From the NCBI GenBank assembly GCA_001244265.2, contig CDLV01000005.1, positions 2,356,001 to 2,420,000 of the forward strand: a DNA stretch of 64,000 nucleotides, given 5' to 3'. The translations under genes and the position numbers were made by a program. The notes under the pieces were generated by a model. That model made no database searches and was not told where the DNA came from. It saw only the letters and a list, made by a program, of their open reading frames with translations. Source of the DNA: Microbotryum violaceum. Its lineage: Eukaryota. This document shows, piece after piece, positions 1-64,000 of this stretch. Each line of letters opens with the position of its first letter. Position 1 is the stretch's first letter.

Positions 1-11947: not shown

Positions 11948-12350
11948 TGGGTGGCCGAGTTGGAAGAGGCAGGACGCAAGTCATGTCTCGCCTCTTCCCG
12001 AGTCATCAAACCATCCTCGAATTGATGAACTAAGCGTAGAAAGGAGAGACTCGGACCTTCAGAGGGGCGAAGGTCCCAGCGACTCAGGTAACGGCCCGTA
12101 TACAATATGGGTGTATGATATATGGCGCATGTTATGGTGGTCCAGCGGATCTAGCGTTTGTTAGATTCTCTCTTTGAACAAGACTAGCTGGAATGTATGA
12201 CTTAGAAACTTAAAACAGCAAAGAGAGGCAAAGGGGGCGACAGAGACTGAGTGTGCGAGAGTGTGCGGCGCTCGGTCCCGCTCGGCGGCGCTCGGTCCGG
12301 CTTCGTCCGTTCTTGACCCAGCGCCCAGCGCCAGTCACAACAGCCGAGCC

Positions 12351-14822
12351 ATGGACCCGACCACCGGTCTCCCGCTTGCGTTCGGCAAGATTGCACCACA
12401 GAAGAAGCAGGTTGCTGACCGATCCAAGCTTGATGCGACCAAGCGCGTTGACGTGAGTGGTGCACATGTATGAGCTAGCTGTGCGCGGTGACGCGGGACC
12501 AGCGAACTGAGTTCATCACCCGACCTTCACTTCTCCGCAGACGGACGAGCACACACCTACGGCTTCGACTTCCAAGGCCGCTTTGATCGAAGACGACTCG
12601 GACAACGAGCCCCTCGACGATGACGAGCGTGATGATGCACGAGGAGCAAGAGAGGAGCGCAGAGATCAGCGGCGCGACGATGATGAGGATGAGGATGAAC
12701 ACGATCGACGGGACAAATACGTCATCTCCAGTGCACCCGCCATGCCACCACCAGAACCGGTCGGTGACTTACCTGTATCACACGAAGCCATACTCAAGGA
12801 CCACCAGAAGGTAAGCAGTCCACAGCGATTTCCCATTCCGTCCAAGCTGACTTGATCCCCCTCCAATGCATGCCCGATGCACACAGGCCGTCTCAGCGCT
12901 CTCCATGGACCCGGCAGGTGGACGTATTGTTTCAGGCTCTTACGATTACGACGTCAAGCTGTGGGACTTCGCAGGAATGACGGCCGCATTCAAGCCCTTC
13001 CGAAGCTTTGAGCCCAAGACCGGTCACCAGGTGAGTGCTCGCAGTCGCCGCTGCAGGTACCACAAACTGATCTCTGAAGAATTCTTCAACAGGTACACGA
13101 TGTTCAATTTTCTCCTTCGGGTGCAAATCTACTGGTCGCCACAGGCACGAACCAGGCCAAGCTCTACGATCGAGATGGTCTTGAAGTGTAGGTCCAGATT
13201 CGGTGACTGTGCGGTGAGCCTGCTGGGAACCACCGACCGACTTTTAAAACTACGCAGCGCCGAGTTCAACAAGGGAGATATGTACATCCGAGATCTGAGG
13301 CACACAGAGTAAGAGCACTGTTCTACTAGCATCCTCGCGCGCGCCCACGTTACTGACGAGTTCGGTCCGAACCAAATCAGTGGTCACGTCGCGGCACTCA
13401 CCTCCCTCGCGTGGAACCGAGTCAAGCCAACACAATTCGTCACTGCTTCCGAGGACTCGACACTGCGGATATGGGACGTTGCGAACCGCCGAAAGAGCAC
13501 CAACGTCATCGTCGTCAAGAGCAAAGAGCGAGGGGGGCGAAGCAAAGTCACGAGTTGTGCATGGTCACAAGACGGGAAAACGATCGCTGCTTGTACGTTC
13601 CCAGAATCCTATCATCGGAGTGACTGTCCTGCTGATGCGAACATGCTCGACGACAGCTTGCGAGGACGGTGCTTTACACATGTGGGCAGCCAACTCGAAT
13701 TTCGCTCGTCCGAACGCCGTAGGTCATCATTCGCAAGCTACCTCATCTTCGGTCAAGGTGTCCTGATTCGCCCCGCGTGTCATGAATCCATAGAGTTCCG
13801 AGTCGGCCCACACAAAACGTACCACGACATCTTGTGTGCTCTTCTCGTCCGATGGACGCCAGCTCGCTTCGAGGGGCGGCGATGCGACCGTTAAGTTATG
13901 GGACTGTCGACAATTCCGCAAACCGCTCTTCACAGCCACGGACCTACCCTCGGCCAACCCCGAAACGAGTCTTTGCTTCTCACCGGACGAGAAGTACTTA
14001 CTCACGGGTACTTCAGGAGCGCATGCGGGTGTACTCGAAGGTTCTGCCGAACAAGAGCGAGCACGGGAAGCCGGTGCAGGTACGCGAGGCACAGGGGGTA
14101 AAGTCGTCGTCTTGAATCGGGAAGGCTTGACCAACTATAAGACGATCGAGTTGTCCCCCTTTTCCGTCATTCGTGTGCTGTGGCATCCCAAGATCAATCA
14201 GATTGTCACCAGTTCCTCCGATGGCTCGATTCACGTCCTATATTCCCCCGAAACGTCCGTGCGAGGCGCAACGATGGCTTTGTTGAGGGCACCGAGAAAG
14301 AAGGCCGTCGACGATTACTCAAGTGCGGCGGATCTCGTTGGGTCGAGGCCGATAATCGCGCCGCATACGTTGCCTGCGTTCAGGGACGATGGAGCGCATA
14401 TGAGCGCCAATTCGAGAGGTGGGAAGAGGAAGCGAGAGAAGGAACGACAGGATCCCAAGAAGACGATGAAGCCTCGTAAGAATCTCGTGCTCCGGGAACA
14501 GATGAATGATGTCAAGTCTCACTTTGTTGATGCAATCTTTTTTCCCTTCTCTCTTGCAGTGCCACCGGTCGTTGGACCGGGTCGTGGTGGTCGGGTCGGA
14601 GCATCAGCTACGCAACACGTCGTACAAGGCCTCGTTCGCGACAACTTGCGCGAACAGGATCCCCGAGAGGCTTTGCTCAAGTACGCGACCGCTAGCGTGG
14701 AAGAGAACGAATGGACCGCCGCTTGGACCAAGAATCAACCCAAGCCCGTATTTGATCTCAGACCGGACACCGACGATGAGGATGATGACCCCAAAAAGAA
14801 GGGCAAAGCGATGGGCTTCTAG
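12351..14822 (+). CDS. WD40-repeat protein, WDR70/GAD-1-like; multi-exon
   Basis: LPVSHEAILKDHQKAVSALSMDPAGGRIVSGSYDYDVKLWDFAGM, EFNKGDMYIRDLRHT.GHV, LWHPKINQI, C-terminal DPREALLKYA...WTAAWTKNQPKPVF; these match WDR70 family hallmarks. Confidence 0.85.
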
Positions 14823-15077
14823 TGGTTTCGTTGTTGTGAACCAACGGATGTGCAATCATTAAGCCAGATGTCATTTCACATATGTTAAAGCTACGCACCG
14901 GTCGTTAAACAGAGGGTTCCAGAGAAGGAGCACAGCGGATTCAGACAAGTCACAAGAGAGCAGGATACGAAATAATTTCAAGAAAAGTCACATGGGATTG
15001 GAGGAAGAGTTGTCGGTGAGGGGAGTGAGGGGCTGTGTTGAAAAGCAAGATCCTGAGTGGGTTTTCCGAGTAGGTGC

Positions 15078-16576
15078 TTAGCCGACGAGCGGAGCGCGCT
15101 CGTTGTCGCCGAGAGCGATCTGTCCGTCGTTGGCGATGAAGGTGAAGTAGAGCGACTTAAGGATGGCGAGCAATGAGACGATGAACGAGCCGAGGGCGAA
15201 ATAGCGGATCAAGCCGGTTCCGTGCTGGTGATCGTAGATGCCGAACAAGGTCCATGCGACTGTCATAGAGAAGAGGCCATGATACAGATCAATACAAGGC
15301 TACGCCACACACGCCGATTCCAGTTATTGCATATACTCACGAACGGCGGCGCCCGCGACATCACCTCGGCGACTCTTGAACGAGTACGCGACGGCGGTAG
15401 AGGCAAGGAAAGCGGACGAGAGGACGACGAGGACCTTGACGGTCACCGACGGGTGGTGACCGTGTCCACCGTGGGTGAAGGCGGCGAAGCCCGAGATGAA
15501 GATGGTGACGATCGACCACGCGTGCCAGAGGGAGAAGGGCAATTGGACGAAGACCGCATCAAGCGTACCCTGGCTCGGGTAGTGGGCCGCGAGCGAGTAG
15601 TAGATCGTCGAGACGGACGAAGCGACAAAGAGGGAGAAGATGAAGGCGACGATGTAGTGGTGCGTGACGTAGACGTGGGTGAAGATGGCGTTGAGGATGG
15701 CCACGATCGCAAATCGCCATCCGATACCGTTGACGGCGTCTGCCGAAGAGTCGAAGAACTGGTAGATGACGTAGCCGAGCAAGAGAACGTCGATGATGGA
15801 CCTGTAATGGATCGTGCAAGACTTGCGATTAGTTGCGGTTCCGAGCGACTCCGTGTGCTGATCAAAGCACTCGAGATGTTCGACCGTTCCCCTCGCCTGT
15901 GGGTGGGCCACACGGCAATGGATGCAGGTTGCGCAAATTCACCAGGTGTAGAAGACATAGCTGGAGGGAGTGAAATAGGTCTCCTTGCCTCCGTGACCAG
16001 CAGGGCTCATGGCGCCACTGAGAGGTGTGAAGGGACATCACGCGGCGGAAGGAACAAGGTTCAATGTGGGGTAAATAGGGTCACTCGGTCAGCGCTCGAA
16101 TCTGGACGAGTTTGGGTTTAGGCGTTGAGAAGGCGCGGGCGGTGACGGGCACGTGTGCGAGGTGTGAGACTCACTACAGGCCCGTTCCAAAGAGGAAGAT
16201 AAACACGGCGACTGCAAAAGCGAAATGGTTGACAAGATGAGTGTTTATACTGAAGCCTCAAATTTGGTGCAGCATATGTTTGGCTTACCATTGACGAGCT
16301 GCAGACAGTGAAGGTGCAGTGGGCCGAGAACAAAGCATGGGGTCAGCGACGTGCCTTGTCAGCGCGTCCGCGAGCGGCGCTCGTAAGGCTCAGCTTGCAC
16401 ACCGCGGCCGACCGACGGCTCCTCGCACGCCCATGTGACCAATGACCACTCACCTTGACGGGAAGGTTCTCATTCCTGCAGGACGGCACCGATGAAGGAT
16501 ATGGCCAGGTCAGTCGAGTGATATACCCGAGTAGAAAGCTCGCACGCAGGACTCACCATCGGTTGGCGCTGGGCAT
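15078..16576 (-). CDS. Multi-pass membrane protein, TspO/MBR-like fungal family (~7 exons including a 10-nt microexon)
   Basis: Spliced MPSANRWNENLPVKLVNVAVFIFLFGTGLYGAMSPAGHGGKETYFTPSSYVFYTWSIIDVLLLGYVIYQFF...IGWRFAIVAILNAIF...FVQLPFSLWHAWSIV...; several hydrophobic helices. Confidence 0.65.
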
Positions 16577-17477
16577 CTTGGATAAAAGTCTGAGGCGGAG
16601 TGGGTTGAAGTGGGGTGGAACAAGCTGGGCGAGCTGCGAGATGGTGGGGAAGACGATCGGCGGGAAGGGGAATGGGTCGGGTCAGGGATATTGTTGCATG
16701 TCTACAAGTTATCGGGCACTGGGCACTACTCACAAGGTGGATCAGTCTTTTTGAAAACGGTGGCAGAGGGGGGAAAAGAAAGAGAGCAGGAGGGGAGGAC
16801 GAGCAAAGAAATGAGTCGAATACCAAGCTTCGCCCAGCAAAGGTGACGCGAAGCGCGCCTGATGACGTAGGCTCTCGATCGGGATGCCGACGCCGACAGC
16901 TTTTCAGGGGCAGTAGTGTGATGGGGACTTGAATTGGTTGGCTCAAAAATCGGCTCTAGTACAGAACAGGTCACGAAAAGCAGGTGTCTGCATAGAATTG
17001 TCCGATCGACGCCATTGTACCCGGGGTGATACCGCCTTACAGTGACTCCGAGTCCGACAATCGGAAACCGATCGCGCCGACGGGTATCATGTTCAGGCCG
17101 ACGGAAGAGTGATCACGGCGTCCTCCATTCCGGCAAGACAAACCATACAGTGACCGTCGGCGGGGCCCGACTACAAGGCTGGGGTTGGGGCGTTTGAAGA
17201 AAGAAAGGAAAATGAAACAAAAAGGAAGAAAGCGTGAAGGGTTTTCGATTCGGACTCACCATTGCCCGAGCCCGTGACCGCCTGTGGCGCACGTCTTGAA
17301 GCAGACCCAAGAGGGCATGGGCAACGATAACGAGGGTCTCGAGCTCTGATGCACTATATCGCATACTACCTCTGATTACAACACGTAACCTAATATAAAA
17401 AATATGATAGAAATGTAACTCAACTGCAAAAACTTAAGTATTATCGTACACTATCTTCAGCGGACACTTTTCGCTCC

Positions 17478-20177
17478 TCAGAAGGAGGGCGCCGCCTCGG
17501 CCAGTCCGGGCAAGATCAACGGTGTTGTCCCCACCTGCGTCGAGACGTAAGGGATCGAGCGAGACATCCTTCGCCCGTGAGAAGCTGTACCCGTTGTCAT
17601 TCCACTTGCTACGATAGCTCCAAGCGGCCTCGAGGAATATGACGTCGAGCTCGAGCGCTTTAGGTTCGTCGACGATAATGCGGTGGCTACCTCGTAAACG
17701 CTCCCGCAGAGTACGGAGGATGACTGGCTCGTCCTCAGTGGTTTCAATGAGAGGCGTCGAGTGGGAGCAAAAGGGCCGGAAGGTGCGCTCGGCAAACCGC
17801 ACGGGATGGGTGACAATGGAGTCTTGGGCGTAATCGATCCAGAGCGAAAGGTGCCCATCCACTCCGGGGAGGGAGCGGAAGGATTGACGGCCAGAGTCTG
17901 CGTGTGCAGTCTCGGCATAGCGTTAGATTTATAAGAATCCGAACGGGTCAAGTTGGAGAGTCGTTTTCCGCCACAGCTTCCTTCCACCTGCTGCAGCCGA
18001 GCGACAGTGGCTAATGGCTTCAAGGACGACGTTGAGGAATAAGTGCGCAGCGGTCGCAGGTCTGTAGATCCGGACTGTAAATCTTGCATCCCTACGGAGG
18101 CATGGCGTTGGACTTGATGCCTGTAGTCTTGTATCGAGGTACAAGTGTTATTGCCGATTTGATCTTGGGTATCGATCCTGGTACTGGTCGATGAACCGAG
18201 CGACCGATTGCAACGCTCAGAGGGTGACCAAAAATCTTGCTCCGGAGCGCCTGCTAGCTCTTGGTCGCTAAGTCCCAATGGGAGGTTGTGAACGTGCTCT
18301 TTACTATACGCTCCAGAGCTTGGAAGACCGTTGGCACCAAGACCGAGGGTACTATCTGAACCAAGCGCCGTCTGCCACAGCTTTTCCCGACTCGACTGCC
18401 TCTGAAGAAAGAGTGTCGCGGCGGGACTGCAGCTTGTCGACTGCTCGCCATAAGACGACGACGTCGAGCTGCGCGAGCGTAGTGACCTCGACGAGAATAT
18501 TTTGTGGCTTGGTGAGAGGGAGGAGCCATAGTCGAGGGAGAGGTCAAAGTTCTCCTCTTCCTCTGACAAGGTATAGCCGTCCGAATCAGAATCGAAGTGC
18601 TGTGAGCGTGGCTTGCGAATGATCTTGTACGGCTGTGCAAGCATGGAACGAGACTGAATCCCGATCAGTCCGCGTGACCTCGGGGTGATATACCAGAGTA
18701 GATCGTAGATCAATGTAGGCCCTTACCGTGTGAGCCAACCGCCTCTGCTGGGGACTGGTTCCCCTCACCGATTGATTCTGGCGTGCCATTGAGAGTCGCC
18801 GCGTCAACTCCCTCACGCACTCGGCCTGCGTCTCGTCGTCTTCACTGTCGATTGCCATCAGCTCTTTGGCCATCACTCCTGCCCTCCAGGCTGATGCATC
18901 CAAACTCGCGTCGATGTCGATCTCGGACGATTCCCCGCTCGAGTGCGACGCCACATCCGAGACGTCACCCAGCGGTGTTTGCGGTTCTAGCTGCTTTACT
19001 CGCTCCTCTTTGGCGACGATGCACTTCCGAGCCAAGTTCGGAGACGAAGCGCAGGGTCTCACCAAGGGACCACGAACCGACGCATTTGAAGGACTGGCTT
19101 GGGAATCCACAGAGCTGACTCGGGAGCGAGAAGAGGTTTGTCTACCATGCACGGGTGTATCGAACAAATCCTCGACTTCGTCTTCCCTTAAGGAACTCAA
19201 AAGTTTTGGCGTTGGTGGCTCGATCGAGGGCGGTAGAGTAAATGAACAGGATCGAGAGGGTATCTTTTCGCAGGTTATAGACGACAAGGTAGGTGCCGTC
19301 GACGGTCGAGTGATCTTGGACAATGGTCGCTTCGAGGAAGTCAGTACCAGCTGAGGCAACGCAGGCAGCTCCTTTGGTACGGCCTGGGAGATTTTGAGCA
19401 AACATTATCGATTCGAATGAAACAGAAAGCAAGGAATAAAAGAAAACTTACCGGGAGTGGTGATCTGGGTGGGTTGGTCGGCGAAAATTGAGCTGACACG
19501 GGTCGAACATCGACGAGGGAGCTAGTGGAGCCGCGCTTGCTCGTTGGCGAGGAAACGGTGAGAGAGACTCTTTGGGATGCAGTATTGATCGGGTGAACGT
19601 TCTTATTTTCTCCTATTCGAGACGTTGGAGTTGTGGATGACCGCTTCAAAGAGCTGAGGGAGCTCTTAGGACGAGGGACTTGTGAGTGTGACGGCGTGGC
19701 CCCCATCGCCAAGTGTGGGGGCAGGGAGAGAGGGGCCACGCGCTTCGTGGGTGTGTGAGCGCTGTGAGCAGCGGCGGAAGGAGGTGTGGGGAAGGCCAGC
19801 AGGACCGAAGCGATGTCGCTCTTGGAGGAAGAGTTGGAGCGTGGTAATAAAGTTTTCAGAGTCGTTGGAGGAGGCTCGGACATGCGGGTCTTGATACGAG
19901 GTAGCGCTGGCGCACTTATGGATGGGGCCGAGGGCTGTGACGTGCCAGTTGGTTGGGGTGGAAGTAACGGCTGCGGAACAGCTGGGAGGGGCATGTCGAG
20001 GCGTGGATTACGGTGAGGAATCTTGGTGGGTACCGGGGATTGATACCGCAGTGGTGATGCGAACTTTCCTCCCCCACTTGGCGTTGACCTCCCGTAGGAA
20101 GGCAGCGCTGGGATCCCCGATCTCTTCGCAGACGGGTCGCGTTGAGAGCTTGATTGAACCTTGCTACCGTTGAGCAT
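17478..20177 (-). CDS. Large Ser/Pro-rich low-complexity hypothetical protein (~3 exons)
   Basis: Three overlapping long ORFs (19341-20177, 18586-19401, 17478-18713) linked by gtaag donors at ~19451 and ~18726; no recognisable domain. Confidence 0.6.
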
Positions 20178-21166
20178 CGCGTAGTATCAGACCAGTGGCG
20201 ATTTGTACCGAGTAAGTGTGAGTCGGTTCTGGCCCTCACAGACGACAAGGTTATTGAACAGCCGCCTTCACGAAGGCGAAAGACACGGAGAGACAGCGAG
20301 CCTGCCGATCTGTCGTGGGGGTCTCCTGCCCGAGCCGCGCAGCACGGACCCGTCCGCGCTAAGTCCCGCTCAGGAGGCTCTGATTACTTGAGGCACGTTC
20401 TCTGGTTCAGGTCACATTGGGGCCTGTGCGCTTCATGCGCGAGGCGACTGCTGAGAACTTTTCGGAGAACAGCTGAGTCGCACGGCGAACAGCTCCCGAA
20501 ACATTCGTCGTGCCCTCTATACGCAGAGCGGAAGATAGGCCAGTCCACCCGAGTTAAACGTCTTGCGGCGTGCGTACTAATCTACTAATCGGCGCGAGCG
20601 TAGCACATCGAATAGGGGGCCGTCACGTGACCTGATCACTACTCAGTCATTTAATTGGTACGTTGTGACGTGAACGAGCCGAGTATATGGCGATGGGGTC
20701 GATCAACACCCATGTAAATCCCAAGGGACCTGAGCAACAGCGGATGTGGGTATAGCGGTCTGGCGGCGAGAGAGATTTCTAGCTTCAGCGAGGATCAAGC
20801 CAGCTATAGGGCTGCGAAGGACCTGAAGCAGAGCTTAAACTGTGAGGGACCTCGAGAATGGTAAGGAGTGTGATTGGAGTGTGTTATATGAGTTGCTGCT
20901 TGCAGGAAGTAATGATAAACTGGAGTCTGATATATGTGTTGTTTAGTTGCAGGAAGTGAAAAACCTCCAGCCCAGGGCCGGCGACTTTCATAGTAAGAGC
21001 CCTGGAACCTTGCAATACTACAAGTGAGAAATCGCCGATGTCCGGATTACAAGATAGAGTGATGGAGCGAGACGAGCGTTGGGAAGTTTCGGCATGCTGT
21101 CTCGAAGAGGACGGGGCATGGCCGTTGCAGTGGGGTGGCCACTGCCCGCGTAATTTGAGCGGAGCC

Positions 21167-21182
21167 ACGCGACGCGACGCGT
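21167..21182 (+). promoter_or_regulatory. Tandem MCB-like elements (ACGCG x3, ending ACGCGT) upstream of CDC6
   Basis: ACGCGACGCGACGCGT ~255 bp before the CDC6 ATG, with further CGCG cores to 21236. CDC6/cdc18 are MBF targets in yeasts. Confidence 0.55.
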
Positions 21183-21435
21183 CGGTCGAAGTCGCGACGA
21201 ACCGCGGCGCGCACGGTGCACGGATGTCGTCGCGTTACGTTTGAGCTCGTCTTCTCCCTCTCTCTGCAACCCTTCTACACCCTTTCGCCACTTCCGCTTG
21301 CTTTGGTCTGCCGGCGTTCGAAGTCACATACATTTGCTTGTCTTGTACTTCCGGCTTCGGCACCTTTTACGCCGTTGCCGTACTTGCCGTCACTCTGCCG
21401 CTCGATCACCTGCCGGTTCGGCTCTGATCGGCAAG

Positions 21436-23745
21436 ATGCCCTCAATTATAGGCACCCCGACGCGCTCGCCTAACAAACGGAGACGAACGAAATCCAAGGA
21501 AGAGGAATATTCTTCCGTCGAAGAGAGCCCGAGCGCTCAAGAAGTTTGCATGATGCTGCTTGGCACACCGCGTCGCACGCGAACCTCGCCTTCGCAACTC
21601 GTCACACCGATGAAGGCAACGGCCAAGCGACGAAGCCACAGTCCTGTGCTCAAGGAGAACGTGCCCGTGCACAGCGACAGCACTGAATCGCATAGCGATC
21701 AAGACGAACTAATCTTCACTACGTCAAAGGAGATAGTCAAACGTAAGTGCCGGATGCTGCCCGTCGTGTGACCCCTTCGCGACGTCGACGCTTCCGCTGA
21801 CGGTGGCTGCCCTTCTGATCATTGTAGCCGAGGATACACTACCTACACCGCACTCGACACCCACAAAAGATCGCGTCACAGCGCGGCCAATCAAGGACAT
21901 CTACACCCACGCTCTTCAGCTGCTCAGTCCCAGTGGGTCGGCGCTTCCGACCATTCTTGGGCGCGATTCGCAAAGGGCCACCTTGGTCACTTTCCTCGCT
22001 CGACGCTTTCCGCAAGTCTATCGCGATCATCCCACGTCTGCTTCCGATAACGCCATCCCACCAGCCTCGCTCTATGTCTCGGGTCCACCGGGGATCGGCA
22101 AAACGGCTCTGCTCTCCGCCGTCGTCAACGAGTTCTCGGCGCTGGTCGAGCAGCAGGACTTGGAGGACGAGATCAAAGTCCACATGCAGACATGTCAGAC
22201 TTCTGGAGCTACGCAAAGCAGCATCTGGGACAGGCTTGGCCGAGGATTGGGGCTTGACATGTCGCTCGGAACAGGGCACGCTAAGTCCACGAGTAAGCAA
22301 GCTTTCGAACGAGGCCTCGCTCGAGGCGGAAGTTTGTGAGTAGCCTCCGAAACTGGTTGGACACTCTGGACAAGAAGCTAACTAAAACCAATGGTCGCCG
22401 TAGCCTCATCATCCTGGATGAGATTGATCACCTCCACACGGCGTCCGCGAGTGCGAATCTGCTGCAATCACTCGTCACCCTCGCGCACACTCCCAATTCG
22501 TCGTTGACCCTCATCGGCATCGCCAACACGCTCGACCTCATGACTCGGTACGACCTGGCAAGCTCGGCATCGTTGGTGCCGTCGTGGAAAAAGGGTAGGG
22601 GCACGTCGATCGATACGCCGACAATGCAGCAGCTTCATTTCAAGGCGTACAACGCTTCGGAGATCGAGCTCATCCTTCGGCAGCGCCTGTCGATGCTCGC
22701 CGACTCGTACCCGCGGGTACCCGACCTCGCATCCCCACCCGCACCGAGCTCACGAACGACCGTCCCGCTCTTGCACCCGGCAGCGCTCAAACTCTGCGCC
22801 ATGAAAGTCGCAGCCAGGTCCGGTGACATCCGCCAGGCGTTTCGAGTCGTCGAGATGTGCGTTTCGTCCCTGAAGCGAAAGGCACGAGGCTCCCTCGGTG
22901 ACGGTCCGGATGCGCAGACCCTTCTTTCGTCGCATACCCCCGAGACGGCTCCGAAAGCATCGCCATCCGACATCAACCTGTCGCTCAAAGACGTCGGCTT
23001 GTCCGTCTCGGCCGAGCTCGCTTCACAACTGAGCACCTTGCAGAGGAACGCTCGCTTCGTCCTCGTATCGATCTGCATCGCCCTCTCGCGCGAATCGCTA
23101 GCCGGGTTCGAAGCCAAAGCGCTCAATCGCACCGTCAACGTGTCGAGCTGCTACGCCGTCTACCAGGAAATGCTCGAACTAGACGAGGTGTTTCGGCGCA
23201 GCGCGAACCTCAGTCGCGGCGATTGGGTCGACGCGCAAGGTCTCGTCGAAGCCAACGCTTTCGTGCGATCATTCTCGATGCAGGGAGCGGCGAAAGGACG
23301 TAAACCCAAAGGGTCGCCGACTCGAAGATCAGGCACAGACGCTGCGGATCCAATGCTTGGGCTCTCATCGTACGGACTGGACGAAGTCGTCGATGCGCTC
23401 AAGACCGTCCCAGCGGCGGAAGGGATGAGCGCGGGCGTGCTTGAGGATACGTTGCGCATCTCGAAGATGATGTTACATTGGGAGGAGGAACGCGTCTCAA
23501 GGGAGAGGAACAAGAAGATGCTTGAGCAGCAGAGGGACCGCTCGAGGGATCAGAATGCCCCGAGTGAGGGATTCCATGGTCTTGGATTAGAGAAGGGTCC
23601 GGCGTCAGTTGGTGCGGGGAAGAATGGGAGGAAAGCTCAAGGTGCTTCGGGGCTAGGGAAGTGGATTGGCAAGAAGAGGAAGGTCGAAGACGGTGATGAG
23701 GCCGATGGGAATGGACTGGTTGTGGGAGAATCCGAGGAGGAATGA
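21436..23745 (+). CDS. CDC6: Cell division control protein Cdc6/Cdc18, AAA+ ATPase (3 exons)
   Basis: N-terminal S/TP CDK sites, ILGRDSQR, SLYVSGPPGIGKT (Walker A), IILDEIDHL (Walker B), LIGIANTLDL, LHFKAYNASEIELILRQRL, LCAMKVAARSGDIRQAF. Confidence 0.92.
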
Positions 23746-24206
23746 GAAGGAGTGGACTGCGCTTAGGAGTTTTCGCAGAACTTGGATCACTTGCATCAGA
23801 GTTGTGTACATCATGTGTAGCAATCGCATTGCATCGCAGTAATCTCGGGTGTTTATTTTTAAAATTGACACATCCCTCAGCTGTAACCGGGTCTCTATCA
23901 ACGAAGTATGAGGCGACAACGGCTGTGACCCACGTGAGTGAGGGGCAGCATCAGTCACGTGATTCAGCCCTGCTCGAGCAGTGATCGGCCGGTCAGCCTC
24001 ACACCAGCTCACACCCGGCCAGCGTGATATAGCGTGACCAGTCGTGCGCGCGCCTCTTGCGCTGCAACGCTCTGACGCTGTCAACACTGGTGCTCCACAG
24101 AGGCTACAAGAAAACAGCGACCGTCCGTTCAACCACGACGACAGCATAGGTAGCCGCAGCTTACCGAGCCGGGCAGGCCTAGACGTGCACTGCTGCTGGC
24201 GGCGAG

Positions 24207-27200
24207 ATGGTGCTCAAGCGTGCCGACAGCTCGACGTCACAATGGGCCATCCCGCCCGAGCCGACTTCGCTCGACCATGACGAGATCAAGCAGCAGGTGA
24301 GTCGAGGAGGAACATGTTGCAAGGATCTTTCGGCTTCGTACCGGAGTCGACGAATCTCGCCGCTGACTCGTCAACATCCCTCACGCGAACCCGACCGAAC
24401 TCGACCCTACGCCACGCCACAGAGACGGCTACGGCACCTATCCGCCGTCCTCGTTCGCAACCTCATCGTCGAGCCCAGACGAAGCCACAATCCAACGAGC
24501 ACATCGCCTTTCCTAAGCGACGCACCCTTCGACGCGGTCGGACCTTCCTCGTCCTCGTGTTCGTCGTTGCGCGCCTCCGCCCCTAAATCGTCCTCGGGAC
24601 CGACTCGGCCAGCGTTTGCTTCCGATGATCTTGACTTGCTCGTGCGCAATAGGAGGAGACGGGCCACAAGTAATGCCAGCTTGCGTTCAAAGACCGGACC
24701 GAGCAGATCTTTACTCAGGGACACTCTCGTTGAGGCGGCAGAGGAAGGCGTCGGTGTGGGGTCGAGCTTGTCCTCTTCGAAACCCGAACGGACGTCCCTA
24801 CGACGCAGCATGACCGGGGACAGGCGGATAAGGATCCAGGAAGAGAATGACGAGCTATTTGGAGTTTCCGTGTTTGACGGCGATTCTGCGACTGCCCAAG
24901 CTTCGACATCCCACCTCCCCGACGAGGAACAGCTCGAGGCCGACGATGATGTCGACGTGGACGAGGTCGGACGCACGGACTGCTTTTCTCCCTCTTCTCC
25001 CTCCGAATTCAAACGTAGAGATCGCTCAGGCTCTCGTACTTCCATAGCGTCGGCGGGTACGACTGGTTCGGGCTCTACAATACGACCCCGTACTAGCGAA
25101 CTCGACTGGAACGTCAGCGCGCACGCCCCTGCTCGCACATTCTCACATTCGGCTTCAAATCCTCGACTGCCCGATACCCTAGCCTCCCGTACAGCATCGC
25201 GGGGGCGAACTGCTTTCTTTTCGGATTTACAATTGGCAAAGGAGAAGCGGCGGCGGATCGAGCTTCTTCATCGGCGTATGGTCGACAGCACCATCACGCT
25301 CTCATTCTTTCGGCCACGGGAGCAGACCGAGGATCCCGTTGACCCAACTTCGACGAGGCGGCCAAACACACTTTCAAGCCCGACACCTCATCGACCGGGA
25401 CGGAGCGGGAGTACCGCCTCCATTCCTGGTCGTAGTGCAAGCCGGGGACTGGCCCTGCCGTCTGCCGTCGAGTCAGCTCCATCGCTCGACGTCTTGCCTC
25501 CGTTTTTCATCGCCCAGCCTGCTTGCAAAACTCTCAATCCGACATTCATGGTCGAGCCCAGCGACTTTCTCGTCGATCCCGAGACGCAAGATTTGGAAGA
25601 TTGGCCTGGGCTTCAAGAAGAGCATGTGCTGGTGTCGCTGTGGACCAAGAGGAGCGAAGTTGGAACCGATATGGACAAGGGAAAGGCGAAGGAACAGAAT
25701 GTGGACTCGGCCAAGGCTGCTTGGATGGTGCTCGTTGAGTGGGACGTCAGTTTGGACGGGCTTGTCAGCTTAGGGAGAGATGTAGGTTCCCCACTCTCGC
25801 AGATGTATGCGGCAAGTCGAACAAGAACCCGTCTGACTGACATGCGCATTGTCTCATAGCCCGCTCAATTCCCACAGCTTCAACCCAACACCATCATATT
25901 CGCCATGGCCGACGAGTACTTCACGGCCCCCCTACCCCTTCGGACACGATTTCGGCCCTACACTTCGGACGACAATCACTCATCGAGCTGTTCCGAAGAC
26001 GACTCGGATGGGGCCGGGAATTATTCCGATCCAGGGGCGGGTGGTGTATCCCATTCTTGGCGATCGAGACGACGACGTAGGAGGGAAGAGGAAGAGGCTG
26101 AGGAGGCGAGAAGGATGCGCAAGGTGTTGGTGGAGAGAAGTCTTCGTGAAACCAGGATGGTCAAAGTCGCTGACGTTGAGGATCTCTTGAGGTCAGTCAT
26201 GTTTGAAAGAGGCTATTACGAGTGACGAAATGCTGATCAAGCTTTGGTGTTCGCAGGTTCAAGCGGATCGAACACGAACGCTGCGAGAACAAAAGGACGT
26301 TGCACGAGCAGAAACAACGACTGGGTGCAATCTTTGGCGATGCGGCTGGAGAAGCTGCACTGGTGCGTTGGGTGAAAATTCGCTCTGCCGACGCCGTTGA
26401 GCTGAATGTTCTGCCTTCCCACAGTCTCGAGAGAGCGAGGAGCTGCAGGATCAAATTGACGACTTGGTCGCCGTTCGCGATGACCTTCGCCTTGATATCG
26501 CCGAAAGTACGTCGAACATGCGGATTTTGCGACGACCATTATTACTTGCTGACGAAGAGGCACTTTCACAGTCGAGTCTGAATTTGAGCAAAGAAAAGAT
26601 GAACTGCGCCAACGAAGACTGCGGCTCGACTCCGCTCGGTCGATGCATGAGGCGCGAGCAGTCGGACTCGACCAACAGAGAGCCTTGCTGCGGCAGAGCG
26701 AGGGTGCTTGCGCCAAGATCCGACGTGCGATCGAAGCCCGACGAGAGCAGCTTATCACATTGCTGACGCACATGTTCCCCATCGAGCCCGTAGCCACGGA
26801 TGGGTCCTCGTTGTTGTTCTCTATCCTCTCTATACCCCTTCCGAACTCGACCTACCCGCCCACCTCATCCGACGATCATCTCTCCTCTGCACTGGGATAT
26901 GCAGCTCAAGTCGTCTCTGCTCTGGCGGCCTACATCGGCGTACCGTTACATTACCCTATCAAGTGTTTAGGCAGTCGCAGCGCCGTTATCGATCCGATAA
27001 GCATGATGCGAGGCCCTCGCGCCTTCCCGCTCTATGGCAAAGGCGTCGACAAGTACCGGTTCGACTATGGCGTCTTTTTGCTCAACAAGGATATCGAGCA
27101 ACTGATGTACTCGCAAGGCCTGACCGTGATCGACTTGCGAAATACGTTACCGAACCTCAAGGCATTGGTACTGGCGCTCTCTTTTGCTTCGTCGCAGGCG

Positions 27201-27791
27201 TAAGTCCATGCTAGAGCAATCGTTGGAGAATTTGGGGAGCTGACAGAAGGGTATCTTTGGTATCGCAGTGAGTTTGCGTCGCTGAGCTTACACCCTCCAG
27301 CTCGCTTCCCCAACCTGTCGGCGTCCTCGACCGATCCCGAACAAGATCTGACGAATGAGCTCGAGGAAGCGAGCCTTTCACGACCGACCGTCGCTCCCGG
27401 GGAACCACACGGGACGTTGACGAACGGTCGTGAAGATGCCGTCCCATCTTCATCAGATGGAAGTAAAAGCGCAAGTGAAAGTGGTGATTCGGATCCTGAT
27501 GCAGACTCTCAATCGGTCGATACGATGCGAACCGCGACAGCTTCTGAACCGCAGTCGACTCGAACCTCATCCAGCAAGACCAAACCGGCCAAACCGATCA
27601 CGGGACAGGAGAAGCAGACAATTCGGACGCTTGAACCCGCACCGACTTGTATTGCTTCGAACGGAGCGACCACGACGGCGGGCTCGAATGGGAAGGTCAA
27701 AACGACGGTTAAGGCTAAGGAAGGGTCTTCGGCGACCCAGGCTTTAAGGAATAGTTTGTGGACGGCGGTCGGGTATGGGTCGCATGCTTAG
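24207..27791 (+). CDS. UVRAG/Vps38 (Atg14-like) PI3K complex subunit; multi-exon
   Basis: QRRLRHLSAVLVRNL, TLNPTF, VLVEWDVSLDGL, a coiled coil, then MFPIEP...FSILSIPLPNS...SSALGYAAQVV...YIGVPLHYPI...GSRS...FPLY...YRFDYGVFLLNKDIEQL...DLRNTLPNLK. Confidence 0.88.
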
Positions 27792-27947
27792 ATGAGGGGT
27801 TTATGAGATGATGGTCATGTTAATTTTAAACAAGAGCAATGAAGGATACATGTTTTGCTAGTCCCCGACGCCGACGTTTGCTGAAAGAGCGTCGAATTTG
27901 GCCAATTGCTTAAATAGGCTTACCCGAGCTTGTCCGAGCCTGTCACA

Positions 27948-28490
27948 TACAATCCCTGGTGCTCGTTCTTGAATAGCAGTCCCAGATGAGGCAGGTCCAG
28001 CTGCTGCTGAGGGTGCGTCCTTGCTGCCTTCAGGAGCCCATGCGATGGGGCTTGAATACCCACGCAGTCATTTGCTACGATACGATCGCGCACGGCCAGC
28101 CAGCATGGTGCGCTCTGCGAGGTACGAGATGTTCAACATATCAGTGGACACAGACAATTCACGTATATTCGTTGAAGACTACTACTCACGGGGAACCAGG
28201 AGGTGCCGGCGCCAGAATGAAGGTTCGATCGATCGATCGAACACGGCACTGTGCGCCGCGGATGTAGAAGCAGGGTTTAGTGAATGCTCAAATATCTAGA
28301 AAGGATAGAAAGAGGCAAGACAAGTAATCTACTCGCATTCGGTGAATTCGCCATGAACGCAAGCCATAATGACGGTCTCGGGCTCTCCACCCGGTGCGCT
28401 CGGTCTGAGGAACGCAGGCAATGTGAAGCAATCAAACACGAACTTTGTCGGATCGTCGAGCGGGTGCTGACTCTTGGGCAGAGTGCAGTC
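27948..28490 (-). pseudogene. MEX67: Intron-containing fragment of MEX67/NXF1 (NTF2-like domain), disrupted
   Basis: LPKSQHPLDDPTKFVFDCFTLP...VIMACVHGEFTE | intron | RSIDRTFILAPAPPGSP | intron | AHHAGWPCAIVS*QMT(frameshift)RGYSSPIAWAPEG...ERAPGI|gtatg. No LRR/RRM region upstream. Confidence 0.7.
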
Positions 28491-28629
28491 ATTCGGTCGA
28501 AGATGCTGCATCGTTCGGCGAGCCAGCGTGCGACGAATCGGCGGCATCGCTGGAGGCAGTTACAAGGGCAGGAGCAGCGGGAGTACGAGTGGGCGTAGGG
28601 GCAGGAGCAGCAGCAGCAGCTGCCAGGAT

Positions 28630-28790
28630 TACGTCGACTTTCCACCTATTTCGACCTGCGTCCCCGGGTTCGAGGACTCGGCGGTCTCGAGCTGTTTCCC
28701 CGGGTTCGAGGACTCGGCGGTCTCGAGCTGTCTGACCGCCGAGTCCTCGAACCCGGGGACGCAGGTCGAAATGGGTGGAAAGTCGACGTA
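28630..28790. repeat. Inverted repeat (57-bp arms, 1 mismatch) with an internal 36-bp tandem duplication
   Basis: 28630-28686 is the reverse complement of 28734-28790; tccccgggttcgaggactcggcggtctcgagctgt occurs at 28661 and 28697. Confidence 0.95.
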
Positions 28791-31700
28791 GTCGTCCCAC
28801 GACTAGCCCGTCGGCGTAAAGTGCGGTGGAGTGAGTGACCACCTGAGGTCAGCAAATTCAGAGATACAAACGAACGATGCGCCTCCGGCGGCGGGCCGCG
28901 GTCAGCGGAGCATTGCTTAGTAGGACCTACGTTCCCAGTCGCTTTTCGGAAGATGGCCTGCAGTGCCTCTTCCCTTGCGCTCTCGACCCTCTGCAGCATC
29001 GGTATTCCTCCCGAAAGCCTGAGCGAGGCCTTGACCGCATCCTTCGACACCCATCGCACCGACTTTTCCTCGGTCTCCCCCCCCCCCCCCGGTTGGATTC
29101 GCGATGGTCTTGGGGACGTGAGGGATATGACGCAGAGCGAGAATGAGCTTGTGGAAGACAGGGCCGACGTTCGCTGGTGAGTACCACTTCGTGTAGTGGT
29201 CGGTCACGAGGTCGAAGATTTCGTAGAGTGTCTGCTGAGGAGGGTTCGCCGCGTCTGCAGTGGTTCGCCGCGTCTGCAGTGGTTCGCCGCGTCTGCAGTG
29301 GTTCGGACGACGAGTGGGGCCCGTGGACCGCTTCCGCGACGCAGAACGTGAGAACGTTGACCACGTGGCCATTCGGTAGCCATTGGCCGTGGGGGACGCG
29401 ATAATGACCAAACAGCTCGAGGTTGAAAAGTTGCAGGACGACAAACGGACCCTTGCCCGTCAAGTAACGCGCTACTGGACCTGAGTTGGGCTTGAACAGG
29501 GTTTGCTCGCTGGCTTGGGTCGAGGTGGCCGTCTGCTTGCGGACCTTGGGCGGTGGGCCGGGGTTGGCGGAGTCATCACCGTCAGAGTCGTGGCCACTGC
29601 CAGCATCTCCGAAGCGGGTCGGAGACTCGACGGAGAAGATACCGTGGATGGTTGCTTCGCAAAATTCGAACCATTGTGCTTCCCACTCTGGCTTGATTGA
29701 CCAAAGTCCTTCCCCTTCTTCTTCGCTTCCGCCCAGCAGTACGCCTTTCGGATCGATCTGTCGCTTCAACATCTTGCGGACTCGTGGGCCTGCGCCAGCG
29801 AATTCCTCGTCCGTCGTCTGCGCCTCAACGCGTTGCGCGACCCACGGGATCCAGACTCCATCGAGCCATTGGACGAGAACATGCGCGACTTTTGGTCCTT
29901 TCCAGAGCAAAATCGCGGTACGTCGAAGCGACATCATGATGAAATCAGAGGCAAAATCCTGTGGAACGAGGGACGGGTGTCGAAATTCGGTCAGCATAGA
30001 ATGCTCGCCTTGTGGTACCTCGGACGCAGTCGCGATTCCACCCGGACATCTCGGGGGCCACTCACCGGAGCAATACCCTGAGCGCAACCACTCAAGATCT
30101 TGAGCGAGTGAAGGGCTGGAAGGAGGATATGGGTCGGCAAGAACTTGAGACGACCCCCGACGAGATCGCCGAGGGTGTGTCGATTGGTGAGCTGTTTGGG
30201 AGCGGTCGGAGAAATGACCTCGTCGAGGTGTTGACGGATGATCTGTAGCCCCTCGTCGACGAGTCTTCAGGCGCATTGGTAGACGTCATCAAAGTCTACA
30301 GCCTCGCGAAGGTGCTTCTTCAACTCGTCGTAGTAGACACGAAGGTTCCCCTTCAACTTTGGGTCGGTGGCGGCGGAATGGGTCGTGCGGTCATGTAGAA
30401 GGGGCATCATGAGCATCGCTTCAACGATGCATTCAATGTTGCGGTCACGGTATCGAGCCTTCGCCGCCTCGAGTTAATAGTCGCCTTGGTCGTCGCTGGC
30501 GGCGAAGCACTCAAAGCCTGCCGAGGCAAACGAACGAAGGACCGAAGGAATCGCATCCTTCCATCCAAATAGACCGACAATCATCATGACGACCCGGTCG
30601 TCCCACCATTCGGGCGCGTGCACGAAGTGAGGAATCGATTGCCTCTTCTCCTTGGTTTCCATCGTGGCCGGACGACGCTAGTCCAGGCCTGCGAAGCGAG
30701 AGGGAGAAGGGGTGTGTGCGCAGGGCAGGCGGCGTCAGGTCTGGCACCCGTCCACGGGTAACGAAACCGCCCGTGTACTCACGAACGCGAACCCGATGAC
30801 GTCCTTGCCACTCGAGACGCGACGGAAGAGTTCTTGCTCCTCTTCGTGTTTCTGCGGCGCGACTGACGCCTTGTCGGGCAGCGTCAGCGGGTCGTCGAGC
30901 CTCGTGCGGCACCTGGATCCCTGGCCCGCACTATCTGCCACGCCGTCCTCGCGCAAGAGGTACACTATCGCCATGATCAACGTTCGCCAGCGATTCTTGT
31001 CGAGTCCAAGTTTCTGCCACTGCGCGGGGGCAAGATACCCCAAGCAACGGCCGAGAGCATCGGCGAGAATGCTCTCGACCTCGCGATTCGAGACGGCCAG
31101 GAGGCGAAGGACCGGCTGGAAGGCATCCAGGGCCGGCCTGGGACGATTGGGGGTTTCGAAACGGTTGAAGGGCATGCCGTTGGAGTGTGGTGGGTGGAGG
31201 TTGCCGTTGATGGTCCGGAACCGAGAGATGGGTGGCGCCGGACTGACACGGCGTGCTCTGGCGTGTCCAGCGCGGGCGGAATGTCTCCCGTCCGAAAATT
31301 GATTTCGGGCATGACGTCAGAAAAAAACGCATCGCGGCCGCGCGGTGGTTCAGGTGCGAGCACCGCAACCAGTGTAAGTGAGCACAAGCTTCAAGAAAGC
31401 GCATACGAAGATATCGAAGTATAGCGAGACACGCCCCAAGCCCTTCCGACAGGACGCATCGACCTCAGCTCCGTCTCGCGAGTCAACTCATCCATCGATC
31501 TGCATCGGTACGATCCCGTCGTGCGCGAACCGGGATCGCTGACCGAAGCCAAGTGACACTCGACATCCAGGCAGTGCAGGCACTCATCGAGTCATCGTGC
31601 TCGGAGCTTGTTCGATGCCGCGTTGCCGACGGTGCGCTCGCTCCAACCTCTCGAACCGTCGTCCTGGCCATGGCTCTTCGGACTCGAAGTGATCCTTGCT

Positions 31701-33350
31701 TCAACTCGCCTGGCATCGTCGGTGCCCTCACCATTTGCTCAAGCGTACCCGTCACCGTCGACATGCGGTAGATTGTACCGCCGGGGGTCTTGCCGCTGCC
31801 GCCATCGCCGCCGCTGCTGCCCGAGTCCGATTGCTTCGAGAACAGCGCCCGTACTTCGGCGGCGGTGGTTGCCTTCTCCCTTTTTTTTTTTTTTTTTTTT
31901 TTTTTTTGGCTCGGCGCTCTTAGATTTGTGCTGACTATCTACTTGGCTGTCCTTGAAATCGGGCTCGACGAGGTGGTAATCGGGCGCTTTGACGGTACCT
32001 TGAACGGCGAGCTTCCGCGTAGACGCCATGCGGGCCGGCTGCTCGGCCTGAAGTCGACGAGCCTTGGCGAGATGGCGTCGGAGATTGAGGTCTTGGATGC
32101 TCGAGAGGGGCGGAAAGGGAGGCAAAGGTCTGACAGAGGAGACCCCGAGGAGCTGGATGAGGGGAGGGTTGCGTTGGATCGGCGGGTAGGCCGTGTTGGG
32201 GACTTTTGAAGGATCTCTGTGTGGGGTGCCTTCGAACCGCACCCTGGTTCCCTTTGCGACTGTGGTGATGGACGCCTCGGTCGCTTTTGCAAACGTCTCG
32301 TCCTTGTAGCGATGCATCAGGTGTTGGATGGGATCGATCTTGGCGCAGAGCGACTTGATGTCCTCGAGTCGATCAGCCGTCGGCGCCGCCTCCTAGTCGA
32401 CGTTCCTCTGGACCAGCTGCAGCGCATCTAAGGCGCGCTCCCAGCCACTTTGCCACGTCGCCGCGTCCAACCACTGCCCAGGCAAGTTTCGAAGTCCTGC
32501 TGGCCCGATCCCTTTGATGCCCCCGAAATAGTCGCACCCGAGGATGAGGCTCGCGACGAATCGCTGACGAGAACTCCACACCGCGGGGTGAGCGTCGAGC
32601 ACGGCAAGGTCTACCAAGCTGATGTTTTGGTCCTTTCCCGATAGCACGCCCCGATAACGGGCTTGTTCGGCGCCGAGAAGCATGAAAAAGTCGCTGTCGG
32701 CGCTCACGAGGACGACGCGGTTGGGTTCGAGCGCAACGTCGCAGATCTGGCCAAACTTGGTCGACGCCGAGACGAGGGGATCGGCCTCGTGGGCCGCGAC
32801 GACGAGCAAGCCTTGCTCGGACCAGCGAACAAAGGTGGCGGGCGACTCGGGTTGGCTCGTCACCGTGGCAAAAAGCGACCTCCCATTGTTTGCTCGATCG
32901 TCCGTGAACGCACGCGGCGAGGGTGTCGTTCGTGGTGGGACGGGGTGGGTGACAGGGGTCGACTTATCGGAAGGCTGTTGCGGCTGCTGGTGATCTTGGC
33001 GATCGAGCACGGTGTCCCGCTTGAGCTCGGGACGAAGGATGGGATGATCAAATACCACGACCACTTGGATCCGCCTTGCCGTCGCTGCAATGACCTCCTC
33101 GAGGTGTCGAATGATAGAATTGAGGAACAGCCGGCCTCGCTTCGGCTCGTTATGTTGCGCCCGGTCCGTCAACCCAAGTCGGCGACCACCTCGAGCTCGT
33201 CGCCTCTCTCTCTGTCTCCTTCCTGCTCCTCGTCGACGCGCTCTGCACTTCTCGCACCACTTGATCTTGCCGACATCGCCCCCCTTTTCAGGAGGATACA
33301 AAACGGTGGCCTTTGTGGTGTGGTAGAGTCTGTCGTTCGATCCCTCCCAC
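28790..33350 (-). mobile_element. Decayed intronless large ORF, probably transposon-borne: FEN1/XPG-like PIN nuclease plus long C-terminal region (possibly TnpB/Fanzor-like)
   Basis: PIN/H3TH motifs VVVVFDHP..RPELK, HEADP, VSADSDFF and LILGCDYFGGIKGIGP. ORF 32393-33301 continues in frame past a single TAG into 31739-32317. Further co-oriented pieces are broken at poly-T (31881-31907), a 19-bp repeat expansion and poly-C (29077-29090). No obvious introns, unlike neighbouring host genes. Confidence 0.6.
29243..29305. repeat. 19-bp tandem repeat x3.3
   Basis: ggttcgccgcgtctgcagt at 29243, 29262 and 29281, plus a partial copy. Confidence 0.95.
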
Positions 33351-34330
33351 CGTCAAAAGTGTGAGTAACCACCTAGCTGTGATCGTGGTCGTATTCGTGT
33401 GGCGTAGGGTTGGACTGACTCGTCTCGTGTTTACCCGTCTCGCGTCCATCTTTCACCACACCACCTCCATCATCTTACCCCACACCACCTCTCCCCTCTC
33501 CACTCTCACTGCGATCTCTCGCTTCCCACCTCGCCACTGCCTCCGACCTTACCGTCTCTCGCTGCATCACGGCTTGCCATCAGCCTATCCACTCGTCGAC
33601 GAGTGTTGAATGGCGCCTACGGCATGTCACTGAGGTTGTTGCTGGTCCACAAGACCGCTTGCATTTGATCGTACCCCGTGAGTCTTTTGCTTTGACCCTT
33701 GATCGATCGATGGATCGATCGTGCTCGCCGGCCCTTGACGACGGGCGAGGCGGGGCTGACGATTCGATCCTCGCCTACACTTTCCCCACACAGTAGCCTC
33801 CACTGCGTTACCGAGTGGACCGATTTCACCTGCTCAGATCGAAGGAGATTCACGGTACCCCTAACATCAGTGAGTAGCATGTACCCTAATTCTGTGGTAC
33901 CAGGTAGCTTACTTCTAGTATACGCTTCAACCTCCAGCTGCACACGGTCTTCTCGACAAGGTCCCCTTTTCTTTTTCTGTTGCTTTCGAACTGGTTTCAC
34001 CTCGAAACTCTTACGCTGGCGGTGCTAAGTGGCAGGCGACTGGTCTTTGTTTAGCCTAGCCAGATCCAACTCCTACATTGAGCCTCCCTCGTGAACCCTT
34101 TTCGTGTTTTGTAGTTTTTGAGTGCACGTATCGAGATGCGCATGCACCACGGATTTGAAATTCGAGCCTACGATAGAGCTCACGAGTTGGCGCGCGTGCT
34201 CTCCCTCGGCTTCTGAACCTTCTGCTAAACCCTCTGCGCTACCGCCCTACGCCTCCTCACACTCGTTTCAATTGAAATCAACTCGGAGTCCAGACGATCT
34301 TACCCCCGACACAAGTAGTGTGTCAGAAGG

Positions 34331-36665
34331 ATGTCGACGCCTTCCGAGTCCCCGGCGCCGATCGCGTCGCCGTCGGGAATGACGCCGTCGGGAATGACGC
34401 CGTCGGGAGTGCGAGTGCCCAAGCCCAAGCGGGATGCTCAGACCAGGGCTGTGGAGGGGATTCGGCAGTTCCTGGTCGGTTGGCGCAGGGCAGAGTTGTA
34501 GCTTGGACGTTTCTTTTACTGAGCTTGTGTGTGTTGTGTCTCGATACAGCAAAGCAAGAGTTGTTACGACATCCTGCCCGAGAGGTAGGTCGGCTCATTC
34601 AGGCCACTCGGCTGGTTCGTCGTACCGATCTACTGCTGTTACTGAACCTGATCTTCCGTCCCCTCTAGCTTTCGCTTGATCGTCTTTGACAACAAGCTGT
34701 CCATCACGAGGAGTCTGCAGGCTTTGGTCACCAATGGCAAGTCCAACTTGTCTTCGCCGTCGCTAATCGTCGTCATCGAGCACTCGCTAGCAGCGTGGCG
34801 CCTAGTTTCTGCTCGTCCGTGAACGGTGCTATCTCGGCTCAGGATCACAGCTCCCGGTGTTGTACGTTTTGCGTAGCGTGTGTAGCTGATCATGATGCCC
34901 CTGTTGATTCTCATCCCACAGGAGTGGTCTCGGCACCGCTATACGACTCGACGACCCAACGCTTCGCCGGCATGTTCACCCTCGCGGACGTCGTTCACCT
35001 GATACAGTACTACTACCTCACATCACACGAATATGATAATGTTGTTGCTGAAGTGGACGCGTTCCAGTTGGGCAGCTTGCGGAGTCAGTGATCGACGCCG
35101 GGACCGGATTCCTTATCTGCCGCCGAACGCTGACCGAGTGCACTCATTCGTCCTTCATCCCCACAGAGATCGAACAGGCCATCGATGTTCCACCGCCGCC
35201 GACAATATCGGTACACCCCGATCAGCCTTTATCGGATGCATGCGCTGCGCTCGTACGGACCCACGCTCGACGTCTGCCCCTCGTCGACCGCGATGACCAG
35301 ACGGGCAAGGAGACCATCGTCAGCGTCCTGACGCAGTATCGAGTACTCAAGTTCATCGCCATCAACGTGAGTTGGTTCCGTAAACTAACCCTGTCATCGC
35401 GCTGGTCGTGCTGACTTTTGCTTCGCTCGTCAGTGCCAACATGACTGCGCTCGAATGGAACAATCGATCGGCGCACTCGGGATTGGATCATACTGCTCGT
35501 GGTATCAACCGTCCTCCGCACTCTCTTCGGACGTATCGAGTGTACCTCCCCTCAGCCCAGCCCCATCCACAAGCGAGCTCATGTCCCCCATCGATGGCGT
35601 CTCGCTCCTACCATCCGACAAGGTCAAGAACCTGTCCTCCGCCCAACTCGACCGAGATAACGCTGAAGCAACAACACCACATGGTGATGATGCAGCCAAA
35701 ACGACAGCAGAAACACACCCTTCGTCAGGGTCAGGTGATGATGCCCTCGCGTCGAACGCCGAGTTTGGGGTGCGACCCACGGATCGGTATTTCCCGCTCT
35801 CGACGGCAACGCTCGAGACGAGTGTCTTTGACGTCGTGCACATCTTCTCCGAACGTGGTATTTCAGCCGTACCGATCATTGATGAGGATGGTATCGTGCT
35901 CAACATGTACGAGACGGTTGACATCGTAGTAAGTCTTAACATGCGCCAAGGTTGGCTTGTCGGGAGCTTTAGGGCACCTTTGGCTGACGCCGACTTTGTT
36001 TTTTTGCAGGACCTGGTGCGGCAGAATGCATACGAGGTGCTTGATTCGACGATTGAGGTCGCTTTGGACCAGCGATCTGCCGACTTTACGGGTGTGATGA
36101 CCTGCAGCCCACGGGATTCACTCGCCTCGATCCTCGCTTACATTCGCGAGCGGCGGTGCCATCGATTCGTCATCCTCGAACCGGATGGGGTTCCACCGCA
36201 AGGCGGTCGACCGGGAAGGAAAAAGGGTAGCTTGATCGGTATCTTGAGTCTGAGTGACGTGCTACGGTATCTGGTGGGGCAAGAGAATCTCAAGGGCATG
36301 GAGGTCCCCGGTCTCGGTAAGTCATCTCGGCACCCGCATTTCATTCGAATGCAGTGAATTAAAGCAACCTGCTAAACAAAGGCGCAATCACCTTGTTCGA
36401 ATTGCTAGGTCTTCATGGACTGCGAGGCGTCGGCAATGTGCCTCCGGGAGAAATTGATGTACTCGACGACGGGGTCTCGCTGCGGTCCAAACCATGCAGT
36501 CGGCGAGGATCGGGAGCAACGGATGCTGGCAGTTCGGGGATCCCTTCGGCGGCCGATACTATCGCGTCCCAGGTCGAACCAGGCCCCGCTGCGATTGCCG
36601 GAGCAAATCTAGGGCTCGAGGATGTGGCCGAGGACGAGGTGTTGAAAGCCGCGGCCGAGACATGA
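34331..36665 (+). CDS. SNF4: AMPK/SNF1 gamma subunit (CBS domains); multi-exon
   Basis: IRQFL..SCYDILPESFRLIVFDNKLSITRSLQALVTNGVVSAPLYDSTTQRFAGMFTLADVVHLIQYYY, HARRLPLVD, VSVLTQYRVLKFIAIN, ERGISAVPIIDEDGIVLNMYETVD, GILSLSDVLRYL. Confidence 0.92.
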
Positions 36666-37034
36666 ACGAGGGCCAGGTGTCAGGGGGTTGCGATCGCGCT
36701 GTGTTTAATACCCGTGTGTATCCGTTGTCTGTGTTTGCTCTGCATCTTTCTTTTGTTTGTACCCTGATTCCTGAACTCTCTTTCTCTGATGTGTCTCTAC
36801 AACTGTATCATCATCCCGCAATCGGAAATTTGCATGACTAGGCGAGGCCCCGAGACCACGCGATTCGCACGTGACGGCGCTCGATGATGGAGCGTGAATT
36901 TGAGACCCAGTCAGCAGGTTGACTCGGAGAGCGCGGCCCGAGGGAAGTGCGATCGCGCGATAGCTTCGCCGAACTCAATCTCGGCGCCTTTCGTCTTTCG
37001 CACGCCGACTCCCCCAACTGGACCCTCTTCATCC

Positions 37035-38352
37035 ATGCCACGTCGATTGGATTACGTGTACGGCGATAAGCCCGAGCTTTCCTCACCCACCACAGCCCGG
37101 GAAGTCGAAAATGTCTCGACCTTTTCGAGTGTGCCTTCATCGATTTCGACCGCTGCAGCTCAATTGCCGGAAATTGATGGTCTCAGTCGCACTATCGCGT
37201 CGGGTTCGACGAGCAGTGGCGTACGACCTACGGCACCGTATCGCGCACAACTTCCACAGCGGGACTATGATGGCTATGTGAGCCCTTTGATTGTGCTTTG
37301 GGCTGCCAGGAGTGGGATGCGCTATGCCTGGGGACGGCTTCGTCGCGTTTGCGCTGCGCCAGCGTATCACGTCATTGGCTATCTTGCAGCGGAGAGGGCC
37401 AGCTGGCTCGTCGGCATTCGGCATTGTCAAAGGTTGCTACATGGGGCTGCATCACGTACTTCAGCCGCCTAGCCTAGCTGTGTGGTGCCTAGCCTAGTGT
37501 GAAGTGGGCACTGTTCGATCGTTTCGGCTGACACCCCTCTTCGCTCTCTCAGACCCCGTCCATTTCGCCGGCCAATGTCAGCTTGCTACACGAACGCGTG
37601 AGTCTCAGAGCTCAGGCGCTCAGGGGCCACCAACGACATTTCCGACTATGAATCAGAACGAACTCAAACTTGAAGGCCCACTTTTCCTCGGGGTCTTGTA
37701 TAGGTTCCCATCAACTGACTATGCCTTCTTCCGTATTCCACTTCCATCTATCTTGCACTCCCTGGTGCTCACACAGCTACAAATCCTAACGGCGTCACAA
37801 CGTCTGGCCATCACTTTTCGCCCGCCGAGGGGTTCGTCCGAACGCGATGATCCAGGAGACTCTCCCTCGATCACCCCTCGTCCCTCGGCTAGTCCGCCAG
37901 CGACCACTTCTCAGGTCGCTTCGTTGAGGCTACAAGAATTGGCGAGGAGTTTACAAGTCCAGGCTGCGACGGAGAGGGAGCGGGTCGCTGAACAATTGAG
38001 GACGAGCACCGCCACTTTTGTGGGATGGGTTGGAACAACGAGTTTTTCGACTGGACCCCCTGGATCACCTTTGGTTGTGCGCCAGCGATATTCACGGGGG
38101 AGAAATAATGAAAGTACAGTCGACTATGCACCAGAAGAGGACGAAAGTGGATCCAGCCAGGATGAGGATGACGACGAGGAGGATCATGGATTGGACGGCG
38201 ACGTTATCACATTCGCGGATGGGAACGTCCCGTCTGAGGAAGTGTTACGAATGTGGTACGATACAAGGCGGTTGGTAATGGGGCATGTCGATGCGGATGG
38301 GGTCAAGCAGACGAAAAGGACATGGCATCGCGGAACACTTGAAGGACGATAG
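37035..38352 (+). CDS. Hypothetical protein (~2 exons) with an acidic stretch
   Basis: MPRRLDYVYGDKP...YDGY|gtgagc, then the 37504-38352 ORF (LFLGVLYRFPSTDYAFFRIPLP...WYDTRRLVMGHVD); no recognised domain. Confidence 0.55.
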
Positions 38353-38903
38353 AGATTGCAGCATCGGATTCTCGCGGAGTGCATAATATTTGGATCTCGA
38401 TCAGCGATGTTATTTGTACGGACCTAGGGGGAACTTATACAACTCTCTGTCTTATTTGTATTTATTCATGTGTTGTGCTTGGATTATGACGTAATACTTG
38501 GAATGTTAGAAAAGAAGAGCTGTTAGAGAGATGATGGCTGACTGTCGAGATCTTTCAAGTCTCAGTTGGGCTCGAATCCTCGAGTCGGTGAGTTTATTGA
38601 GCGCTGAGTTATAGGCGGAACGTCCAAGCGCGCTCGATTACAATTGTACAAAGTCAAAAATTCGGAAAAAAGAGAAACTCCAGATCAGATCTTCTATGTC
38701 ACAAAGAGGCAAGTGCCGGGAAGAGAGCTGGATCGAAATTGGATCCGGTTTTTTGAGAACCCAGAAATTCGACCCAAAGCCCGGAATCACCACTATTGCC
38801 ACTGATTGTCCTTCTTGTCATCGTGGTCGTAGCCGTCGGCGTCCTTCTCGTCGTGCTTGTCGCAATCTCCACCTTTGTGACCGTCGTCCTGGCTAAAATG
38901 TAG

Positions 38904-40343
38904 TCACCATCCGCTTTTAGGGTTGCCCCCGCTGCTAAAGTCTTTCTTTTCGTCATGGCATTTCTCATCCTTTTTGCCATGGATTTTGCTGGCCTTGCCG
39001 TCGTGACCGTCTTTGCCATCGTGTTCATCCTTGTCATCGAGCTTGCCATCCTTTCCATCCTTGGCACGACCCTTACCTCCGTCCTTGCCACCAACGTTCT
39101 TGACCCCGCCGTGGCCACCTTCCTTCTCGCCGTCCTCGTCCTTCTTGCCAGCAAAGCCCTTGCCGTCTCCCTTCAAGTTGCCACCACCGTGCGAGTTCTA
39201 CAGATGTCACCAGCAAGGGGCATGGAATCAGTGTCACAAGAAAAATTAGGAGTGAGGCAGAAATTTTAACAAGTGCTGACCTGGTGACCGTCGATGTGAT
39301 AGGATTGCTTGGGCTAGGATCAGGAAGAAGGAACGAGGAATTTACGGAGATGTCAACCTAGTGTCCACGCCTTCTTGGGAAGCCTGGACAAGAAAGTACC
39401 CCAAGTATTCGAAACAGGCTAGCGGGAACCGACCTTGAAATACTCCTTGACCTCTTCGAATACTTTTTCGCAGTACTTCTGTGGGGCGTGAAAGCGAACG
39501 CACGAAGAGGTCCGAGTTAGATAGGGGGTCTCGCTAGTCAGGTTGGATGGGGATCGGGAAAGAAACGAAACCTTGGTCTCCTCGTTCTTCCTATTTTCTT
39601 CCTCTCGGGCACGCTTGAACGCCTCGTAATTCTTCTTGTGCTCCTCGTATCTGGTCTGAACGGTGGAAAGGCGCACCGGGTGGACGTTGGGTCAGTGAAC
39701 GGAAAACTACTCGAGAGGACGTGGGCTTGCGGCGGTGAGAACTGACCGTCTCGAGATTGTACTGCTTCAACAAGGCGTTGTACTTTTTCTTCTCCTCCTC
39801 GAATGAGTTCTATCCGCGAAGATATAATCAAAGAAAGTCAGGGTCAGAATCGAACTCGAGTACCCGACAACCCGGAGGACGCGAGGACAAAAGAGGGAAG
39901 GCCGAACCTTGACCGACGTGTAATGCCAGGTGTGCTTCTTAAAGTCGTAGTCTTGCTTCTTGCACTCGGCTTCCTTCTTGTCCTGTTCGGCTTTTTTCTT
40001 GACGTAGTAAGCATCCGCGTACGAACACTGGGATGGAGTGGGCAAGACATTCAAAATCCCGCAGAAGCAGAGTCAGCAGCCATTCGAAAGAGAGGAGTGA
40101 TTCCAGAACAGGAAGCAGAAATAATTGGACCACGACACTGACCTTGTACTGCTCGTAGTCCTGGCACCCGTACTTTGGCTTGTACTCGTCCAAGTGATCA
40201 AAGTAGTAGTGGAAGCACTTGCTGTCGGGACCGTACTTGGGCGAGACATTGTGGACAGAAGAAGGACCACCGGGGGTGGGAGCAGCGTGAGAGAGGGCAA
40301 GAAGAGCTGAGGCGGAGAGAACGGTGAAGAAGTGGATATGCAT
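38904..40343 (-). CDS. Secreted protein (7 exons), paralogue of 5292-6356, with a Gly/Lys/Asp/His-rich C-terminal tail
   Basis: Signal peptide MHIHFFTVLSASALLALSHAAP. Exons: CFHYYFDHLDEYKPKYGCQDYEQYK | CSYADAYYVKKK...TSVK | NSFEEEKKKYNALLKQYNLET | TRYEEHKK...EETK | KYCEKVFEEVKEYFK | PKQSYHIDGHQ | NSHGGGNLKGDGK...KSGW*. Confidence 0.75.
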
Positions 40344-41054
40344 GGTGATAGGGATGTGGGATGAGTGGGCTGTGGAGTCGGAAGTGTCAAATGAGGGATG
40401 TGATGGACAGGAAGGAGAAAGGGAACGACGATGAACGGCCAATTTTATAGCCTGGCACGTCGCCCCCAGAAAGCTCCCGAGACGGACTTGCACACCGGAC
40501 ATGCACATCCACAAGAAACATCGAACATCACCATCTGAGCACCGAATGATCGAATCCGCAGTGTCCTCTTCTCGTATCCTTCCCTTCCGATCCGTGTCTC
40601 CGAGCATAGAACAAGGTTGCCCCCGGCGGCTCGCAGAAGTCCTCAGAAGTTTAGAAGGCTTCCTCCGCTCCAATGGGGAAACCCTCTCCGGTGCGACCTC
40701 GGAAACACTCGGGTATCAAACAAGGACCTTCTGGACTTCTTCTGGTGCAGGAAAGGTTCGTTTCCAGTGAACATGTGACTCAGCCTAGAAGCCAAAGCGT
40801 AGTATGCCCATTCGATCTGACGGACCGTTCCGATCCGAGTAGCCCCTGGAACACCGAAGAATCCCGATGAGCGGCTTGGGCACTTGTGCAGCGAATCTTG
40901 CCGAGCCCGAATTGCGCGAGACAAGCACAAGTAAATACAGCATGGAAGATGGTTGCGAGCGAAGAAGTATATGGCCATTACAACTACCACGAACAAACGG
41001 AGCTATCACAGCATTTTTCGGCGAGTTTGCCACCGCCGTCCTCGTCGAAGTCGT

Positions 41055-42338
41055 CTACCACCCAGAAGCGGTGGCATCGGCAGTGGCGGCAGCAGGAGCA
41101 GCGGGCTCGGCGGCCCAGTCGGTCGTGGTGTCGGCACCCCAATTATCTGTTGCGGGCCAATTGTTTGGGTCCCAACGCAGGTTAGTTCACATCTCGGAAG
41201 TAGGGCAGGCGGAACGGAAAAGGGGACATGATATCTCATCGAGTACGAACCGGCATCGGTTGAAGGAAGGTTGGCAGCGGCAGCCACTCCTGAACTGACT
41301 CCCTCGACGCCCCATTCGGCTTCGGCGGGAGCAGCGGTTTCGGTCGCCTCGAGGGCCTCGGCCTTGGTCGCCTCCTGGTCCCGCTCAACTTCCTCGGGGT
41401 CACGGTACTGGAAGCGAGGAAGAGGTCGAATAAGCCGCTGGACAATGGTCGATGAAAGAGCCTACCGTGAACTGACCAGGAACAAATCAACCATGACGGG
41501 CCACGCGTCAGGAGCGCGCGAGATGGTGCCTCGGAGGCGGAGGACCTCACGGGCGAGCATCCACCAGATGAGACCGATCGAGTTCTTGGACTTGTTATTG
41601 GCCGGGATGGCGACGTCGACGAAGGAAAGGGGGGAGTCAGTGTCGCAGAGGGCGATGACGGGGATGTTGACGTAGGACGCCTCTCGGATCGCTTGGTGGT
41701 CGACGCGGGGGTCGGTGACGATGATTAAGCAGGGTTCCTTGAACGAACGGGTGATGTAGTTGGTGCTGCACGCGAATAGACTGTCAATATCTGCAAGACC
41801 AACACCTTGCAAGGCCTTCGTGAGGTCAACTCACAAGTTACCGGGGGTGAAACGACCGGCGATAGCTTGAGCGCCGGTGTTGGCGGCGAACTTGAGCACG
41901 GCGCGGTGGCCGTAAGGGCGAGCCGAGATGACGCAGATATCGTTGGGGTTCTCGATGGCAGCGATAACTGAGGAGAGTGGGAAGTGACGAAGTCAGGATC
42001 GTGCACCTCGAGCCACGTGCGGACCACGTGGGCCAAGAGAGCCAACTGACTTCGGGCAGCAAAGACGAGCTTCTCCCAAGTCTTGCCGAGGTTGATAATG
42101 TTGATACCGTCGGCTCGTCGCTTGAAAACGTAAGGGACCATCTTCTTCTCGACGCTCTTGGCACTATGCAGCAGAGGAACCGGAGAGCAAGCCCGGAAGC
42201 ACGGTCAGCGGCAGCGTCGATACCGACGACGATGCAAGTTCAAAAAACTGACCCAATGTGGGCCTGAGCGGTCAAGAGGAGACTAATGTCCTCCTCGGTG
42301 GCTTGAAGAGCAGCGGGCAGTCGGGATGCGGGGGCCAT
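41055..42338 (-). CDS. RPS0: 40S ribosomal protein uS2 (S0/SA); multi-exon
   Basis: [118 protein letters not shown]. Confidence 0.97.
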
Positions 42339-43773
42339 GTTGGACGGTGAGCGGGGTGAGAAGACGCGTAAAAAGGGTCTAGGGGGAGCTGTGGGCGTGC
42401 AGGTCGTGTCAGCGGGTGGCCTCGAGTGCAATTGGAACAAAATGGGTCGTAACAACACGATAAACGCGGTCTCGGGACTGGAGTGGGATGCGGTAGCTGT
42501 GGAGGCAGATGGGCGTTTGACTTTTTTTCCTCGCACGCCTGCCCGCCTACTCCTCGCCTGCCGTCATCCGTGGCACCGCATACACTTCATCGGAAGTGGT
42601 CGAGTAATCATAGCGGTTAGAGACTCACGGAATGTGCCGGTGTAGTAGAGTGTGGATGGGGAGCGGGGTGTGGTCTGGATGGGCGGGCAAGAGCGGAGTG
42701 TGGCTAGGCCTCGAAGTGGCCTCGACGCCTCCGCCTGTCTCGGCGTCAAAACGCGCGGCAGTAAAAGACAGGAGGAGGCGGGATTTTGACACAGTTTTGG
42801 CCCAAGCTTCGGTCAACGTGCGGGCAAAATGGGCGCTGCGAGCGGGATCATTCTGCTCAAACGGTTCTGCAGGGCGTGCAACGACCTTAATCGACGTCAA
42901 CAAGCAGCAATCGTATTAATCAGTAATAGGAACCCGATTGCACCCATACTTTAAGCTGTAAGACCTCTACCAACCCTGGAAAAAAATGGCGCACTCTGTG
43001 TGGGGTTGGTTCAGATCGCCGATTCGCTTGGCAGCCCCCACATTCAGGCGCAGTGACCGTCGCCCCTCCGTCTCAATGCCGACGTCCTTGATTGAGACTG
43101 CACCACCGATCGCTGGGACGTTTTGGACCACACAGATGTACGTCTTTGCGCATCAAAGGGCAAGATGATGTCCATAGAACGGATTATCCCTCCTTTTCCA
43201 CGCCATCCTCTATTTGAAGCGAACTTCTTCCGGATGCTGGTGGGTCATCTCCGAAGCTGGTTGCTTCTTGTTCTCTCTCCTCCACTTCGTTCCGATCCGA
43301 CATGTCCTTGAGGCTTTTCAGTACCGTCTAACAGCCTCGAATTTCAAAGGTTTGATTGGCTTGGCCCCTAGGCATGTGGTAAACCCTCGCTCTGCTCGTT
43401 ACATGATGCCACCACCACACAACGAATCAATGCCCAACTCACCCAACCCCCACATCTCCGGGATCACTTGACGCGCGATCTTGTGGCTGCTCAGACATGG
43501 TACCGCCCCGGACCGGGTCCTCAAATTTGATGGCTCGGTGTGAGCTCTATAAATGGCTCAGAGGAGGGGCACGAAGATCGGGACAAACCGCAAACGAAGC
43601 TGACGAATGAGCCGCTTGTGCCCGGTCGCCAGCGATCGCCCGCCGTTCGAAACGTCCGTCGAGGTTGGAGGGATGTTCGCATCTCATCCCTGTTCCCCCT
43701 CCCTCCCCCACACCTTACTCGTCCTCTGCCCACCCCTTCCGCTTATCCGTTTCATTCCCACACTAAGATCATC

Positions 43774-44792
43774 ATGAAGTTCTCCCTTGCCGTGCTCGCG
43801 CTCGTTCCCCTTGTTGCTGCCCACTTTACTCTCGACTACCCTGCCACCCGTGGCTTTGACGAGGATCTCGAGCCCCGTGCGTACGATCCAAACCTCGATT
43901 CCTGCTCCTCAACTTGCTCATGATAAACTCGACTTGTCTGTGCACCTCGGTGACCCGCCCATCCAGGCTTTTGCGGTGGATTTCCCAATCCGTCGAGTGA
44001 ACGCGCGCCGTTCCCCCTCTCAGGCCCCGGGTCAATCTTGATTGACTCGCACCACCCGACCGCTCAAGTCGCCATCATCGCCGCCGTCGGCTACACCAAC
44101 GTCACCTCGTTCGCGAATTTCAACAAGACCGCTTCGGGTCAGCCGACGGGGATGCTCATGCCCTTTGGAACGATCCAGGGTCAAGGAGAGGTGAGTTATT
44201 CAAGAATTTCTGCCTGAGCAGGGCAGAAAAAAGGGTGGTGTGCCGAGTAACCGAGATGGTACCCCCCCCTTTGGGTCGCGCCGGTCTACCAGTCCTTACT
44301 CGGCTACGTCCCCACGCTCGGAATCTGATCCACCCAATCTCATTCCTCACACAGTGGTGCTTCAACATCGACTTTTCTACCCTCGGTGCTACCAACATCA
44401 CCGACGGAACCCCTGCCACCATCCAGTACGTCCTCCTCGAACGTACCCAAAAAAAAAAAAAAAAAAAAAAAAAAAACAGTAAAGCTGATCCCTGCAAAAC
44501 CCCCCCTCCACCCACCAGAGTCGAATTCAACGGCGGCGACGGCCTCCTTCTGCAATGCGCTGACGTGATCCTCGTTAACAACTACGTCGCCCCTTCCAAC
44601 CTCACATGCCGCAACGCCACTTCCGCTTCAACCAGCACCACCAACGCTTCGACGACGACGACGACGACGGCATCGGGCACGACCAATACACCTGCCGCTA
44701 CGACGACGGGGGCCAAGAGTGCGGCTGGAAAGCACGTGGTTGGAGGTTTGGTAGGCTCACTTTCGATCGTGGCTTTGGCGCTGCTCGTTTGA
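43774..44792 (+). CDS. BIM1: BIM1-like (X325, LPMO-fold) GPI-anchored copper-binding protein (4 exons)
   Basis: Signal peptide followed directly by His1: HFTLDYPATRGFDEDLEPRFCGGF; IDSHHP; WCFNIDF; GTPATIQ.EFNGGDGLLLQCADVIL; Thr-rich stalk; hydrophobic GPI signal. Confidence 0.85.
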
Positions 44793-45141
44793 GTGTAGTA
44801 GAGCTTTCCCAACCCCCCGGTCTACCAAATTCTTCGATGACTGCTTCAGCTTCATCTTAATGCTCTCCGTCTCCGTCTCCGTCTATCCCACCCTCCATAT
44901 GTTCGGAACCGTATCTATAAGTTGCTTGGAATCACAGTTCACACGAGTCTCAAAAAGTACAGTAGATCTTGGATTGCGACATGCTTTACACCAAGGATTG
45001 CAGCTGATTGCAGTTACGACGACGAAGAGGAAAGATAACTAACCACATGCAGCGGGGAGGATCGGGAAAGCTAGTATACAGAAAGGATCATAACGAGCGC
45101 CCCAAGACGAGGGCCCATGCGCGACAACCCTTTTAGTATAT

Positions 45142-47562
45142 CTATACTCCGTACGCCTCGACGTGTAAGTCTATGCCACCCAGCTTGATTTGTTTGGCGA
45201 GAGGGATCCGAGAGAGCGTTTGTCGGGTTTCGACCTGTTGGAAGAGAAGTTCGATCCAAGTCAGGAGATGCTTTCCGATGGAGACGAGATAAAAGCGACT
45301 TACAATCATCGAAGCAGGACCACAAACAATAATCTTGTAGCCTCCTTGTCGGACCTTGATAGGGCCTTCAACAACGCGCGTCTGAACCTTGGCCGAACCG
45401 GCACCAGCACCGGCGCCACAGCATCCCGGCGATCCGTTCGAGTTGGAGCAACAAGACCCTTGATCCCGTTTGACCACCTTCTCTTCCTGCATTTCCCCAT
45501 TCTCCTTCGAACCGGAACCGACTCGATAACACCAGCTCTTCTTCCCCTTCTCCGTTCCACACCCCTCTCTATCCAACTCAACAATCAACTCCCTCAGATT
45601 CGCTGACCCAACACATTCCTCGTCATCATTTCCGCACAAGCCATCCTGTCTCAGATCGGCACATCGACAAATAGGATAACAACGTCGACAAGGGGTTAGA
45701 GTTGCGTCGATGGAGGATTGGATAAGGGTAGGGAGGTTGGGTCTGGCGTTGATGACTTTCTGGAAAGGGGTTTCAGAGTCAAGGCTTTCGACAGCGAAGG
45801 GTGCTGTGACGTAGATTTGAAGATCGACGACGAGATCCAGACCCGATGTCGAAGCAGCCTCGATCAAAGCTTGCAAAGGTAGACGGAACCACTCAACGTG
45901 TTCGAAACGATGCACGACCCAAACCACCTCGATCCGACCCCCTTGACGAGTCCTAATTCTATTCCCGATCACTTCGTCCAATAATCCCAAGATGAAACTC
46001 ATCCCACTTCCACCAGCGAGGAAAAGCAGGGTTTCTTGCTTCAGCGGGTCGAAGGCGTCTAGTCCACCGTAAGGGCCTTCGATCAAGGCGAGGAGGTTGA
46101 GTTTCTTGCCCAAGTGACGCGGGTTGGCTTGGCTGATTTGTTGAGCCTGGAGGGCCGTTTGGTAGAGGTCTTCAGTCCAGGTCGTGGGTCCACATGATCG
46201 AAGGTAGAGGTCGATCCCACCCAATGTCGAAAAGGATTGTAAGACCGTCGTCGAGGCTGATGCATTGGCGATGGAGAAAGGATGTTGTTCCAAGCTCCTG
46301 AAACAACTCCAGAACGACCTCCCATGGGCAGTGAAGAACATCCTTAACTGCACGTGTTGACCACCTCGCCAACCATCGTGGGCGAAAGGTATGTGAATTT
46401 TGGTCATGCCTTCTCCGAGGGGTTCGACAGTGACGTGTTTGACCCTCATGGTGAGGATGCGCGCAAAGATGTCGATGGCGTAAATGAGACCGATGGACCA
46501 GGTCGCCCATGCGCGCGCATAGATGGTGTGCATATTGACGAAGGTGAGGAACCCGATGATGCCGAGGTAGTGGAGGCAGAAAAAGAGTGGGTACGAGTAA
46601 CGACGCAAAGGACCGGCCGAGGACCCGGCGATCAAGAGGAGGAAAGAGAGGGCGCCTATTCCGCGTCGTTGTTTGCTTCCCGAGAGGAACTCGGCCGTTC
46701 CCGAGGGGGCGTACTGTGGGTGGTGAGCAGTCAGGAAGGTTGTCTCAACGAGGTGAGTGGGGTCGAGCTGACTCACCTGAATGGTCCAAAAGTAGAAATG
46801 AAGTAGAACGAGCAAGACGATCGTCCTCGCGAGCCAGCGATGGAGAAAGTTGACCGTGGTCCAGCTCTTACCCACGAGCCAACTCGCGGCGCCGTTCTTG
46901 GACGAGAGGAGGAACAAAGGTGGCAAACCGGCGAGGGCGAGGAAGCCAAATCGATTGGGGTTCTCTCGTAATTGTGACTCGGGAAAGAGTGTGACGAGGT
47001 AGAAGAGAGGGATGAGGAGCACGAGCACGAGTTTGCCGAACGGAAAGGCAAAGCGGGGGAAACGTTTTGCGAGCGGTGCGCCGAGGGAAAAGCGAGAGAC
47101 GGTGCCGTAAAGGGAGGAAAGGACGGCAACGGGGCCGTGGAGGAATGATCTAGAGGGCTTTCTGGGTGTGGGTTGATTTGATTCTTGCTCGGCTGCACGA
47201 TCATCTATGGGTTGGTACGCCGCCGAGGAAGGACGCTCCGAGATGCCGAGCACGAGACCCGTCCACGACCGGCGCCATCGGCCCATCCGCAGCGATTCGA
47301 TGACAGACGGCAGCGTCAGCAGCGTGGCGAGGGCGAGCGTTGCAGTCCATGCTACGGTGAAGTAGCGTTGGTACTCTGGGTCGGTCACGTAACTGTTGTA
47401 AACTGTATAGTGAAAAAGTGAGAGAGGCGCGCAGACAAGCCAGGTCAGTTGCGATCACGTGGTGTGGCTCTTGAGCCTGCGTGGGCCAGCTGAGCACTTA
47501 CCTGTGAAACCACCACAGGGCACGGGAGCGCCCGATGTGGGATCATAACACACGCTGCTCAT
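45142..47562 (-). CDS. Ferric/cupric reductase (FRE family, NOX-like)
   Basis: First exon MSSVCYDPTSGAPVPCGGFT spliced to VYNSYVTDPEYQR. Motifs: NPNRFGFLALA, NFLHRWLAR...LLHF, FFCLHYLG...NMHT (heme His residues), GQHVQLR, QHPFSIA (FAD), IEGPYGG, LAGGSGMSF (NADPH), VCGPASM, LHVEAYGV. Confidence 0.93.
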
Positions 47563-47715
47563 CGTTGCCCGTTCCGGTGTAGGTGGGTTATGGAGTCGCG
47601 CAGCTCAGGCCGAGCGCTCCAGCTCCAGCGCGAGCTTCGGAGACAACCGTGCACAATTGGCGCAAGTTGGGCGCACCACACCGATCGACGGACCAACCCA
47701 CGAACGCGGATGACG

Positions 47716-47765
47716 GACGACCGACGACCGACGACCGACGACCGACCACCTACCACTGACCACGG
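47716..47765. repeat. Heptamer microsatellite (gacgacc)n, degenerate at the right end
   Basis: gacgaccgacgaccgacgaccgacgaccgaccacctaccactgaccacgg, in the FRE/CTR intergenic region. Confidence 0.85.
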
Positions 47766-48331
47766 ACGAGCAAGCTGCGGTGCGAGTCTGAGTAGGTGCG
47801 GCCTTGCTGTGTGGTGCTGATGCAATGTGTGAGGTGGTGCCCGGGGTATGTAGGAGGTTGGGTTGTGAAGATGCACAAGGAGTGCTCGCGGTGTGAATGG
47901 CGACACGAACGTATTCGGTCTTAAGACTCGCGCTGCTCGGCCGCTCTCGGCAACGCGCGTGCGGGCACTGCTGCTCTGCTGCGGTCGAGCCAGGTCGAGC
48001 CGGCGAGACGAACGCGCAGTGCACGTGGGGCGACCCGTTCGAGTTCATTTATAGCCGCTTTTCTTTTGTCTACCTCGGCATCCTTGCACCAATCCCCGAT
48101 TCGCTCCTTCTCCCATCCTGCAGCAGCACCTTAGTCGACTGCAGACATGTTCCCCGCTCGGACACACCCCACCGCCCCGAGTACGAGTACGATCGCATTG
48201 AATCGGCTCGTTCTGGCAGCAATCGGGCCCACGCTCGCACTCGCTCACGGCTCGGATGTGAGATCAATAACAGCATTCGTGCACTCTGGATGGGAACTCC
48301 TGATTAACGACTCGATGGTTGTCTCCCGCAG

Positions 48332-49108
48332 ATGCAGATGGACATGAACATGTCCAACTCGTCCACGGCTACGATGGGCACCTCCTTCTCGACCACGTGA
48401 GTCGCGCCGACCTCCGCCGTTCGAGGAGCCCCTGAGCCCCCCCCTCCCCCGCCCCCACCTTGCTGACCCAGCAATTTTTCCCTCCTCAATAGCATCGGAA
48501 GTTCCCAACTCTGGTTCGACGGCTGGATCCCCACAAGCTCAGCCAGTACAGCCGGCGCGTGTATCGGACTCGCCCTCCTCGCGATCCTCTCCCGTTTTCT
48601 CGCCGCCGTCCGAACCTCGTGTGAAGCCAACTGGACCCAATCGATCCTTCGTCAAAGAATGGCACAACACCAACCGCTCGTCGATGCGACCTTGCTCAAT
48701 ACGGTCCCGACGATGCCCTCGGGTGGGAGTGATCGGGGCGCTGCTTCGGATCCGAGCAATAAAGCCCAGGCAAGCAATCGGTCCGAGCTCGGGGATTTAT
48801 TGCACAAGTTTCATTCGAGTCCGGCGCCCTTCACACCCTTGATTGATTTGCCGCGTACCGTCATCTTTACTGTGAGTTATAGGGACTACGCATTGTATGT
48901 CACCTCGCCCCGCACTGGGATTGAATTTTTCGTTTTCCGTACGACACAGCTACAAGCGTTCATCGGCTACTTGCTCATGTTGGCGATCATGACCTATTCG
49001 GCGTGGTTCTTCATCTCCATCCTTTCCGGTCTGGCACTAGGCGAACTCTTGTTCGGCAGGTTCATCAACCGCCATGGTCACTCGAGCGACTTGGGTTTAC
49101 ACCATTAA
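48332..49108 (+). CDS. Ctr-family copper transporter (3 or more exons)
   Basis: Met-rich N-terminus MQMDMNMSNSSTATM; LWFDGWIPTSSASTAGACIGLALLAILSRFL; IDLPRTVIFT|LQAFIGYLLMLAIMTY (MxxxM); GLALG (GxxxG); His-rich C-terminus. Confidence 0.92.
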
Positions 49109-49551
49109 GCGTTGGGCGGCGGGCCATTTTGGAGACATTCCCCTACCAGTAGACATCGTACAATGTTTTCCACATATTTTGTACATTTTATGCAACCCTT
49201 CATTCTCAGTTGATGCCCAAGGGAAAAAAAAAGGGAAAAAACAGACCCACGTAGTCTCAACCTGTGTGTGCGAAGGTAATGTCAATTCGGTGTTTGGAAT
49301 TTGCCGCGTCGCACCAACACCAGCAGCGTTCGTGCTTTGGATTTTAGCCTCCTCTCCTCACGTCGCGTCGACGTACCACCTCCCTACTCGAGCAGTTGTG
49401 TCTCGAGGACGCGCCACACCGCGTGAATGTACGCATGAAAGCTCGTGTAGGACACGATAGCCAACTCACGCGACACGCCACACACCTCCCAGCACGTGGA
49501 AGCTCCCCCCAGCACGAGCGCGTGTGGGGGGTTGGGAATCGTGGCGCAGTG

Positions 49552-52500
49552 ATGGCACCCCTCAAGACTGATCAGCCACGCCAATCAGCCCAACTGGAGC
49601 CTCTCACGCCTCATCGATCGCGAACCGAGATCAACGACGGTCAAGCACAAGCTCAGGCTCAACAGCAGAGCTCGTTGCTGGATATGAAGGACGAGGTCAG
49701 TTTGGTGCTGGCAGTTGGGAGACGACGCGCTCGAGAAAGTCGTGTCATGCTCTTTCACCTCTTGCTAGAGCGTGCCGCTCTTGCTTCCCCGATACTGAGT
49801 AGTATCCAAGGAGCTCACACGATCGAATTTGTCCTTTCCCCAACGCTGCGTCTCGGCTCCACGCAGCTATTCCGGATCGTCAGAGATAAGAGGAAGCGAG
49901 CGCCTATCCAGTACGACCAAATCCTGGACGCGGCCTGGGCTCGAATGATCAAGGATGAGACTACCGCTGGAACACTCGAGGTGGCCAATATGGACGCTCA
50001 TCGCAGGGCTCGTGAGTTGATTGCTGATCATTCAGATGTTGACCCTCCCGAATCTGTTACGAGTTGTAGACTGGATAGAAGCAAAGCTTTGCTCAATCCA
50101 TTCTTTGGTCTAAACTTCGCATAGAATTCAAGCTTTACTGTGACCTCATGCCCCTCTACAAAAAGACGCTTCGCAGGCCTCACGTGTACGGTCCCAGTTC
50201 TTTGATCGGACAAAACGAAGGCTACGACGACTTCAACGACGATCTACCTCCCGGCGCGACCACTTGGGCTCTTCTTCACGATCGTTTCCGCCATCACGAC
50301 GTCAAAAAGGATGATAACAGCGATGTCGAACTTGAAGACCCTGACGGTATGCGTATTAAATGGGTCCCACCGACCAAGGACAAGGGCAAGAAGCGAGCGA
50401 TCGAACTCGACCATCCCGAAGGGCCACCGAGGAAGAAGACTTTTTCGAACAACGTCCCACCGCGAGATGACAAAGAGAAAGGGAAGGGCAAGAGCAAAGC
50501 GAAAGACAAGGGCAAGGGGAAAGCGAGGGAGAGGGATGTCGAACCTGAGATCTTGTACCTCAGCGACGATGATTGGATGGGAGAACGATACACCTTCATC
50601 CCCCACAAGGCTCGACCTGCGAAACCGGGACCCGCCGCGGGCGGACAAGGTTCAGCGCCGCGCGCCAAAGCTAGACCGTTCCATCCGGATGAAGACGAGT
50701 GGGATAGCTCACCGCCACCACGAAGTCCATCGCCCGATAGAGCTGCTCGTCGACCAGCTCCCCCATCTGCTCCAGTGGGAGCAGCTCCGGGACCGTCCCG
50801 CGACAAAGATCCCGAACAACTCGAGAAAGCGGCTTTGGAGATGATCCTCGCCGTCATTCCCGATGTCGAACCCCAGTACGCACGATCGCTGTATCGACAA
50901 GCCCTTTATGGTCAAAGCGTCGACCATATTGTCGAGAAACTACTCACCGAACCTTATCCCAAAGTCGTGGTAGGCGCCAAGACCAATGAGCACAAACGCA
51001 AACGTGACGTTGCCGAAGACGAAGATGAAGACGATATGATCGACTCCAAGGGTTACCTCAATATCGAGACTCGTGCCTGGCCCTCTCTTCTTTACCAACA
51101 AGCCGCACAAGGGTACTTGCTCGACGACTTGCCTCTGATGCGACGAGCAGACATTATGAGGGTGTACAAGAACGAGTGCAAGTGCTTCTACGCGCCAACG
51201 TACATCAAGCTCCAAGCGGCGATGAAGCAGAACGATCGAGAGCGCGGCTTCACCTTGTTGAAGAAACTAACGACACGAAAGCACTACAACGGCTATGGTG
51301 CCGAGAACGTTGAGGACGAACGAACGTGGGTAATGCGCTATGTCGATCGTGATGCGATTCGAAAACGAAGAGAGGAGGAGATCGCCTGGCAAGAAAAGAA
51401 GGAGATTGAGGAAGAGATCAAGAGCGGCGCCTTCTTTGAATGCGGGTGCTGCTTTGGTGATACGGCCTTCTCGAGGATTGCGACGTGCTCCGAAGGATGT
51501 CAGTTTTGTCGCGATTGTGCGACGCAGAACGTCAATACGCAGATTGGGATGCGCAAGGTGAGTAGAGCACAGGCTTCTAGAAGGGGTTTCGGTTTTCGGG
51601 GATGGCAGCGTTAGGTCCTGATCCAAGCTATGCTGCCCGATCGCACAGTGCGTGATCCCATGCATGTCCGTTGACGGCTGTGCAGCAATCTTCCGCGACT
51701 CGGAATTGGAACGATTCCTCCCCTCCACGACCCTCGCCGCGCTCGAGAAGATTCGTCAAGAGAAGGAGGTTGATCTGGCCGAGTTGGAAGGGTTGGAGAA
51801 ATGCCCTTTCTGCAGCTTCGCGTGCATTATCGATAACCCCAACGAGAAGCTGTTTTATTGTATCAGCGACGCTTGCCGTAATGTTTCTTGTCGTTCATGC
51901 AAGAGGGTGAGCGATCGCCGTGAAATTTCGCCTGGTCGGGATTACAAAGGCTGATGATGGTTTGATTTTTGGGTCATGCAGAAGGACCACTTGCCGAGGA
52001 CGTGCGAAGAGGAGGTTGCTGCGGAAGAGAAAATCAATAGCGTTCACAAGGTCGAAGGTCAGTACGACCGGGTTACTCCCGATCTGCTTTGAGAGTGCTC
52101 ATATTTGCTTGCATGACCCTCAGAGGCCATGTCGGAAGCGCTCATTCGCAAATGCCCCAACACTCGCTGCGGAGAACCCTACATTAAGGAAGACGGTTGT
52201 AACGTGAGTGACGTGGAATTTCCGTCATAGTCCGGCCGTTTCTGACCCCCATTTTTATTTGGCGGCTGTGACGATAGAAAATGACGTGCCCCTCATGTCG
52301 AACAATGTCGTGCTTCATTTGCGGAAAAATTGTGAGCCCACAAGCGTCCTTCGAGTAATCTTTCGTCGTGAATTGGAAGCTTACACTCCACCTTTCTTTT
52401 CTTGCTACAGGTCAGCGTGAGTATGATGGCCTGCCTCCGACCCTTCCGTTATATTCCCACTCGGACTTGATCTGACACTGAATCCGATGCATCGAACAGG

Positions 52501-52890
52501 GCTACGAGCACTTCAAGAATGCAGGCTTTGCCAATGCGCCAACAGGTCCCGACGCGAATGCCACTTGTCTTTTGTGGGACGATCACAAGACTCGAACGTT
52601 TCAAGAGGTGACTGCTCGCCTGCCCCACAAAACGAATGATCGGAGAGCGCTGAACTACTTTGATCGCGCTACAGGTTGAAGCCGCTCGCGCAACAGCAGC
52701 TGCCGAAGTACTCAACGCGAACCCCAACATTGACAAGGAGGCGCTCAAGAAACTTGCGGACAAGGCACCCCCCATCGATCCTCGGTATCCAGTGCCTCAT
52801 CTGCCTGTGCAAGCTCGTCCGGCTCACGCGGCACCCGTGCCTAATGTTGCCGCTCCTGCTCCTCGAGGGGCTCGAAGTAAGGCTCGTTAG
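49552..52890 (+). CDS. RBR (RING-IBR-RING) E3 ubiquitin ligase, RNF216/TRIAD3-like; multi-exon
   Basis: CUE-like ILAVIPDVEPQY segment; FECGCCFGD..IATCSEGCQFCRDC; CMSVDGC; LEKCPFCSFAC...FYC...CRNVSCRSC; EAMSEALIRKCPNTRCGEPYIKEDGCNKMTCPSC..SCFIC. Confidence 0.88.
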
Positions 52891-53457
52891 GCTTTGTATG
52901 ATCGAGTCCCTAGATAGTCGCCGCTGTGATCGGGCGTACACTCGGTTCACTCATCGTGGCAAAGAACGAGGCCCGTTCCGGTACTAAGACGTCCAACGAA
53001 AGGGTTCCCGACAAGCTCTCCGATTTCGTATCATTGTATTCTTCTCTCCCCTTTACCTGCTTTGCTCTCTCTGCATTCTGCATGAAATGGCTCCTCGAAG
53101 CCGTAATTTCTCCTTTTACTTTTGCTTTGCATCTTTCTCGTAGTACTGCTGTGTATACCATGACGCTTCATATAAACTGGCCCACGTACATCTCACTCCA
53201 AGGTGTGATTCCTCGAGAAAACCGATTCGGCTTGTCCTCATGCTTCAAGTCTCGAGTCGAACCCGAGGAAACGACGGCACGGGGCTGATGCTATATATCT
53301 TCGTTACGTCTAATCAAGCACAGATACTATATCGTCAAGAAAGTTGCTAAAAGCATCATCAGTGTCTACTAAAACACACCATGGTGGTGTGCTATCGTCA
53401 TCATGTCGATCTTGGCCTGGACAGGGAACAAGTCTTAGACTCGGGCTCAATTCGGCT

Positions 53458-55388
53458 TTATGCCACGATGAAACCGAGGGCAACGAGGAAGGTGGTAAAC
53501 AGGCCATGAGTTGAGGTCAAAGTCGACGCGCCCGATCCAGCAGTCGTAGTCGCTGAAGCGGACCCAGTCCCTGTCGAAGAAGGACCCGAACCATTAGTTG
53601 TCCCTGAACGTCCGGTCGACGTCGCCCTAGAGCCGGGAGTGGTCGTACTTGCTGCAATAGCGACGAAACCCGTCCCCGTCGAACCCGCCACCGTCGAAGT
53701 CGATTGAATCACCGCGGTCGTGTTGTCGTTCGTTTCGATGTAGGCGTTGTTGAGGTCCTCGCCGATGCACGAGTTGATCGTTTGCAATTTGAGAACACCG
53801 GCTGAGATGACGCTCGGCAAGTAGAAGTTAACGGCTAGGTCCACGGATTGTTGGTACAAGTCGTGCGACAAGACGATGATGCCGTTTGAGAGGGTGTTTT
53901 GGGCCAAGGAGAAGAAGTTTTGCACGTTCGTCAACGCTTGAGCAGCCGTGACGGTGCCGGCGCCGATTTGGTAGTCCTTGGTGTCGAAGACTTGGTCATT
54001 AGCCCTCGTCCAGATGATGGGCCTCAGTCCCATCTTCATGGCGATGTAGCGCACTCGGTCGTCGATGTCTCCGAAAGGGGGTCGGAACGTGTTGGGGGTC
54101 ACACCAGTGACGTCGTAGATGACCTTCTTGGTCCAACCCAACTCGGCAACGATTTGTTCGTTCGTCAAAGTCGTCAACGCTGTGGGAAATGGGAACAAGC
54201 TCGGAAGTCTCAATGTAGTGCCAGCCAAACATGCGGGAAATTACTGCTGCAGATCACTGACAGGAGTGAGCCCAAGTGTGGACACTGATCTGATGGCCTT
54301 CCATGTACTCGGTCTGGACCATCTGGGGTCTCGAGATGACACGCGAACCGACGACGAAAAACGTCGACTTGATGTTCTGCTCAGCCAGCAAGTTGAGCAA
54401 GCGCGGCGTGTCGGGCGAAGGTCCATCGTCGAAGCTGACACCATAGTCGTCCTTGGTCGGGCAGTACGAAATATCGGTCGCGCGGGTGCACCCACCGCAG
54501 GTCCACCAGCAATATCCGCTCGAACCGGCATTCTTGAGTCCGTCGGCGTTGAAGGTCGAGTTGGAGCACCCATTGACTCCTGTGACGGGGATGTTAGGTG
54601 CGTTCGCGAGGTCGGCCTGAGCGATCCACGCTTGCACCTCGGGGGAATTTGTCGGCGGGACCTTGTCGAGCGTAGGATAGTTGGCCGGGCTGAGTTGCGA
54701 GACTGAAATAGATAACGGAGAGTCAGCAGCTAGAATAGCGGTTTGCGAGACGCCCTATGTGTCCTCGTCAAAAACTCACTGTTGGGGAGAACAGGGGCTC
54801 TCTTGACCGGAGGTGTTGACCCAGCAGCGTAAGTTGATGGCAATGGCACGGTGACCTCGGCCGTGGTCGTGGATCCAATCAAAGAGCTGTAGTCCGGTCA
54901 GATTTTGTTGATGGACGGAATACTTAGCAAGTATGGTCTCAATCCAGCTTCCGTGGACGACGATCTGGCGCCAAGCCCGAGAAAACGTTGGGCGCGCGGG
55001 CTAAGGCGCGGTGGGGCGGACACCAAGTACCGCCGGAGCGCGTGGCCTCCGCAGCGCGCGTGCCAACCTCGCCGCGCGAAGTCGAAGGCGCAGGAGGGAA
55101 GCCCAATTGAACATAGTCGTAGATGCACCACGGCAGGGCAAGGAGGCAGTCCGTACGAAGGGAGAACCCAAGAACAAAAACTTACACAGACGCCAGAGGT
55201 AGCGAAGTAAGGGGAGCACGCGATGCGGTGGCAGTGGCGGTTGTGGCAGCTCGGGTCGCCGAAGCCGAAGCCCTGGCTGTTGTCGACTGGGCCGCCTGGC
55301 GAGCTAGATGGCGGTGCATGTCGGCGGCATCGACACCGACACTCGTCAGAGCGAGTAGCGAGGTTGCAGATAAAAACAGTTTCACCAT
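53458..55388 (-). CDS. GPI-anchored chitin deacetylase (CE4 / polysaccharide deacetylase), copy 1
   Basis: Signal peptide MVKLFLSATSLLALTSVGVDA; CWWTCGGCTRATDISYCP; YGVSFDDGPSP; TFFVVGSRV; GHQISVHTWAH; TFRPPFGDIDDRVR; GIIVLSHDL; Ser/Thr stalk and GPI signal. Confidence 0.93.
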
Positions 55389-55948
55389 GGTGGTCTTCGT
55401 CGTGCTGATCGTCGTTGTGTGCGGGTGAGTGAAGAGAAAACGAAAGCTAGTCGACCGGTTCGTGCCAAGGCCGAATCGATCGGTGGCCGTCGGGTTGTCC
55501 GAGCTTTCATCGTCAAGGTCCCACAACGGCGCTATCTTGTTGCAAGTAAGAGACGTCTTTAATGGCGATGTAATTAAAATAACGGGAGTTGTGAAACAAC
55601 CCCCAACGAATTACGTAGAAGGAGTTGAGACCTCTACAGCAGCCCGCCGAGAACCGACCGCTGTTCGGTGGATGCTATGAAGGCGCGTGCGCCAAGACTT
55701 TTGGCTACGCGTACAGGCGTGTAATCTAGACGCGCTGGATGTATGCGTCGTCGGTGATCTCATAATGCTCAATGCCTTCAAGCGGGCCTTCACGTGACTT
55801 GAATGGCAGGAACTAAGTACTTGTCATTCCCAAGTGTCTAGATAAGATTGCGTGAAGATTTTTGCAATATACAGCGAAGCAATCAAAGTAAGAACATAAG
55901 GCCGCGAAAACAAGATCGTAAAAGTTGCGACGGATGGAGAACCGCTCA

Positions 55949-58260
55949 TCAGACGAGCAGAGCCCCGACGACGAAAGCGCCGAGCGTCAGCAGTCCCATG
56001 ATGTATCCAACATCATTCGGGCTCAAGCTTTGAGCAGCCGAAGCTTTGGCCGTCGACGTCGCCGACGTTCGCGACCCACTGGCGGAGCTGGTGGCTGTGG
56101 CCGAAGAACCCGATCCGGTCGTGGTTGCGGCGGCGTTGTTGGCGGCGTGGGCCATGGTATAACTGAGAGGAACGACTAATGAGCCGGCCTGACCCGTCGA
56201 AAGAGGGATCGACAGGACGGGGGCGCTCGTGGCAGTGGCCGTGGCGAGCGAGATCGAAGTCGTGCCCGCAGTGAATTGAGCAAAGTTCTATTCATTGAGG
56301 GACGAGCGGGAACAGGGAAATCGAAAGTGAATTTTGATACATGATTGATAGAGGATCAGGTGGGTAGCACCCAGACTTACGGGATAAGTGTAGTCTGTTT
56401 CGAGGTAGGGCTGCGAGTTGTTGTAGCATACCGCGATGGGGACTACGGCCTTGAATTGACTCTTAATCTTGGGCAAGAAGCTCTTGGACTCGGACATGGT
56501 GCCGTTGTTGAGCTCATGCGTGAGAACGATTGTGCCTTGACGGGCGAATGTGCCGTTCGACTGCTCGGTCAAGATTGCATTCTATGCAAGCAAGAACGGC
56601 GGGTAAGCATCGATCTCGGTGCTGCGGAGGGCAATTTGAGCGTACATAGTTTGCCTCGATCGTCGCCGCGCCAAGGGTGCTAATGTCGTAATCAAAGGTA
56701 TTGTCGGACCAAATCACAGTGGTCAGACCAAGAGCTTGAGCAATGTATCGGACGCGATCGTCGACGTCGCTGGAAGTGGAGAATGGGGTTGGAAGTCAGC
56801 ACCCTCAAGTTTTTATCGCGTCGACTCCTGTCACTGGACCGTCTGCTCACCCATAGGGCGGTCGCCAGCATCGGACAGTAACACCGATCACTGATTTAAT
56901 AGCCTTCATCGAGTAGTAGAGCTCCGAAAACACTTCCTCGTTCGTCAAAGCCGTCATGTAAGGATGACTCCAGGTGTGGGCACAAATCTCGTGGCCATCG
57001 TCGAGACCGCGCTGCGCTTCGTAGGGCCAGTCGACGACGTTGGAACCTGCAGCGACAAAGAGGGAAAAATACAACGAGTGAGCTTTCTACTTGCCTGAAC
57101 ACGTGCGACCAGTGATCGAGAGAGAAGCGCACCAATATAGAATAAGGTCGCCTTTTGTTTTTGCTCGTAGAGGTAATCATAGAACGCGTTGTGCCTGGAG
57201 AACACGATTGGCACACGAAAAAGAGCCGCGATCAGCCTCAAGTTTATCACGGGCCACTGTTGGGTAAGAGAGATCTTTCTCACGAGCAATTGGGGCCTGT
57301 AAACCGGTTGAGCGTGAATCGTGGAACGAAAGTAAATGATGCGTATTGCATTGTTCAGTTGTTGTCAGAGCAGGCGCAGCGACGCGAGCGGTAGTAGCCT
57401 TCGATGGACTTACCATCATCGAGTGTGAAACCCCAGGTCTCGGGCTCAGGGCACCGCGTGACATCAGCTTTCAGCGCAGCGATCTTGGGTTGTGTGCAAA
57501 GTGTGTCCGTCCACCAACAGGCCGGGTCGGCCGCGATGTCGTAGGTCACGCCCGTGAAATCGCCTGCTCGCGTTCCGCGAGGTGCGATGTTGGGGATGGA
57601 CGAGCTCAAAGCTTTGAAAAGAGCCTGGTCCTCCGTAGTGGCCTTCCTGTTCCAGTTTTTGGAGCAGATATCGATGACAATGACGGAAGCTAGGGTCAGC
57701 TGTATTACGTGGGCAAAGACTGGAAAGATTCCGACCATCCGGCAAGCTAAAAAGCTCGATGCGCGCAAGCGGCGTCTCTGATAGGGGCGACTCAAGATGA
57801 TGCACTTACGAGAGGTTGGCAGTCTCCCAGAGCGCCGGAAAACCACCATTGTTGAACTAGAGGGATAACAAACCGTAGATATCGTCCGTGGTCAGGTATG
57901 CGCGGTCAGCGAAGTCTTGTCTTGACGCGTTTGCGCAGTCTAACCGTTCGTTCACAATCAACCGCCACCGGCCGCCGACGGCCGGAGGACTTGCCAGCAG
58001 CAGCAACAACGGCGGCGGCGACGGGCCAAACGTTCTGCGCAGCAACTCGGACTGACCAGAGTGGTGACGGGGGCAAAACTATAGGACTTGCACTCGTCAG
58101 TCAAGGTCTCGTTTGCGGCATCTTGTTCACTGGTCGGCGCTCGGGCTCGAAGAGAGGACGAGCTGCGGCGAAGGATCTCGAAGTCGGCGCAGGCCGCGGA
58201 CGCGCTGGCGACCATCGAGGCGACCGCCGATGATGTAAGGGCGAGCGTGTCAAATCGCAT
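55949..58260 (-). CDS. GPI-anchored chitin deacetylase (CE4), copy 2 (MP98/CDA2-like)
   Basis: Signal peptide MRFDTLALTSSAVASMVASASA; DPACWWTDTLCTQPK; CPEPETWGFTLDDG|PNCS|HNAFYDYL; ATLFYIGSNVVDWP; GHEICAHTWSHPYMT; CWRPPYGDVDDRVR; GTIVLTHEL; GPI tail. Confidence 0.93.
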
Positions 58261-61029
58261 AATGACGGTAGACGGCGGATGGCAGGCGAGCAATCGGCTC
58301 CGGGTGAGCTTAACAGTGGCAGAGGGGTAGCAGCTAACGATGGGCACGACTATCCAGGCGGACGTCCAGGTGTTAGTAGGTGTGAGAGGAAGAATAGCCG
58401 GGGCTGTGGTCGCTTGCGAATCTCACGTCTAAATGAAGCGGCAGGAGAGGGCACGCGCCGAATCGCCGAGCGGCAGCCGCTCCGCAGTAGGTCAATCCGA
58501 GACGATCGCTAAGAATAGCACTCGGCCGCGAGCACCGCCGGCATCTTTAAAAGAGGGTACAGCTGTTTGGGGCCGAATGTCACGGCACGAAGCTCCTTCT
58601 AATTATAAGGATGGTTTTCTTCGAAGGCACAGCTCGCACGCCGTCGACTACCCCCGGCAAGTTCTTTGTTGGTGGTCTGCCACCTCGAGGTGATCCTTAA
58701 TTGACGCGCGCGCGTTAGCTCGGGACTCCACTTAGCAGGATGTGCAACAATGGTATCGACGTCTAGCTCACGAGTAATTTCTACCATTAGGTTACGGGGA
58801 GATCATGTACCAAACCTAGGTACCAAAAAATGATTTGATGTGCTTTGGACCCCAGGTCAGCCCCCATCCGGCGAGGACTCCTCGTTTCACCATCGCGCGA
58901 CAGCCTTATTTTACAGCCCCTGTGTGGTGCCGCCGTCAGTGCGCCTCATAGTCTGGTGATACCGCCGCCTTCCGATTTACTACAAACCGCGATAATTGTG
59001 CTTGTGCATTGGTACCTACCTAGCGGTATGCTGTGCGGACTGAGAGGCCCCTCTCCCGGCCGGGGAATGCATATTCAATAAAAGCTGCCGCTACGTCGCC
59101 ACGCGCCTGCGTCGCTGTGCACCTCGGAGGACCGTGCGCGAGAGTGCGGGAGAGGTCGCGCGAACAAGCAGCTCTGAGCCGTCGCCCACACCTCAGCCAC
59201 TTCCACTCCCACCTGCGTATAACCGAACACGTCGTCCCGCCGTCCCGTCCTACCGAAATATGGTATGGTGGGTTCTGCTTGCCTTGAGGCACCTTATCGG
59301 CCAGGTCTGGGTCCGTATGGACCACGCCAACTGCGCCGCCATCTGCTCTTCGCAGCGCAGGGACGTCCCTGGTCTGTGCTCGAGTGCTCTTCCATCAGCA
59401 ATGATGCGACATACCACTTGGACCTAGACAGACTTCGCCTACAACCGCACGGCTCCTGTTTTCGTGCATACCGCACCCTCTCCCGCACAGACCCACGCCT
59501 CTTCCTCTTCGTCTTCCCTGATTATCCTCCCCTCCCGCTTCCCCCTATACCATCCAGCCGCTCACAGTCCATCTTGTTCGCAAGATTGGATCCCCACGGC
59601 TAAGCGACGGCGTGAAGGCGTAGCGAATACCAACATGACCTCGAGCCATATGTTGGACTCGAGTGTTCCGCCTAGTTTTTTGCTTCGTTCGATTTAAGAT
59701 TCTCATCCTTTCTCCTGGTTTCGACCAGGGTTTAGGGTTCGAGCAATCGATGGTGAATGTGCTTCACAGCTAGGTGACATTGATTTGTACAAGTTGATTA
59801 TGTGTTTGTAGCAGGTGCTATGGTACGCCAATCAAAGTGCGCTGTCTATTCTAGATCGCTTCCGGGAGCTTGCAATGGTGGCCCAGCCTTGACGTTGTAC
59901 TGCACGCCAACACCTCTCAAGCGCATTTGTTTTGAGCCAGATACACTGACTTTGAGATGGATGGGGAGGGGCGTTGAGAATAGGCTCGTGGCATGTGCTG
60001 AGGCGAATTCATGGGAGGTGGGCCGTCTGAACGTCCTCCGATCCGGGACTCCATCTTGCAGCAGTCCCAGAGGTCGTAATTGCAAGAGGTGAGATATGTT
60101 AGTAAACTTTCGCTTGGACCAGTCCTTATTATCACAAGCTTCTCCATAGCGCGTTTCGACACCTGCTCCCATTCGTCTTCGGTGCCGATGCACGCATGGC
60201 CAATCCCGTCCTCGTGCCATAGTTCAAGGATTCTTTCGGTCTCGACATCCGAAGGGACAACACGGAGCTTTAAGTATCCATCGTTGCCCTGGCTGTCTCC
60301 AGCTGCCTTTGGGGAGGTAGAAGGTCGTCGAATCGCACCAGCTCTCGCCGACTTGGGCGCTCCAAGACAGGGGGGCAACATTCCTGACGTCGTCTCGCCT
60401 TTTATGGTCACTCCTACCTCGAACGCGACATGTAGCAGTGCAAATACAGACCAGTGTATTCGTTCGCAATCCTGCCTTTGTAGCGAACACTAGGTACGGT
60501 ATCGACAGGGTTGCCGACAGGGTTAAAGTACATCTCCGAGGGTGGGGTCAGTCGAGGCTGCGAGTCGCGAGGGAAGCGCACCTCCATTCGATGGGAATCG
60601 ATGATGGCCACAGAGGTGGACGAGTAGCCACTATGTGCGAAGGCGTTGGTGAACAGTTACGCCCCCATCTATTCATTATTGTTTCCTCGGGCTAGCGACG
60701 GGAGGCAACGTCTGTAGCGCTGCGATTGAACGTCGGACCAGCTGCCAATCGGCACCGAGAGTTTTGATCGCAAGGTTGATGAGGTTGTAGCGAGAGACGT
60801 GAACGCCTGTCGATTGATGCTCGAGCTGGGATTGGGCGGGAGAGAGGGAAGGACGCGGGCTATCGATGTGAGACAACTTCGAGTGTCCGCGCGCGATGGT
60901 GACTCTAGGAGCCAAGGTTTGTGCGCAAGTGGGGGTGAGCTGACGCTCGCAATCGGAGCCCGACCGGCGAACGCTACTCTCCCCCGCTCCATCACCGATC
61001 GCCGACCCCCGCTACCACGGACAGCGGGG

Positions 61030-63086
61030 ATGGCGAATATCATAAGACCATCCGAGCACTCGTTCGACAACTTGTCTGAGAAAGGACCCGAGACGAGCAC
61101 CCTACTCCCTCGACCGACGACCTCGCGCGAGTCTCCGCCAGCGACCTTATTGTCACGCCTGAAACCGTTGCTGTGCATCCTACTCGTGCTCGTCGTCACC
61201 AAGCATCAGCTCGCTCCCTTGACTCCGAGTACGGCCGTATCTAGCTTGGACCTCTGCCCCCAGTACCCAGCCCTAGCGCCGCCTCCGCATGCAGCTGATG
61301 CCAACATCGATCTGATTCGTTCGCCGGCCTATCTGAGACGAAGCGTTGAACTGCTCAGTGGGTTGGTGCAAATCCCGTTAGTTTTGAGGATCGGTCTACT
61401 CTGATCAGCTTGATAGTGACTGGTTTACCCTATCGTCATCTGCCAGAACGCCCTCGTTCGATGACAACGGACCGGTGACGGGACCCGATCGAGATCTCCG
61501 ATGGGACCAGTTCCACATCTTCTCCGCTCAACTCGAAAAAAGCTTTCCTCTACTGTGAGTGGTTGATTCAATAGTAGGAGTTCCATACACTGGGCAGATC
61601 ATTAACTGAGGGCCCGCTTCGGTACTTCTCGCTCCACCGAACGCTCAACGCTGCAGTCACGCCAAGCTGGAGGTCACTCACGTGAACGAGCATGGACTGC
61701 TCTTCACCTGGCCTGGAACGGACGATTCACTCAAGCCTTCGATGCTGATCGCACACCAAGATGTCGTACCCGTCGACCCTTCAACCAAGGACCAGTGGAC
61801 CTTCCCTCCGTATTCGGGCCACTACGACAAACATTCGAACAGCGTGTGGGGGCGGGGCTCCGTCGATTGCAAGGATGTGCTCAGTGGGATTTTGGAAGCG
61901 GTAGAGTTGCTGGTGGAGAAGAACTGGACACCGAGGAGAACGGTCGTATTGGCCTTCGGTTTCGATGAAGAGTCTAAAGGCATCGATGTGAGTACAAATT
62001 GATCAATTTTGGATTCGGCAACCCCCCACATCTTCAGCTGATGCGCAGCGTAACTTGTAATTTCAACCATAGGGCGCTGGTCAGTTGTTCAAAGAGGTCA
62101 AGAGACGGTACGGAGAGGACGGTATTGCGTTCCTCTTGGACGAAGGCGGTCTCGGCGTCAGTGCAGATTTCTTCGGGCGACCGATGGCGCTGCCCGGCAC
62201 GGGCGAGAAAGGCTACATGGATTTGACCATGACCCTACATACACCCGGTGGTCATTCGAGCATCCCACCTCCGCATACTGGGATCGGTATCATGTCAAGC
62301 CTGATTCACAACCTCGAGTCGACCGAATTCGAGCCGCGACTTTCTACGACTTCGCCCATCTTCAACCTGTTGCAATGCGCCGCCGCCCACGGCAAGCTCG
62401 ACCAGTCGCTCAAATCGGCCGTACTGGACGGCTCACAGAAGGGGAAGAAGGGGAAGAAAGGCCGGAAGCGTTTGGCCAGCTTGTATGCTGCTCAAGGCCG
62501 CGAGTCGAGGTACCTCGTTACGACGAGCCAAGCTGTCGACGTCATCTCGGGTGGGATCAAGGTCAACGCTTTGCCAGAGACGGTCACTGCGGTGGTCAAC
62601 TACCGTATCTCGGTCGACGAGTCGACTCAATTCGTCAAAGATCGCCTTCTCAAACATGTAGGACGACTTGCCAAGCTCCACAATCTGGACGTCGAGGCGT
62701 TCGGATCGACGTGGCGCAATGCGTCCTCATCTTCGTTGATTGCGAAAGGTGGTCTCTTGCGACTGTCAACGGGCACGACCGAGATCGCTCCTGCTCCGAA
62801 CTCGCCGATCGATGGGCCGAGCTGGAAGGTGCTGGCTCAATCGATTCGACAGACCTTCAAGGACAAGTACCCCGACCTGGTCGTCTCCCCTGCGATGGAC
62901 ACGGGCAACACCGACAGCAGCTTCTACCTTCGGCTGACGCGCAACGTTTACCGCTTCGGCCCGACCGATCCGAGTGCGAACGAGAGGATCCACACGGTGG
63001 ATGAACATGTCAATATGGATGATCATCTTAACGGGGTCGTGTTTTACCACGAGTTGTTGCGTAATGCGGATGCTGCGGACATGTGA
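61030..63086 (+). CDS. CPS1: Gly-Xaa carboxypeptidase (M20A, Cps1-like); multi-exon
   Basis: N-terminal membrane anchor; LCPQ; LLSGLVQIP|TPSFDD; VNEHGLLFTWPGTDDSLKP; AHQDVVPV; WGRGSVDCK; AFGFDEE; LDEGG; EKGYMD; GGHSSIPP; GGIKVNALPE; GNTD; IHTVDE. Confidence 0.93.
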
Positions 63087-63279
63087 AATTACTGGACCTC
63101 TTCCTTCGAAACGATCCGACAGCTGCTGATGCCTCGAGAGAGGCAAGATCTTGTACTGAACAAGGAGAGTCTACCAGCGATCACTTTGGCACAGTCCTTT
63201 GTCGCACGACCTCGGCTGGGGTCTGGGGCTTGCCAAGTACCACTGGGTCGTTCCCAAGCTTGAGCCGCTTCGAGACCCA

Positions 63280-64000
63280 ATGCGCACACCGCCAGTCACT
63301 ATCCTCCCCGACGAGCTGCTCCATCGCATCTTTTGCTTCGTGCAGTCCGAGCCGCTGTCGACCGCCCCGCTGCCCTCCTCCCGCCGTGCGGGCTCGCTAT
63401 CGACTGCGCCGTCCGCGCCCGCGACTAGTCTCGGCAACGCGATCTCGTTCCAACTGGCGCGCATCCGAGCCTCACTGGAATGCTTGCGCAATCAGAATGG
63501 CCAAGCAGAGCGCATCAGTCAGAGGATGGATCAGATGGGCCTGTATGGACTGTCGACCGATCGGTCGAGTCCCGAGCTGATGGCGAGCAGGGCCCGCGTG
63601 GCCGCGTTACGATCGTTCTCGCTCGTTCATCGTCGATGGACACCGATCGCCCAACGCTTGCTCTTCTCCAGCGTCGCCATCACCCTTGAGCTACAGGCTA
63701 AAGAGATGTTTCACTCTCTTACCCCACGAACGCACAGATTTCAGTCGCTGAGCATCACCGGCGTCAGTAACGGCGCGGTCGAAGCGCTGTTGTCGCGCGT
63801 CCAGGCGGTGGCCCAGCTCAGGCTCGCGCTCGTACAGGAGTCACATAATGCAGTGGGTTTTCAAGGGTCCATATTGCTTTCTCCCGGATTAAAAGGTGGA
63901 TGCTCGTCGTCCACCGTGCTGGGGGATCTTTGGCTGATCTAAAGTTGGGAAACGCTCTCTCCCTTTCTCTCTCTCTCGCGACGCCCCCGCCCCGATCGGA
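63280..64000 (+). CDS. F-box-like protein, partial (continues beyond the window)
   Basis: MRTPPVTILPDELLHRIFCFV...LRSFSLVHRRWTPIAQRLLFSSVAI, the split F-box signature common in basidiomycetes; probable intron donor at ~63896. Confidence 0.65.

What the first reader, a model, noticed from the sequence alone, without database searches (positions are those of the whole stretch)
28790..33350. Decayed element encoding a FEN1/XPG-type PIN nuclease fused to a long, possibly TnpB/Fanzor-like C-terminal region
Seen in sequence: co-oriented minus-strand ORF pieces tile ~4.5 kb with no evident introns. They are joined by one in-frame TAG (32393-32395), homopolymer slips (T run 31881-31907, C run 29077-29090), scattered stops and a repeat expansion, implying one ancestral ORF of roughly 1500 aa. 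Its N-terminus has clear 5'-nuclease motifs (VVFD..RPELK, EAD, DSD, LGCDY..GIKGIGP H3TH) but is far more diverged than host FEN1/EXO1/RAD2. Inference from memory, not a search: the order of C-terminal segments (SLVPQDFASDFIMMSLRRTAILLWK; YRVPHGQWLPNGHVVNVLTF; LYEIFDLV; WVSKDAVKAS; AREEALQAIFRKATGNVG; HSLHRTL) resembles large PIN + TnpB-like RuvC proteins I recall from early-diverging fungi. If correct, this is a eukaryotic RNA-guided nuclease (Fanzor-type) family fused to a flap nuclease in a basidiomycete. The RuvC catalytic D/E/D residues are not identifiable here, and the copy appears truncated at the hairpin.
Basis: partly seen in the sequence, partly recalled or inferred. Interest (0 to 1): 0.85.

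Follow-up and report, generated by a model that had tools for sequence, protein, structure and literature searches.

The report
Dead PIN-nuclease plus Fanzor-like gene pair
This stretch of an anther-smut fungus genome holds the broken but still transcribed remains of two neighbouring selfish genes, a flap-nuclease-like gene and a relative of the RNA-guided Fanzor/TnpB nucleases; the pairing is unusual, but this copy is dead.

Summary
They belong to two ORFs, not one.

- **PIN-like pseudogene.** Window 33184-31483 (minus strand) is a 5'-truncated, frameshifted copy of a 563-609 aa protein family. The family carries XPG/FEN-type motifs and was found only in Microbotryum plus one Rhodotorula pacifica protein.
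- **Fanzor-like pseudogene.** After a 307-nt spacer, a second ORF starts at its own Met (31175). It is the remains of a roughly 1000-aa protein.
- **Intact relatives.** M. saponariae has six annotated copies on five chromosomes. Four of the five complete models looked at there carry the full Fanzor signature: GIDPG, a Glu six residues before a zinc ribbon, and HRD. They give weak Pfam Cas12f1-like_TNB hits.
- **Damage in the window copy.** It has two premature stops, a 19-nt repeat expansion and an inverted duplication that replaces RuvC-I. Only faint traces of the zinc ribbon remain, near 27.8 kb.
- **Transcription.** Two introns are spliced in RNA-like contigs, so the locus is still transcribed.

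The TnpB/Fanzor guess is supported. The fusion is not supported in Microbotryum, although a 1721-aa R. pacifica gene model does join both domains. Whether the two genes form one element is inferred, at about 60%. Both structure predictions failed.

The parts
31483..33184 (-). Pseudogene of an XPG/FEN-like PIN-domain protein family (intact relatives 563-609 aa). It lacks about the first 63 codons, including the start and the first acidic motif.
   Evidence: tblastn maps P0014 aa 64-497 to 33184-31874 (71% identity) and aa 416-578 to 32097-31603. phmmer finds 12 relatives among 1.84 billion representatives. Rad2 is the best PDB hit, E 0.003. No trace of the N-terminus was found in 33101-34800.
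33170..33172 (.). Breakpoint where the PIN pseudogene meets another repeat.
   Evidence: Loose ends lie on both sides at 33170 and 33172 in X1, X8 and X18 (table 7).
32837..32936 (-). About 33 codons read out of frame between a +4 and a -4 change relative to paralogous copies.
   Evidence: Paralog contigs leave out 4 nt at 32837 and add GAAG behind 32936. The X8 contig over 32643-33270 matches the window with 0 gaps. The other frame matches P0002 and P0005.
32393..32395 (-). In-frame TAG within the PIN ORF.
31881..31907 (-). 27-nt A run (T on the + strand) in a Lys-rich stretch, with a frame change across it. It may be a microsatellite expansion or an assembly error.
   Evidence: Contigs break here ('reads seem cut there: 31871-31918').
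31176..31482 (-). Spacer between the TGA of the PIN ORF (31483-31485) and the Met of the second ORF.
27808..31175 (-). Pseudogene of a Fanzor/TnpB-like protein of about 1000 aa. P0015 aa 1-662 is clearly recognisable down to 28737. Weak collinear remnants follow beyond that.
   Evidence: tblastn of P0015 and P0016. aa 751-813 maps to 28626-28441 (E 3e-5 in a 2.8-kb database). P0016 aa 893-962 maps to 28005-27808 (E 0.11, C-x4-C and the terminal DHH kept, three stops).
30688..30781 (-). Intron spliced in RNA-like contigs (94 nt, GT..AG). The annotated model uses a 105-nt version ending at 30678.
29958..30064 (-). Intron spliced in RNA-like contigs (107 nt, GT..AG).
30267..30476 (-). Stretch homologous to coding sequence of P0015 (aa about 190-256), bounded by two premature stops: TAA at 30474-30476 and TGA at 30267-30269. 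The model MVLG_00389 treats it as an 'intron'.
   Evidence: RNA-like contigs run unspliced over 30065-30688.
29243..29305 (-). 19-nt unit in three full copies, with a frame change across it.
29077..29090 (-). 14-nt G run (C on the + strand) with a frame change. The annotated model also changes frame inside it, so it may be an assembly error.
   Evidence: Contigs end at 29090.
28627..28793 (.). Inverted duplication with 60-nt arms plus a 36-nt tandem copy. It is made from coding sequence (..SWDDYVDFPPISTCVPGFEDSAV) and stands where P0015 aa about 663-750, including GIDPG (RuvC-I), should be.
28115..28189 (-). 75-nt intron (GT..AG on the minus strand) spliced in RNA-like contigs downstream of the hairpin.
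32482..32644 (+). 163-nt GC..AG intron (AG|GCAAGT) of a plus-strand transcript that runs antisense to the PIN pseudogene.

Best explanation
The region, really about 27.8-33.17 kb, is a dead relic of two co-oriented selfish genes that sit between two host genes.

**Gene 1** encodes a divergent XPG/FEN-like PIN-domain nuclease, 563-609 aa in intact relatives.

**Gene 2** starts 307 nt further on at its own Met. It encodes a Fanzor-type protein of about 1000 aa, that is, a eukaryotic TnpB-like protein with a split RuvC domain and a zinc ribbon.

**Both are inactivated here.**
- Gene 1 has lost its 5' end, carries a TAG and has frameshifts.
- Gene 2 has two stops, a repeat expansion and a fold-back duplication that replaced RuvC-I. 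The rest of its RuvC and zinc-ribbon region is decayed almost beyond recognition.
- The locus is still transcribed and spliced.

**Shown:** the homologies, the breaks, the introns, and the dispersed multi-copy state of gene 2 in M. saponariae.

**Inferred:**
- In intact copies the Fanzor-like protein is an RNA-guided DNA endonuclease that serves the spread or retention of its element, as TnpB and Fanzor do.
- The PIN nuclease belongs to the same element as an accessory 5'-flap or 5'-end processing enzyme. I put this at about 60%. It rests on the adjacency here and on the single R. pacifica gene model that holds both domains in the same order.
For: **PIN family**
- 12 of 1.84 billion representatives match. 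Eleven are Microbotryum and one is R. pacifica.
- The motifs IIDG, VFDHP..RP.LK, AHEADP, SADSDF and GCDY..GIKG.GP are aligned across the family.
- They align in register with Rad2, E 0.003.
- The top 4 of 4 PDB profile hits are Rad2, Rad2, FEN1 and GEN1.

**Two separate ORFs**
- PIN models end about 30-70 residues after the shared YRMST..L.D.VRE motif.
- The Fanzor-like models share their Met start with window 31175.

**Fanzor nature of the second ORF**
- PF07282 matches 3 of 3 proteins scanned (P0012 7.3e-5, P0016 1.8e-4, P0015 2.5e-3), always at the C-terminal end of both model and protein.
- guided_TnpB and phrog_506 give weak hits in the same register.
- The ESM Atlas scores the P0012 C-terminus 0.96 against Cas12f1-like_TNB clusters of eukaryotes and giant viruses.
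- The published Fanzor signature is a DPG motif plus a Glu six residues before the zinc finger (bioRxiv 10.1101/2023.08.09.552727, passages read). A relaxed form hits 5 of 9 Fanzor-like proteins, 0 of the 14 other proteins held, and 0 of 14000 shuffles.

**Mobility**
- Six proteins of at least 90% identity lie on Chr1, 3, 4, 5 and 10 of M. saponariae and in M. silenes-dioicae, plus P0016.

**Linkage**
- hhalign of the PIN family against P0012 residues 52-323 gives probability 96.9, E 1.6e-10. The same protein carries the Fanzor signature at 1428-1670.

**Transcription**
- Spliced joints appear in X7 and X8 and are absent from the DNA-like run X1.
Against: **The nuclease assignment is weak**
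- No Pfam XPG family matches any of 14 PIN-family members, even at E <= 10.
- The intact relatives P0014 and P0004 do not reproduce the Rad2 hit.
- The family profile reaches only E 0.17.

**The Fanzor assignment is below curated thresholds**
- All PF07282 hits are below the gathering score of 26.3 bits.
- No solved Fanzor or TnpB is hit by sequence or profile.
- The strict published Fanzor2 expression matches none.
- The zinc knuckles are C-x4-C and C-x3-C rather than CxxC.
- The Microbotryum and Rhodotorula Fanzor-like parts share only the C-terminal motifs (hhalign E 0.038).

**No structural support**
- Both AlphaFold models failed, with mean pLDDT 29.2 and 38.8.

**The linkage is not seen elsewhere**
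- 0 of 7 annotated Fanzor-like genes of M. saponariae and M. silenes-dioicae has a PIN gene with a neighbouring gene number. The nearest pairs are 509 and 135 numbers apart.
- Copy numbers differ in the DNA-like run. The PIN 5' part lies at 2-5 times the depth of the Fanzor part, over which only one contig was laid.
- A third repeat abuts at 33171, so this may be a nest of repeats.
- The R. pacifica fusion is an unverified gene model.
Confidence: 0.7

Rival explanations
1. Chance neighbours. A PIN-family repeat and an unrelated Fanzor-bearing element landed in the same 6-kb intergenic repeat nest. The PIN protein has nothing to do with the Fanzor element.
For: - 0 of 7 annotated Fanzor-like genes in two other Microbotryum species has a PIN gene next to it by gene number.
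- A third, unrelated multi-copy repeat abuts at 33171.
- Depth differs between the two parts in X1.
- Many PIN-family models are fragments scattered on other chromosomes.
Against: - The same two rare families occur in the same order and orientation in one R. pacifica gene model.
- The PIN family has only 12 representatives in 1.84 billion proteins. Two independent chance pairings in two orders of fungi are therefore unlikely.
- Unannotated pseudogene partners in the other genomes could not be looked for.
Confidence: 0.25
2. One reading: one ancestral fusion protein of about 1500 aa, with a PIN nuclease at the N-terminus and a TnpB-like part at the C-terminus, now broken into pieces.
For: - The R. 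pacifica model P0012 (1721 aa) has both domains in one ORF.
- The pieces are co-oriented and close together.
Against: - Five PIN-family models from three species end at 434-609 aa, about 30-70 residues after the shared YRMST..L.D.VRE motif.
- The Fanzor-like models begin at the same Met as window 31175.
- The exhaustive search found no long Microbotryum protein with the PIN N-terminus.
- The window has a TGA, a 307-nt spacer and a frame change between the two parts.
Confidence: 0.05
3. Lineage-specific host genes, or their pseudogenes, that are not mobile. The second protein only mimics TnpB motifs by chance.
For: - The locus is spliced and transcribed between ordinary host genes: an ATG14-like gene and a CBS-domain gene.
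- All family-model hits are below curated thresholds.
- The ESM Atlas's best lead for the window's own model is RAI16-like at 0.86.
Against: - At least 6 copies of 90% identity or more lie on five chromosomes of M. saponariae.
- Three motif blocks stand in TnpB order, with the Fanzor-specific E-x6-C spacing, in two very divergent lineages, and in 0 of 14000 shuffles.
- The RAI16-like lead has no Pfam support at E <= 10.
Confidence: 0.07

Closest known systems
Fanzor1 / eukaryotic TnpB-like RNA-guided endonucleases (Bao & Jurka 2013, PMC3627910; Saito et al. 2023, PMC10432273; Jiang et al. 2023, PMC10530073; Yoon et al., bioRxiv 10.1101/2023.08.09.552727)
   Same: - Intact relatives have a C-terminal split RuvC domain with a DPG motif.
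- They have a Glu six residues before a zinc ribbon, and HRD at RuvC-III.
- A long N-terminal region precedes the RuvC domain.
- They are interrupted by introns.
- They are multi-copy and dispersed.
   Different: - About 1000 aa, with a 236-residue DPG-to-Glu distance. The Fanzor2 expression allows 120-160.
- Zinc knuckles are C-x4-C and C-x3-C.
- All HMM hits are below curated cut-offs.
- No guide RNA, element ends or transposase have been identified.
- No paper in the library holds 'Fanzor' together with 'Basidiomycota'.
- The partner gene is a PIN/XPG-like nuclease. That pairing is not mentioned in the main texts I searched. Supplementary tables could not be seen.
FEN-like group of the PIN-domain superfamily: XPG_I (FEN1, XPG/Rad2, EXO1, GEN1) and XPG_I_2 (Asteroid) (Matelska et al. 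2017, PMC5499597, passages read)
   Same: - Acidic motifs stand in the same order.
- An H3TH-like G.DY..GI.G.GP block is present.
- Rad2, FEN1 and GEN1 are the best solved matches.
   Different: - No Pfam or NCBIfam model is matched at its threshold.
- A long unique C-terminal half ends after a conserved YRMST..L.D.VRE motif.
- The family is known only from Microbotryum and one Rhodotorula protein.
- It is multi-copy, and many copies are decayed.
IS200/IS605 and IS607 two-gene elements of prokaryotes (tnpA + tnpB)
   Same: Two co-oriented genes, with the TnpB-like gene second.
   Different: The first gene here is a PIN/XPG-like nuclease, not an HUH or serine recombinase. No evidence shows that it acts as a transposase.

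Membership tests
Fanzor / TnpB superfamily | RuvC-I aspartate in a DPG motif (Yoon et al.) | tested here: met
   GIDPG or GVDPG is present in P0012, P0015-P0018 and P0021. It is absent from the window copy, where the hairpin replaces this part.
Fanzor / TnpB superfamily | RuvC-II glutamate six residues before the first zinc-finger cysteine | tested here: met
   EDLTSSLC in the Microbotryum relatives and EAWTTKSC in P0012. No such motif is found in the window remnant.
Fanzor / TnpB superfamily | Zinc ribbon CxxC...CxxC followed by the RuvC-III aspartate | tested here: inconclusive
   The aspartate is present in HRD, 6 residues after the last Cys. The knuckles are C-x4-C and C-x3-C (CxxC in P0012), spaced 30-61 residues apart. 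The strict published expression matches 0 of 9.
Fanzor / TnpB superfamily | Match to the curated family models (PF07282, NF040570) at their thresholds | tested here: not met
   PF07282 scores 18.4-23.3 bits against a cut-off of 26.3. NF040570 scores 10.3-16.6 bits against 100.
Fanzor / TnpB superfamily | RuvC fold with REC, WED and NUC domains | tested here: inconclusive
   The AlphaFold2 model of P0015 has mean pLDDT 29.2 and is unusable.
Fanzor / TnpB superfamily | Guide (omega) RNA encoded at the 3' end, and RNA-guided DNA cleavage | not testable with these tools
   The 3' end of the window copy is decayed. DNA of intact copies was not available.
FEN-like PIN nucleases (XPG_I group) | Conserved acidic residues in the N and I regions, in order (labels recalled from FEN1/XPG literature) | tested here: met
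   Family alignment. Alignment to Rad2 covers VFD..LKR, DSD and LG.DY. The first Asp block (IIDG) is missing from the window copy.
FEN-like PIN nucleases (XPG_I group) | H3TH DNA-binding motif after the PIN core (PMC5499597) | tested here: met
   GCDYFGGIKGIGPAG aligns to the Rad2 stretch LGSDYTNGLKGMGPVS. Weak matches to TIGR03674 at model positions 224-247 and to FEN1 and GEN1.
FEN-like PIN nucleases (XPG_I group) | Match to Pfam XPG_N, XPG_I or XPG_I_2 at threshold | tested here: not met
   0 of 14 members match at E <= 10.
FEN-like PIN nucleases (XPG_I group) | PIN fold with helical arch | tested here: inconclusive
   The model has mean pLDDT 38.8. Foldseek found no match at E <= 0.001. 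GEN1 and EXO1 appear only among weak rows.

The most novel reading that the evidence does not exclude
A previously undescribed clade of Fanzor elements in Microbotryomycetes works as a dual-nuclease system. The RNA-guided RuvC nuclease is obligately paired with an XPG/FEN-like 5'-flap nuclease: an adjacent gene in Microbotryum, a fused domain in Rhodotorula. The flap nuclease would process the displaced strand, resect the break or mature the guide RNA, and would take the place of a conventional transposase partner.
Probability: 0.3. Interest if true: 0.8.

Novelty: new variant of a known kind. Interest (0 to 1): 0.58.

Why it matters
Fanzors are the eukaryotic RNA-guided nucleases. Their known partners are ordinary transposases.

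A basidiomycete Fanzor-like family of about 1000 aa is scored only below threshold by the curated models. If it is tied to a flap-nuclease-like gene, that would widen both the taxonomic range and the known gene partnerships of these systems. The intact M. saponariae copies and the R. pacifica fusion would then be testable candidates.

For genome annotation, MVLG_00389 is a patched-up pseudogene model. One of its 'introns' skips stop codons and is not spliced in the RNA-like contigs.

The window copy itself is inert.

Tried and rejected

**Structure**
- AlphaFold2 of P0015 (3-row alignment) gave mean pLDDT 29.2. AlphaFold2 of P0001 (14 rows) gave 38.8. Both are unusable.
- Foldseek of the PIN model against the PDB found nothing at E <= 0.001.

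**Sequence and profile searches of the PDB**
- P0012, P0013, P0016 and the RuvC alignment A3 gave no TnpB, Fanzor or Cas12 hit.

**Comparisons with R. pacifica P0012**
- tblastn or BLASTP of P0012 against the window, P0013 and P0015 found only the PIN part similar. The word-size-2 run was mostly noise.

**Searches for more relatives**
- P0012 has no full-length relative of 946-3012 aa.
- Scans for related loci found nothing: viral contigs with A3, metagenome contigs with A1 and with A3.
- tblastn of P0012 against plasmids found no match.

**Leads and checks that did not hold**
- The ESM Atlas lead 'RAI16-like' (0.86) for MVLG_00389 has no Pfam support.
- The RIP-like TCG>TTG bias is not raised: the ratio is 0.44 in the element against 0.61 in the whole window.
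- Rfam hits at the hairpin (mir-1304 and others) are far below gathering scores and reflect only its shape.
- Removing the 75-nt intron did not improve the match to the RuvC C-terminus.
- The flanking inverted repeats I4-I6 are TCGA-type low complexity and were not taken as element ends.

**Sequencing runs**
- No RNA holder was listed. I take X7 and X8 to be RNA-like from their spliced joints and uneven depth only.

Full report
**Where the window comes from**

The window's own gene model was returned by the protein search as MVLG_00389 of Microbotryum lychnidis-dioicae p1A1 Lamole (P0013, 653 aa). The region lies between two host genes:
- an ATG14-like gene (26553-27203, + strand, Pfam E 3e-11);
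- a CBS-domain gene (35389-36357, + strand, E 2e-12).

**Checking the observation**

The following are all present at the stated coordinates:
- the ORF pieces;
- the TAG at 32393-32395;
- the 27-nt T run;
- the 14-nt C run;
- the 19-nt repeat in three full copies;
- the inverted repeat with 60-nt arms.

No other copy of any piece lies in the window. A 452-codon open frame at 59% GC cannot be chance.

**The upstream part: a PIN-like family**

An exhaustive phmmer search with the 319-aa piece found only 12 proteins among 1.84 billion representatives. Eleven are from four Microbotryum species and one is from Rhodotorula pacifica.
- The longer Microbotryum models (P0001, P0014, P0003, P0004, P0006; 434-609 aa) share a YRMST..L.D.VRE motif. 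They stop about 30-70 residues after it, with a loosely similar acidic end (..M[SE]ID..).
- Many other models are fragments.
- tblastn places P0014 aa 64-578 on 33184-31603.
- The window ORF then runs to a TGA at 31483-31485.

So the upstream protein is complete at about 600 aa and does not continue into the downstream pieces.

**Is it an XPG/FEN-type nuclease?**

The motif blocks IIDG, VFDHP..RP.LK, AHEADP, SADSDF and GCDY..GIKG.GP stand in the order known for FEN1/XPG. That order is recalled from memory. Three of the blocks are shown directly in the Rad2 alignment (E 0.003).

The statistics are weak:
- No Pfam XPG model matches any of 14 family members, even at E <= 10.
- The family profile finds Rad2, FEN1 and GEN1 as its only four PDB hits, at E 0.17-0.76.
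- The intact relatives P0014 and P0004 do not reproduce the Rad2 hit.
- The structure model was too poor to use.

I rate the PIN/XPG-like assignment as probable, about 85%, but not proven.

**Damage to the PIN copy**
- It lacks about the first 63 codons. A breakpoint at 33170/33172 is marked by loose ends on both sides in three runs. No N-terminal trace lies upstream.
- A +4/-4 pair at 32837/32936 throws about 33 codons out of frame. Paralogous contigs carry the unshifted version, and an independent contig confirms the window's version.
- The TAG at 32393-32395 is in frame.
- The frame changes across the A27 run. That one may be an assembly error, because contigs break there.

**The downstream part: a Fanzor-like family**

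A first search with the 452-aa ORF found only the window's own model. A second search with the whole model found P0015 (1027 aa) and P0016 (968 aa) of M. saponariae.
- Their cluster holds six proteins of at least 90% identity, on Chr1, 3, 4, 5 and 10 of M. saponariae and in M. silenes-dioicae. This is the pattern of a recently mobile element.
- They begin MPP[HR]PSDTP.RPR.AL. This matches the window's MPFNRFETPNRPRPAL at 31175.
- Their C-termini carry VGIDPGT, then YYVDEDLTSSLCSNQDC, then QCERGCQPPVHRDLVAAKNI.

Evidence that these proteins are Fanzor/TnpB-like:
- Pfam Cas12f1-like_TNB matches at E 1.8e-4 and 2.5e-3. The R. pacifica protein matches at 7.3e-5. All are below the gathering score, and all lie at the end of both model and protein.
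- guided_TnpB and a phage transposase family give weak hits in the same register.
- Yoon et al. define Fanzors by a DPG motif at RuvC-I together with a glutamate six residues before the zinc finger (passages read).
- A relaxed form of their expression matches P0012 and P0015-P0018. It matches none of the 14 other proteins held and 0 of 14000 shuffles. Their strict Fanzor2 expression matches none.
- P0019 and P0020 show the tail motifs, and P0021 shows GIDPG, in the printed ends. Their models are shorter.

I rate the TnpB/Fanzor-superfamily assignment at about 90%. No solved Fanzor is hit by sequence, and the structure model failed.

**State of the Fanzor-like copy in the window**

P0015 aa 1-662 maps onto 31175-28737 in several frames.

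Two of the apparent breaks are real introns. Contigs of runs X7 and X8 skip 29958-30064 (107 nt) and 30688-30781 (94 nt), both with GT..AG on the minus strand. The DNA-like run X1 shows no such joints. I infer that X7 and X8 are RNA from these joints and from depths ranging from 4 to about 200,000. Their kind is not on record.

The remaining defects are:
- TAA at 30474-30476 and TGA at 30267-30269, inside sequence homologous to P0015. The RNA-like contigs run unspliced across them.
- The 19-nt repeat expansion.
- A frame change in the G14 run. The annotated model also switches frame there, so it may be an assembly error.
- The inverted duplication at 28627-28793.

The inverted duplication is built from coding sequence and stands where aa about 663-750, including GIDPG, should be. 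Beyond it:
- aa 751-813 still align to 28626-28441 (E 3e-5 in a 2.8-kb search, with a Trp turned into a stop);
- a faint collinear trace of the zinc ribbon and C-terminus lies at 28005-27808 (E 0.11).

The copy is therefore rearranged at the hairpin rather than cut off there, and nothing catalytic survives. The model MVLG_00389 bridges the stops with a 246-nt 'intron' that the contigs do not support.

There is no RIP-like mutation bias.

**Are the two genes one element?**

For:
- They are 307 nt apart and co-oriented here.
- R. pacifica P0012 (1721 aa) has the same PIN domain at residues 52-323 (hhalign probability 96.9, E 1.6e-10). It carries the Fanzor signature at 1428-1670, and the ESM Atlas scores its C-terminus 0.96 against Cas12f1-like_TNB clusters.
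- Both families are very rare.

Against:
- None of 7 annotated Fanzor-like genes in two other Microbotryum species has a PIN gene with a neighbouring gene number.
- Depth in X1 differs between the two parts.
- A third repeat abuts the locus.
- P0012 is an unverified gene model with no full-length relatives.
- The Fanzor parts of the two genera share only the catalytic motifs.

I put linkage at about 60%.

**Likely mechanism (inferred)**

By analogy with TnpB and Fanzor, the intact downstream protein would bind a guide RNA transcribed from the element's 3' end. It would then cut matching DNA, favouring the element's retention or copying. The PIN nuclease could trim 5' flaps or ends at such breaks, or process the RNA. 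None of this can act at this locus.

**Literature**
- No paper in the library holds 'Fanzor' together with 'Basidiomycota'.
- Of the 10 papers listed by a search of Fanzor with Microbotryum, Rhodotorula or Pucciniomycotina, none contained 'Fanzor' (307 papers matched at least two of the four terms).
- The main texts of four Fanzor papers contain no mention of a PIN or XPG partner or of basidiomycetes (term searches).
- Their supplementary tables could not be read and may list these genes.

**Verdict**

It is a decayed two-gene locus, not a fusion. The interest lies in the intact relatives elsewhere.

Noticed in passing
window 33172-33600 and beyond: A sequence that starts at the 33171 breakpoint lies at about 8-11 times the single-copy depth in the DNA-like run X1. 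It reaches depths up to about 200,000 in the RNA-like runs X7 and X8. No Rfam family matches it at E <= 0.1. It looks like a highly expressed multi-copy repeat of unknown kind.
   Followed up: partly
window 31378-33270, + strand: A spliced plus-strand transcript runs antisense over the PIN pseudogene. Its intron is GC..AG at 32482-32644, with donor AG|GCAAGT. Its depth is about 5-10 times that of the Fanzor-like part.
   Followed up: partly
window 28632-31175, minus strand (MVLG_00389 / P0013): The deposited gene model is a patched pseudogene. One 'intron' (30264-30509) skips two stop codons and is not spliced in the RNA-like contigs. The model also changes frame inside the G14 run at 29077-29090.
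   Followed up: yes
window 27945-28480: A second copy of this stretch, about 6% diverged and with small indels, exists elsewhere in the genome of run X1. It overlaps the expected position of the decayed RuvC-coding part.
   Followed up: partly
P0005 (MVLG_05249, another locus of the same genome): A 379-aa model whose first 155 residues or so are a PIN-family N-terminus, including the part missing from the window. The rest is unrelated. It is probably a chimeric model over another fragment.
   Followed up: no
window 28650-28770: The long hairpin scores against several miRNA-precursor models and VA RNA, far below their gathering scores. As RNA it could still be a substrate for RNA silencing.
   Followed up: no
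window 26553-27791 (+) and 35389-36357 (+): The flanking host genes are an ATG14/Vps38-like gene and a CBS-domain gene. The 3' end of the ATG14-like ORF series (about 27791) meets the 3' end of the Fanzor-like remnant.
   Followed up: partly
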